DNA from: Thermoproteus tenax Kra 1
Lineage (GTDB): Archaea > Thermoproteota > Thermoprotei > Thermoproteales > Thermoproteaceae
NCBI RefSeq assembly: GCF_000253055.1
Contig: NC_016070.1
Span: forward strand, 390,001-422,000
DNA: 32,000 nt
Direction of reading: 5' to 3'
Shown: positions 1 to 32,000 of the stretch, in pieces
Position numbering within the stretch: the first letter of the stretch is position 1
Layout: each line of letters begins with the position of its first letter
The notes under the pieces: model-generated
Seen by the model: only the letters and a program-made list of their open reading frames with translations
Told to the model about the DNA's origin: nothing
Database searches by the model: none
Translations under genes and position numbers: made by a program

Positions 1-102
1 ATAAAACTTGGTGATACTTCTAATATTAAGACATTTAAAGCAAAAATAGATCAAGTAAAGATACTGCACAATAGAGTAGGTCTCTCTCTGCCCCCGGATC
101 CC

Positions 103-1452
103 ATGGGCCATATTAGGACGAGGATCAAGGAGGCTATTAAAAACAATAGAAATGTGAGAATGGCCATAGAGGTCTGCGTCCACTGCGGAGTCTGTCTCGA
201 TAACTGTCCCACGTATGTACGAACTAAGGATATCTATAACTCGCCGGTGGGCCGCGCCGAGCTCATAAGAGCTTTTCTGAAGGCGGATTCAGTCAGCGGA
301 AGGCTCTTCGGCAAGGCTGTCGGCGCAGTCAAACTCACTGAGGAGTACCTCGAGAAGATCTATACATATTATTATCAATGTCTGGAGTGTAGAAAATGTG
401 CATATTCATGTCCCTTCGGCATCGATCAAGCAGACGTCACAAGGCTAGTGAGGGAGATAATGTACGAGGCCGGCATAGTATCGCGCTACGTGGCGACAGT
501 GATAGACGCAGTGGAGAGGACTGGGACCAACTTAGGCATGAAACCTGTGGCCGTTATCAAATCCATCACCTTCGCAGCTGGGGAGATTAAGGAGGAGAAA
601 AAAGTCGACGTAATATATTACATCTACCGAGATGATACAAACGAGCTCAAGAAGTATATCGGCGACAAGGAGGTGGCATCTTGGAAGCTCGACGCCGTGC
701 CGCCCGATGAGAGGCCAGAGGCCCTTTTGGTACCGCCCTCCGCAGATTTCTTTACTAACATAGAGACTCTTAAGGGGTATATGCTGTTCCTCCATCTTAT
801 CGGCGTTAAGTATGCCTTTTCTACGGAGATGGCCGAGTTGGCAAACTTCGGTCTGTTTGTCAGCGAGAGACACCTCCACTATATAGGCATGAAGGTAGTT
901 AACGCCGCTCTTAAACTGGGGGTGAAGACAGTGATAGCGGGCGAGTGCGGCCACGGATGGAGGGCGTTCAAGAACTACACGGGCCCAGAGCTTGAAAGAA
1001 GGGGCATGAAGACGCTACACATATTCCATCTAGTGATAGATGCTATAAAGAGGGGGGCGATAAAGCTCAACCCCGACGCCAACGGCGATATAGTATACAC
1101 CTTCCAAGACTCGTGCAACTACGCGAGAGGCGGAGACTTGACGGAGGAGCCCCGATTCATTATGAGACACGTGGTTAAGAAGTACACAGAAAGTCCGCAC
1201 AATAGGGAAAAAACGTGGTGTTGTGGAGGCGGAGGCGGCTTATTGACCGACGAGCTTCTTCCTCTAAGAATACAATATGCCAAAAATTGGTATGAAGATG
1301 CGCTACAGGTCGGAGCGAGCCACGTCGTGAGGGCCTGCGCCATCTGCAAAGCTCAATTAAGCCATACGATCCCATATTTGAATAAAGAGTATAAAAGAGA
1401 GATCACATACAGCGGCCTAATGGACTTAGTCTATAGGGCCCTCGTCGTCTAA
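103..1452 (+). CDS. HdrD/DsrK/GlpC-family iron-sulfur oxidoreductase (two 4Fe-4S ferredoxin motifs plus CCG cysteine-rich domain)
   Basis: 449-aa ORF. Two CxxCxxCxxxCP motifs (CVHCGVCLDNCP, CLECRKCAYSCP). C-terminal WCCGGGGG...CAICK resembles the CCG domain of heterodisulfide reductase D-type proteins. No hydrophobic spans seen. Confidence 0.75.
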   Translation: MGHIRTRIKEAIKNNRNVRMAIEVCVHCGVCLDNCPTYVRTKDIYNSPVGRAELIRAFLKADSVSGRLFGKAVGAVKLTEEYLEKIYTYYYQCLECRKCAYSCPFGIDQADVTRLVREIMYEAGIVSRYVATVIDAVERTGTNLGMKPVAVIKSITFAAGEIKEEKKVDVIYYIYRDDTNELKKYIGDKEVASWKLDAVPPDERPEALLVPPSADFFTNIETLKGYMLFLHLIGVKYAFSTEMAELANFGLFVSERHLHYIGMKVVNAALKLGVKTVIAGECGHGWRAFKNYTGPELERRGMKTLHIFHLVIDAIKRGAIKLNPDANGDIVYTFQDSCNYARGGDLTEEPRFIMRHVVKKYTESPHNREKTWCCGGGGGLLTDELLPLRIQYAKNWYEDALQVGASHVVRACAICKAQLSHTIPYLNKEYKREITYSGLMDLVYRALVV

Positions 1453-1784
1453 GGTTTTACATAAATATAACCTTGTTTGACCAATTCAACTATTTTTACG
1501 ATGCCTGCTGGAACTATCTCGGCGTTTTCGTGGACGTCGCGGGGGTCTATCCCGAGGTTTCTGAGGGAGTTGTTACACACATAGAACTTTACGCCACGCC
1601 TCGCGAGGGCGGCTATCCTTTCTCTAAACGGCGAGCCCTTGACCATGTGCTTCACCGCCAGTCCGTTCGCCACGACGGCTATATCGGCGTTTCCCACTGC
1701 GGCCAAGAAGTTCTCCGCATTTGAGAGAGCGATGGAGAGAGGGACCGGATCGTCGCTATCAACGTGCAACAGCAGTTTCTCCAT
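1449..1784 (-). CDS. DsrE/DsrF-like family protein (COG1416-like small sulfur-relay fold)
   Basis: 111-aa ORF. The pattern LLHVDSDD...VVANGLAV...FYVCNNSL...IVPAGIV resembles the DsrE-like alpha/beta fold with a conserved Cys (VCNNS). An A/T box lies about 20 nt upstream of the ATG. Confidence 0.6.
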   Translation of the reverse strand: MEKLLLHVDSDDPVPLSIALSNAENFLAAVGNADIAVVANGLAVKHMVKGSPFRERIAALARRGVKFYVCNNSLRNLGIDPRDVHENAEIVPAGIVKIVELVKQGYIYVKP

Positions 1785-1787
1785 GAG

Positions 1788-1800
1788 ATTGTGTCACAAT
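1788..1800. promoter_or_regulatory. 13-nt perfect palindrome ATTGTGTCACAAT between the A/T box and start codon of the DsrE-like gene
   Basis: Read directly. Arms ATTGTG and CACAAT flank a central T. It lies 4 nt upstream of the ATG at 1784 (minus strand). Confidence 0.5.
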
Positions 1801-1826
1801 AAAAATTCTAGCTCTGTCTCCAGAGC
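1801..1826 (-). terminator. Hairpin (GCTCTG-tctc-CAGAGC) followed by a T5 run on the minus strand, downstream of the 82-aa gene
   Basis: 6-bp inverted repeat at 1811..1816 and 1821..1826 with a 4-nt loop. Plus-strand AAAAA at 1801..1805 gives T5 on the transcript strand. Oligo-T is the usual archaeal termination signal. Confidence 0.4.
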
Positions 1827-1830
1827 GAGA

Positions 1831-2079
1831 TCATAAAACTATAACTGGAAGGCCAGCGCACCTCTCTAAAAACGACAGAGGGCCGGCCGAGCCAAAGCCC
1901 GGCGGGACTTGTATTGGAATATATGTACAAATGCGGACCTCGCCTAGCCTTCTTAGCCTTTCGCCATGCCTCAAGAGACCTCTCCCTCTATACGCCAGAT
2001 AGATAACGTCGGGGGATAGAGCTTCGAGAACCTTTAGCACTCTGTCGTCATCTGATAGAACCAACGCGCATAGTCTCAT
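1831..2079 (-). CDS. Small protein translationally coupled to tusA, tentatively DsrH/TusB-like
   Basis: 82-aa ORF. Its ATG overlaps the tusA stop (ATGA, 2076..2079). The N-terminal pattern M-LCALVLS...DVIYLAYRG resembles TusB/DsrH, but similarity was judged by eye only. Confidence 0.45.
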   Translation of the reverse strand: MRLCALVLSDDDRVLKVLEALSPDVIYLAYRGRGLLRHGERLRRLGEVRICTYIPIQVPPGFGSAGPLSFLERCAGLPVIVL

Positions 2080-2306
2080 CTAGTTCTCCTTATCAGAAAC
2101 CTCATCCAACCATCGCCGACCTCCTCAAACGACAGAAGCTGGTTCTTAGTGAACCTGCACCACGCAGGTATATCGTCTCTGGCGCAAGCGTCATTGGTGA
2201 GCACCTCCAAGATGCCTCCCACCGGCACCTCATCTATCGCCCTTTTGAGCTCTATAGGGCTCAAGCAGTGGGCTCCAGATATTTTTATAGTTTTATATAC
2301 TTCCAT
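2076..2306 (-). CDS. tusA: TusA/SirA-family sulfur carrier protein
   Basis: 76 aa. It aligns by eye to E. coli TusA: active-site region GAHCLSPI (TusA has CPEP), then GGILEVLTNDACARDDIPAWC and a C-terminal FLIRR. Confidence 0.8.
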   Translation of the reverse strand: MEVYKTIKISGAHCLSPIELKRAIDEVPVGGILEVLTNDACARDDIPAWCRFTKNQLLSFEEVGDGWMRFLIRRTR

Positions 2307-2412
2307 AGACTTTTGTTTATATATATAAATTTAAAAATTATTAACGACTCAGTGTTAGTACCGTCTTTATGCGAGGGCTTCCGAGCCGCCGGGCGCGCGG
2401 AGGTCCGCAAAG

Positions 2413-2955
2413 ATGGCGTTAGAGTTATATATGGAATTTAGCCGGCTAAGCGTGTATATAGGCGTTATCTCTGACACACACGACGATGCGAGGGCCGTGA
2501 GGGCCGCGGGGGAGGCCTTTAGGAGGGCCGGAGTAGCCGCCGTTGTACATGCGGGCGACTGGACGTCGCCCTTCAGCATGCTGAAGCTGAGGAGGGCCCT
2601 CGGAGAGGGCGTGCCTATCTACACCGTCTTTGGCAACAACGATGGGGATAGATACACCGCGGCCAAAAGGGCGGCCGACGCTGGTGTGGAGGTGTTGGGC
2701 GAGGCCGGCATTATAGTACTGGGCGGACGGAAGATAGGAGTATATCACGGCACGGCTCTACTGTTGGTAGAGGCTATGGCTAAATCTGGGATGTTCGACG
2801 TAGTGATATACGGCCACACCCACAGAGTCGACATCAGAAGGGTCAATGGCACGTTGGTGGTGAACCCCGGCGAGGCTTGCGGGTGCGCCGAGGAGAAAAA
2901 GACGGCGGCTTTGCTCAATTTGAACACTCTCGAGGTCGAGCTTCTGGACCTCTGA
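2413..2955 (+). CDS. YfcE/MJ0936-family metallophosphoesterase
   Basis: Motifs ISDTHDD, HAGDW, GNNDGD, YHGT and GHTH appear in canonical order. The true start is probably GTG 2452 (MYIGVISDTHD), about 22 nt downstream of the A/T box TTATATATGG at 2424..2434. Confidence 0.85.
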   Translation: MALELYMEFSRLSVYIGVISDTHDDARAVRAAGEAFRRAGVAAVVHAGDWTSPFSMLKLRRALGEGVPIYTVFGNNDGDRYTAAKRAADAGVEVLGEAGIIVLGGRKIGVYHGTALLLVEAMAKSGMFDVVIYGHTHRVDIRRVNGTLVVNPGEACGCAEEKKTAALLNLNTLEVELLDL

Positions 2956-2957
2956 GG

Positions 2958-4838
2958 CTAGGGGAAAATGTGTATGACCGGCCTTGTGTACACCTCCCAA
3001 TTCCCGGTCTTCGGGTCGCGCCTGGCGTTGACGAAGACATGCCAGTTCTGTTCGTCCAGCGCCGGATGGTCTGCGTTGATATAGTAGCCGGGGAATCTGG
3101 TCTCCTTCCTATGCATCATGGATATCACTACAGCCCGCGCCACCAACAGCCTGTGGTAGAACTCCCAGACTCTCAACAGCTCGTGCAAACTGGCGGCCCC
3201 TGCGAATCTGAAGTCCTCCTCCAACATGCCCAGTAGCTCCCACGCTCTGTTCAACATATAGTCGTTCGTCAGATAGAACATCCCCCAACCTGCCGCATAC
3301 TCGTCCATAATCTTCTGGAGGCGCACCAACAATTGGTACCAGTTGAGGTAGTTGGGGTGTATCTCGAACCAGTTGGTCGTGTACGTCTCAGGCGTTGTGG
3401 TCAACGGCTTGTTCTTGTGATACCACTCTAGAGGTCTGAAGACGGTCTCCTTCATCCTCTCTATTGTGTCGTTGCTTATTGTAGGTTTGTAGTCTTTAGC
3501 CTGAGTGAGGACATATCTGGCAGCCGACTTGCCCGCTATCCTCCCCTCCGTTAAAGAGCCCGACGAGAACTTGTGGCCCGAGGCGCCCACGGTGTCGCCT
3601 GCGCCGAACAGCCCCTCCACAGTCAACATGCGGTTGGGCCCCCACTTGTACTCAGAGGGCGCTATGTCCGCAGGGCCCGAGGCCCACATTCCGCTGGGAG
3701 AGGCGTGGCTGCCTTGGACGTAGGGCTCGGTGGGCACTAGCTCGGAGGGCCTCTTCTCTGGGTGGATGTTCTGGCCCGCCCAGAGGAACGCTTGAGTTGG
3801 AGTCATGTCCAAATAGTCCTCGAACAGCAAGTGTATGTCTTCGTCGGTCTTGAGTCTCTCCTGCGTCTGCATTATGTCGGGCCCTCTGCCGTCTCTCAAG
3901 TTTCTCTCGGTCACAAGCACTCTGAGCAAAGTGGGCGTCGGCTTTGCTTCCGCGTATTTGCCGTAAAGCTTCTTGAACTCCTCGCGGGCCTCGTCCGGCA
4001 GTGGCTCCCACTGTCTTCCGTAGACGTCCGTGGACCTCATCCTGAATAACAAATAGGGGAATCCGACGGGGCCGTAGCCGTCCTTAAATCTGACCACGAT
4101 CAGTCTGGCCTCCATTGAGGTCGTCTCTGCCCCCGCCATAATGGGTATGGCGTAGGCGCTGCCGGAGGCCCACGTGGGGTACCAAGTCCTGCCCAAGCCC
4201 TCCCCAGTGGACCTCGGCCTGTAGACCAAGGAGGCGCCGCCGGCCGCCACGATGACCGCCTTGGCTCTGAAGACGTAGAAGGTCCCGTCTCTGACCCCGA
4301 ACCCCACGACGCCGGCGATCCTGTTGGGCACCGTTTCGTCGAGCAGAGGATGTGTCACAAAGACTCTCTCGTAGATCTCGTCGGCGGACTTGGCGCAAGC
4401 CTCGGCGACGATGGCCTTATACGACTCGCCGTGTATCGGATGTTGCCATCTGCCCGTGCGCAGATACTTGCCCGTCTTCGGGTCCCTCCATATGGGGAGC
4501 CCCCACGAGTCTAAGAGTTTGACCGTCGACGTCATATGTCTAGCTATGTCGTAGACCAAATCCTCCCTCACTATTCCGAAGAACTCGTTGCGCACGTAGT
4601 AGACGAAGTCCTCAGGCTTGGGGTCGTCCGGCTCCTCCGTGAACGCGCCCAAGTTGACAGCAGATAGGCCCATGCCTACGGCGCCCGACTTCTCCAACTT
4701 GGCTTTCTCCACCAACGTGACCTTACACCTCCCTCTACACCAGTACTTCGCCTCGAAGACGGCGCCGCATCCGGCCATCCCGCCTCCCACGACCAAGATG
4801 TCGGTGTCTACTACCTTGGTGGGCGGATTGAGGGACAT
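2958..4838 (-). CDS. aprA: Adenylylsulfate (APS) reductase alpha subunit
   Basis: 626 aa. FAD-binding N-terminus DILVVGGGMAGCGA. Length and overall pattern fit AprA. It starts 1 nt after the aprB stop, in the aprB-aprA order typical of apr operons. Confidence 0.93.
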   Translation of the reverse strand: MSLNPPTKVVDTDILVVGGGMAGCGAVFEAKYWCRGRCKVTLVEKAKLEKSGAVGMGLSAVNLGAFTEEPDDPKPEDFVYYVRNEFFGIVREDLVYDIARHMTSTVKLLDSWGLPIWRDPKTGKYLRTGRWQHPIHGESYKAIVAEACAKSADEIYERVFVTHPLLDETVPNRIAGVVGFGVRDGTFYVFRAKAVIVAAGGASLVYRPRSTGEGLGRTWYPTWASGSAYAIPIMAGAETTSMEARLIVVRFKDGYGPVGFPYLLFRMRSTDVYGRQWEPLPDEAREEFKKLYGKYAEAKPTPTLLRVLVTERNLRDGRGPDIMQTQERLKTDEDIHLLFEDYLDMTPTQAFLWAGQNIHPEKRPSELVPTEPYVQGSHASPSGMWASGPADIAPSEYKWGPNRMLTVEGLFGAGDTVGASGHKFSSGSLTEGRIAGKSAARYVLTQAKDYKPTISNDTIERMKETVFRPLEWYHKNKPLTTTPETYTTNWFEIHPNYLNWYQLLVRLQKIMDEYAAGWGMFYLTNDYMLNRAWELLGMLEEDFRFAGAASLHELLRVWEFYHRLLVARAVVISMMHRKETRFPGYYINADHPALDEQNWHVFVNARRDPKTGNWEVYTRPVIHIFP

Positions 4839-4839
4839 A

Positions 4840-5349
4840 TTACTTCCTCTTGTAGTGTTCTAGTATTTCGGGCGGAGGAGATGAGTATTGGGGCGGCCCC
4901 TTGTAATATTTCAACTCCTTCGGCCTCGGGAGCTCTCTGAAGCCTGTCCATTCTGGGCTGTCTTCACAACAGAGGAGCTCTGAATCTAAGTCGGACCTCT
5001 CCGGGAAGTCCTTTGCGCCCTTTGCGGAGCCCCACGGCGTCGTCCTTATGGGTATGGCGAAGTCCTTCACAGTTCCATCTCTGAAGACCAGTCTCCAATA
5101 TATCACGTTCTTTTTAGTGTCGCGGACTACCCCCACCTTTACGCCGAGCGGGACGAAATCTGCGTAGGGCCTCACATCCACAGCATGTTCAGGGCAGTAC
5201 TTGACGCAGTTCATGCACTCCGCGCAGCTGATAGGATCGGCGTTGAAAGCCTTTCTTGTCTTGGGGTTGAACTGCATGTTATCGGCGGGACATATATCGA
5301 CACATTTGCCGCAACCTTTACACAAAGAAGCATATACAAATGTTGGCAT
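4840..5349 (-). CDS. aprB: Adenylylsulfate (APS) reductase beta subunit
   Basis: 169 aa. N-terminus MPTFVY..CKGCGKCVDICP...CAECMNCVKYCP (two 4Fe-4S clusters), then DVRPYADFVPLG and a Trp/Pro-rich tail as in AprB. Confidence 0.93.
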   Translation of the reverse strand: MPTFVYASLCKGCGKCVDICPADNMQFNPKTRKAFNADPISCAECMNCVKYCPEHAVDVRPYADFVPLGVKVGVVRDTKKNVIYWRLVFRDGTVKDFAIPIRTTPWGSAKGAKDFPERSDLDSELLCCEDSPEWTGFRELPRPKELKYYKGPPQYSSPPPEILEHYKRK

Positions 5350-5435
5350 AGAGAGAGATTATCCCGTATTAATAAACATTATGTATTCCAACCATTGAAG
5401 AATACTTTAATACCCTCTCTATCAAAAATCTCAAT
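5350..5435. promoter_or_regulatory. Divergent AT-rich promoter region between aprB and the membrane protein gene
   Basis: GTATTAATAAAC (5366..5377) is centred about 22 nt from the aprB ATG. ACTTTAATACC (5404..5414) is centred about 27 nt from ATG 5436. Confidence 0.45.
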
Positions 5436-6320
5436 ATGTCGCAAGTTATTTCATGTGGTTCATATCAGTGCATCGCCTCTCCAGTTGACTGGACAGCTAT
5501 CGACGTCCTAGCTTTTTTGACAGTAATTTGGATAATAGTGACGTTTATATACAAAGGTTTACGTCAGTATAAAGTTATGCGCTATCCTCAGATCCAGATG
5601 GTGATCCCATATGCCCGGTGGGAGGCAGCATTAGTAAAAGAGAAGCCGCCCATCAGAGCCGGCGCCGCCGTGAAATACTTCTTTGTTACATTGTTTAAAG
5701 ACGTATTGGCCATGGGCATACTGAAATGCGAGGCAGGTTTGACGGACGCCGAGATTGTGAGGACTGGGAAGGCCAAGAGGGCCGCCAAACTGATGATCGT
5801 GTGGGGCTTCATATTCGCCGCAATCTCTACTACGCTCGCCTATCTGACCTTCCCCCACAACGAGATAGTATTGAACCTCACGAACCCAGCCCGCGTGTTC
5901 GGCATGATCGGCGGCGTTCTGATGATAGTAGGCTCTCTGCTCTGGCTTTCAGTGAGATATAAGGAGGTGAACTACAGAGGCTGGTGGCATTGGTTGGGGG
6001 CTGAGTATCTGCCCTTCCTAGTCCTTCTGATAGGTATATCTGGCTTCGTGCTACAAGCTGCACTTTTGGCCTACGCGGCGTCTCCTGACAGTACGGCGGC
6101 CGTGGCCTTCTTGTGGTTTGCCGTACACCTCCACGCCATACCGGTGGCCCTCTTCTTCTGGGCCTTCTTCTGGACAAACGCAGACCACATAATCTACGCG
6201 TTCCTCTGGAGGATCCAGGAGTACGCAGACAAAGAAATAGCGGGCGCCATGACTAGGCTTCCGCCGACGAGTATACCTCCGCTCAATAAATCGGGCAAAG
6301 AAATACAGCCTGGCTATTAA
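5436..6320 (+). CDS. Polytopic membrane protein (about 6 TM), possible NarI/DsrM/HdrE-like or AprM-like redox anchor
   Basis: 294 aa with six long hydrophobic spans. The last helices carry AVHLHAIP...(x12)...ADHIIY, reminiscent of the heme-b ligand helix of NarI-type proteins. It is divergent from aprBA. Family membership is not verifiable by eye. Confidence 0.6.
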   Translation: MSQVISCGSYQCIASPVDWTAIDVLAFLTVIWIIVTFIYKGLRQYKVMRYPQIQMVIPYARWEAALVKEKPPIRAGAAVKYFFVTLFKDVLAMGILKCEAGLTDAEIVRTGKAKRAAKLMIVWGFIFAAISTTLAYLTFPHNEIVLNLTNPARVFGMIGGVLMIVGSLLWLSVRYKEVNYRGWWHWLGAEYLPFLVLLIGISGFVLQAALLAYAASPDSTAAVAFLWFAVHLHAIPVALFFWAFFWTNADHIIYAFLWRIQEYADKEIAGAMTRLPPTSIPPLNKSGKEIQPGY

Positions 6321-6355
6321 ATAAAAAGTTTTTAAATAGTGTATTTATATAAATT

Positions 6356-7702
6356 ATGCTAATTGAACCACATGGAGGAAAACTAGTTTATCAAGTGGCT
6401 GAGCCAGAGAAGGCGGCGGGGCTGCCGAGGCTCGAGATTAAGCCGACTCTGGGGCCCGACGGCGCCCCCATCAGGAACCCGTACCGCGAAGTTGTGTCGA
6501 TAGCAATGGGCTTCTTCAGCCCGGTGGATGGCTTTATGACTAGGAACGAGGTGGAGAGCGTCCTTAGGGAGAGGAGGCTTCTCAGCGGCTGGCTGTTCCC
6601 GTTCCCGCTTGTGTTCGACGTAGACGAGGAGGATCTGAGGAGGGCCGGCATTAAGGAGAAGGACGCAGTGGCGCTCACGCTGAAGGGCAAGCCCCTCGCC
6701 CTTATGCAGGTGGAGGAGATATACAAGCTGGGCGATAGGAAGGAGCTGGCCGACGCGGTCTTCGGCACGCCGGAGAAAAACGGGGAGGTGGTGAAGAGGA
6801 GGTTCGACGAGAAGCACCCCGGCTGGCTGATATACCGCTCTCTAAAGCCGGTGGCGCTCGCGGGGAAGGTCTGGCTGTTGGGCCAGCCCAAGTTCAGAGA
6901 GCCCTACTCCCGCTTCTGGATGCCGCCCGCCGCCTCCCGTAAATACATAGAGGGGAAGGGGTGGAAGATCGTGGTTGCCCACCAGACGAGGAACGTCCCC
7001 CACATAGGCCACGAGATGTTGATGAAGAGGGCTATGTTCGTAGCAGGAGGCGAGAGGCCCGGCGACGCCGTGTTGGTTAACGCCATAATTGGAGCCAAGA
7101 GGCCCGGCGACTATGTGGACGAGGCGATTCTGGAGGGCCACGAGGCTTTAAACAAGGCCGGCTACTTCCACCCTGACCGCCACGTGGTGACCATGACGCT
7201 GTGGGACATGCGCTATGGGAACCCGCTCGAGTCCCTTCTACACGGCATCATTAGGCAGAATATGGGGGCGACGCACCACATGTTCGGTCGCGACCACGCG
7301 GCGACGGGCGACTACTACGACCCCTACGCCACCCAGTACCTCTGGACTAGAGGCCTTCCGAGCTACGGCCTGAACGAGCCGCCCCATTTGACGGACAAGG
7401 GCTTGAAGATAAGGCCTGTCAACATGGGCGAGTTCGCATACTGTCCCAAGTGCGGCGAGTATACATACTTGGGGATGTCCTACGGCGGCTACAAGGAGGT
7501 CGCCCTCTGCGGCCACACGCCGGAGCGAATATCGGGCAGCTTCTTGAGGGGGCTCATAATAGAGGGGCTTCGGCCGCCCAAAGTAGTCATGAGGCCTGAG
7601 GTCTACGATATCATCGTTAAATGGTGGCGCGTCTACGGCTATCCCTTCGTCACCGATAAGTATCTTAAAATTAAAGAGGAACAACTGGAGATAGAGATAT
7701 GA
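6356..7702 (+). CDS. sat: Sulfate adenylyltransferase (ATP sulfurylase)
   Basis: 448 aa. N-terminal EPHGGKL. Active-site HQTRNVPHIGHE (QxRNxxHxGH) and GRDHAA. C-terminal CPKC-x18-CGH putative zinc site. Confidence 0.92.
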   Translation: MLIEPHGGKLVYQVAEPEKAAGLPRLEIKPTLGPDGAPIRNPYREVVSIAMGFFSPVDGFMTRNEVESVLRERRLLSGWLFPFPLVFDVDEEDLRRAGIKEKDAVALTLKGKPLALMQVEEIYKLGDRKELADAVFGTPEKNGEVVKRRFDEKHPGWLIYRSLKPVALAGKVWLLGQPKFREPYSRFWMPPAASRKYIEGKGWKIVVAHQTRNVPHIGHEMLMKRAMFVAGGERPGDAVLVNAIIGAKRPGDYVDEAILEGHEALNKAGYFHPDRHVVTMTLWDMRYGNPLESLLHGIIRQNMGATHHMFGRDHAATGDYYDPYATQYLWTRGLPSYGLNEPPHLTDKGLKIRPVNMGEFAYCPKCGEYTYLGMSYGGYKEVALCGHTPERISGSFLRGLIIEGLRPPKVVMRPEVYDIIVKWWRVYGYPFVTDKYLKIKEEQLEIEI

Positions 7703-8043
7703 CGTACAAGATCGGCCTCTTGATAGATGAGAAGAGGTACGAGGCCATAAAGAACTTGCCGATCTCGGAGAGGCTGAAGTCGATGTTCGGAGGCGAGATA
7801 AAGATACTTGAGCTAGATGTTGACGACGATGTGGCCAAGAGGATACTGGCCGAGTTCCCAGCGGCCAGAGTGGACTCGAGGGGATTCTTGGAGGATCTGC
7901 CGGTGGCCTTCAAGAGGGCTCTCTTCGATGCCGTGGTCAAGACGGGCAGCGTGGGCAGAGAGGCCTTCGATGAAGTGTTCAGACATATAGAGGAGATAAG
8001 GGAGGCCGCCAAGCGCGAGAAAGAATACATTCCGCCGCCATGA
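7699..8043 (+). CDS. Hypothetical acidic protein translationally coupled to sat
   Basis: 114-aa ORF. Its ATG overlaps the sat TGA (ATGA at 7699..7702). Codon usage is coding-like. No recognisable motif. Confidence 0.55.
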   Translation: MTYKIGLLIDEKRYEAIKNLPISERLKSMFGGEIKILELDVDDDVAKRILAEFPAARVDSRGFLEDLPVAFKRALFDAVVKTGSVGREAFDEVFRHIEEIREAAKREKEYIPPP

Positions 8044-10416
8044 TTAGGCCCTACGCAGACTCAACGCGTTCAACGTAACCGAGATGCTGCTCAGAGCCAT
8101 CGCGAGGCCTGCCAGCTCCGGTCTCAAAACCACGGGGTATAGGGCGCCCGCAGCCACTGGAATAAGGACTATGTTATATATAAAGGCCCAAATAATATTA
8201 AATTTTATATTTTTAACAATTTTTTGAGACAATTTGAATACTTCTATTATTTTATCTACGCCTCCCCTCAGAAGTATTATATCCCCTGACTCCTTCGCTA
8301 CGTCAGTTCCTGTGCCGACCGCTATTCCCACGTCGGCTACTGCTAGGGCCACTGCGTCGTTTACGCCGTCTCCCACGAAGGCAACTGCCCCTCTCTGCCT
8401 CAGCCGCTCGACCACCTTGGCCTTCCCCTCAGGGTCGAGATCGGCGTAGACTTCGTCTATGCCCAAGGCGCGCGCGACCGCCCGCGCTGGCCTCTCGCGA
8501 TCTCCGGTGATTATCACCGGCTCTATGCCGCGGCTCTTCAGCCACCTCACGGCGTCGGGCGCCTCTTGGCGTATGTAGTCGCCCACGGCGATAGCGCCTC
8601 TCACCTCGTTCTCCACTACTACATAGACTGTAGTGTATCCCCTCTCGCCCATCTCCTCCGACCACCTCTTGATGCTCTCGGGGAGGGCTGCCGCCATGCC
8701 GGCGACTATCCTCTCGTTTCCCACGGCGACAGCCTTGCCGCGCACTCTGCCGTAGACGCCGGCTCCAGGTATAGTGTCGAAGAGCTCTGGCTCAGACAGC
8801 TCGAGCCTCCTCTCTCTGGCGTACTCCACTATGGCTGCTCCTATGGGATGCTCCGATTTGTTCTCCACGGACGCTGCCAGGGCAAGCGCCTCATCGTCGC
8901 CGAGGGCAGCTACCACCTTGGGCCTCCCCACAGTGAGGGTCCCCGTCTTGTCGAAGCCGACTATGCGGGCCTCCAAGAGCCTCTGCAACGCCTCGGGCCT
9001 CCTTATGAGCACGCCCTTCTCCGCCGCCCTCCCCACTCCGACTACCACAGACAACGGAGTGGCCAGCCCCAAGGCGCATGGACACGCTACGACTAACACA
9101 GATGCTGCAAACATCAACGCCTTGCTGACGTCGGCAGTCGCCAGATACCATCCGGCGAAGGTCAGAGCTGCGGCCGCAACGACGACCCAGGCGAAGGCGC
9201 CGGCAACCCTGTCCACAAAATATTGCACGGGCAACTTGGCGCCCTGGGCAGTCCTCACGAGCTTCACTATCTGCGATAGGAGCGTGTGTCTCCCGCTTCT
9301 GGTGGTCCTCACGGCTAGGTAGCCCTTGGTCAGAAGAGAGCCCGCCAAGACTACGTCGCCCTTCCTCTTCTCGGCCGGCATAGGCTCGCCCGTGAAGGCC
9401 GACTCGTCCACGAGGCCTGCGCCGTCCTCGACTATGCCGTCTACGGGCACTTTCTCGCCCTGTTTGACCACTACGATCTGGCCCGGCCTCACTTGGGCGG
9501 CCGGCACCTCTCCGCCGTCAATGAGCCTCGCCCTCTCGGGCTGGAGCTGCGCCAGCCTCCTCACAGCCTCGCCAGTCTTGATCCTCATATTGGCCTCTAT
9601 ATACCTCCCCAACAGCACCAAGGTTATCACGGTAGTGGATGCCTCGAAGTAGACCGGGCCGCCGCCCATCAACGAATAGAGGCTGTAGAGATAAGTTGAG
9701 AGCGTGCCTAGGGCGACCAGAGTGTCCATGTTAGCAGTTCTGTTCTTGAGGGCTCTGTAGGCCCCCTTTATGAACCTAAGACCGGAATAGAACTGGACGG
9801 GCGTAGCTAGCGCCAGCCCGAGCCAGGCAGACGCAGTTGGGAGCCTCAGGCCGGCGGCGGAGAGCGCCATCATGGCCAAGAGGGCCGCGGCGGGGCCCGC
9901 TGCGACGAGCAGCCGCCTCCTCAGATCGGCTCTGTCAAGCTCAACTACCCTTCTGTCTACATCGAAGTCTACCTCGCCCGTCTTAACCTCCAGAACCTCG
10001 TAGCCTGCCTCGTCGAGCCTCTTGGCCAGATCCTCTGGCGCTATCTCCAAGGGGTTGAACTCTACGGCGACAGTCCTGGAGGTCGGATTTACCCTTACGT
10101 TGAAGATGCCCCACGTCGATAGCAGCTCCTCAATATGCCGCGCCTCCTCGGGCTCCATGGCCTTCAAGACCAAGTGTGCCTCCTCTCTGTATACATCGTA
10201 GCCGGCCCTCCTCACAGCCTTCAGCAGATCGCCGTAGTTGAGCTTGGAGGGATCAGCCACAATCTTGGCCTCGTCGCCCGCTAGTGAGGCCTCGGCGTGT
10301 AGGACTCCCGGCACGGACAAAAGCGCCTTCTGTACAGTAAGAGTACACGTGGCGCAGTGCATGCCGATTATCTTCAGAGTGGACTCTCTGCCGCGCTCAA
10401 ACTTGAGTCTGATCAC
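8044..10416 (-). CDS. copA: Copper-translocating P1B-type ATPase
   Basis: 790 aa. N-terminal HMA domain GMHCATC. Also CPC (VVACPCALGLATP), DKTGTLT, TGD and GDGVNDA. GTG start. Confidence 0.93.
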   Translation of the reverse strand: MIRLKFERGRESTLKIIGMHCATCTLTVQKALLSVPGVLHAEASLAGDEAKIVADPSKLNYGDLLKAVRRAGYDVYREEAHLVLKAMEPEEARHIEELLSTWGIFNVRVNPTSRTVAVEFNPLEIAPEDLAKRLDEAGYEVLEVKTGEVDFDVDRRVVELDRADLRRRLLVAAGPAAALLAMMALSAAGLRLPTASAWLGLALATPVQFYSGLRFIKGAYRALKNRTANMDTLVALGTLSTYLYSLYSLMGGGPVYFEASTTVITLVLLGRYIEANMRIKTGEAVRRLAQLQPERARLIDGGEVPAAQVRPGQIVVVKQGEKVPVDGIVEDGAGLVDESAFTGEPMPAEKRKGDVVLAGSLLTKGYLAVRTTRSGRHTLLSQIVKLVRTAQGAKLPVQYFVDRVAGAFAWVVVAAAALTFAGWYLATADVSKALMFAASVLVVACPCALGLATPLSVVVGVGRAAEKGVLIRRPEALQRLLEARIVGFDKTGTLTVGRPKVVAALGDDEALALAASVENKSEHPIGAAIVEYARERRLELSEPELFDTIPGAGVYGRVRGKAVAVGNERIVAGMAAALPESIKRWSEEMGERGYTTVYVVVENEVRGAIAVGDYIRQEAPDAVRWLKSRGIEPVIITGDRERPARAVARALGIDEVYADLDPEGKAKVVERLRQRGAVAFVGDGVNDAVALAVADVGIAVGTGTDVAKESGDIILLRGGVDKIIEVFKLSQKIVKNIKFNIIWAFIYNIVLIPVAAGALYPVVLRPELAGLAMALSSISVTLNALSLRRA

Positions 10417-10469
10417 GCCCCTCCAGACTTTCCACGTAAAAAGATTAAAAGGAGAGCGCTGGCTGTGCC
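10417..10469. promoter_or_regulatory. Shared bidirectional promoter of copA and the YHS gene
   Basis: The single A/T element TAAAAAGATTAAAA (10437..10450) is centred 26 nt from ATG 10470 and 28 nt from the copA GTG at 10416. Confidence 0.5.
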
Positions 10470-10649
10470 ATGCGCGCTGAGGAGATAGACCCTGTGTGCG
10501 GCATGAGGGTGGACCCCAAGACCTCTAAATACAAGGTTTTGTACAAGGGGAAGATCTACTACTTCTGCTCCGAGGCTTGCAAGTCCGAGTTCGAGAAAAA
10601 CGCCGAGTTCTACCTGGCCCACGGGCCGCAGGGCATGCCCCATAGATAG
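10470..10649 (+). CDS. YHS/TRASH-domain small metal-binding protein (putative copper chaperone); absent from the ORF track because it is 59 aa
   Basis: My own translation: MRAEEIDPVCGMRVDPKTSKYKVLYKGKIYYFCSEACKSEFEKNAEFYLAHGPQGMPHR. It has the DPVCGM...YYFCS..C pattern typical of YHS/TRASH domains and is divergent from copA. Confidence 0.75.
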   Translation: MRAEEIDPVCGMRVDPKTSKYKVLYKGKIYYFCSEACKSEFEKNAEFYLAHGPQGMPHR

Positions 10650-11156
10650 CTATTGCTCCGAGACTTCGTACCTTCTAATGACCTCCTTTTCCCGCTCCGA
10701 GATCTTGTGAGCCGCGTACTTCTCCTTGACCACGGAGCCGCCTATGTTCCTCGCTCTATAAAACGCCACTTCGTCGGGCGTCTCCCTCACTCCGTATCTC
10801 ACCTCTACGTCGAAGGCCGCGCCCTCCAACTCGTCCAACGCGAAGTACACTGGAGTGTGTAGGACGGCCAAAGCGCCGGCGGCCCTCCTCAAGATATCCA
10901 GCGCCCTCTCGGCTAAGCCCTCCCGGAGGGGTCCCATTATGAGCACGGGGTTCTCCACAGCGTCCAGAGCCTCTCCGTATGCGACGGCGATGGGCCTTGC
11001 CCCTCTGGCCTCGGCCAGAGCTATTATCGCTGATGCCATGGCAATGCAACTGGGCGTCTCGTCGTAGACCACTGTGAACTTGTCCACGTCTTTCAACATA
11101 TATTTGTCGTACCATTGGGCCAACAATGCCCTATACTCGAGTTCAGCTCCTTCCAT
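10650..11156 (-). CDS. Hypothetical protein
   Basis: 168-aa ORF with coding-like composition and no motif recognised. Its stop abuts the YHS gene stop (TAGCTA). Confidence 0.55.
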   Translation of the reverse strand: MEGAELEYRALLAQWYDKYMLKDVDKFTVVYDETPSCIAMASAIIALAEARGARPIAVAYGEALDAVENPVLIMGPLREGLAERALDILRRAAGALAVLHTPVYFALDELEGAAFDVEVRYGVRETPDEVAFYRARNIGGSVVKEKYAAHKISEREKEVIRRYEVSEQ

Positions 11157-11432
11157 AAATCATCCAAAATTTGACCTTAAAAATTAAAAATAGTGAATTT
11201 TAGAAAACCTCAAGCCCTATTAAGGCTTTTTCTCGGCCTTTTTCTTCTCCTTCTCAACCTTCTCTGGAGGCGCACACATGAGGATGGAATAAAAGCTACC
11301 ATATATAAACATTTTGCTATATGTTTTTATTGCAGTCTAAATTTTTGTATAAAATTACTTATTTTTCTTACACTATTATTCTTATTCTTTAATTTAATCT
11401 CAATATTATAATAATATTTTTTATTTAATTAA

Positions 11433-12113
11433 TTAATTTTCATCGTATATATTTTTTATATATTTTCCATGCCACCAGTGGTATATCACTTGGCCGTAGG
11501 GGCTGACGCTTATCATTTGCATATCGCCGTCCGGCGTCTTGAAGTGGAACGTATAATATCCTCTGAAGGGATAGGCTTCGGTTATAACCGACCCTGGAAA
11601 GTTGTGCGACAGCCATTCCTCTGCTATCCTCTCTGCGACCGCCTCGTTGCCGGGGTCTCTAAAGCGCCACATCATAGATTGAGGCTCGGGATGGACTACG
11701 CCATTAGGGTAGACCAGTAGCTCTTCGATTCCTATATTCTGTCTTTTATCCCAGATTACTACATAATAGTTATTTGAATATTTTTCTATTAATTTGATTT
11801 CTGCAGAAGGATAATATTTTTGTATATAAACTAAATAATGATTCACATAGTTTAAAATATTGTCATCGTTAACATATGTAGCATTGCCGCTATACAGTCC
11901 AGAGGCCATGGGACAGGCCGTGGGAAATACTGAACGGCCTTGGGCGTTGTTCAAAGGGACCCAGACGGAGGGCGTGGTCCACATCTCTATGAATATCCAT
12001 GCCGATATTCCCCCTATGGCTATTATTAGCGCCAGCGCTGTTGCCAGTAGCTTGTCCATACGTGCTGATTTCACCCGCTTAGATAAAGATTTAGTGAAAA
12101 AAGACGACTTCAC
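11433..12113 (-). CDS. Membrane-anchored protein with two PepSY-like repeats
   Basis: 226 aa. Basic N-terminus followed by a TM anchor (LLATALALIIAIGGISAWIFI). There are two segments with the PepSY-like pattern, AEIKLIEKYSNNYYVVIW...LLVYPNGVV and AERIAEEWL...YYTFHFKTPDGDMQMISVSPYGQVI. The gene is AT-rich. The start could instead be M19. Confidence 0.55.
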   Translation of the reverse strand: MKSSFFTKSLSKRVKSARMDKLLATALALIIAIGGISAWIFIEMWTTPSVWVPLNNAQGRSVFPTACPMASGLYSGNATYVNDDNILNYVNHYLVYIQKYYPSAEIKLIEKYSNNYYVVIWDKRQNIGIEELLVYPNGVVHPEPQSMMWRFRDPGNEAVAERIAEEWLSHNFPGSVITEAYPFRGYYTFHFKTPDGDMQMISVSPYGQVIYHWWHGKYIKNIYDEN

Positions 12114-12171
12114 GGTTTCATCTAGGTGAAACTTATCGTAAACTCTTTATTAATCCTCTTCAATTTCGGCA

Positions 12172-12615
12172 GTGAAGAGGACAGAGATATACGCGCTAGT
12201 CCTCTCCATGGTGCTCTCATTCGCTACTGCGTTTCTAATAGATCTCTATCACGTCGAATATATGAGATATATGATGCCAACGGCTCCCTTCCCTACTCCC
12301 TTATTCTTTATCTCGTGGCTCATCCTAGCCACGCTATTTATGATAGTCGGGCTCTGGCTCACAAGAGACACGACTAAGTCCGAAGAGGTGAATATAGAGG
12401 TGGTCAGACGGTTGCTCCCCGATCTGGAGAGGAAGGTTCTTGACTATATAATTAAAAACGGCGGCGAGGTGAGCCAGTCCGACATAGCTAGGTCGCTGAA
12501 GTTGAACAAGGTTAGAACGTGGAGAGTTGTACAAAGGTTGCAACAGAAGGGATTAATAGAAGTTTATAAAGCCAAAGGAAGAAATATTGTTAGAATAAAA
12601 ATTAAAGAAAATTGA
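12172..12615 (+). CDS. Membrane-associated winged-helix transcription regulator (COG2512-like)
   Basis: 147 aa. Two N-terminal TM helices, then LERKVLDYIIKNGGEVSQSDIARSLKLNKVRTWRVVQRLQQKGLIEV (wHTH). GTG start. Confidence 0.7.
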   Translation: MKRTEIYALVLSMVLSFATAFLIDLYHVEYMRYMMPTAPFPTPLFFISWLILATLFMIVGLWLTRDTTKSEEVNIEVVRRLLPDLERKVLDYIIKNGGEVSQSDIARSLKLNKVRTWRVVQRLQQKGLIEVYKAKGRNIVRIKIKEN

Positions 12616-12621
12616 TATTAT

Positions 12622-13200
12622 TTATTGACGTTTTGCAATAATATGTAATATACCGGGCGCCGTTATAACCTCTTGGACCTTGTACTCAAATTCCTCCAGC
12701 AGACACCTCGCGGCGGCCGCGTTGGCCTCGACAGACTCCAGGCTGTATCCTATCCCCACTATATCTATCTGGACTTCGTCTTGTTGTATCTTCACGTCGA
12801 ACTTCTTGGCCGGCACTATCTTGGCCAGATAGGGGACGAAGCTTTTGACGGCCTCTAGATCGCGGAACACCGCCTTTATGTAGCCCGCCAACATCTTGCC
12901 TGCATCGCACCACACCTTGAGGATAGTCTCTTTGTCAACCCTATAGACGTCGCTTATCAGTTTGTCCAGAACTCTTCCAGGTATCGGCACTATCTCGAGC
13001 TCCATCATTATTCTGTAGAAATACGCGAGCTCCCTCACTTGGGCGGGGCTGTAGCCGGATTTGATGAGCTCCAGGCCCAGCCTTAACAGCTCGTTGGCTA
13101 ACGCGTACTGAGTCATGCCGGACGAGTCAGCCACATTGGCCAACTCCTCTGCGACGTCCCTAGCTACTGCCAGACTGACTCTGTCTTTTCTAGTGCTCAT
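12622..13200 (-). CDS. Hypothetical protein with an N-terminal ribbon-helix-helix-like segment
   Basis: 192 aa. The N-terminus DRVSLAVARDVAEELANVADSSGMTQYALANELLRLGL fits a beta-alpha-alpha RHH pattern. An A/T box lies about 22 nt upstream. Confidence 0.55.
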   Translation of the reverse strand: MSTRKDRVSLAVARDVAEELANVADSSGMTQYALANELLRLGLELIKSGYSPAQVRELAYFYRIMMELEIVPIPGRVLDKLISDVYRVDKETILKVWCDAGKMLAGYIKAVFRDLEAVKSFVPYLAKIVPAKKFDVKIQQDEVQIDIVGIGYSLESVEANAAAARCLLEEFEYKVQEVITAPGILHIIAKRQ

Positions 13201-13275
13201 ACATCAAATTATCTACAGGTGTATATATTCATAACAGCCGTAATGGGCCCTATATGTAACGATAGACAGGCCCGC

Positions 13276-13704
13276 CTAGAACGCAATTAGTCTTCCATCG
13301 GCGACCTCCTCCAGGAATGTGTACATAGATGTCACGCGCTCCACGAGGCCCGCCGTCTTGAACTCCTCCTCCCCCACGCCGAAGATCCTCGCGGCGGTCT
13401 CACAGGCAATGACCCTGGCCCCCAACGCCTTGGCGGACTCAAAGAGCTCTCTCCAAGTCACTCGTAGCTCCCTCATCTTAGCGGCCTCGGGCGAATCCGG
13501 CTCGGTTGCCCTTCCAGCGAATGCTAACACGGCTCTGCCTGTCACAAACACCACGACCTCGTTGCCCCTAGCGACCTCAGTGGCCACATAGGTGCCTGCG
13601 ACGTAGAGATCGATTGGATCGTCCGAAGACAAGATAACTCCCACCTTCATGCTACGAGCTTCCGGCGGCTCCTCTAGCTTGCGACGGGCGTCTTCCAGGC
13701 CCAT
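13276..13704 (-). CDS. DsrE-like protein (COG2044 'peroxiredoxin-like' DsrE family)
   Basis: 142 aa. MKVGVILSSDDP...VVVFVTGRAV...VIACETAARIFG fits the DsrE-like fold with a conserved Cys-Glu. The start may be M19 (13650). Confidence 0.6.
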   Translation of the reverse strand: MGLEDARRKLEEPPEARSMKVGVILSSDDPIDLYVAGTYVATEVARGNEVVVFVTGRAVLAFAGRATEPDSPEAAKMRELRVTWRELFESAKALGARVIACETAARIFGVGEEEFKTAGLVERVTSMYTFLEEVADGRLIAF

Positions 13705-13749
13705 CAGCCCCTAATGGGACATCGCTATTAGTATCTTGGGTATAGTGCA

Positions 13750-13779
13750 AATTTTGAACATATTATTTTGTTCAAAATT
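13750..13779. repeat. Perfect 11-bp inverted repeat AATTTTGAACA-n8-TGTTCAAAATT
   Basis: Read directly in the AT-rich spacer between the mini-protein gene stop (13817) and the DsrE-like gene start (13704). Confidence 0.85.
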
Positions 13780-13816
13780 ATTTTAATTTAATTATAAATA
13801 AAAAAATTTTATAATT

Positions 13817-14020
13817 CTAATTTTTCATTAATTGTTTATAAATCCATATAAATATTAATATAAGGATTCCTACAAATAAGGCCATTATCAGTATCCCGAA
13901 TATTGCCCCGAAGAAACCCCAGGGGCCCCACCACCAGCCTCCTCCCCACCAACCGCACATCGGACATTGCGCCGCGGCTAAGACTGCAAGCGCCAACAGA
14001 GCCATCAACGCACGTCTCAT
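13817..14020 (-). CDS. Secreted/membrane mini-protein with a CPMC plus Trp/Gly-rich segment
   Basis: 67 aa from ATG 14020 (the ORF track extends to TTG 14038). Signal-like MRRALMALLALAVLAAAQ, then CPMCGWWGGGWWWGPWGFFG, then one TM (AIFGILIMALFVGILILIFIWIY) and KQLMKN. The A/T box CTTTTATAG lies about 18 nt upstream of the ATG. Confidence 0.55.
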   Translation of the reverse strand: MRRALMALLALAVLAAAQCPMCGWWGGGWWWGPWGFFGAIFGILIMALFVGILILIFIWIYKQLMKN

Positions 14021-14212
14021 GGCTACGCTACTCTTCAACTATAAAAGCCTTTGCTGAAACCGCCGCCAAGCGTCGTCTCGTTCCTCTGAAACTTGCAACC
14101 GGACTAATGTGCTCCTTGGAGAATAGACCGCCTCCCCACACTAAAGGATGGGGTTTGCCGTCTCCGACGTCATCACCGTTGTTCTGTATAATATCGAATT
14201 AGTTTCTATTTC

Positions 14213-15043
14213 GTGCAGAAACTATTAACATTGTTAAAGCTTAAAAGGGTAGAACGAACTACCCCCATGGTTGATAACTGGATACCTTTGATGTATGGTC
14301 TCATGGCTGGATTAACAGTGTTAATAGGAGCGTTCTCAGCGTCTGCAGCCAGATCTCGACTTAACAACGTCAGGCTTGGAGTACTACAAGGCGTGGCTGG
14401 AGGCATACTGGCGTATTTGGCGCTAGAGACTGGGCACGATGCCGAGGAGTACGTGGAGGGCTTGGCGAGACCTCAGACGCTTCACTTGTTTCTCCTCGCC
14501 GCCGCAGTGACCACAGCGGCATTTTTAACTACCTTCATTGTGCTTGCCGCCGTCGAGCAATTGAACAGACGGAGGGGGAAGTTTGGACTTTTTACAGGCC
14601 TTGTGGTCGCTATAGCGCTTGGCGTCCACAACATCGGCGAGGGGTTCGCGATTGCCTCGAGCCTTCTGGCAGGAGCTGTCACATCGGCGCTCACATACAC
14701 CATTGGATTCGCAATCCACAACGCAACAGAGGGCTTTGCAGTGGCCGGCCCGTTGTTGACAGGGCGCACCTCCGTCGGCCCAGCCCGTCTGTCAGCCTTG
14801 GCCGCGCTGGCCGGGCTCCCCACGCTAGCCGGCGTCGCCGTCTATTACACTGGCTTCTCCAACGGCCTCTTCTTGGCATTATTGAACGCAATCGCCAATG
14901 CGTCAATAGTCTACGCCATGGTCCATGTGAATATAGATGCACTGTCAAAACTGGGCGGGGTGGCCAGCATCAAGTTCTGGCTCTCTTTGACTGCGGGGAT
15001 CGTCGTCGCCATCGCCACAGAAAGCGTCCTGCTCCTTGCCTAA
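14213..15043 (+). CDS. ZIP-family divalent metal transporter (ZupT-like)
   Basis: 276 aa, polytopic. Two HNxxEG motifs (HNIGEGFAIA, HNATEGFAVA). The GTG start is about 23-26 nt downstream of TGTATAATATC. Confidence 0.85.
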   Translation: MQKLLTLLKLKRVERTTPMVDNWIPLMYGLMAGLTVLIGAFSASAARSRLNNVRLGVLQGVAGGILAYLALETGHDAEEYVEGLARPQTLHLFLLAAAVTTAAFLTTFIVLAAVEQLNRRRGKFGLFTGLVVAIALGVHNIGEGFAIASSLLAGAVTSALTYTIGFAIHNATEGFAVAGPLLTGRTSVGPARLSALAALAGLPTLAGVAVYYTGFSNGLFLALLNAIANASIVYAMVHVNIDALSKLGGVASIKFWLSLTAGIVVAIATESVLLLA

Positions 15044-16080
15044 AAGAACGCGTCTAGCGACGACGTCCTAGATCTGCTGAGCGCCTTCCTCAGCCTCTCG
15101 AGCCCTTTCTCCACCCTCTCTCTGCTGAAGTCGTGCTCCTCAACCAAGATCCGGTACACTTCGGCCACGTCGGGCTCTCTGAACTCCACCCTGTAGTTGT
15201 CCGTCGCGGGCGGGCTCAGAAACATCCTCTTTATCTCCAGGGGATCCACGGGCCACTCCACGGCCTTCAACACTGTCCTCAATGCGTTCTCCAGAGAGCC
15301 GTGCTCTTGTATTATCTTCAACGCCCTCTGGGGGCCGACGCCGGGGACTCCGTCGGGGTTGTAGTCGGTGCCCAAGAGTATCGCCAAGTCGATCAACTGC
15401 TCTCTGGACTTCAGCTTGAGCGCCCTGAGCGCAGACTCAAGCTCTATCACCTCCGGCGGCACTTCCACATACTCCTCGCCGACTTTCCTCCGCGAGGAGA
15501 CAGCCAGGTTTCTGACCAACCTGGGTGCGCCGAAAAGCAGCGAGTCGTAGTCCTGGCTCCCGGCCCCCCAGGCCGACCCTTTGGCCGCCATATGGGCGGC
15601 CTGCGCCTCGCCCTCGCTCGGAGCCTGGACCCACGGGATCCCCATGGCCGTCAAGAGGGCCTTGGCGTCCTCGGCCATAGAGTCGGTGATGTAGACGACC
15701 CTTTTGGCGTACTTGGCGACCTCCTCGGTCTTCCCCTCGGCGGCGGCCTTCGCCATCTGCTCCCTGGCCTTCTCCTTGGCGGCCCTCCTGGCCTCGATCT
15801 CCCTTCTCTTGAGCTCGGGCGGCTTTCCGTCGAAGACGTAGACCGGCCTTATGCCTGCCTCCACCAAGTTTATGGTTCTATAGAAGAGCCCGTTGAGATG
15901 GCTGGTGACTCTGCCCCGAGAGTCCATAAGCGGAGTCCCGTCGGGCTGCCTAATGGACGCCAGAAATTGATAGAGCGCATTGTAGGCGTCGAGCGCTATG
16001 ACGCGCCCGGACAGCTGCTCGAGCTTGAGCTCTTTGCGCGCCTCTTTGGGTATAAGCTTGCCGAGCTCAGTTACTCCCAC
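15040..16080 (-). CDS. fen: Flap endonuclease 1
   Basis: 346 aa. MGVTELGKLI...IALDAYNALYQFL...VYVFDGKPPELK, then the H3TH region and a C-terminal PIP-like LDAFF. Confidence 0.93.
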   Translation of the reverse strand: MGVTELGKLIPKEARKELKLEQLSGRVIALDAYNALYQFLASIRQPDGTPLMDSRGRVTSHLNGLFYRTINLVEAGIRPVYVFDGKPPELKRREIEARRAAKEKAREQMAKAAAEGKTEEVAKYAKRVVYITDSMAEDAKALLTAMGIPWVQAPSEGEAQAAHMAAKGSAWGAGSQDYDSLLFGAPRLVRNLAVSSRRKVGEEYVEVPPEVIELESALRALKLKSREQLIDLAILLGTDYNPDGVPGVGPQRALKIIQEHGSLENALRTVLKAVEWPVDPLEIKRMFLSPPATDNYRVEFREPDVAEVYRILVEEHDFSRERVEKGLERLRKALSRSRTSSLDAFF

Positions 16081-16112
16081 AGCTTGATTGAGCTCAATAA
16101 AAATATATGCTG

Positions 16113-16349
16113 CTACTGCCTCCTAATTATTTGATAGACGTCCTTTCCGCCCTTCACGACCCTCTTCACGTATATCTTTCCGTGAAGCTCCAGGACCATG
16201 AGCGCCTTTCTGACGTCGGCCTCTGTAATGTCGGGCCTGGCCCTCTTCAGAAGCTCCATGATTTCGTCGGAGGTCACTACCTCCTGCTTCCTCAGCTTGT
16301 AGAAAGTCTCTATTACGTCTTGCACCAATGCGACCGCGAGGCCCTTCAT
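16113..16349 (-). CDS. Small conserved-looking protein coupled to cdc48, possibly winged-helix
   Basis: 78 aa. Its ATG overlaps the cdc48 TGA (ATGA, 16346..16349). Helix-rich N-terminal half, then a beta-hairpin-like [17 protein letters not shown]. Confidence 0.55.
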
Positions 16350-18538
16350 AGATAGAGAGGCGGCGTGGCTCTGGCCTTGGCCTCAGGCCTCATCTGCCTA
16401 GCTCTCTCAAGCCAGCCCTCGTAGAACTTCAACATGTCGGGCGTTATAGACGGCTTTACCTTTGCCAATGCAGACTCGAAGTGCCTCATGGCGACCTCTT
16501 TGGCGTTTATGTCCTCCCTCAAGGCCAGGAACGTGGCCTCTCTGACCACGAGCTCTATATCGGCGCCTGAGTAGCCCTCCGTGCGCCTCGCCAGCTCCTC
16601 CAAATCCACGTCCTTAGCCAACGGGACGTTCCTAGTGTGTATCAAGAAGATCTCCAACCTCGCCTTGAAGTCGGGCGGCGGAACGTAGATTATACGGTCG
16701 AAGCGTCCTGGCCTCAACAGGGCTGGATCCACGAGGTCCGGTCTGTTGGTGGCCCCTATGACGACTATGTTCTCCAGAGTCCTTATGCCGTCCATCTCAG
16801 CCAACATCTGAGCGACCACGCGCTCAGTCACAAAGGAGTCAGCGCCGAGACCTCTGGCGGACGCCAACGCGTCGATCTCGTCTATGAACACAACGCACGG
16901 GGCCGCCATTCTCGCCTTCTGGAATATCTCCCTCACCATCTTCTCCGATTCGCCGACCCACTTGGAGAATATCTCGGGCCCCCTCACGGCGATGAAGTTG
17001 GCGCCCGACTCTGTTGCCACCGCCTTGGCGAGGAGGGTCTTGCCTGTGCCGGGCGGGCCGAACAGCAGTATCCCCTTGGGGGCTCTGAGGCCAAACTTCT
17101 TGAATTTGTCGGGATACTTGAGGGGCCACTCCACGGCCTCGCGCAGCTCCTGTTTGACCTCGGCCAAGCCTCCTATATCCCTCCACTTCACCTTCGGCAC
17201 CTCTATGTGTATCTCGCGGAGGGCCGAGGGGACTATCTCCCTCATGGCGTCCAGGAAGTCTTGCATAGTGACTTTTATCTTCTCCAAGTTCTCCGCAGGT
17301 ATGACGGGCTGGTTCAAATCCACCAGGCCCTCCTGGATCGCCTTCCTCAAGGCCCTCATGGCCGCCTCCTTGGCCAAGGCGGCTATGTCGGCCCCAGTGT
17401 AGCCGTGGGTCATCTCGGCCAGCTTCCTCAGATCAACGTCGGGGGACAACGGCATATTCCTAGTGTGTATCTGGAGGATCTCGTAGCGGCCTCTTATGTC
17501 GGGCGGATTGATCCAGATCTCTCTGTCGAACCTCCCGGGCCTCCTCAACGCCGGGTCCACGGCGTCGGGCCTATTCGTCGCGCCTATTACGACTATCTGC
17601 CCCCTCTCCTGCAGACCGTCCATCAGAGTCAACAGCTGGGCCACGACCCTCTTCTCGACCTCCCCCGTCACCTCCTCCCTCTTTGGGGCTATGGCGTCTA
17701 TCTCGTCTATGAAGATTATGGCCGGGGCGTTCTTCTTGGCCTCCTCGAATATCTCCCTCAGCTTGGCCTCGGACTCGCCGTAGTATTTGGACATTATCTC
17801 GGGGCCGTTTATGGCTATGAAGTACGCGTTGGCCTCGTTGGCCACCGCCTTGGCGAGGAGGGTCTTGCCTGTGCCGGGCGGGCCGAACAAGAGTATCCCC
17901 TTGGGCGGCTCTATGCCCAGATGTTTGAACAGCTCGGGGTGCCTCAGCGGGAGCTCCACTAGCTCCCTTATCTTCTGTTTCGCCTCCTCCAGATCGCCGA
18001 TGTCCTCCCAAGTGACCGGCGGTATCTTCACTCCGGACACAGGCTTCTCGTAGATCTGCAACTGGGTGTCGTCGGTTATTATCAACACGGCGTTCGACGG
18101 CCTGGCTTGCACCACTTGGAACGTGAGAGGTTGGCTCAGTACATATATCTGGATTACGTCCCCCTCGACTAGGACATAGTCCCTCAGCCTCTGTTTGATG
18201 TACTGGAGGAAGTTCTGATCTACGGCGATCGTCATAGATATGGGCGCCAACTTTACGGCCTGCGCAGGCTTGGGATCGACCTTCCTCACTTTCACTGTCT
18301 CGTTCAACGAAACGTCGGCGTTCTTCCTCAAGATCGAGTTCATCCTTATGATGCCCTTCCCTCTGTCCTCGGGGAGGCCGTTCCACACCTTCGCCGCAGT
18401 CCTCCTACGGCCCATTATCTCCAGGACGTCCCCCACCATTATCCCGCTCTGCTCCATAACGTTGGGATCAAGGCGTACAATGGGCCTGTTGGCGTCTCTA
18501 GCCTTGCTCTCGGCCACCCTTAGCTCTATCCAGCTCAC
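16346..18538 (-). CDS. cdc48: CDC48/VCP-type AAA+ ATPase
   Basis: 730 aa. N-terminal double-psi barrel-like domain plus two AAA modules, each with [15 protein letters not shown] and a Walker B (IIFIDEID / VVFIDEID). Confidence 0.95.
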
Positions 18539-18579
18539 GCGGAGAAGCCTATGGTACTTAAAAAGTTTAGTGTCGAGCT

Positions 18580-18858
18580 TTAGAAGCTAAGGCGGGAGAA
18601 GTACTCCAGCTCTATATTTCCTATGCCCTTGATAGAGCGCAGTATCTCCTCGACTTCGTCGGATGTGTACTCGTCCGACTCAGGATGTCTGATGTAGAGC
18701 TTCAGAGCGGTTATGCCGAAGCCTATGGGCTCCTCCTCTATCTTGTCCACTTTGTACTTAGGCTGAAGCCTCTGGACTATCTCCTGCTTCAGAGCGGCGA
18801 GGTTCACGTCGGCGCTGTCCGGCAGAACTCTGTATATCAACGCCACTTCGGCCGACAT
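18580..18858 (-). CDS. Translation elongation factor aEF-1 beta
   Basis: 92 aa. The pattern VLPDS..VNL..LK..I...L.....[19 protein letters not shown] is typical of archaeal EF-1beta. Confidence 0.88.
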
Positions 18859-18889
18859 AGGCCCGAGGTGTAAATCCCTATATAAAAAT

Positions 18890-19087
18890 TTACGGCCCCT
18901 CGAATCCGCAGACGGGGCACTTGTAGGAGATCCCCAACTTCCTGGACTTATAGCTCCTTATGATGGTGGCTTTGCCGCAGTTGGGGCAGACGAACTCGAC
19001 ACCTCGCTCCAGCGGGGCCAGAGACCAGTTGGTCATACTGTCGGCGGGAGGCTGGGGGCCATATATTTTGGCGCCTCTAATCGACAT
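18890..19087 (-). CDS. Zn-ribbon protein (COG2888-like) usually found next to EF-1beta
   Basis: 65 aa with CPNC...CPVC. It lies directly upstream of EF-1beta, as in many archaea. Confidence 0.75.
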
Positions 19088-19152
19088 AGCCTTCCTGCAT
19101 CAACGCGTTTAAAAAGTTTACGAGAAACTTTATTACAGGTCCCATTTGGGCC

Positions 19153-20859
19153 ATGGATCTGCTGGCGCGAAGGCTGTTGTCGGTTAAAAACGCAGTGGGG
19201 CCCTCGGCGGGGCCCGACGGCTCAATATACTATCTCTCCGACTACACAGGCCAGTACCAGATCTGGAGGTTCGACTGGAGGAGACACGACGTCCTATTTC
19301 CGTGGGATGGCAGAGTCGGGGCCATGTCGATATCGCCGAGAGGACACGTGGCGTTCGCCGCAGACGTGGGAGGAGACGAGAGGTGGCGCATCTACGTGTT
19401 GGACGGCGATGAAGTCTCCGACGTCGCAACCGAGGGGTTCAACAATCTGGGGCCCTGGACGGAGGACGGCCTCAAGCTTGCCTACACATCCACTGTGGAG
19501 AGCCCCGCCGACTACTACCTCTACGTCTACGATAGAGCCACCGGCACCTCCGCCAGGCTTGCGGAGCTCTCCGGCATCAATGCGGCGGCCGACTGGTGCG
19601 GTGACGCAGTTTTGGTGGCCCACGAGGAGTCCTCCAGAGACGGCGATATATACTTGGTGGGAAGAGACGGCGTCAAGAATCTGACTAAACACTCGGGCGA
19701 GGAGAAGAACGCCTCGCCCAGATGTCTAGGCCACGGAAGGGTGGCCTACTTGAGCAACCGCTGGTCTGAGTATTCGGCCATAGCCTTGTTGGACTTGAAC
19801 ACGGGGGAGGCCAAGCCTTGGGTCCAGTTGGACAGAGAGATTGAGGCGTTCGACGTGTGGGAAAACTATATGGCCTACGTAGTCAACGAGGACGGCTACT
19901 CGGGGCTATATATAATGCACACGCCCACCGGCCTCACCCACAAGGTGGGCATACCGCCGGGGGTGGTCACCTCTCTGAGCTGGCGCTTCGGCAGATTGAC
20001 CTTCTCCCTATCTGGGCCTCAGATCGGCCACGAGGTCTTCGTCTACGGAGTGGAGGTCAGAAAGATAACAGAGTCGCCCAAGTACGGCCTCGACTTCTCT
20101 AAAAACGCCGTGCCCGAGGCAGTTAGGATCAAGGCGAGCGATGGCGTCGTTATACCCGTGCTGCTCTACAAGCCCTCCGCCCAGCCGCCCTATAAGGCCG
20201 TCTTCATCCTCCACGGAGGGCCCGAGAGTCAGGCGAGGCCGTACTTCGAGCCGTTGGCCCAGCTTCTGGTGCGGCTCGGCTACCTAGTGGTGGAGCCCAA
20301 CTTCAGAGGATCTACAGGGTATGGGAAGACCTTCGTCACATTGGACGACGGCGAGAGGAGGCTGAACGCCGTTAGAGATGTGGCGGAGGTAGCTGAGTGG
20401 GCGCAGAGACAGGGGTTCATCGCCGATAGGCCCTGCGTGATGGGCGGAAGCTACGGAGGCTATCTGACGCTGATGTCCCTCGCCTTGTACCCAGAGCTGT
20501 GGAAGTGCGGCGTCGAGATAGCGGGCATAGTCAATCTGGCTACGTTTTTAGAGCGGACTGCGCCGTGGAGGAGGAGGCACAGAGAGGCCGAGTACGGGAG
20601 GCTGGAGGACAGAGAGCTCCTCGCGAGGCTCAGCCCCATAACTTACGCCGACAAGATAGCTGCTCCGCTGTTGGTGGTGCACGGAGCCAACGACATAAGA
20701 GTGCCCGTCGGCGAGGCGGACCAGCTAGTGGCCAGGCTCAGAGAGCTCGGCAAAGAGGTGGAGTTCCTCCGCCTAGAGAACGAGGGACACGTCCTCTCCC
20801 CCTCGGCGCGTCCCCTAGTCTACGGCAAAGCTGTCGAGTTCATCAAGAGGCGCCTCTAA
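19153..20859 (+). CDS. S9-family serine peptidase (prolyl oligopeptidase / acylaminoacyl-peptidase type)
   Basis: 568 aa. N-terminal propeller-like repeats. C-terminal hydrolase with GGSYGGY (nucleophile Ser), GANDIRVP (Asp) and NEGHV (His). Confidence 0.88.
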   Translation: MDLLARRLLSVKNAVGPSAGPDGSIYYLSDYTGQYQIWRFDWRRHDVLFPWDGRVGAMSISPRGHVAFAADVGGDERWRIYVLDGDEVSDVATEGFNNLGPWTEDGLKLAYTSTVESPADYYLYVYDRATGTSARLAELSGINAAADWCGDAVLVAHEESSRDGDIYLVGRDGVKNLTKHSGEEKNASPRCLGHGRVAYLSNRWSEYSAIALLDLNTGEAKPWVQLDREIEAFDVWENYMAYVVNEDGYSGLYIMHTPTGLTHKVGIPPGVVTSLSWRFGRLTFSLSGPQIGHEVFVYGVEVRKITESPKYGLDFSKNAVPEAVRIKASDGVVIPVLLYKPSAQPPYKAVFILHGGPESQARPYFEPLAQLLVRLGYLVVEPNFRGSTGYGKTFVTLDDGERRLNAVRDVAEVAEWAQRQGFIADRPCVMGGSYGGYLTLMSLALYPELWKCGVEIAGIVNLATFLERTAPWRRRHREAEYGRLEDRELLARLSPITYADKIAAPLLVVHGANDIRVPVGEADQLVARLRELGKEVEFLRLENEGHVLSPSARPLVYGKAVEFIKRRL

Positions 20860-20888
20860 AGCTTTTAAACAGCCTCCTCAGCCCTGGC

Positions 20889-21782
20889 ATGATACCGCAG
20901 AGGGGGAAGGAGCTGGTGTCTCCCATAAGGCCCGTCTGGATCGAGACTGTATCTTGGCATACGTCTCTCGTCATGCAGATAGAGGCGATCCGCCTAATGA
21001 AGAGGACCAAATATCAAGAGATGGCCATTATAGACACGGTGGACTTCGGGAGGGCCTTGGTCTTAGACGGCTTTATTCAGTCCACGTACGCCGACGAGCC
21101 CTACTACCACGAGCCGCTCGTCCACCCGGCCATGGTGGCCCACGGATCGCCCGCGAGAGTCCTCATCTTGGGAGGCGGCGAGGGGGCGGCCCTCAGAGAG
21201 GCGTTGAAGTACAAGTCCGTCCGCGAGGTGGTCATGGTGGATATCGATGGCGATGTGGTGAAGGCGGCGAAGGAGCACCTTCCCGCCATGCACCAGGGAG
21301 CTTTCGACGACCCGAGGGCCAAGGTGTTGATAATGGACGGCCAAGCCTATGTGGAGGAGGCCCTGGCCAGGGGGGAGAAGTTCGACGTAGTGATAATGGA
21401 TCTCACAGACCCCTACGGGCCCGAGATAGCCCAGGGGCTCTACTCGGCCCAGTTCTTGGGCAAACTCAAGGCCCTTTTGGCGCAGGGCGGCATTGTGGTC
21501 ACGCAGGCAGGCGACTCCTTCTTCTTCGAGGAGGAGTACTCAAACGTTCTGCGGAACTTCGCCTCCGTTTTCAAATACGTCGCCGAGTACAATTTGTGGA
21601 TCCCGTCCTTCGGCTACGCAGTCAACTTCATCGCTGGGAGCGACTGGGTGGATCCAAGGGCGCTGAGCGCCGAGGAGGTAGACAAGCGGTTGGCCCAACA
21701 GGGCGTGTCCACTTTGTTCTACTCGGGCAGAGTGCACACGGCGTTGATGAACTTCCCCATATACAAGAAGTTCAGAGGGTAG
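20889..21782 (+). CDS. speE: Spermidine synthase / aminopropyltransferase
   Basis: 297 aa from ATG 20889. LDG..Q....DE..YHE.LVHPAM, ILGGGEGAALRE, VMVDIDGDVV, DLTDP. The ORF-track version (20499..) is an upstream extension that overlaps the peptidase gene. Confidence 0.9.
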   Translation: MIPQRGKELVSPIRPVWIETVSWHTSLVMQIEAIRLMKRTKYQEMAIIDTVDFGRALVLDGFIQSTYADEPYYHEPLVHPAMVAHGSPARVLILGGGEGAALREALKYKSVREVVMVDIDGDVVKAAKEHLPAMHQGAFDDPRAKVLIMDGQAYVEEALARGEKFDVVIMDLTDPYGPEIAQGLYSAQFLGKLKALLAQGGIVVTQAGDSFFFEEEYSNVLRNFASVFKYVAEYNLWIPSFGYAVNFIAGSDWVDPRALSAEEVDKRLAQQGVSTLFYSGRVHTALMNFPIYKKFRG

Positions 21783-22467
21783 AGCCCTTGGTCTTGGCCG
21801 AGAGCAACGCCTTGACGAGCTCGTAGTGTTTAAGCTCGTCGTACTCTATGGATTTTATCAACGCTCTGGCCAACGGATCTTGTATGTGGTATAAGGCCTC
21901 AATGCTCTCCCTCATCCCTCTCTCCTCCTCTGAGAGGGTCCTCAGCTCCTCCTCAGTCAGAGCGAGCTCATCGGCCTTTATCCTCCCTGCGAGATAATCG
22001 AGCAACGTGATCAAAATTTCGGCGTGGCGCAAGCTGTCCATGGCTATCTGCATAAATATGGAACGCGCCAGGGGGTTGCCTGATCTGTAGACCATGAGGA
22101 GCCCTTTGTTGGCAGTCTCTTGCTCTAGCTTTATCCGCTCCATTATGAGCAGATGTACGTTGGCCTCGACGTGGGCCGGGGCCTCCATGGCGTTCTTGAC
22201 AGCTTGCGCCAGATCGGCAAGCTCCAGGCTCGTCCCCGCCCTCCTCTCCAGATAGGCGTCGAGATAGGACTTGACTATAGACATAACTCGCTCGTTGGAC
22301 TCAATTTTGGCGGCCAACTCCCCTCCCCTCTTCCCGCTGACGTACAACGAGACGGCGGCTGCAGTGACGCCCAACACGCGGGCCGCCTCGTTTACGGAGA
22401 GGCCCCTTCTGACGAGCTCTCTGGCCACCACCGCCCTCAGAGCCGAGATGTACTTCTCCAACGACAC
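21772..22467 (-). CDS. HTH domain fused to a ferritin/rubrerythrin-like four-helix domain (putative regulator)
   Basis: 231 aa. N-terminal GLSVNEAARVLGVTAAAVSLYVSGKRG (HTH). C-terminal helices with E/H-containing motifs (MERIKLEQE, DSLRHAEIL, EERGMRESIE, EYDELKHYELV). GTG start. Confidence 0.6.
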   Translation of the reverse strand: MSLEKYISALRAVVARELVRRGLSVNEAARVLGVTAAAVSLYVSGKRGGELAAKIESNERVMSIVKSYLDAYLERRAGTSLELADLAQAVKNAMEAPAHVEANVHLLIMERIKLEQETANKGLLMVYRSGNPLARSIFMQIAMDSLRHAEILITLLDYLAGRIKADELALTEEELRTLSEEERGMRESIEALYHIQDPLARALIKSIEYDELKHYELVKALLSAKTKGSTL

Positions 22468-22537
22468 TTACCTCGAGCCGATCCGCTTAAAACTCTTCCT
22501 CTAAGCAAAAGATATATACTGATGGCTGGGCCGTGGC

Positions 22538-22969
22538 ATGTACAGAGTCTATGAGAGGAGTGTCCAAGTCCCCATAAGGATATCCAAGGGCGCAGACGAG
22601 CAGGCGAGGATCAGGAGGCTTGAGAGGTGGCCGAGGGAGAGCGGTCTCAGCCTCGTCCTCGACGAGTCTGGGAGCAACTTCAACAAACTGCTCCAGATGT
22701 ACGCGGCCGACTACGGGCTCCAAGTGGGCGAGAAGAAATGGGAGACGGACTCCTCGGGCGAGAACATAAGGGCGAGGCTCGAGGTGCCTCTGCTTAAGGA
22801 GGGGCAAGTCAAAGGGAGGGGGCTCATGGAGGCCACCATCCCCAAGAGTCCGACGGGCGAGGAGGGGAACAACTACGTGTTCACCGCCACAGTCAACTAC
22901 TCAATAGAGCTTGAGGACGACGTATTGGCCCAGGGGGCCTCCAGCGGAATGGTCGAGTTCACGCTTTGA
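22538..22969 (+). CDS. Hypothetical protein
   Basis: 143-aa ORF. The A/T box AAAGATATATAC lies about 20 nt upstream. No motif recognised. Confidence 0.5.
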   Translation: MYRVYERSVQVPIRISKGADEQARIRRLERWPRESGLSLVLDESGSNFNKLLQMYAADYGLQVGEKKWETDSSGENIRARLEVPLLKEGQVKGRGLMEATIPKSPTGEEGNNYVFTATVNYSIELEDDVLAQGASSGMVEFTL

Positions 22970-23004
22970 AGTTAAAGTATAAATAACGCCCTTTCCTTGA
23001 ACTT

Positions 23005-24411
23005 ATGCAAGTATCCCCCATCGTTAGTTATTCGACTGTTAGAGAGGTAAAAGGCCCCTTGTTAGTTATCGAGAGGACTCGGGGGGTAGCATACGGCGAG
23101 CTCGGCGAAGTGATAGGCCCAGACGGGGAGCCGCGGCGGGTCCAAGTGATAGAAGTGGGCACAGATTACGCGGTGGTCCAAGTGTTGGGCTCAACGTTGG
23201 GCCTCCCGGCCAAAGGATCGACCGTGAGGTTCTACGGAAAGACGTACAGACTGGGCGTAAGCGAGGAGCTTGTGGGCCGCATCTTGGACGGGAAGGGCCA
23301 GCCCCGCGACCATATGCCGTTGCCGCCGCCGCAGGACTTCAGAGACATTAACGGGGAGCCTCTGAACCCATACGCGAGAGAATACCCCGAGGAGCCCATA
23401 GAGACGGGTATATCCGCCATAGACGGCCTCTACACGCTCGTCAGAGGCCAGAAGCTCCCCATCTTCTCCGGCACTGGGCTCCCCCACAACATAATGGCGG
23501 CCCAAGTGGTCAGACAAGCCACAGTGAGGGGGAGCGAGGAGGGATTCGCCGTGGTCTTCGTTGGAATAGGTATCAGGAGCGAGGAGGCTATGTACTTCAT
23601 GGAGGAGTTCAGAAAGACCGGAGCTCTGAGGAGGGCTGTCGCCGTAATTAACCTGGCCTCCGACCCCGTCGCCGAGCGCATCCTCGCGCCCAGAGTCGGT
23701 CTGACCATCGCAGAGCACCTAGCGTGGGACTTGGGCTACCACGTGTTAGTCGTGATGACCGACATGACCAACTACGCAGAGGGCCTCCGCGAGCTCTCCT
23801 CGGGCAAGGGCGAGCTGCCGGGCAGACGCGGCTATCCCGGATATATGTATACAGATCTAGCCACTATATACGAGCGCGCTGGGAGGGCAAAGGGCCGGAG
23901 CGGGTCGGTGACCCAGTTCCCAATTTTGACGATGCCGCACGACGACATAACTCACCCGATCCCCGATCTGTCCGGATACATCACCGAGGGCCAGTTGGTG
24001 TTGAGCAGAGCCATGTGGGGCAAGGGCATCTATCCTCCGTTCGACGTAATAATGTCCCTCTCCCGTCTGGCCAAGGACGCCATAGGCGAGGGCAAGACAA
24101 GGGAGGACCATAAGGACGTCGCCAACACGCTCATTGCCGCATACAGCCGCGCCCTAGAGATCAGAAGCTTGGCCACGTTGGTGGGCGAGCGCAACTTGGG
24201 CTGGCGCGAGAGGCGCTACCTCCGCTTCGCCGACGCCTTCGAGCAAAGGTTTATCAAACAAGGCGTATACGAGCGGCGCACATTCGAGGAGACCTTGGAC
24301 ATAGGCTGGGACGTTATGTCGATACTCCCCGAGGACGAGCTGACCAACGCCAGGCCCGAGATCTCTGCGAAATACTACCGCAAGCACATATTCGAGTCGG
24401 TGAAGGTCTAG
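23005..24411 (+). CDS. atpB: A-type (A1Ao) ATP synthase subunit B
   Basis: 468 aa. Typical B-subunit sequence including [22 protein letters not shown] and [10 protein letters not shown]. Confidence 0.95.
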
Positions 24412-24454
24412 TTTTTCCCTAGTTTTTCCCTAGGATTACCTGGGTATTACCTGG
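24409..24454. repeat. Two adjacent tandem duplications: TAGTTTTTCCC x2, then ATTACCTGG x2
   Basis: Read directly. 24409..24419 equals 24420..24430, and 24435..24443 equals 24446..24454. The first copy begins with the atpB stop codon. Each copy carries a T5 run, a plausible terminator. Confidence 0.9.
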
Positions 24455-24487
24455 CCAACTAATATAAGCGGGCTGAGTCATTATTCC

Positions 24488-24727
24488 ATGCCCAGGAATA
24501 AGGGGCAGGAGAAAATGTCGTTGATCTCGGTGCATGTCCCCAAGCGAATGTTGGAGGAGCTCGACGAGCTTGTGAGGAGGGGTATATATCCCAATAGGAG
24601 CGAGGCCATAAGGGCTGCTATAAGAGAGTTGATCTACAAGGAGTCGTTAAAGTCTGTGAGGCCGGCTCAAGAGCCAACGCCAGCCGACGACCAGAGCGAG
24701 GAGATAACGGTTTTACCGGGCCGTTAG
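24488..24727 (+). CDS. CopG/RHH-family DNA-binding protein
   Basis: 79 aa. LISVHVPKRMLEELDELVRRGIYPNRSEAIRAAIRELI is a classic ribbon-helix-helix. The A/T box AATATAAG (24461..24468) is about 24 nt from ATG 24488. Confidence 0.75.
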   Translation: MPRNKGQEKMSLISVHVPKRMLEELDELVRRGIYPNRSEAIRAAIRELIYKESLKSVRPAQEPTPADDQSEEITVLPGR

Positions 24728-24762
24728 AGGCCAAGTTCTTTAAAATCCTCTCCATTTTAGCC

Positions 24763-26241
24763 GTGGCCTTGGTCGCGCCTATAGAATACTCCATATTGAA
24801 GGCGGCCGTCGAGGCCAAGAGTCTGGAGTCCATAGCGGCGGAGCTCGGGACCAGAGCCGAGAACCTCATGAGGTATGTGGAGTCGCTCAGATCGAGGGGG
24901 CTCCTGTCGGTGGAGAGACGGAAGGTAGAGGTCTACGAGCTGACCGAGGAGGGGCTGAGGTACGCAAGGGAGGGGCTCCCGGAGCTGAGGGCGCTCAAAT
25001 CGGCCAGATGTGAGGAGCTGTGCGTCGTCGAGGTCCCCGATACGGCCGAGGGCAAAATAATTTTGGCCAACCTGGCCAGATACGGCTTGAGGCCCAGGGG
25101 GCAGAGGATAGAGGTGGACAGAGGGGAGCTGGAGCGCGTGATAAGGACAGTGGAGGAGAGGCAGAGGGCTCTGGAGCAGTTGGCGTCGGGGGGAGGCGCG
25201 CCAGCCGAAATCTACGCCGAATTTCTAAAGAGGAAGTTGATAAAGAAGTCTGTAAAGACTGAGATCTACATCAAGACTGTCGTTGACTTGAGCGCAGTGA
25301 GGGCGGCCCAGCTGAAGACTGTGTTGACGCCCGAGGACATAAGGACGGGAGCCTGGAGAGAGATCGCGTTGAAGCCCATCGACCTCTCCGTCGAGGTCCC
25401 GCCTGCGCCCTCTCCGGTGCCCCACTTCTTCCAAGAGTTCCTCAACTACGTCAGAGAGGTCATGGTGGGGCTGGGCTTCGAGGAGGTCAGAGGGCCCATT
25501 CTGGAATACGAGTTCTGGAACTTCGACGCACTATTTCAAGCGCAGGACCATCCGGCGAGGGAAGTCCACGATACCTTCTTTGTCAAATGGGAGGGCGAGC
25601 TGCCCGAGCCTCCCCCCAGGGAGCTGATGGAGCGCGTGGCCGCCGAGCACGAGGCCGGCTGGGGATATAAGTGGAGCCCTCAGAAGGCCCTGGGCCTCGT
25701 GATGAGGAGCCAGACTACCGCCACGACCATTAGGGCGCTCGCCGAGAGGGGCGAGGGCCAGTACAAGGTGTTCACCATCGGCAGAGTTTTCAGGCCCGAG
25801 CATATAGACGCTAAACACAACGTGGAGTTCCACCAACTCGACGGCATAGTCGTGGGCCCCGGCTTGACCTTCTCCCATCTGTTGGGCCAGCTGGAGCAGA
25901 TAGCCAAGGCGCTCGGCATGCAGGAGGTCAAGTTCAGGCCCGCCTACTTCCCCTTCACTAGCCCCTCAGTGGAGGTCTACGCGAGACACGAGAAACTCGG
26001 GTGGGTCGAGTTCGGCGGCGCGGGCATCTTTAGGCCCGAGGTCACGAGGCCTCTCGGCGTCGAGAGGAGCCGGGTATTGGCGTGGGGCTGGGGGCTGGAC
26101 AGAATCGCCATGATCCTCTTGGGCATAGACGACATACGAGATTTGTTCACTTGGGATCTGGGCAAACTACAGGAGTACTACAGACGTTGGGAGAGTTTCA
26201 AGAGGGGGGTGGGGGCCAGGGGGGTTAAGTTCACTCTGTAG
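24763..26241 (+). CDS. pheS: Phenylalanine--tRNA ligase alpha subunit (archaeal type)
   Basis: 492 aa. N-terminal wHTH repeats. Class II motifs FQAQDHPAREVHDTFF, FRPE...HQLDG, GAGIFRPEV and GWGLDRIAM. GTG start. Confidence 0.93.
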   Translation: MALVAPIEYSILKAAVEAKSLESIAAELGTRAENLMRYVESLRSRGLLSVERRKVEVYELTEEGLRYAREGLPELRALKSARCEELCVVEVPDTAEGKIILANLARYGLRPRGQRIEVDRGELERVIRTVEERQRALEQLASGGGAPAEIYAEFLKRKLIKKSVKTEIYIKTVVDLSAVRAAQLKTVLTPEDIRTGAWREIALKPIDLSVEVPPAPSPVPHFFQEFLNYVREVMVGLGFEEVRGPILEYEFWNFDALFQAQDHPAREVHDTFFVKWEGELPEPPPRELMERVAAEHEAGWGYKWSPQKALGLVMRSQTTATTIRALAERGEGQYKVFTIGRVFRPEHIDAKHNVEFHQLDGIVVGPGLTFSHLLGQLEQIAKALGMQEVKFRPAYFPFTSPSVEVYARHEKLGWVEFGGAGIFRPEVTRPLGVERSRVLAWGWGLDRIAMILLGIDDIRDLFTWDLGKLQEYYRRWESFKRGVGARGVKFTL

Positions 26242-26342
26242 ATCGGCGCTATGTAAAATTTTTACTCGCGGGCCAAGCGCTGAGATATGCCGTCTCCAAA
26301 TATAAAGTCTTAATTCTGGCGGGAGCAGAGGGCGAGAAGATC

Positions 26343-26711
26343 GTGGACTTGTTGTCTGAGGGCGACGTAGAGATTGAGACAGACGAGGGCTCGCTCGTGG
26401 TGCAGTTTCCCTCGCATAAACTGTTGGACAAAGACCCTCACGAGGCGGCCGAGTGGCTCGTCCAAATAGCGGAGGCGTCTAGGGCGCGCTTGGCTATCGT
26501 GGGAGGCGAAGGGAAGATATACGGAGCTGCTCTGCCGGCGCGCGAGGCCTCCCAAGAGCTTCTGGAGAGATTCAGAAGGGGCATTGTGAAGGTGAGGGGG
26601 GAGTATATTGGAATGTTCTCGCAAGTGCCCGTGGAAGAGCCAGCGGCCGGGCTGGGCCAAGCCCTCTCCTTCCTCAGAAACGGCAGCTTTGAGCGGGTCG
26701 TCTCTCCCTAG
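26343..26711 (+). CDS. Hypothetical protein
   Basis: 122-aa ORF with GTG start. Strong GNN/GC3 coding pattern. No motif recognised. Confidence 0.5.
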   Translation: MDLLSEGDVEIETDEGSLVVQFPSHKLLDKDPHEAAEWLVQIAEASRARLAIVGGEGKIYGAALPAREASQELLERFRRGIVKVRGEYIGMFSQVPVEEPAAGLGQALSFLRNGSFERVVSP

Positions 26712-27580
26712 CTTCTGAGGAAGTGGAGCAACGCCTCAACGATGGCGCCAGCCACATCCACTCCAGTAACTCTCTGGACGTTTTTGAACTCGGGAACTCC
26801 GTTGACCTCTAAAACCTTATACCCCTCCCTGGACTCCACTACGTCGACTCCGGCGTAGAGGGCGCCGACGGCCTCTGCGGCCTTCGCCGAGATGTCCTCT
26901 AGCTCTTGATCTATTCTGACGGGCTCGGCTCGGCCGCCTCTGGCCGTGTTGGTCCTCCAGTCGCCTGCGGCGTATCTATAGATGGCGGCCACAGCCCTTC
27001 CCTCCACGACCGTCACCCTTATGTCGCGGCCCGGCTTCTCCACATACTCTTGCACTAGGAACTCTTGCATGGAGGGCTCCAGATGCCTCTTGTGCGAGAT
27101 TATGGAGACCAGATCCTCTTGAGACTTGGCCAGATTGACCAGGCGCCCCCACGAGCCGTCCAACGGCTTGACTATGACGGGATAGCCCAGCGATTCGGCG
27201 GCCTTGAGCGCTGCGTCGAGGCCGAAGGCCAGGTAGGTCCTGGGGGTCGGGACGCCCGCCCTTCTCAGAGCTAGATAGGTCAAATATTTGTCGTGCGATA
27301 TATATAGAGAGCTTGCGGAGTTTATAGAGATGCCCCCCGAGCTCTCGTAGGTGTGCGCCAAAGGCAACACCTTGGAGCGGCCAGCCACTCTCACGAGCCC
27401 CACTCGGCCGAATCCGTCGGGCGCCGCGAGGTCTTCAACGTCCACGAGCCTTATGGGGATGTTCCTCTTCTTGAACGCGTCTATCAACAGCCTTTCGTCG
27501 AGCCTCAGAAGGTCGTAGAGCAAGTCGATTTCCCCTGCATCGCCCCTAGGCCCTTCGCCGTTTAAAAAATTATCGTCCAC
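26708..27580 (-). CDS. RimK/LysX/ArgX-family ATP-grasp ligase (amino-group carrier protein pathway)
   Basis: 290 aa. LLYD..R.DE..L...F, YPVIVKPLDGSWGR, RTNTARGG and LEVNGVPEF are typical of LysX-type ATP-grasp enzymes. It overlaps the argH 3' end by 11 nt. Confidence 0.85.
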   Translation of the reverse strand: MDDNFLNGEGPRGDAGEIDLLYDLLRLDERLLIDAFKKRNIPIRLVDVEDLAAPDGFGRVGLVRVAGRSKVLPLAHTYESSGGISINSASSLYISHDKYLTYLALRRAGVPTPRTYLAFGLDAALKAAESLGYPVIVKPLDGSWGRLVNLAKSQEDLVSIISHKRHLEPSMQEFLVQEYVEKPGRDIRVTVVEGRAVAAIYRYAAGDWRTNTARGGRAEPVRIDQELEDISAKAAEAVGALYAGVDVVESREGYKVLEVNGVPEFKNVQRVTGVDVAGAIVEALLHFLRS

Positions 27581-28859
27581 ATTTGGCCAATATCTCTTTA
27601 GCCGACTTGGCGACCTCCCCGGGGTCTGGGCCCCCGCTCACGGGCCTCCTCACGGCGTCTCTGGGATCTGGGAGCTGGGCATTCCCCTCCTTCACGGCCT
27701 GGGCCACTTGGAAGTAGGCCTCTCTGAACGGAGTGCCGGCGAGCGCGATCCTCTCGGCCAGATCGGAGGACGTGGTGGGAAACGCTGCAGCGTCGCGGTA
27801 GCTCCTCTGGCAGTCGAAATCCATCTTGGAGATGAAGTCGCTGAGCACCTCCAAGCCCTCCTCAGCGGTCTTGAACACACGCCAGAGGTGTCTGGTCGCC
27901 TCTTGGAGGTCGAGGCTGTAGCCGTAGCCGATCTTCTCTTGCACCATCATGAGGGCCAGGGCATCGGCAAGAGCCTCCGATATCCTCGCCCTCAATATCT
28001 CTAGAGTGACCGGGTTCCTCTTGTGGGGCATTATGCTGCTAGTGGAGACGTGCTCGGCGGGGGCCCTTACGTAGCCCACCAACGGGCTCGACCAAGCTAT
28101 CAAGTCGTCCACAAATCTGGAGATCTCGGCCAGAGCCGAGGCCACGGCCGATGCCGCCAGAGAGGCGAAGAATCTGCTCGAGGATGCGTACAACGTGTTG
28201 CCGGCTATTCTCCCGAAGCCGGCCAACTGGGCCAGGCGCTCTCTATCCACGGGGGCGCTCGTCCCACCGGAAGGCCCAGACCCCAACGGCGATTTGTCCG
28301 CTATCTGCCTCGCCGCGTTTAGGGCCGCGGTGAAGTCGGAGAGGAGCTCGCAGAGGGCCAACAGATAGTGGCCGAGCGTTATGGGCTGGGCGGGCTGGAA
28401 GTGTGTGAACGAGGGCATGACGCAGTCGGCGTATCTGAGAGCCTTCTCTGCAATCGCGCATGCGGCCCTCTCGGCTATAGCCGTCAGAGCGTCTATATGC
28501 CTTATGAGCCTCAGCCTGATGGCCGCTGCAACGTGGTCGTTCCTGCTCCTCCCAAGCCCTACCCATCCGCCGGCGGGCCCCACGCGCTTCATCAGATAGT
28601 CCTCCAGAGCCTCGTGCACGTCCTCGTAGCCGGGCTTGAGCAGATCCGGAGGCCTCAGCTCGTCCAAAGCCCTAAGTATTGAGTCCGCTGCGTCGCGCGG
28701 GATTAGGCCTCTCTCAGATAGGTGCGCCACGTGGGCCCTCATGACTTTCACGACCTCATCGGCTATCTCTCTGTCGTCGTCTATACTGGAGGTGTACTGA
28801 GAGACCAGATCGCTCGAGCCGCCTATCCATCTTCTATACAACGCCATGGGCGGTATCAC
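27570..28859 (-). CDS. argH: Argininosuccinate lyase
   Basis: 429 aa. GRSRNDHV and the fumarate-lyase signature SSIMPHKRNP. The likely start is ATG 28847 (MALYRRW) rather than GTG 28859. Confidence 0.92.
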   Translation of the reverse strand: MIPPMALYRRWIGGSSDLVSQYTSSIDDDREIADEVVKVMRAHVAHLSERGLIPRDAADSILRALDELRPPDLLKPGYEDVHEALEDYLMKRVGPAGGWVGLGRSRNDHVAAAIRLRLIRHIDALTAIAERAACAIAEKALRYADCVMPSFTHFQPAQPITLGHYLLALCELLSDFTAALNAARQIADKSPLGSGPSGGTSAPVDRERLAQLAGFGRIAGNTLYASSSRFFASLAASAVASALAEISRFVDDLIAWSSPLVGYVRAPAEHVSTSSIMPHKRNPVTLEILRARISEALADALALMMVQEKIGYGYSLDLQEATRHLWRVFKTAEEGLEVLSDFISKMDFDCQRSYRDAAAFPTTSSDLAERIALAGTPFREAYFQVAQAVKEGNAQLPDPRDAVRRPVSGGPDPGEVAKSAKEILAKCGR

Positions 28860-28877
28860 TGAGGTATTAATAGGGTT

Positions 28878-29981
28878 TTGAGCGAAATGTTTATATACGT
28901 CAAATGTCTTGAACGCGATGTCTCAGGGGCGAACCACAGAGGGTATCTGGTTCTCGAGGACGGCACAGTGCTGAAGGGCAGGCTGATCGGCGCCGAGCGC
29001 ACGGCAATAGGCGAGGTCGTCTTCACAACCTCCGTCGTTGGATATCCCCAGTCCATCACCGACCCGAGCTACAAGGGCCAGATCCTCGTCTTCACCCATC
29101 CCCTCATCGGCAACTACGGAGTGTCTGAGGATCAGTACGAGTCGGACAGGATACAGACAGAGGCGGTTGTCGTCTATGAGGCCACGCAGCCCAGCCACTA
29201 CAAGTCGGTCATGTCGTTGGACGAGTGGCTCAAGTCCTTCAACGTGCCCGGCATAGAGGGCGTGGACACTAGGGCGCTTGTGCTCATGCTGAGGGAGAGG
29301 GGGGTCATGATGGGGGCTGTGGGCCCAGAGCCCCCCGAGGAGCTCCTAGAGAAGGTGAAGAGGGCGCCCAGATACGACGAAGTCAACTACGCGCTAATGG
29401 TGTCCCCGAAGGAGCCCGAAGAGCTCGGGGATGGGAGAAGGTGCGTCGGCGTAGTGGACTGTGGAGTCAAGAGGAGCATTCTGAGGGAGCTAGTGAAGAG
29501 GGGGGTGAGGGTCTTGAGAGTGCCGTGCCTCCAGTGGGAGCTCGCCCTCAAGTGCGACGCCGTCCTCTTCAGCCCGGGCCCCGGCAACCCCAACCTAATG
29601 GACAAAGTGGCCGAGGGCGTGAGGGCGGCCGTGGAGATGAAGTTGCCAGTCCTCGGCATATGTCTGGGCCACCAGATAACGGCCAAGGCGCTTGGGGCCA
29701 GATTGTACAAGCTCAAGTTCGGCCACCGCGCGTCCAACAAGCCGGTCAGAGATCTGGTCTTCACGGGCAAGACCTATATAACAACTCACAACCACGGATA
29801 CGCCGTGGATCCGGCCGACAGCGGCCTCAGGCCCTGGGCCGTGCAACCGGACGATGGAACTGTGGAGGGGCTGTACCACCCGAATCTGCCCATTCTCACT
29901 ACACAGTTTCACCCGGAGGCGGGGCCCGGCCCGAAGGACACCACCTGGATCTTCGACAAATTCCTAAGATTTCTGGGCTGA
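28878..29981 (+). CDS. carA: Carbamoyl-phosphate synthase small (glutaminase) subunit
   Basis: 367 aa. LVLEDGTV..G, TDPSYKGQILVFTHPLIGNYG, catalytic GICLGHQ and HNHGYAV. The likely start is ATG 28887. Confidence 0.92.
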   Translation: MSEMFIYVKCLERDVSGANHRGYLVLEDGTVLKGRLIGAERTAIGEVVFTTSVVGYPQSITDPSYKGQILVFTHPLIGNYGVSEDQYESDRIQTEAVVVYEATQPSHYKSVMSLDEWLKSFNVPGIEGVDTRALVLMLRERGVMMGAVGPEPPEELLEKVKRAPRYDEVNYALMVSPKEPEELGDGRRCVGVVDCGVKRSILRELVKRGVRVLRVPCLQWELALKCDAVLFSPGPGNPNLMDKVAEGVRAAVEMKLPVLGICLGHQITAKALGARLYKLKFGHRASNKPVRDLVFTGKTYITTHNHGYAVDPADSGLRPWAVQPDDGTVEGLYHPNLPILTTQFHPEAGPGPKDTTWIFDKFLRFLG

Positions 29982-30263
29982 CCAGAACTTCCCGTCGCTG
30001 AGGTACCTCTTCAATGTGTCTATATCGAGGTTGCACCCGTTTTTGTTCAACCATCTCAACATCATTGAGAGGATGAGCTGTGCGTTGTGATCCCCCAGGA
30101 GCTCCCTCAGAGCTCCGTAGGTCCGCCACGGCTCCTCCAGGAGTATTTTGTCGAAGGGGTACCCGAAGGCGGCGAGGGACTTGTAGTGGATCAGAGCCCT
30201 CAGACTGAAGTCCATGGAGGAGTAGAACTTCACGAGGAGCTCTCTGGTGAGACACCCTCCCAT
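29964..30263 (-). CDS. Hypothetical helical protein
   Basis: 99-aa ORF. The A/T box AAATATAATTAAG lies about 20-29 nt upstream. Its 3' end overlaps carA by 18 nt. No motif recognised. Confidence 0.5.
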   Translation of the reverse strand: MGGCLTRELLVKFYSSMDFSLRALIHYKSLAAFGYPFDKILLEEPWRTYGALRELLGDHNAQLILSMMLRWLNKNGCNLDIDTLKRYLSDGKFWSAQKS

Positions 30264-30363
30264 GTAGGGTAGTTCGTAACTTAATTATATTTCTTACGTT
30301 ATATTTTACGGCTGTAACAGAGGATTTCCCGCAAATCGCTGTAAAAGCCCCAGCTAAAATACG

Positions 30364-30379
30364 CCCCCCCCCCCCCCCC
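30364..30379. repeat. Perfect C16 (G16 on the minus strand) homopolymer in an intergenic region
   Basis: Counted directly: acg + 16 C + g. Confidence 0.95.
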
Positions 30380-30458
30380 GATAAAGAACAGCTTACGCGT
30401 GCGCCTGCCGTAGCAACCTCCGATTATATAGTATATTAATTGGGATGTTGTATTATTC

Positions 30459-31487
30459 GTGGACTTTGCGCCCTACTTGCTTAAGGGCATGACTTTAGTA
30501 TACGGCCCGCCTGGCAGCGGCAAGACCTCCTTCGTTGTCCGCCTAGCTCTGCTTGCGAGGAAGAAAGTCCTCTGGATCTCTACATCGGACAGCGAGGAGT
30601 TCTTCAGAGCTGTCCTCAGGAGGTTGAACGCGCCGGAGGAGAAGTTCGAGTTCTACCACTTCCCGCGCGCTCTGCGCGAGAATATAACTAAATATGCGAT
30701 GGAGAAAGGCGAGGACTACGGCATGGTCGTTGTGGATCCCTTAAACGGCATTATCTCAAGGGAGGAGGATCCCACCTCCTTCGTCCACACGACGTTGTAT
30801 CAATTGTCCATGGATGTGCCCGTCGTTGTAACTCTCGAGGGAGGGCCGGGCAGACTCCCCTATATAGCCGACCACGTGGTGAAGGTCTGGTATAAAGTGA
30901 ACTCCGTGGGGCACGTCATAAGATATATACAGCTCACCAAGTCTAGGTCTGCTCCGCCGAGCCCCCGCTATCTGTTCGATATAATCGAGGGGCGCGGTCT
31001 GGCATATGTGAAGCCGGTCGAGAAGGTCCTTGCGCAGAACGAGGAATATAAAGTGGACGAGAGGCTCGGCGTGCCCGTCTTCAAGGGCGCGATGATCGGC
31101 GTCTTCTCCGACGATGAGTCCAAGGTATCCGAGAAGGTGCAGCCCTTCTTGGACGACGAAAAATCCTATCTGTTGGTTATATCGCCATTCAGCATATCCC
31201 GGAGGCTCAGAGTCCCTCCTGAGAGGGCGGTCGTGGCCGCTTCCTTCAACGACCTCATGAGGTTCTACTCCAGAGTGGTGACGGGCGAGGTGGAGCCCAG
31301 ATATTTGGTGGTCACGGGGCTCCTCCCGGTCGAGAAGCTGTCGCCTGGGGAGGCGGCCGACTATATATTGGTGTTGGGCCCCATGTCGGTTAAAGCCGAG
31401 CTGACGTTAGTGGCCGACGTGGCCAACCCGGAGGAGGTCAGAAAAAACTATGTTTATCAAGCTATGAACCAAAATATAGTGGTTTAG
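30459..31487 (+). CDS. KaiC/RecA-superfamily ATPase with a C-terminal domain lacking a P-loop
   Basis: 342 aa with GTG start. Walker A GPPGSGKTS, Walker B-like MVVVDPL, and LTKSRS...FDIIEGRGL closing the first domain. The second half (about aa 186-342) has a similar strand pattern but no GxxGxGK[TS]. Confidence 0.8.
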   Translation: MDFAPYLLKGMTLVYGPPGSGKTSFVVRLALLARKKVLWISTSDSEEFFRAVLRRLNAPEEKFEFYHFPRALRENITKYAMEKGEDYGMVVVDPLNGIISREEDPTSFVHTTLYQLSMDVPVVVTLEGGPGRLPYIADHVVKVWYKVNSVGHVIRYIQLTKSRSAPPSPRYLFDIIEGRGLAYVKPVEKVLAQNEEYKVDERLGVPVFKGAMIGVFSDDESKVSEKVQPFLDDEKSYLLVISPFSISRRLRVPPERAVVAASFNDLMRFYSRVVTGEVEPRYLVVTGLLPVEKLSPGEAADYILVLGPMSVKAELTLVADVANPEEVRKNYVYQAMNQNIVV

Positions 31488-31621
31488 AAGATTCCTCCTC
31501 CAGAGTTGGTGCCAGTGGGGCTGATAACGCCCAAGAGGGCTAGGGCGAGCGCCAGAGCGAATATGCCTCCTTCTACAAACCGCAACACTGTGACTTTCTT
31601 GTTGGCTTGGCCCGCGTTCAT
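31484..31621 (-). CDS. Candidate 45-aa single-TM protein (below the ORF-track cutoff)
   Basis: My own translation: MNAGQANKKVTVLRFVEGGIFALALALALLGVISPTGTNSGGGIF. An A/T box lies about 20 nt upstream. It overlaps the KaiC-like gene stop by 4 nt. Confidence 0.3.
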   Translation of the reverse strand: MNAGQANKKVTVLRFVEGGIFALALALALLGVISPTGTNSGGGIF

Positions 31622-31765
31622 ATCATTTCGATAAATCACTATTAAAATTTTGGTAATATCAGTATAGTAATATTATAGTTTATTATTATTTTATTACAAT
31701 ATGTTTATTGATTTCGGATTGTAGATAGAGGGGGCGTGTTTTTAAATATTGGCCGCCGAAGTCCT

Positions 31766-32000
31766 GTGGCCGAGGTGGAGCCCATAAGGGGGTCCCTCAG
31801 CGGTCTGCTCAGAGGAGTCCGCACGGCGCTCGTCGTCACCTCGGGCATCTCCCTCTACAAGTCTGTGGATCTGGCCAGGCTCCTCATCCGACACGGCGCA
31901 GAGGTGCGCGTGGTTATGTCGAGGAAGGCGGCGGAGCTCGTCAGCCCAGAGCTCTTCAGATGGGCCACGGGCGTCAGGCCTGTGGCCAAACTGACGGGGA
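31766..32000 (+). CDS. coaBC: Phosphopantothenoylcysteine decarboxylase / synthetase flavoprotein, N-terminal part (truncated by the window end)
   Basis: GTG start about 20 nt downstream of TTTTTAAATATT. ALVVTSGISLYKSVDLARLLIRHGAEVRVVMSRKAAELVSPELF matches the flavoprotein N-terminus of CoaC/Dfp. Confidence 0.75.
   Translation, partial: MAEVEPIRGSLSGLLRGVRTALVVTSGISLYKSVDLARLLIRHGAEVRVVMSRKAAELVSPELFRWATGVRPVAKLTG

Follow-up and report, generated by a model that had tools for sequence, protein, structure and literature searches.

A divergent AprM/QmoC-type membrane protein as candidate quinone link of APS reductase in Thermoproteus tenax

Described membrane partners of Apr and the T. tenax locus

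AprM, which is encoded in the aprMBA clusters of Allochromatium vinosum, Pelagibacter and Burkholderiales, is a small polytopic protein with five predicted transmembrane (TM) helices and no soluble domain. Its role as a membrane anchor of AprBA, with electron transfer to or from quinone, is only postulated, and it is described as having no recognisable cofactor site (PMC3779200). The same connection between the quinone pool and Apr is proposed for QmoC, where the membrane domain is accompanied by an HdrC-like domain with two [4Fe-4S] clusters, and four conserved His columns are the presumed ligands of two hemes b. NarI, DsrM and HdrE (Nitrate_red_gam, PF02665) are di-heme cytochromes b of the same superfamily. 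Mycobacterial EtfD (PDB 9ojn), whose 1042 aa include fused Fe-S and CCG domains and which serves ETF and not Apr, has five TM helices, a menaquinone site and one heme b, bis-His ligated by H78 and H241, about 7 Å from a [4Fe-4S] cluster and 4-5 Å from the menaquinone (PMC13083937).

Among the archaea, the absence of qmoABC was reported for Pyrobaculum and Caldivirga, and the Qmo-docking loop is missing both in the AprB of the Caldivirga-Pyrobaculum group and in that of the AprM-type oxidisers (PMC2211403). In AprA trees the archaeal type is the sister of the AprM-type sulfur oxidisers (PMC10504309 supplement). The Apr partner of Thermoproteus/Pyrobaculum-type archaea has been reported as unknown; the membrane gene described here is a candidate. 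The features around aprBA in the window, i.e. the 32,000-nt stretch of T. tenax Kra1 DNA that was analysed, are the following.

1-1452, plus strand: dsrK (called HdrD-like in the earlier note), 5'-truncated by the window edge, the ATG at 103 being internal
1449-1784, minus strand: DsrE-like small protein, 111 aa (Pfam DsrE, E = 2.8e-11), convergent with dsrK, 4-nt overlap
1831-2079, minus strand: 82-aa ORF without family match, perhaps no real gene
2413-2955, plus strand: YfcE-type metallophosphoesterase (Metallophos_2, E = 2.7e-35; TIGR00040)
2958-4838, minus strand: aprA, APS reductase alpha subunit (TIGR02061, 738 bits, above the cut-off)
4840-5349, minus strand: aprB, APS reductase beta subunit (TIGR02060, 145.5 bits; APS-reductase_C)
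5350-5435, no strand: divergent AT-rich spacer, 86 nt, with TATA-like boxes toward aprB and the membrane gene
5436-6320, plus strand: aprM-like gene, 294 aa, five predicted TM helices (membrane half of NCBIfam qmoC, E = 5.7e-8; fold; synteny)
6356-7702, plus strand: sat, ATP sulfurylase (NF003166, 472 bits; Pfam ATP-sulfurylase and PUA_2)
7699-8043, plus strand: DUF6955 small protein (PF22271, E = 2.8e-29), its start overlapping the sat stop by 4 nt

Most of the layout given in the earlier note was borne out: the 1-nt gap between aprB and aprA, the position of sat about 1 kb from aprB, the 86-nt AT-rich spacer with a divergent membrane gene beyond it, and the lack of a second QmoA/QmoB-like flavoprotein, since the 29 largest ORFs of the window include no Qmo/HdrA-like flavoprotein, and neither do the related loci. 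Its statement that only two other redox genes lie nearby was wrong, because a NarI-type dsrM is situated just outside the window and the DsrE-like gene lies within it. Two TATA-like stretches, tattaataaa and ctttaatacc, were recognized by eye in the spacer and may be the promoters of aprB and the membrane gene. The 82-aa ORF gave zero matches in Pfam, NCBIfam and PHROGs. The metallophosphoesterase is a recurrent neighbour of apr (22/60 related loci), and the DUF6955 gene follows sat in 42 of these 60; it also stands behind sat in five loci that belong to sulfate-reducer lineages or to unclassified MAGs.

The CCG protein and its own DsrM partner

The CCG protein and the 294-aa membrane protein had been combined in the earlier note into one split, HdrED-like module which would feed AprBA from the quinone pool. 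Such a pairing is suggested by the position of both genes less than 6 kb from aprBA in T. tenax, by a DsrK-like gene which, in 17 of 60 related loci, occurs no more than about 6 kb from the membrane gene, and by the fact that a NarI/QmoC-like membrane protein is the kind of partner which CCG proteins use. The CCG protein carries CVHCGVCLDNCP, CLECRKCAYSCP, WCCGGGGG and CAICK, which confirms the motifs listed earlier (two CxxCxxCxxxCP, WCCGGGGG, CAICK), and its Pfam matches (Fer4_8 and CCG) indicate two [4Fe-4S] motifs and a C-terminal CCG domain. Its supposed length of 449 aa was an artefact of the window edge: the reading frame is already open at nt 1, and the ORF is 100% identical to a T. 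tenax protein of 493 aa (P0031), the start of which lies 30 nt before the window.

The best NCBIfam match of the protein, by a wide margin, is DsrK (303 bits, E = 3.1e-90; the score is below the 400-bit cut-off of this model, and the query lacked the first 44 residues). HdrD contains two CCG domains and is paired with HdrE in the methanogen-type heterodisulfide reductase. Pfam finds a single CCG stretch in the T. tenax protein (residues 332-419), and the HdrD model is absent from its best 25 NCBIfam families, while HdrB and HdrC reach only about 25 bits; the assignment as HdrD was rejected on these grounds.

Against the split module stands first of all the presence of another partner. This is dsrM, a gene of the NarI type (Nitrate_red_gam in Pfam, E = 1.3e-21), which ends 40 nt upstream of the dsrK start on the same strand, on a contig which differs from the window by 5 mismatches in 1550 nt, and the pair has been published as DsrM-DsrK, with DsrK as WP_014126358 (PMC10504309 Suppl. 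Table 1, T. tenax row). The P. calidifontis ortholog of the CCG protein, 80% identical, is encoded inside a dsrAB-dsrC-dsrN cluster. Furthermore, the CCG gene is missing at the loci L001 and L005 and at most others, but the membrane gene is constantly found with aprB, and the aprM-aprB-aprA operons of more distant relatives of the membrane protein contain no CCG gene. T. tenax possesses a further dsr locus, where another DsrMK is encoded.

The neighbouring CCG protein, with its two CxxCxxCxxxCP motifs, its CCG domain and the adjoining dsrM, belongs, as DsrK, to a quinol-linked DsrMK module distinct from the Apr link and is no subunit of the latter. The split module is thus largely refuted, and we assign it a very low probability; from the proposal of a two-gene quinone module for AprAB the membrane protein stands as a credible link, but the CCG protein drops out of it.

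The 294-aa protein: kinship, synteny and conserved residues

The product of the membrane gene is annotated as hypothetical only. Five TM helices followed by a C-terminal amphipathic helix are predicted for it (helices of the AF2 model, mean pLDDT 75.9; hydropathy count 5), in place of the six helices counted earlier, and the positive-inside charges predict an outside N-terminus and a cytoplasmic C-terminus. It has no soluble cofactor domain: the HdrC-like domain of QmoC is lacking, with no Cys-cluster motif and no Fer4 match. In helix number and in the lack of a soluble domain it resembles AprM, from which it differs by an extra cytoplasmic segment of about 60 residues after TM1.

It matches the NCBIfam qmoC model in the membrane half only (model positions 153-353 of 360; E = 5.7e-8, 32.6 bits against a 300-bit cut-off) and also the TcuB model, and bacterial AprM matches both models in the same region. 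A profile of the T. tenax-type membrane protein (A1) could be aligned by hhalign with bacterial AprM (93.5%, E = 2.3e-7, 221 columns), with QmoC (97.1%, E = 6.7e-11) and with the relatives of aprM-position and QmoC type (99.9%, E = 4.3e-33), which in turn align with AprM (97.4%); in a small local ORF set the AprM HMM matched the Thermoproteus ortholog (E = 1.6e-6). With about 18-20% identity, bacterial AprM is a distant relative which only profile-profile comparison detects, and the T. tenax protein was not recognised as AprM in a DiSCo-based table (PMC10504309). No Pfam match was obtained at E <= 0.01, and the PDB sequence search with profile A1 gave zero matches. The best fold match in the PDB is the membrane domain of EtfD (Foldseek probability 1.0, TM 0.47; 14% identity), followed by NarI. 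To NarI, DsrM and HdrE the protein is related at superfamily level only, by fold and by transitive profile match.

These comparisons bear on the possibility that the protein is a transporter of sulfate, sulfite or an APS-related compound co-expressed with sat. The membrane gene precedes sat by 35 nt on the same strand, and the missing Pfam match would also be in line with this. On the other hand, all of its detectable kin (QmoC, TcuB, NarI, EtfD, AprM) are redox membrane subunits, transporter folds reached a probability of at most 0.20 in the same fold search, and TauE-type exporters are separately encoded near several related loci. The protein belongs to the NarI/QmoC superfamily; a transport function is hardly credible.

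The association with apr is tight. The membrane gene adjoins aprB in all 49 related loci with enough flank, in 39 of them divergent from aprB as in T. tenax and in 10 in the classical order Mem-aprB-aprA-sat, while four more distant relatives (P0156, P0154, P0162, P0161) all occupy the aprM position before aprB-aprA. Constant neighbourhood to aprBA is shared with AprM, while a DsrK-like gene is found in only 17/60 loci. Unlike aprM, the T. tenax membrane gene runs divergently from aprBA and in the same direction as sat, hence its co-transcription with aprBA is not given.

T. tenax AprB has the motif CAEC and an Ala (Ala43) where other lineages have the electron-relay residue Trp-B48, a Pyrobaculum-type substitution; Meyer and Kuever (2008) saw in this Ala an indication that the enzyme may not be functional, and they also noted that Pyrobaculum Apr lacks an Asn and that aprBA is frameshifted in P. 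aerophilum (PMC2211403). Thermoproteus/Pyrobaculum-type archaea are now seen as sulfite, not sulfate, reducers (PMC10504309). Taken together, these observations would fit a decaying Sat-AprBA relic in Pyrobaculum and Thermoproteus, whose membrane gene has no Apr-related function. Such decay is contradicted by intact ORFs and a conserved gene order in about 50 loci, by an AprA scoring above the equivalog cut-off, and by median dN/dS values of 0.08 (aprA), 0.10 (sat), 0.11 (aprB) and 0.20 (membrane gene), which indicate purifying selection. We regard the relic as most improbable.

The key residues of the 294-aa protein are M93, C98, K118, H233 and H251, together with the C-terminal tail RLPP...GKEIQPGY. 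H233 and H251 are invariant in a family diverging to 34% identity; in the alignments they match the His pair in the last helix of QmoC, which is likewise spaced by 18 residues, and H187 and H205 of NarI (the TM5-type pair of the NarI / DsrM / HdrE cytochromes); the motif containing them reads HLH-x16-DH, not HLH-x12-DH as stated before. The mapping of His residues thus places two invariant His at heme-ligand positions. H251 corresponds to the invariant C-terminal His of AprM (WTNADH against WSKFAH), while the mid-helix H233 is kept in the T. tenax type but lost in bacterial AprM. A DxL..x..C(E) motif before TM2 is common with QmoC, and the tail (R/N)LPxP...Y is common with bacterial AprM but not with QmoC. 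In the other two of the four His columns conserved in QmoC stand M93 (at least 90% conserved in the T. tenax-type family) and the invariant K118, which takes the place of a His that opens TM2 in QmoC, in bacterial AprM and in the co-directional archaeal forms. In bacterial AprM this TM2 His and the C-terminal His of the SKFAH motif are both invariant, although such invariance is no experimentally established mark of the family. The TM2 His pair of NarI, DsrM and HdrE is absent. With K118 in this position, a proximal heme cannot have the canonical bis-His ligands.

These replacements leave room for the explanation that the protein has no cofactor and serves as anchor or scaffold of AprBA, perhaps also of Sat, or provides a quinone site only, without heme relay. 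In the relatives, the His replaced by K118 is the partner of the invariant C-terminal His, no His is found in the T. tenax type 10 residues beyond this position, only two of the four QmoC columns are retained, and the published view of AprM as a protein with no recognisable cofactor site (PMC3779200) points in the same direction. Nevertheless, the two His invariant down to 34% identity stand exactly at the NarI/QmoC ligand positions, and EtfD, the closest solved fold, has one heme b. In addition, the substituting residues are a Lys and a Met, both of which can ligate heme iron. An anchor without heme relay is in our judgement unlikely.

A proposed quinone link and its meaning

The 294-aa protein, distantly related to AprM and to the membrane domain of QmoC, may be the missing membrane and quinone link of AprBA. 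It is probably a divergent archaeal member of this AprM/QmoC-membrane-domain group within the NarI-type superfamily and would couple AprBA to the quinone pool. The arrangement is therefore not wholly undescribed for Apr, as the earlier note had suggested; an aprM, whose presence elsewhere in the genome that note had set against its own proposal, is in effect found here in the form of a remote homolog. By analogy, the proposed role would be the one postulated for AprM in the sulfur oxidisers.

According to this model AprBA would dock, on the cytoplasmic side of the membrane, to this protein, through which electrons would be exchanged between the [4Fe-4S] clusters of AprB and the quinone pool. 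A putative heme b, ligated by H251 and possibly also by K118, could serve as cofactor; with EtfD as the mechanistic template, the chain would mirror the solved order of [4Fe-4S] cluster, heme b and menaquinone. The direction from sulfite to quinone is favoured, as in the AprM-bearing oxidisers.

A wider and more tentative proposal, which we consider conceivable rather than probable, is that AprM-type coupling was the ancestral partner of the archaeal-type APS reductase, that the proximal heme has an unusual H251/K118 ligation, and that the dsr-apr island forms a quinone-mediated loop of sulfite (or thiosulfate) disproportionation. If this is true, the Sat-AprBA-AprM-like module of the Thermoproteaceae would run oxidatively, converting sulfite and AMP to APS with electrons passing to the quinone pool and Sat yielding ATP, while the quinol would be oxidised again by the neighbouring DsrMK to drive the reduction of sulfite by DsrAB/DsrC. 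Disproportionation would then take place in archaea which have so far been classed simply as sulfite reducers without an Apr partner.

Homology and gene context of the 294-aa membrane protein

The gene adjoining aprB in Thermoproteus tenax Kra1, which encodes a 294-aa membrane protein, is a new, divergent form of the AprM/QmoC membrane domain. It lies among the following genes.

Genes of the apr-sat region (positions in the window, strand, description)
1-1452, +, CCG/Fe-S protein (dsrK)
1449-1784, -, DsrE-like gene (111 aa), convergent with dsrK and overlapping its stop
1831-2079, -, 82-aa ORF without family match, coming after the DsrE-like gene
2413-2955, +, YfcE-type phosphoesterase
2958-4838, -, aprA
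4840-5349, -, aprB
5436-6320, +, 294-aa membrane protein
6356-7702, +, sat
7699-8043, +, DUF6955

The membrane protein had no match in Pfam, nor did the family profile (the alignment of the T. tenax-type protein and its close homologs) retrieve any PDB sequence; information came solely from NCBIfam and from the comparisons of profiles and folds. NCBIfam gave matches to TcuB and to QmoC, the latter in its membrane half (model positions 153-353 of 360, E = 5.7e-8). An exhaustive HMMER search with the family profile against 1.8 billion representatives yielded 77 proteins, which fall into two groups: QmoC-type proteins, about 400 aa long and composed of an Fe-S domain and a membrane domain, and membrane-only proteins of 230-290 aa matching the same region of QmoC. 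Bacterial AprM sequences (the membrane ORFs upstream of aprB in Pelagibacter, Hyphomicrobiaceae and Burkholderiales) and the QmoC sequences used for comparison were obtained from loci fetched with AprA, and bacterial AprM matched the qmoC and TcuB models over the region that the T. tenax protein also matches. In profile-profile comparisons the T. tenax family was aligned with bacterial AprM over 221 columns (93.5%, E = 2.3e-7), with QmoC (97.1%, E = 6.7e-11) and with the aprM-position and QmoC-type relatives (99.9%, E = 4.3e-33), and the latter relatives with bacterial AprM (97.4%, E = 9.4e-12). The AF2 model (mean pLDDT 75.9) contained five TM helices, with an amphipathic helix at the C-terminus. 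Among PDB structures the model was most similar to the membrane part of EtfD from M. smegmatis (9ojn, probability 1.0, TM 0.47) and, in second place, to NarI (probability 0.69-0.85). According to the charge distribution, the 44-107 loop, the 174-190 loop and the C-terminal tail are predicted to face the cytoplasm. On these results, AprM and the T. tenax protein belong to one superfamily with the membrane domain of QmoC.

Close homologs were restricted to Pyrobaculum and Thermoproteus (59-70% identity), plus one relative at 34%, and those bearing any name are annotated "hypothetical protein". All contexts fetched via the membrane protein had the same order, with aprB and aprA on one side and, transcribed divergently from them, the membrane gene, sat and DUF6955 on the other. 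A metagenome scan with the family alignment supplied 50 further loci, so that 60 membrane-side loci were scored in all, and aprB directly adjoined the membrane gene in each of the 49 with enough flank; two loci (L115 and L120) in which aprB is overlapped by a stop-to-stop ORF were counted as aprB-bearing. The divergent arrangement of T. tenax was present in 39 of the 49, and ten hot-spring loci (26-31% identity) had the co-directional order membrane gene-aprB-aprA-sat-DUF6955, which is the classical aprMBA order. Furthermore, four membrane-only relatives (P0156, P0154 and P0161, and P0162 from Nitrososphaerota) are each encoded immediately upstream of aprB-aprA on the same strand. Among the matches listed in a scan of genome contigs with the AprA alignment there was one Thermoproteales locus, and Pelagibacter, Dehalococcoidia and similar lineages predominated.

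Two Nitrososphaerota MAGs (L146 and L147) also contain compact aprM-like-aprB-aprA operons with sat, and a contig from a soil metagenome (L093) has such an operon lacking sat; Apr systems of the AprM type are therefore apparently more widely distributed in archaea than the accessible literature indicates.

The CCG protein and the neighbouring genes

The gene spacings and Cys motifs described in the earlier note are present in the sequence, and its observation was largely correct. Its proposal that an "HdrD-like" CCG protein of 449 aa and the membrane protein form one module serving AprAB was not borne out. In the homolog search the first ORF matched, at 100% identity, the T. tenax "(Fe-S)-binding protein" P0031, the true length of which is 493 aa: the start lies 30 nt before the window and the frame is open from nt 1. 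The exact look-up of the 449-aa ORF gave no match because that ORF is truncated. The best NCBIfam match of the CCG protein was DsrK, at 303 bits, below the 400-bit cut-off. The region upstream of it was taken from a metagenomic contig (L009) differing from the window in 5 of 1550 nt; on this contig the upstream gene ends 40 nt before the true start of the CCG protein, and its C-terminal 124 residues match Pfam Nitrate_red_gam (E = 1.3e-21). This upstream gene encodes a cytochrome b of the NarI type, and the two genes have the classical order dsrM-dsrK. For T. tenax, Supplementary Table 1 of Neukirchen et al. 2023 (PMC10504309) lists DsrB-DsrA-DsrA-DsrB-DsrM(WP_014126357)-DsrK(WP_014126358)-AprA(6363)-AprB(6364)-Sat(6366), where the gene numbered 6365, which carries no label, is the 294-aa membrane protein. 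The upstream dsrM and the published DsrM-DsrK listing thus give the CCG protein its own membrane partner and a published identity. Additionally, a DsrK-like gene occurred within the flanks of only 17 of the 60 membrane-gene loci, which fits neighbouring dsr and apr clusters, not an obligate pair. The HdrD-like partner is in this way ordinary and already explained: the gene is DsrK.

The P. calidifontis ortholog of the CCG protein (80% identical) is located within a dsrA-dsrB-dsrC-dsrN cluster, and some 1.7 kb downstream there is a NarI-type gene. Two pairs of SQR/FCSD-like flavoprotein and HMP-domain genes flank this dsr cluster (L010, 119-1704 and 11603-13173), one of them sitting between dsrK and the NarI-type dsrM. 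The cluster also contains another, different DsrE-like gene; the DsrE-like gene and the 82-aa ORF of T. tenax had no counterpart in the related loci (E <= 1e-5).

Several other genes accompany the locus. The gene for DUF6955 (114 aa), which begins 4 nt ahead of the stop codon of sat, comes after sat in 42 of the 60 related archaeal loci; sat-DUF6955-aprBA was also observed in Archaeoglobaceae, a Clostridiales MAG, Desulfofundulus and an unclassified archaeal MAG (L015, L016, L018, L020, L026). It looks like a widely conserved, uncharacterised accessory protein of Sat/Apr. The YfcE-type Mn-phosphoesterase gene (2413-2955, +) adjoins aprA and is present in 22 of the 60 related loci; in a distant soil aprMBA locus (L093, 8295-8993) aprA is also followed by a Metallophos_2 gene. 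The YfcE-type enzyme might act on PPi, AMP or APS-related phosphoesters. TauE-family (sulfite exporter-type) genes adjoin several archaeal aprM-like/aprBA/sat clusters (L001, 7799-8662; L144, 52-2231; L148, 3572-4770), accompanied by DUF1634 in L144 and L148, which is consistent with sulfite or sulfate trafficking at these loci.

Pfam scans of the larger ORFs elsewhere in the window revealed housekeeping and metal-transport genes only, and no Qmo/HdrA-like flavoprotein; a tRNA scan of the whole window found no tRNA. Directly downstream of sat-DUF6955, on the opposite strand, there is a copper-type P1B ATPase of 790 aa (8044-10416, -; HMA and E1-E2 ATPase domains), which probably has no relation to the sulfur genes. 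The stretch 10650-13704, with a GC content of 0.39-0.46 versus about 0.57 elsewhere, carries a MarR/HTH regulator and four ORFs for which neither Pfam nor PHROGs gave a match; this DNA could be of foreign origin or evolving fast.

Integrity of Apr and the possible electron route

It was suggested by Meyer and Kuever (2008; PMC2211403) that the Apr of Pyrobaculum may be non-functional, partly since Ala replaces Trp-B48. Residue 43 of T. tenax AprB is likewise Ala (CAEC) in place of the electron-relay Trp-B48 (CWEC) of most lineages, and Ser occupies this position in one related locus and in some Dehalococcoidia. Among the Pyrobaculum/Thermoproteus loci the median dN/dS was 0.08 for aprA, 0.10 for sat, 0.11 for aprB and 0.20 for the membrane gene. 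These ratios indicate purifying selection on all four genes, which would speak against a non-functional Apr; the related loci have intact ORFs and a conserved order of genes. The AprB Trp-to-Ala change did not co-vary strictly with the His-to-Lys change of the membrane protein, Lys occurring together with Trp or Ala (Trp and Lys in L001), and was therefore left out of the evidence.

H233, H251 and K118 of the membrane protein are invariant in the family alignment. H233 and H251, spaced by 18 residues, coincide in the alignment with the conserved His pair in the final helix of QmoC (VH...SKFAH) and, via the profile of the relatives, with H187 and H205 of NarI, which we take to be heme ligands in the NarGHI structure. 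The position of H251 is His in every family compared, whereas bacterial AprM lacks the equivalent of H233 that the T. tenax type retains. At the start of TM2, QmoC and bacterial AprM have a His, as do the co-directional archaeal forms and the majority of intermediates; this residue is Lys (K118) in the T. tenax type and the relatives nearest to it, and the fourth His column of QmoC is replaced in the T. tenax type by Met (M93). In EtfD a single bis-His heme b (H78, H241) is located about 7 A from the [4Fe-4S] cluster and 4-5 A from menaquinone (PMC13083937), an arrangement that by analogy is a plausible template for a route from the AprB cluster through heme to quinone. The T. tenax protein may hold a heme, by His/Lys or other ligation, or have no heme. 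The T. tenax type (RLPP...GKEIQPGY-COOH) and bacterial AprM (NLPxPAD...HY-COOH) share a cytoplasmic tail motif that QmoC does not have, and we infer from this that the tail is a candidate AprBA-docking element.

The best explanation is that the 294-aa protein would be an archaeal, divergent AprM tying AprBA to the membrane quinone pool. Bacterial AprM has been reported from sulfur oxidisers, the archaeal clade is sister to the AprM-type oxidisers in AprA trees (PMC10504309), and the growth of T. tenax on sulfate, once reported, has since been re-evaluated, these archaea now being taken as sulfite and not sulfate reducers (PMC10504309); for these reasons we lean, speculatively, toward an electron flow from sulfite/AMP to quinone. 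Sat might then make ATP, and the adjacent DsrMK could conceivably use up the resulting quinol.

Significance for crenarchaeal Apr

The Apr electron donor in Caldivirga and Pyrobaculum, where qmo is absent, was reported as unknown by Meyer and Kuever (2008), the physiological redox partner of crenarchaeal APS reductase being stated as unknown as well (PMC2211403), and recent evolutionary scenarios treat "AprAB's interaction partner" as absent and these archaea hence as sulfite-only reducers (PMC8477390, PMC10504309). A full-text search of the accessible literature found no AprM homolog named in Thermoproteales; prior mention elsewhere is possible. The conserved AprM/QmoC-like protein beside every Thermoproteaceae aprBA examined is a concrete candidate for the partner of Apr. 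AprM, which had been described as having no similarity to known domains, joins the superfamily of the QmoC membrane domain, TcuB, EtfD and NarI, and the archaeal and AprM-type Apr lineages are linked at the level of the membrane partner. The finding, of moderate specialist interest, bears on whether Sat-Apr works in the reductive, oxidative or disproportionation mode in these archaea and on the evolutionary assembly of sulfate metabolism.

Follow-up and report, generated by a model that had tools for sequence, protein, structure and literature searches.

A 67-codon open reading frame (ORF) with a short Cys motif and a Trp- and Gly-rich segment lies beside a metal transporter gene of the ZIP family in Thermoproteus tenax Kra 1, within the 32,000-nucleotide stretch analysed here (NC_016070.1, positions 390,001 to 422,000; hereafter the window). 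The locus raises the question of whether this ORF encodes a genuine protein and, if so, whether the mini-protein serves the transporter, takes part in metal or redox chemistry at the membrane or does something else. We know of no description so far of metal regulation in hyperthermophilic Thermoproteaceae.

A conserved small membrane protein

The ORF, translated as MRRALMALLALAVLAAAQCPMCGWWGGGWWWGPWGFFGAIFGILIMALFVGILILIFIWIYKQLMKN, and its segment CPMCGWWGGGWWWGPWGFFG (residues 19-38) were both confirmed in the sequence, and the coordinates of all features are given in Table 1. The residues from the first to the last Trp, counted in the initial annotation as 15 with 6 Trp and 6 Gly, are in fact the 11 residues WWGGGWWWGPW with 6 Trp and 4 Gly; the full 20-residue segment has 6 Trp and 7 Gly. 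Signal peptides were judged by inspection (n-region, h-region and AxA pattern in all members), and the predicted ectodomain is QCPMCGWWGGGWWWGPWGFFG. The AF2 model has helices at residues 2-17 and 33-66 and disorder at 18-32, with pLDDT below 50 across the Gly/Trp stretch, so that a defined metal site receives no structural support from it. A 157-bp island of 16% GC (13726-13882) covers the 3′ third of the ORF. A second T. tenax-like strain has an identical copy of the gene, and the deposited T. tenax proteins include neither the 67-aa nor a 73-aa form.

Table 1. Features of the mini-protein locus (positions in the window; aa, residues of the mini-protein)
Feature	Position	Strand	Remarks
CopA-type P1B ATPase	8044..10416	minus	NCBIfam ATPase-IB1_Cu 1e-168; Pfam
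YHS/TRASH small metal-binding protein	10470..10649	+	Pfam YHS 6.7e-18; 74% identity to YHS genes of homologue loci
P168 conserved hypothetical	10650..11156	minus	41% identity to 167-aa gene of L020
P219-family exported/anchored protein	11433..12113	minus	probable start ATG 12059
GTTTCAC element	12126..12132	minus	divergent regulator/P219 intergenic region
Membrane-anchored winged-helix (MarR/TrmB-like) regulator	12172..12615	+	Pfam MarR_2 1.4e-8
DsrE-like gene	13276..13704	minus	Pfam DsrE 1.4e-4; NCBI name DsrE family
T7 run, likely archaeal oligo-T terminator	13800..13806	minus	11-17 nt past mini-gene stop
Mini-protein CDS	13817..14020	minus	ATG at 14020, stop 13817-13819; 67 aa + stop
TM helix and short basic tail (predicted)	aa 39-67, 13820-13906	minus	
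Gly/Trp-rich stretch	aa 23-38, 13907-13954	minus	
Q18-CPMC	aa 18-22, 13955-13969	minus	
Predicted signal peptide	aa 1-17, 13970-14020	minus	cleavage between AAA and Q
TATA box TTTTATA of mini gene	14040..14046	minus	19 nt before ATG
Proximal candidate operator half-site GTTTCAG	14054..14060	minus	~40-41 nt before ATG, 7 nt upstream of TATA box
Distal candidate operator half-site GTTTCAG	14086..14092	minus	~72-73 nt before ATG, 32 nt from proximal site
ZIP operator palindrome TTAACATTGTTAA	14225-14237	+	also upstream of ZIP genes in L002, L006, L008
Likely ZIP TATA box TTAAAA	14241-14246	+	
ZIP-family transporter, incidental neighbour	14267..15043	+	Pfam Zip, NCBIfam ZupT

The remark that no family with this motif was known is borne out, as the mini-protein matched no family in Pfam or NCBIfam (E≤0.1), in a PDB sequence profile search or in PHROGs. 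Using the 67-aa query, a word-indexed protein search gave no match at E≤10, and a scan of the genome collection gave 326 pattern matches of which tblastn confirmed none; both were false negatives, probably owing to the Trp/Gly/hydrophobic composition. Exhaustive phmmer returned six representative homologues and a profile search 11, giving about 12 distinct homologues of 67-81 aa with E-values of 3e-15 to 6e-29, and the family's own HMM matches in 12 loci. That the family was found only by exhaustive phmmer is a methodological warning about word-indexed searches and tblastn-confirmed scans. The T. uzoniensis member is annotated as 'hypothetical protein', and no description of the family or of its gene module was found in the literature.

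The 12 distinct sequences have the same order of motifs, namely a signal peptide ending in AxA followed by Q, CP(M)C, a Gly/Trp-rich stretch, one TM helix and WLYRQ(L/I). The reading-frame check proposed at the outset came out clearly, all length differences being frame-preserving and pS exceeding pN in every homologue pair (45/45; dN/dS 0.11-0.43 for pairs with unsaturated dS). Cys19, Pro20 and five of seven Trp, four of these in the Gly/Trp stretch, are invariant in the family, with Met21 and Cys22 close to invariance. CPMC is replaced by CPC in two lineages and in one database sequence (P0048) the second Cys is Tyr, hence the site does not have a fixed geometry. The C-terminus after the TM helix follows the pattern WLYRQ..(Q/K)(P/T/A/S)H(H/N) and has no PP; it ends in His-His or His-Asn in most homologues, and the T. 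tenax protein is without the His-His tail. Sequence conservation therefore identifies the mini-protein as a real, conserved and unnamed small membrane protein of Thermoproteus/Pyrobaculum-type archaea.

Gene neighbourhood

Flanking DNA was available for 11 lineages, and in each of them the mini gene is convergent with a gene for a TM-anchored winged-helix (wHTH) regulator, and in lineages other than T. tenax the 3′ ends of the two genes usually overlap. In T. tenax the DsrE-like gene and a 192-aa gene (12622-13200), absent from all other loci, form a species-specific insertion between them. The T. tenax regulator is 30-36% identical to the 160-163 aa ORFs adjoining every homologue; the regulators of other lineages carry MCxxCxFPSPM within the membrane domain, whereas that of T. 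tenax lacks the Cys pair.

A P219 gene, coding for an exported protein of 211-226 aa, adjoins the mini gene in nine of the 11 lineages. The P219 protein of T. tenax combines an N-terminal TM segment with a TACPMASG motif and, at the C-terminus, a weakly PepSY-like domain, and is 44-50% identical to the P219 neighbours of 211-223 aa at the homologue loci, which contain Met/Gly/Trp-rich tracts ending in GGCPMAGWW and so display the CPMxGWW motif of the mini-protein. Homology between the two families was not demonstrable, since hhalign matched them only over 11 columns of CPM-GWW with 16% probability; what they have in common is a motif. Comparison of the loci indicates that mini-protein, membrane-anchored wHTH regulator and P219 are a module travelling together in Thermoproteaceae.

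The window also carries, between 8044 and 12615 and together with P219 and the regulator, genes for P168, a YHS protein and CopA, the latter with GMHCATC in its N-terminal HMA domain and with CPC, YN and MALSS motifs. Every lineage has a YHS/TRASH or CopA gene in its locus, at most about 6.5 kb from the mini gene. Genes for DUF411 (CopG-type CxCC motif) and Thioredoxin_2 are divergent from the mini gene in five lineages, DUF411 stands beside a broken Thioredoxin_2 in a sixth, and neither gene is found near the mini gene in T. tenax, L028 and L029. A multicopper oxidase gene is near in a single lineage only (L017/L018/L019; CueO-like in L017), and MerA lies two genes away only in L026 (566 bits against a cut-off of 454). 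With several different effectors at the loci (CopA, MerA, multicopper oxidase, CopG), metal and partner are not narrowed to one.

Promoter and GTTTCAC element

The A/T box noted about 18 nt upstream of the ATG is the TATA box of Table 1. Such a box is found 19-22 nt before the ATG in 11 of 11 lineages examined, and its distance in T. tenax suggests a leaderless or near-leaderless mini-gene mRNA. The two CTGAAAC copies reported at 14054 and 14086, 32 nt apart, are present as described and correspond to GTTTCAG on the coding strand of the mini gene. At -40 to -42 of the mini gene GTTTC(A/T/G)(C/G) occurs in L017, L020, L028, L029, L030 and L057, and GTTTCAC is also found at about -41 of P219 genes and about -35 of DUF411 genes. 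The distal half-site corresponds to the left arm of a palindrome, GTTTCA-N4-GTGAAAC, located at about -73 to -57 in L020, L030 and L057, where distal and proximal sites are spaced by 31-32 nt; looser forms of the palindrome occur in L023, L027 and L032.

The element is concentrated at the module, as 18 of 21 exact GTTTCAC/G copies in 69 kb fall in module promoter regions that total 2.1 kb (binomial 7e-25). L057, the locus left out of motif discovery, has all three of its copies upstream of the gene, at -92, -63 and -41, and three of the four GTTTCAS copies of the 32-kb window are in the two promoter regions of this cluster. By this comparison the CTGAAAC pair is a conserved candidate operator, with GTTTCAC presumably bound by a protein, and gene order and promoter sequences place the mini-protein gene in a module for copper/mercury resistance whose members share a promoter motif of their own.

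Comparison with known systems

CutF, from the cutFOG operon of Rhodobacter capsulatus, is small and Sec-exported and has an essential Cys pair and no Pfam domain; its gene lies next to those for a multicopper oxidase and a CopG/DUF411 protein, and the protein depends on the CopA efflux pathway. It is a proposed extracytoplasmic Cu(I) chaperone and, being short and poorly conserved, is missed by BLAST (PMC8456105). The mini-protein is likewise shorter than 170 aa, without Pfam domain and with a signal peptide by inspection, and DUF411/CopG is adjacent in six lineages. The two proteins are, however, not homologous. CutF is proteobacterial, soluble and 118 aa long with CxxxC and a Pro-rich C-terminus, whereas the archaeal mini-protein has 67-81 aa, CP(M)C (CPMC or CPC instead of CXXXC) at the mature N-terminus, a Gly/Trp stretch and a C-terminal TM anchor in place of a PP or proline-rich end. 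Unlike CutF with its oxidase, it is linked foremost to a regulator; an oxidase gene is nearby only at L017/L018/L019.

MerE, MerF and MerT, all shorter than 120 aa and from soft-metal resistance loci, have a Cys pair (CC or CPC) near the outer leaflet; they have 2-3 TM helices, the first of which contains this pair, and a further Cys pair in the cytoplasm. The mini-protein resembles them in its small size, its soft-metal locus, with MerA at L026, and a Cys pair predicted near the outer leaflet. It differs in that one TM helix would be left after signal-peptide removal, in the location of its Cys pair between signal helix and TM helix, in its His-His/His-Asn tail and in having MerA in one lineage instead of a mer operon, and no NCBIfam or Pfam model of MerE, MerF or MerT matched at E≤0.1.

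CusF is a folded OB-type domain that holds Cu(I) or Ag(I) in a Met2His and Trp site with a Trp cation-pi contact. The likeness proposed here, S-donor residues and a Trp-capped ion outside the cytoplasm, would be a chemical resemblance only, as the mini-protein has no folded domain and offers a short, unstructured segment containing Cys, Met and numerous Trp. CusF receives Cu(I) from CopA (PMC8456105). Archaeal cop clusters of Sulfolobales and Pyrococcus combine CopA, a TRASH/YHS chaperone and a TRASH-type regulator (PMC3595675, PMC7830388). The mini-protein island shares the core of a CopA P1B-ATPase beside a small TRASH/YHS protein, but its regulator is a membrane-anchored winged-helix protein and not of the soluble TRASH type. 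To our knowledge no small Trp-rich protein, P219 or GTTTCAC element is part of the described cop clusters. A lipobox ([LVI][ASTVI][GAS]C) is absent from the mini-protein, the Cys being preceded by an invariant Gln at -1.

Proposed role and alternatives

The reading we favour, with a probability of roughly 0.6, is that the mini-protein is an outward-facing accessory or co-sensor that binds a soft metal (Cu(I)/Hg(II)), as its motif and neighbourhood suggest. It would be a small type-I membrane protein with a Sec-type signal peptide, cleavage probably following AxA so that the mature chain begins with Gln. Both CP(M)C and the Gly/Trp-rich stretch (~16-20 residues) are expected at the outer membrane surface, tethered by the single C-terminal TM helix with its short basic tail in the cytoplasm. 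Cu(I), possibly Hg(II) or Ag(I), would be bound via the Cys thiolates and Met, assisted by the Trp side chains, and the tethered protein might then buffer or hand on the metal that CopA exports, or it might be the metal-capturing partner of the membrane-bound regulator.

A more far-reaching version, which we regard as speculative and rather doubtful, is that mini-protein, wHTH regulator and P219 form an undescribed archaeal membrane-bound soft-metal sensing system, in which Cu(I)/Hg(II) would be caught at the cell surface by the Trp-rich CP(M)C micro-protein and either the signal or the ion itself relayed to the intramembrane MCxxC...PSPM site of the regulator, which would in turn act on the GTTTCAC operators of a small regulon. 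In a variant of this the peptide may oligomerise into a conduit resembling MerF or Ctr1, its CPMC facing out and its His-His facing in. The analysis defines an unnamed small-protein family and a module of three genes, for the mini-protein, the membrane-bound wHTH regulator and P219, with the candidate operator GTTTCAC for putative copper/mercury handling in hyperthermophilic Thermoproteaceae. Testable predictions are metal-induced transcription, binding of the regulator to GTTTCAC and binding of Cu(I)/Hg(II) by the ~20-residue peptide.

ToxS and MgrB are examples of small proteins that modulate membrane sensors, and the mini-protein could similarly bind no metal and modulate the wHTH regulator or P219 at the membrane interface, its Gly/Trp stretch being an interfacial anchor. 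The regulator is indeed its single most constant neighbour, the stretch is disordered in the AF2 model, and Trp-rich segments favour membrane interfaces. This explanation is nevertheless unlikely, because the invariant and the nearly invariant Cys at the mature N-terminus are hard to explain without thiol chemistry and the CPM motif recurs in the Met-rich tract of P219.

Thiol chemistry of another kind, with CPxC as a redox-active dithiol/disulfide working with Thioredoxin_2 and DUF411 in extracytoplasmic thiol-disulfide exchange, is brought to mind by the glutaredoxin and DsbA active sites CPYC and CPHC and by the Thioredoxin_2 gene two genes away in five lineages. It is made quite improbable by the missing thioredoxin fold (no Pfam thioredoxin match and an AF2 model of two helices only), by the CPC of two lineages, which cannot form the usual CxxC disulfide loop, and by the three loci without nearby Thioredoxin_2 or DUF411. 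Of the earlier suggestion of metal or redox chemistry at the outer membrane face, the metal half fits the conserved neighbours CopA, YHS/TRASH, DUF411/CopG, multicopper oxidase and MerA.

A membrane-active peptide (for example a toxin, holin-like protein or Trp-rich antimicrobial) would also be small, very hydrophobic and Trp-rich. The Gly/Trp stretch, however, has no Arg or Lys, unlike the short, secreted and strongly cationic peptides of the indolicidin/tritrpticin type, and is tethered by a TM helix; PHROGs gave no match, and the constant location of the gene is in metal-resistance islands, with whose genes it shares a promoter element, so that such an activity is very improbable.

That the mini-protein is an accessory subunit of the ZIP (zinc/iron) transporter was suggested by the two genes facing away from each other, and they are in fact divergent, with start codons 246 bp apart when the ZIP start is taken as the ATG at 14267, which aligns with homologues, and not the GTG at 14213. 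The ZIP gene was identified by both Pfam and NCBIfam. The supposed linkage did not hold up: ZIP-anchored synteny gave 15 loci from the genome collection, and none of the 13 with usable DNA upstream of ZIP, all from related crenarchaea, had a Trp-rich or CxxC small ORF there, nor was a ZIP gene present in any of the homologue loci. Each gene has its own promoter elements, conserved in its own set of loci: lineages that lack the mini gene keep the ZIP operator TTAACAnTGTTAA, and lineages that lack ZIP keep the GTTTCAC elements. The accessory role is hardly credible on this evidence; by locus comparison the adjacency is peculiar to the T. tenax genome, and the metal implied by gene context is Cu(I)/Hg(II), not Zn. 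A spurious ORF, in which a G-rich stretch is read as Trp/Gly and AT-rich intergenic DNA as Ile/Leu/Phe/Lys, could account for the 5-28% GC of the 3′ third and for the two failed searches, but is refuted by the 12 homologues under purifying selection, by a TM segment kept at the amino-acid level although GC-rich DNA encodes it in other lineages, and by a TATA box and operator at fixed distances from the ATG.

The spacer between the mini gene and the ZIP gene

The spacer is not AT-rich, as had been observed (52-58% GC between 14050 and 14170). The A/T box at 14184..14196 that was assigned to ZIP is probably not its promoter, since TTAAAA has the conserved palindrome just upstream, and the distance between the two promoters is about 190 bp from TATA to TATA and not 145 bp. 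The short GC stems did not amount to structure, RNA folding of both strands being no better than shuffled sequence (z = -0.7 and -1.0). In Rfam searches the whole window had no match at gathering thresholds, and 13650-14350, searched at E≤10, had just two chance matches, one to a mammalian (PVT1) family and one to a fungal RNA. For a C/D-box sRNA the features seen by eye were incomplete, with GTGATGA (minus, 14171-14177) having no CTGA partner. The DUF411/thioredoxin pair occupies the same position elsewhere, and low-stringency tblastn for a relic of it returned noise only. The spacer had been called unexplained; this still applies to some 105 bp in the middle (14093-14199), whereas its ends are accounted for by the mini-gene operator (14048-14092) and by the ZIP operator and TATA box (14225-14246).

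Coding status of the mini gene

The coordinates of the features are collected in the table. The 67-aa ORF was confirmed with the sequence originally quoted, as was the A/T box upstream of its ATG, which is a TTTTATA; a TTG start at 14038 is unlikely because it lies only 2 nt from this box. The stretch from first to last Trp, put at 15 residues with 6 Gly in the initial annotation, actually spans 11 residues, of which 6 are W and 4 are G. The final third of the ORF lies inside a 157-bp island of 16% GC, as compared with 56% for the window overall, and a spurious ORF therefore had to be considered.

The 67-aa query gave no match in a word-indexed protein search or in a scan of 185,579 genomes in which pattern hits had to be confirmed by tblastn, and T. 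tenax itself was absent from the results of the genome-collection scans. The family overlooked by these searches was recovered by exhaustive phmmer against 1.84 billion representatives, which returned six relatives (E 2.9e-15 to 6.8e-4). A profile built from these recovered 11 proteins, nine of them at E 1e-18 to 6e-29, including the T. uzoniensis 'hypothetical protein' WP_148678597.1, together with the database sequences P0057 (E 0.016) and P0058 (E 2.7), which are pieces of one frameshifted copy. Our own family HMM, run with --max (HMMER speed and bias filters off), found an intact copy in each fetched locus with the right neighbours and one frameshifted copy, at 4144-4747 of locus L035, from which P0057 and P0058 derive. 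In L035 the genes of the regulator and of P219 are split too, which points either to decay of the module or to poor assembly.

The 12 distinct sequences, 67-81 aa in length, share a common plan: M-(K/R)-hydrophobic-AxA followed by Q-C-P-(M)-C, then G(G)WWGG(G/W)W...WGF(F/L)(G/W), a hydrophobic helix some 23 residues long and a C-terminus W-L-Y-R-Q-(L/I), usually ending ..Q-P-H-H. Synonymous differences exceeded non-synonymous differences in all 45 pairs, and dN/dS was 0.11-0.43 for the pairs with unsaturated dS. The T. tenax TM segment has retained its amino-acid conservation, with L-to-I and R-to-K replacements as expected from AT pressure on a constrained protein. An identical 67-aa product was already called on a 1.9-kb Logan contig; the strain it comes from is about 99% identical, and the ORF carries no substitution. 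The initial annotation would have been refuted by a lack of homologues with a preserved frame; there are 12 distinct homologues, under purifying selection, and on this comparative evidence the ORF is a real gene encoding a constrained small protein. It appears unannotated in T. tenax, since neither its 67-aa nor its 73-aa form was found among the deposited proteins. The family is real, unnamed and restricted so far to the Thermoproteaceae.

No match to Pfam, NCBIfam, PDB or PHROG families was obtained for the mini-protein. The closest functional analogue is CutF, from which it departs in both the CxxxC and the PP criteria. Identity with MerE/MerF/MerT, a thioredoxin-fold CPxC protein, a lipoprotein and a cationic Trp-rich peptide were each rejected, a defining feature being missing in every case.

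A conserved soft-metal module

Gene context was recovered for 11 lineages. In all 11 the mini gene is convergent with the gene of a membrane-anchored winged-helix (wHTH) regulator of 147-192 aa, whose TM helices are N-terminal and whose MarR/TrmB-like winged helix is C-terminal, and in nine the gene of the exported or anchored protein P219 (211-226 aa) is next. The order is either DUF411<- ->mini <-wHTH ->P219 or ->wHTH <-mini ->P219 ->YHS ->CopA. Every lineage has YHS/TRASH or CopA in its locus, no more than about 6.5 kb off. DUF411 (CopG-type CxCC) is found in six lineages, accompanied by a Thioredoxin_2 protein in five of them and by a broken Thioredoxin_2 in L027, and a CueO-like multicopper oxidase lies near the core in L017. 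In L026 P219 is immediately followed by a full-length MerA (2408-3820; TIGR02053, 566 bits, cut-off 454), so the ties of the module are not limited to copper. Constant in its regulator and P219 partnership and placed in Cu/Hg islands, the mini-protein belongs to a conserved soft-metal module for which there is a candidate operator; no description of the mini/wHTH/P219 module was found in the literature. PaREP1 genes suggest that the homologue contigs are Pyrobaculum/Thermoproteus-like.

P219 consists of an N-terminal TM segment, a Met/Gly/Trp-rich tract ending GGCPMAGWW and a conserved C-terminal domain, which resembles PepSY weakly (E 0.016) and has well-conserved HPEPQSMMW, FPGYYTFHF and GDMQMLSVNGY; the family has no Pfam or NCBIfam assignment. 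Remoter relatives (27-40% identity) occur in loci without a mini gene (L036-L056).

The window carries the same gene set, CopA, YHS, the conserved hypothetical P168, P219 and wHTH. T. tenax differs from the other lineages in having ZIP at the position held elsewhere by DUF411, and in the insertion, in T. tenax only, of a DsrE-like gene and a 192-aa gene (12622-13704) between mini and regulator; the gene next to the 192-aa neighbour clusters with a T. tenax 'DsrE family protein', which, with the identity of the 192-aa protein to CCC81116.1, assigns the window to T. tenax or a nearly identical strain. The insertion is bordered by AT-rich islands at 12551-12656 and 13726-13882. In all lineages except T. 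tenax the 3' ends of mini and regulator genes overlap by roughly 70-100 nt, and antisense coupling of the two is possible. The overlapping tail of the regulator (e.g. SIEPENQQHHKGQKQHG) is weakly conserved and missing in T. tenax. In the near-identical second strain (L001) the regulator gene is called as 81 aa only: identity between about 1705-1880 of L001 and about 12230-12396 of the window stops where the N-terminal membrane domain would lie, and AT-rich DNA takes the place of its coding region, reflecting either strain variation or an assembly artefact.

Features of the window and of fetched loci of relatives (L numbers)
Feature	Location	Strand	Remarks
CopA	8044-10416		HMA, CPC, YN and MALSS motifs
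YHS	10470-10649
P168	10650-11156
P219	11433-12113
P219, other copies	L017 6774-7433; L020 6727-7362; L023 5975-6634; L026 1458-2129
GTTTCAC-type copy, third	12126-12132		between P219 and regulator
wHTH regulator	12172-12615
192-aa hypothetical gene	12625-13200	-	identical to CCC81116.1, T. tenax
Mini-protein ORF	13817-14020	-	67-aa protein (ORF listing)
TATA box of mini gene, TTTTATA	14040-14046	-	ends 19 nt before ATG
ZIP palindrome TTAACATTGTTAA	14225-14237	+	precedes TTAAAA; recurs before ZIP genes of L002, L006, L008
ZIP TATA box TTAAAA	14241-14246	+	precedes ATG 14267
Mini/regulator 3' overlaps	L017 6133-6219; L020 6136-6234; L023 5381-5467; L026 875-961; L028 4613-4702; L029 1044-1133; L057 935-1009

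Proposed topology and role

The AF2 model of the mini-protein has helices at 2-17 and 33-66 and a disordered segment at 18-32. Sec export and cleavage after AxA would leave a mature N-terminus Gln-Cys-Pro-(Met)-Cys, and the orientation is predicted as N-out/C-in because the basic residues come after the TM helix. Chemistry and context suggest a soft-metal site made up of Cys, Met and Trp at the surface of the membrane: an identical CPMxGWW motif closes the Met-rich tract of P219, the membrane domain of the regulators has MCxxCxFPSPM, and the tail of the mini-protein has His-His. The protein could, as a tethered molecule, accept or buffer Cu(I) downstream of CopA, much as has been proposed for CutF (PMC8456105), or it could capture metal as a partner of the regulator; both roles fit the data.

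The candidate operator of the mini gene

In an alignment of upstream regions the TATA box ends 19-22 nt before the mini ATG, and GTTTC(A/T/G)(C/G) lies at -40 to -42, 7 nt 5' of this box. The positions from about -73 to -57 form a GTTTCA-N4-GTGAAAC palindrome, and a further GTGAAAC is often present at -84 to -119. This promoter element is shared, GTTTCAC being found also at about -41 of P219 genes and about -35 of DUF411 genes. Exact GTTTCAC copies are concentrated in the 2.1 kb of module intergenic regions (18/21; 69 kb, 8 non-window loci; binomial 7e-25), and in L057, fetched after the motif was defined, all three copies belong to the mini gene (-92, -63 and -41). The CTGAAAC pair reported at 14054 and 14086 is present and reads GTTTCAG on the coding strand, at -40 and -72 of the mini ATG; its 32-nt spacing is that of L057, and in L020 and L030 the spacing is 31-32 nt. 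The fixed architecture across lineages argues that the mini-gene end of the spacer is a conserved operator, bound, we infer, by the adjacent regulator.

The ZIP gene and its end of the spacer

Alignment with 14 homologues places the ZIP start at ATG 14267. The A/T box at 14184-14196, formerly assigned to ZIP, is probably not its promoter, as TTAAAA and a palindrome precede this ATG. In four lineages (the window and the ZIP-anchored loci L002, L006 and L008) the ZIP TATA box is immediately preceded by the palindrome TTAACAnTGTTAA, to which a zinc-responsive repressor probably binds as its operator; the ZIP end of the spacer is ZIP's own operator. The spacer, described as unexplained and not AT-rich, is indeed 52-58% GC at 14050-14170 and is now accounted for at both ends, whereas its middle (14093-14199) stays as described, lacking an Rfam match, a folding signal and any similarity to DUF411 or thioredoxin genes. 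Long non-AT spacers are not unusual for the mini gene, given the GC-rich region of 379 bp upstream of it in L057.

That the mini-protein is a ZIP accessory, as suggested by the divergent arrangement, was rejected on synteny. A Trp-rich or CxxC mini-ORF was found upstream of ZIP in none of the 13 loci with usable upstream DNA, among 15 ZIP-anchored loci from Thermoproteales, Desulfurococcales and Sulfolobales, and no mini-homologue locus has a ZIP gene. Unrelated single-TM ORFs of 32-37 aa (…IIVIIVILLIIWWIFFRG) without a Cys motif lie upstream of ZIP genes in L013 (4629-4727) and L014 (4529-4642), both Sulfolobales-like contigs. A perfect inverted repeat of 8 bp, TAGTTTCT-N9-AGAAACTA, occupies 14200-14224 (43-67 nt before the ZIP ATG). 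It holds a GTTTC/GAAAC pair resembling the mini-gene operator, and it could be left over from the divergent promoter that other lineages have at this position or provide ZIP with a second input.
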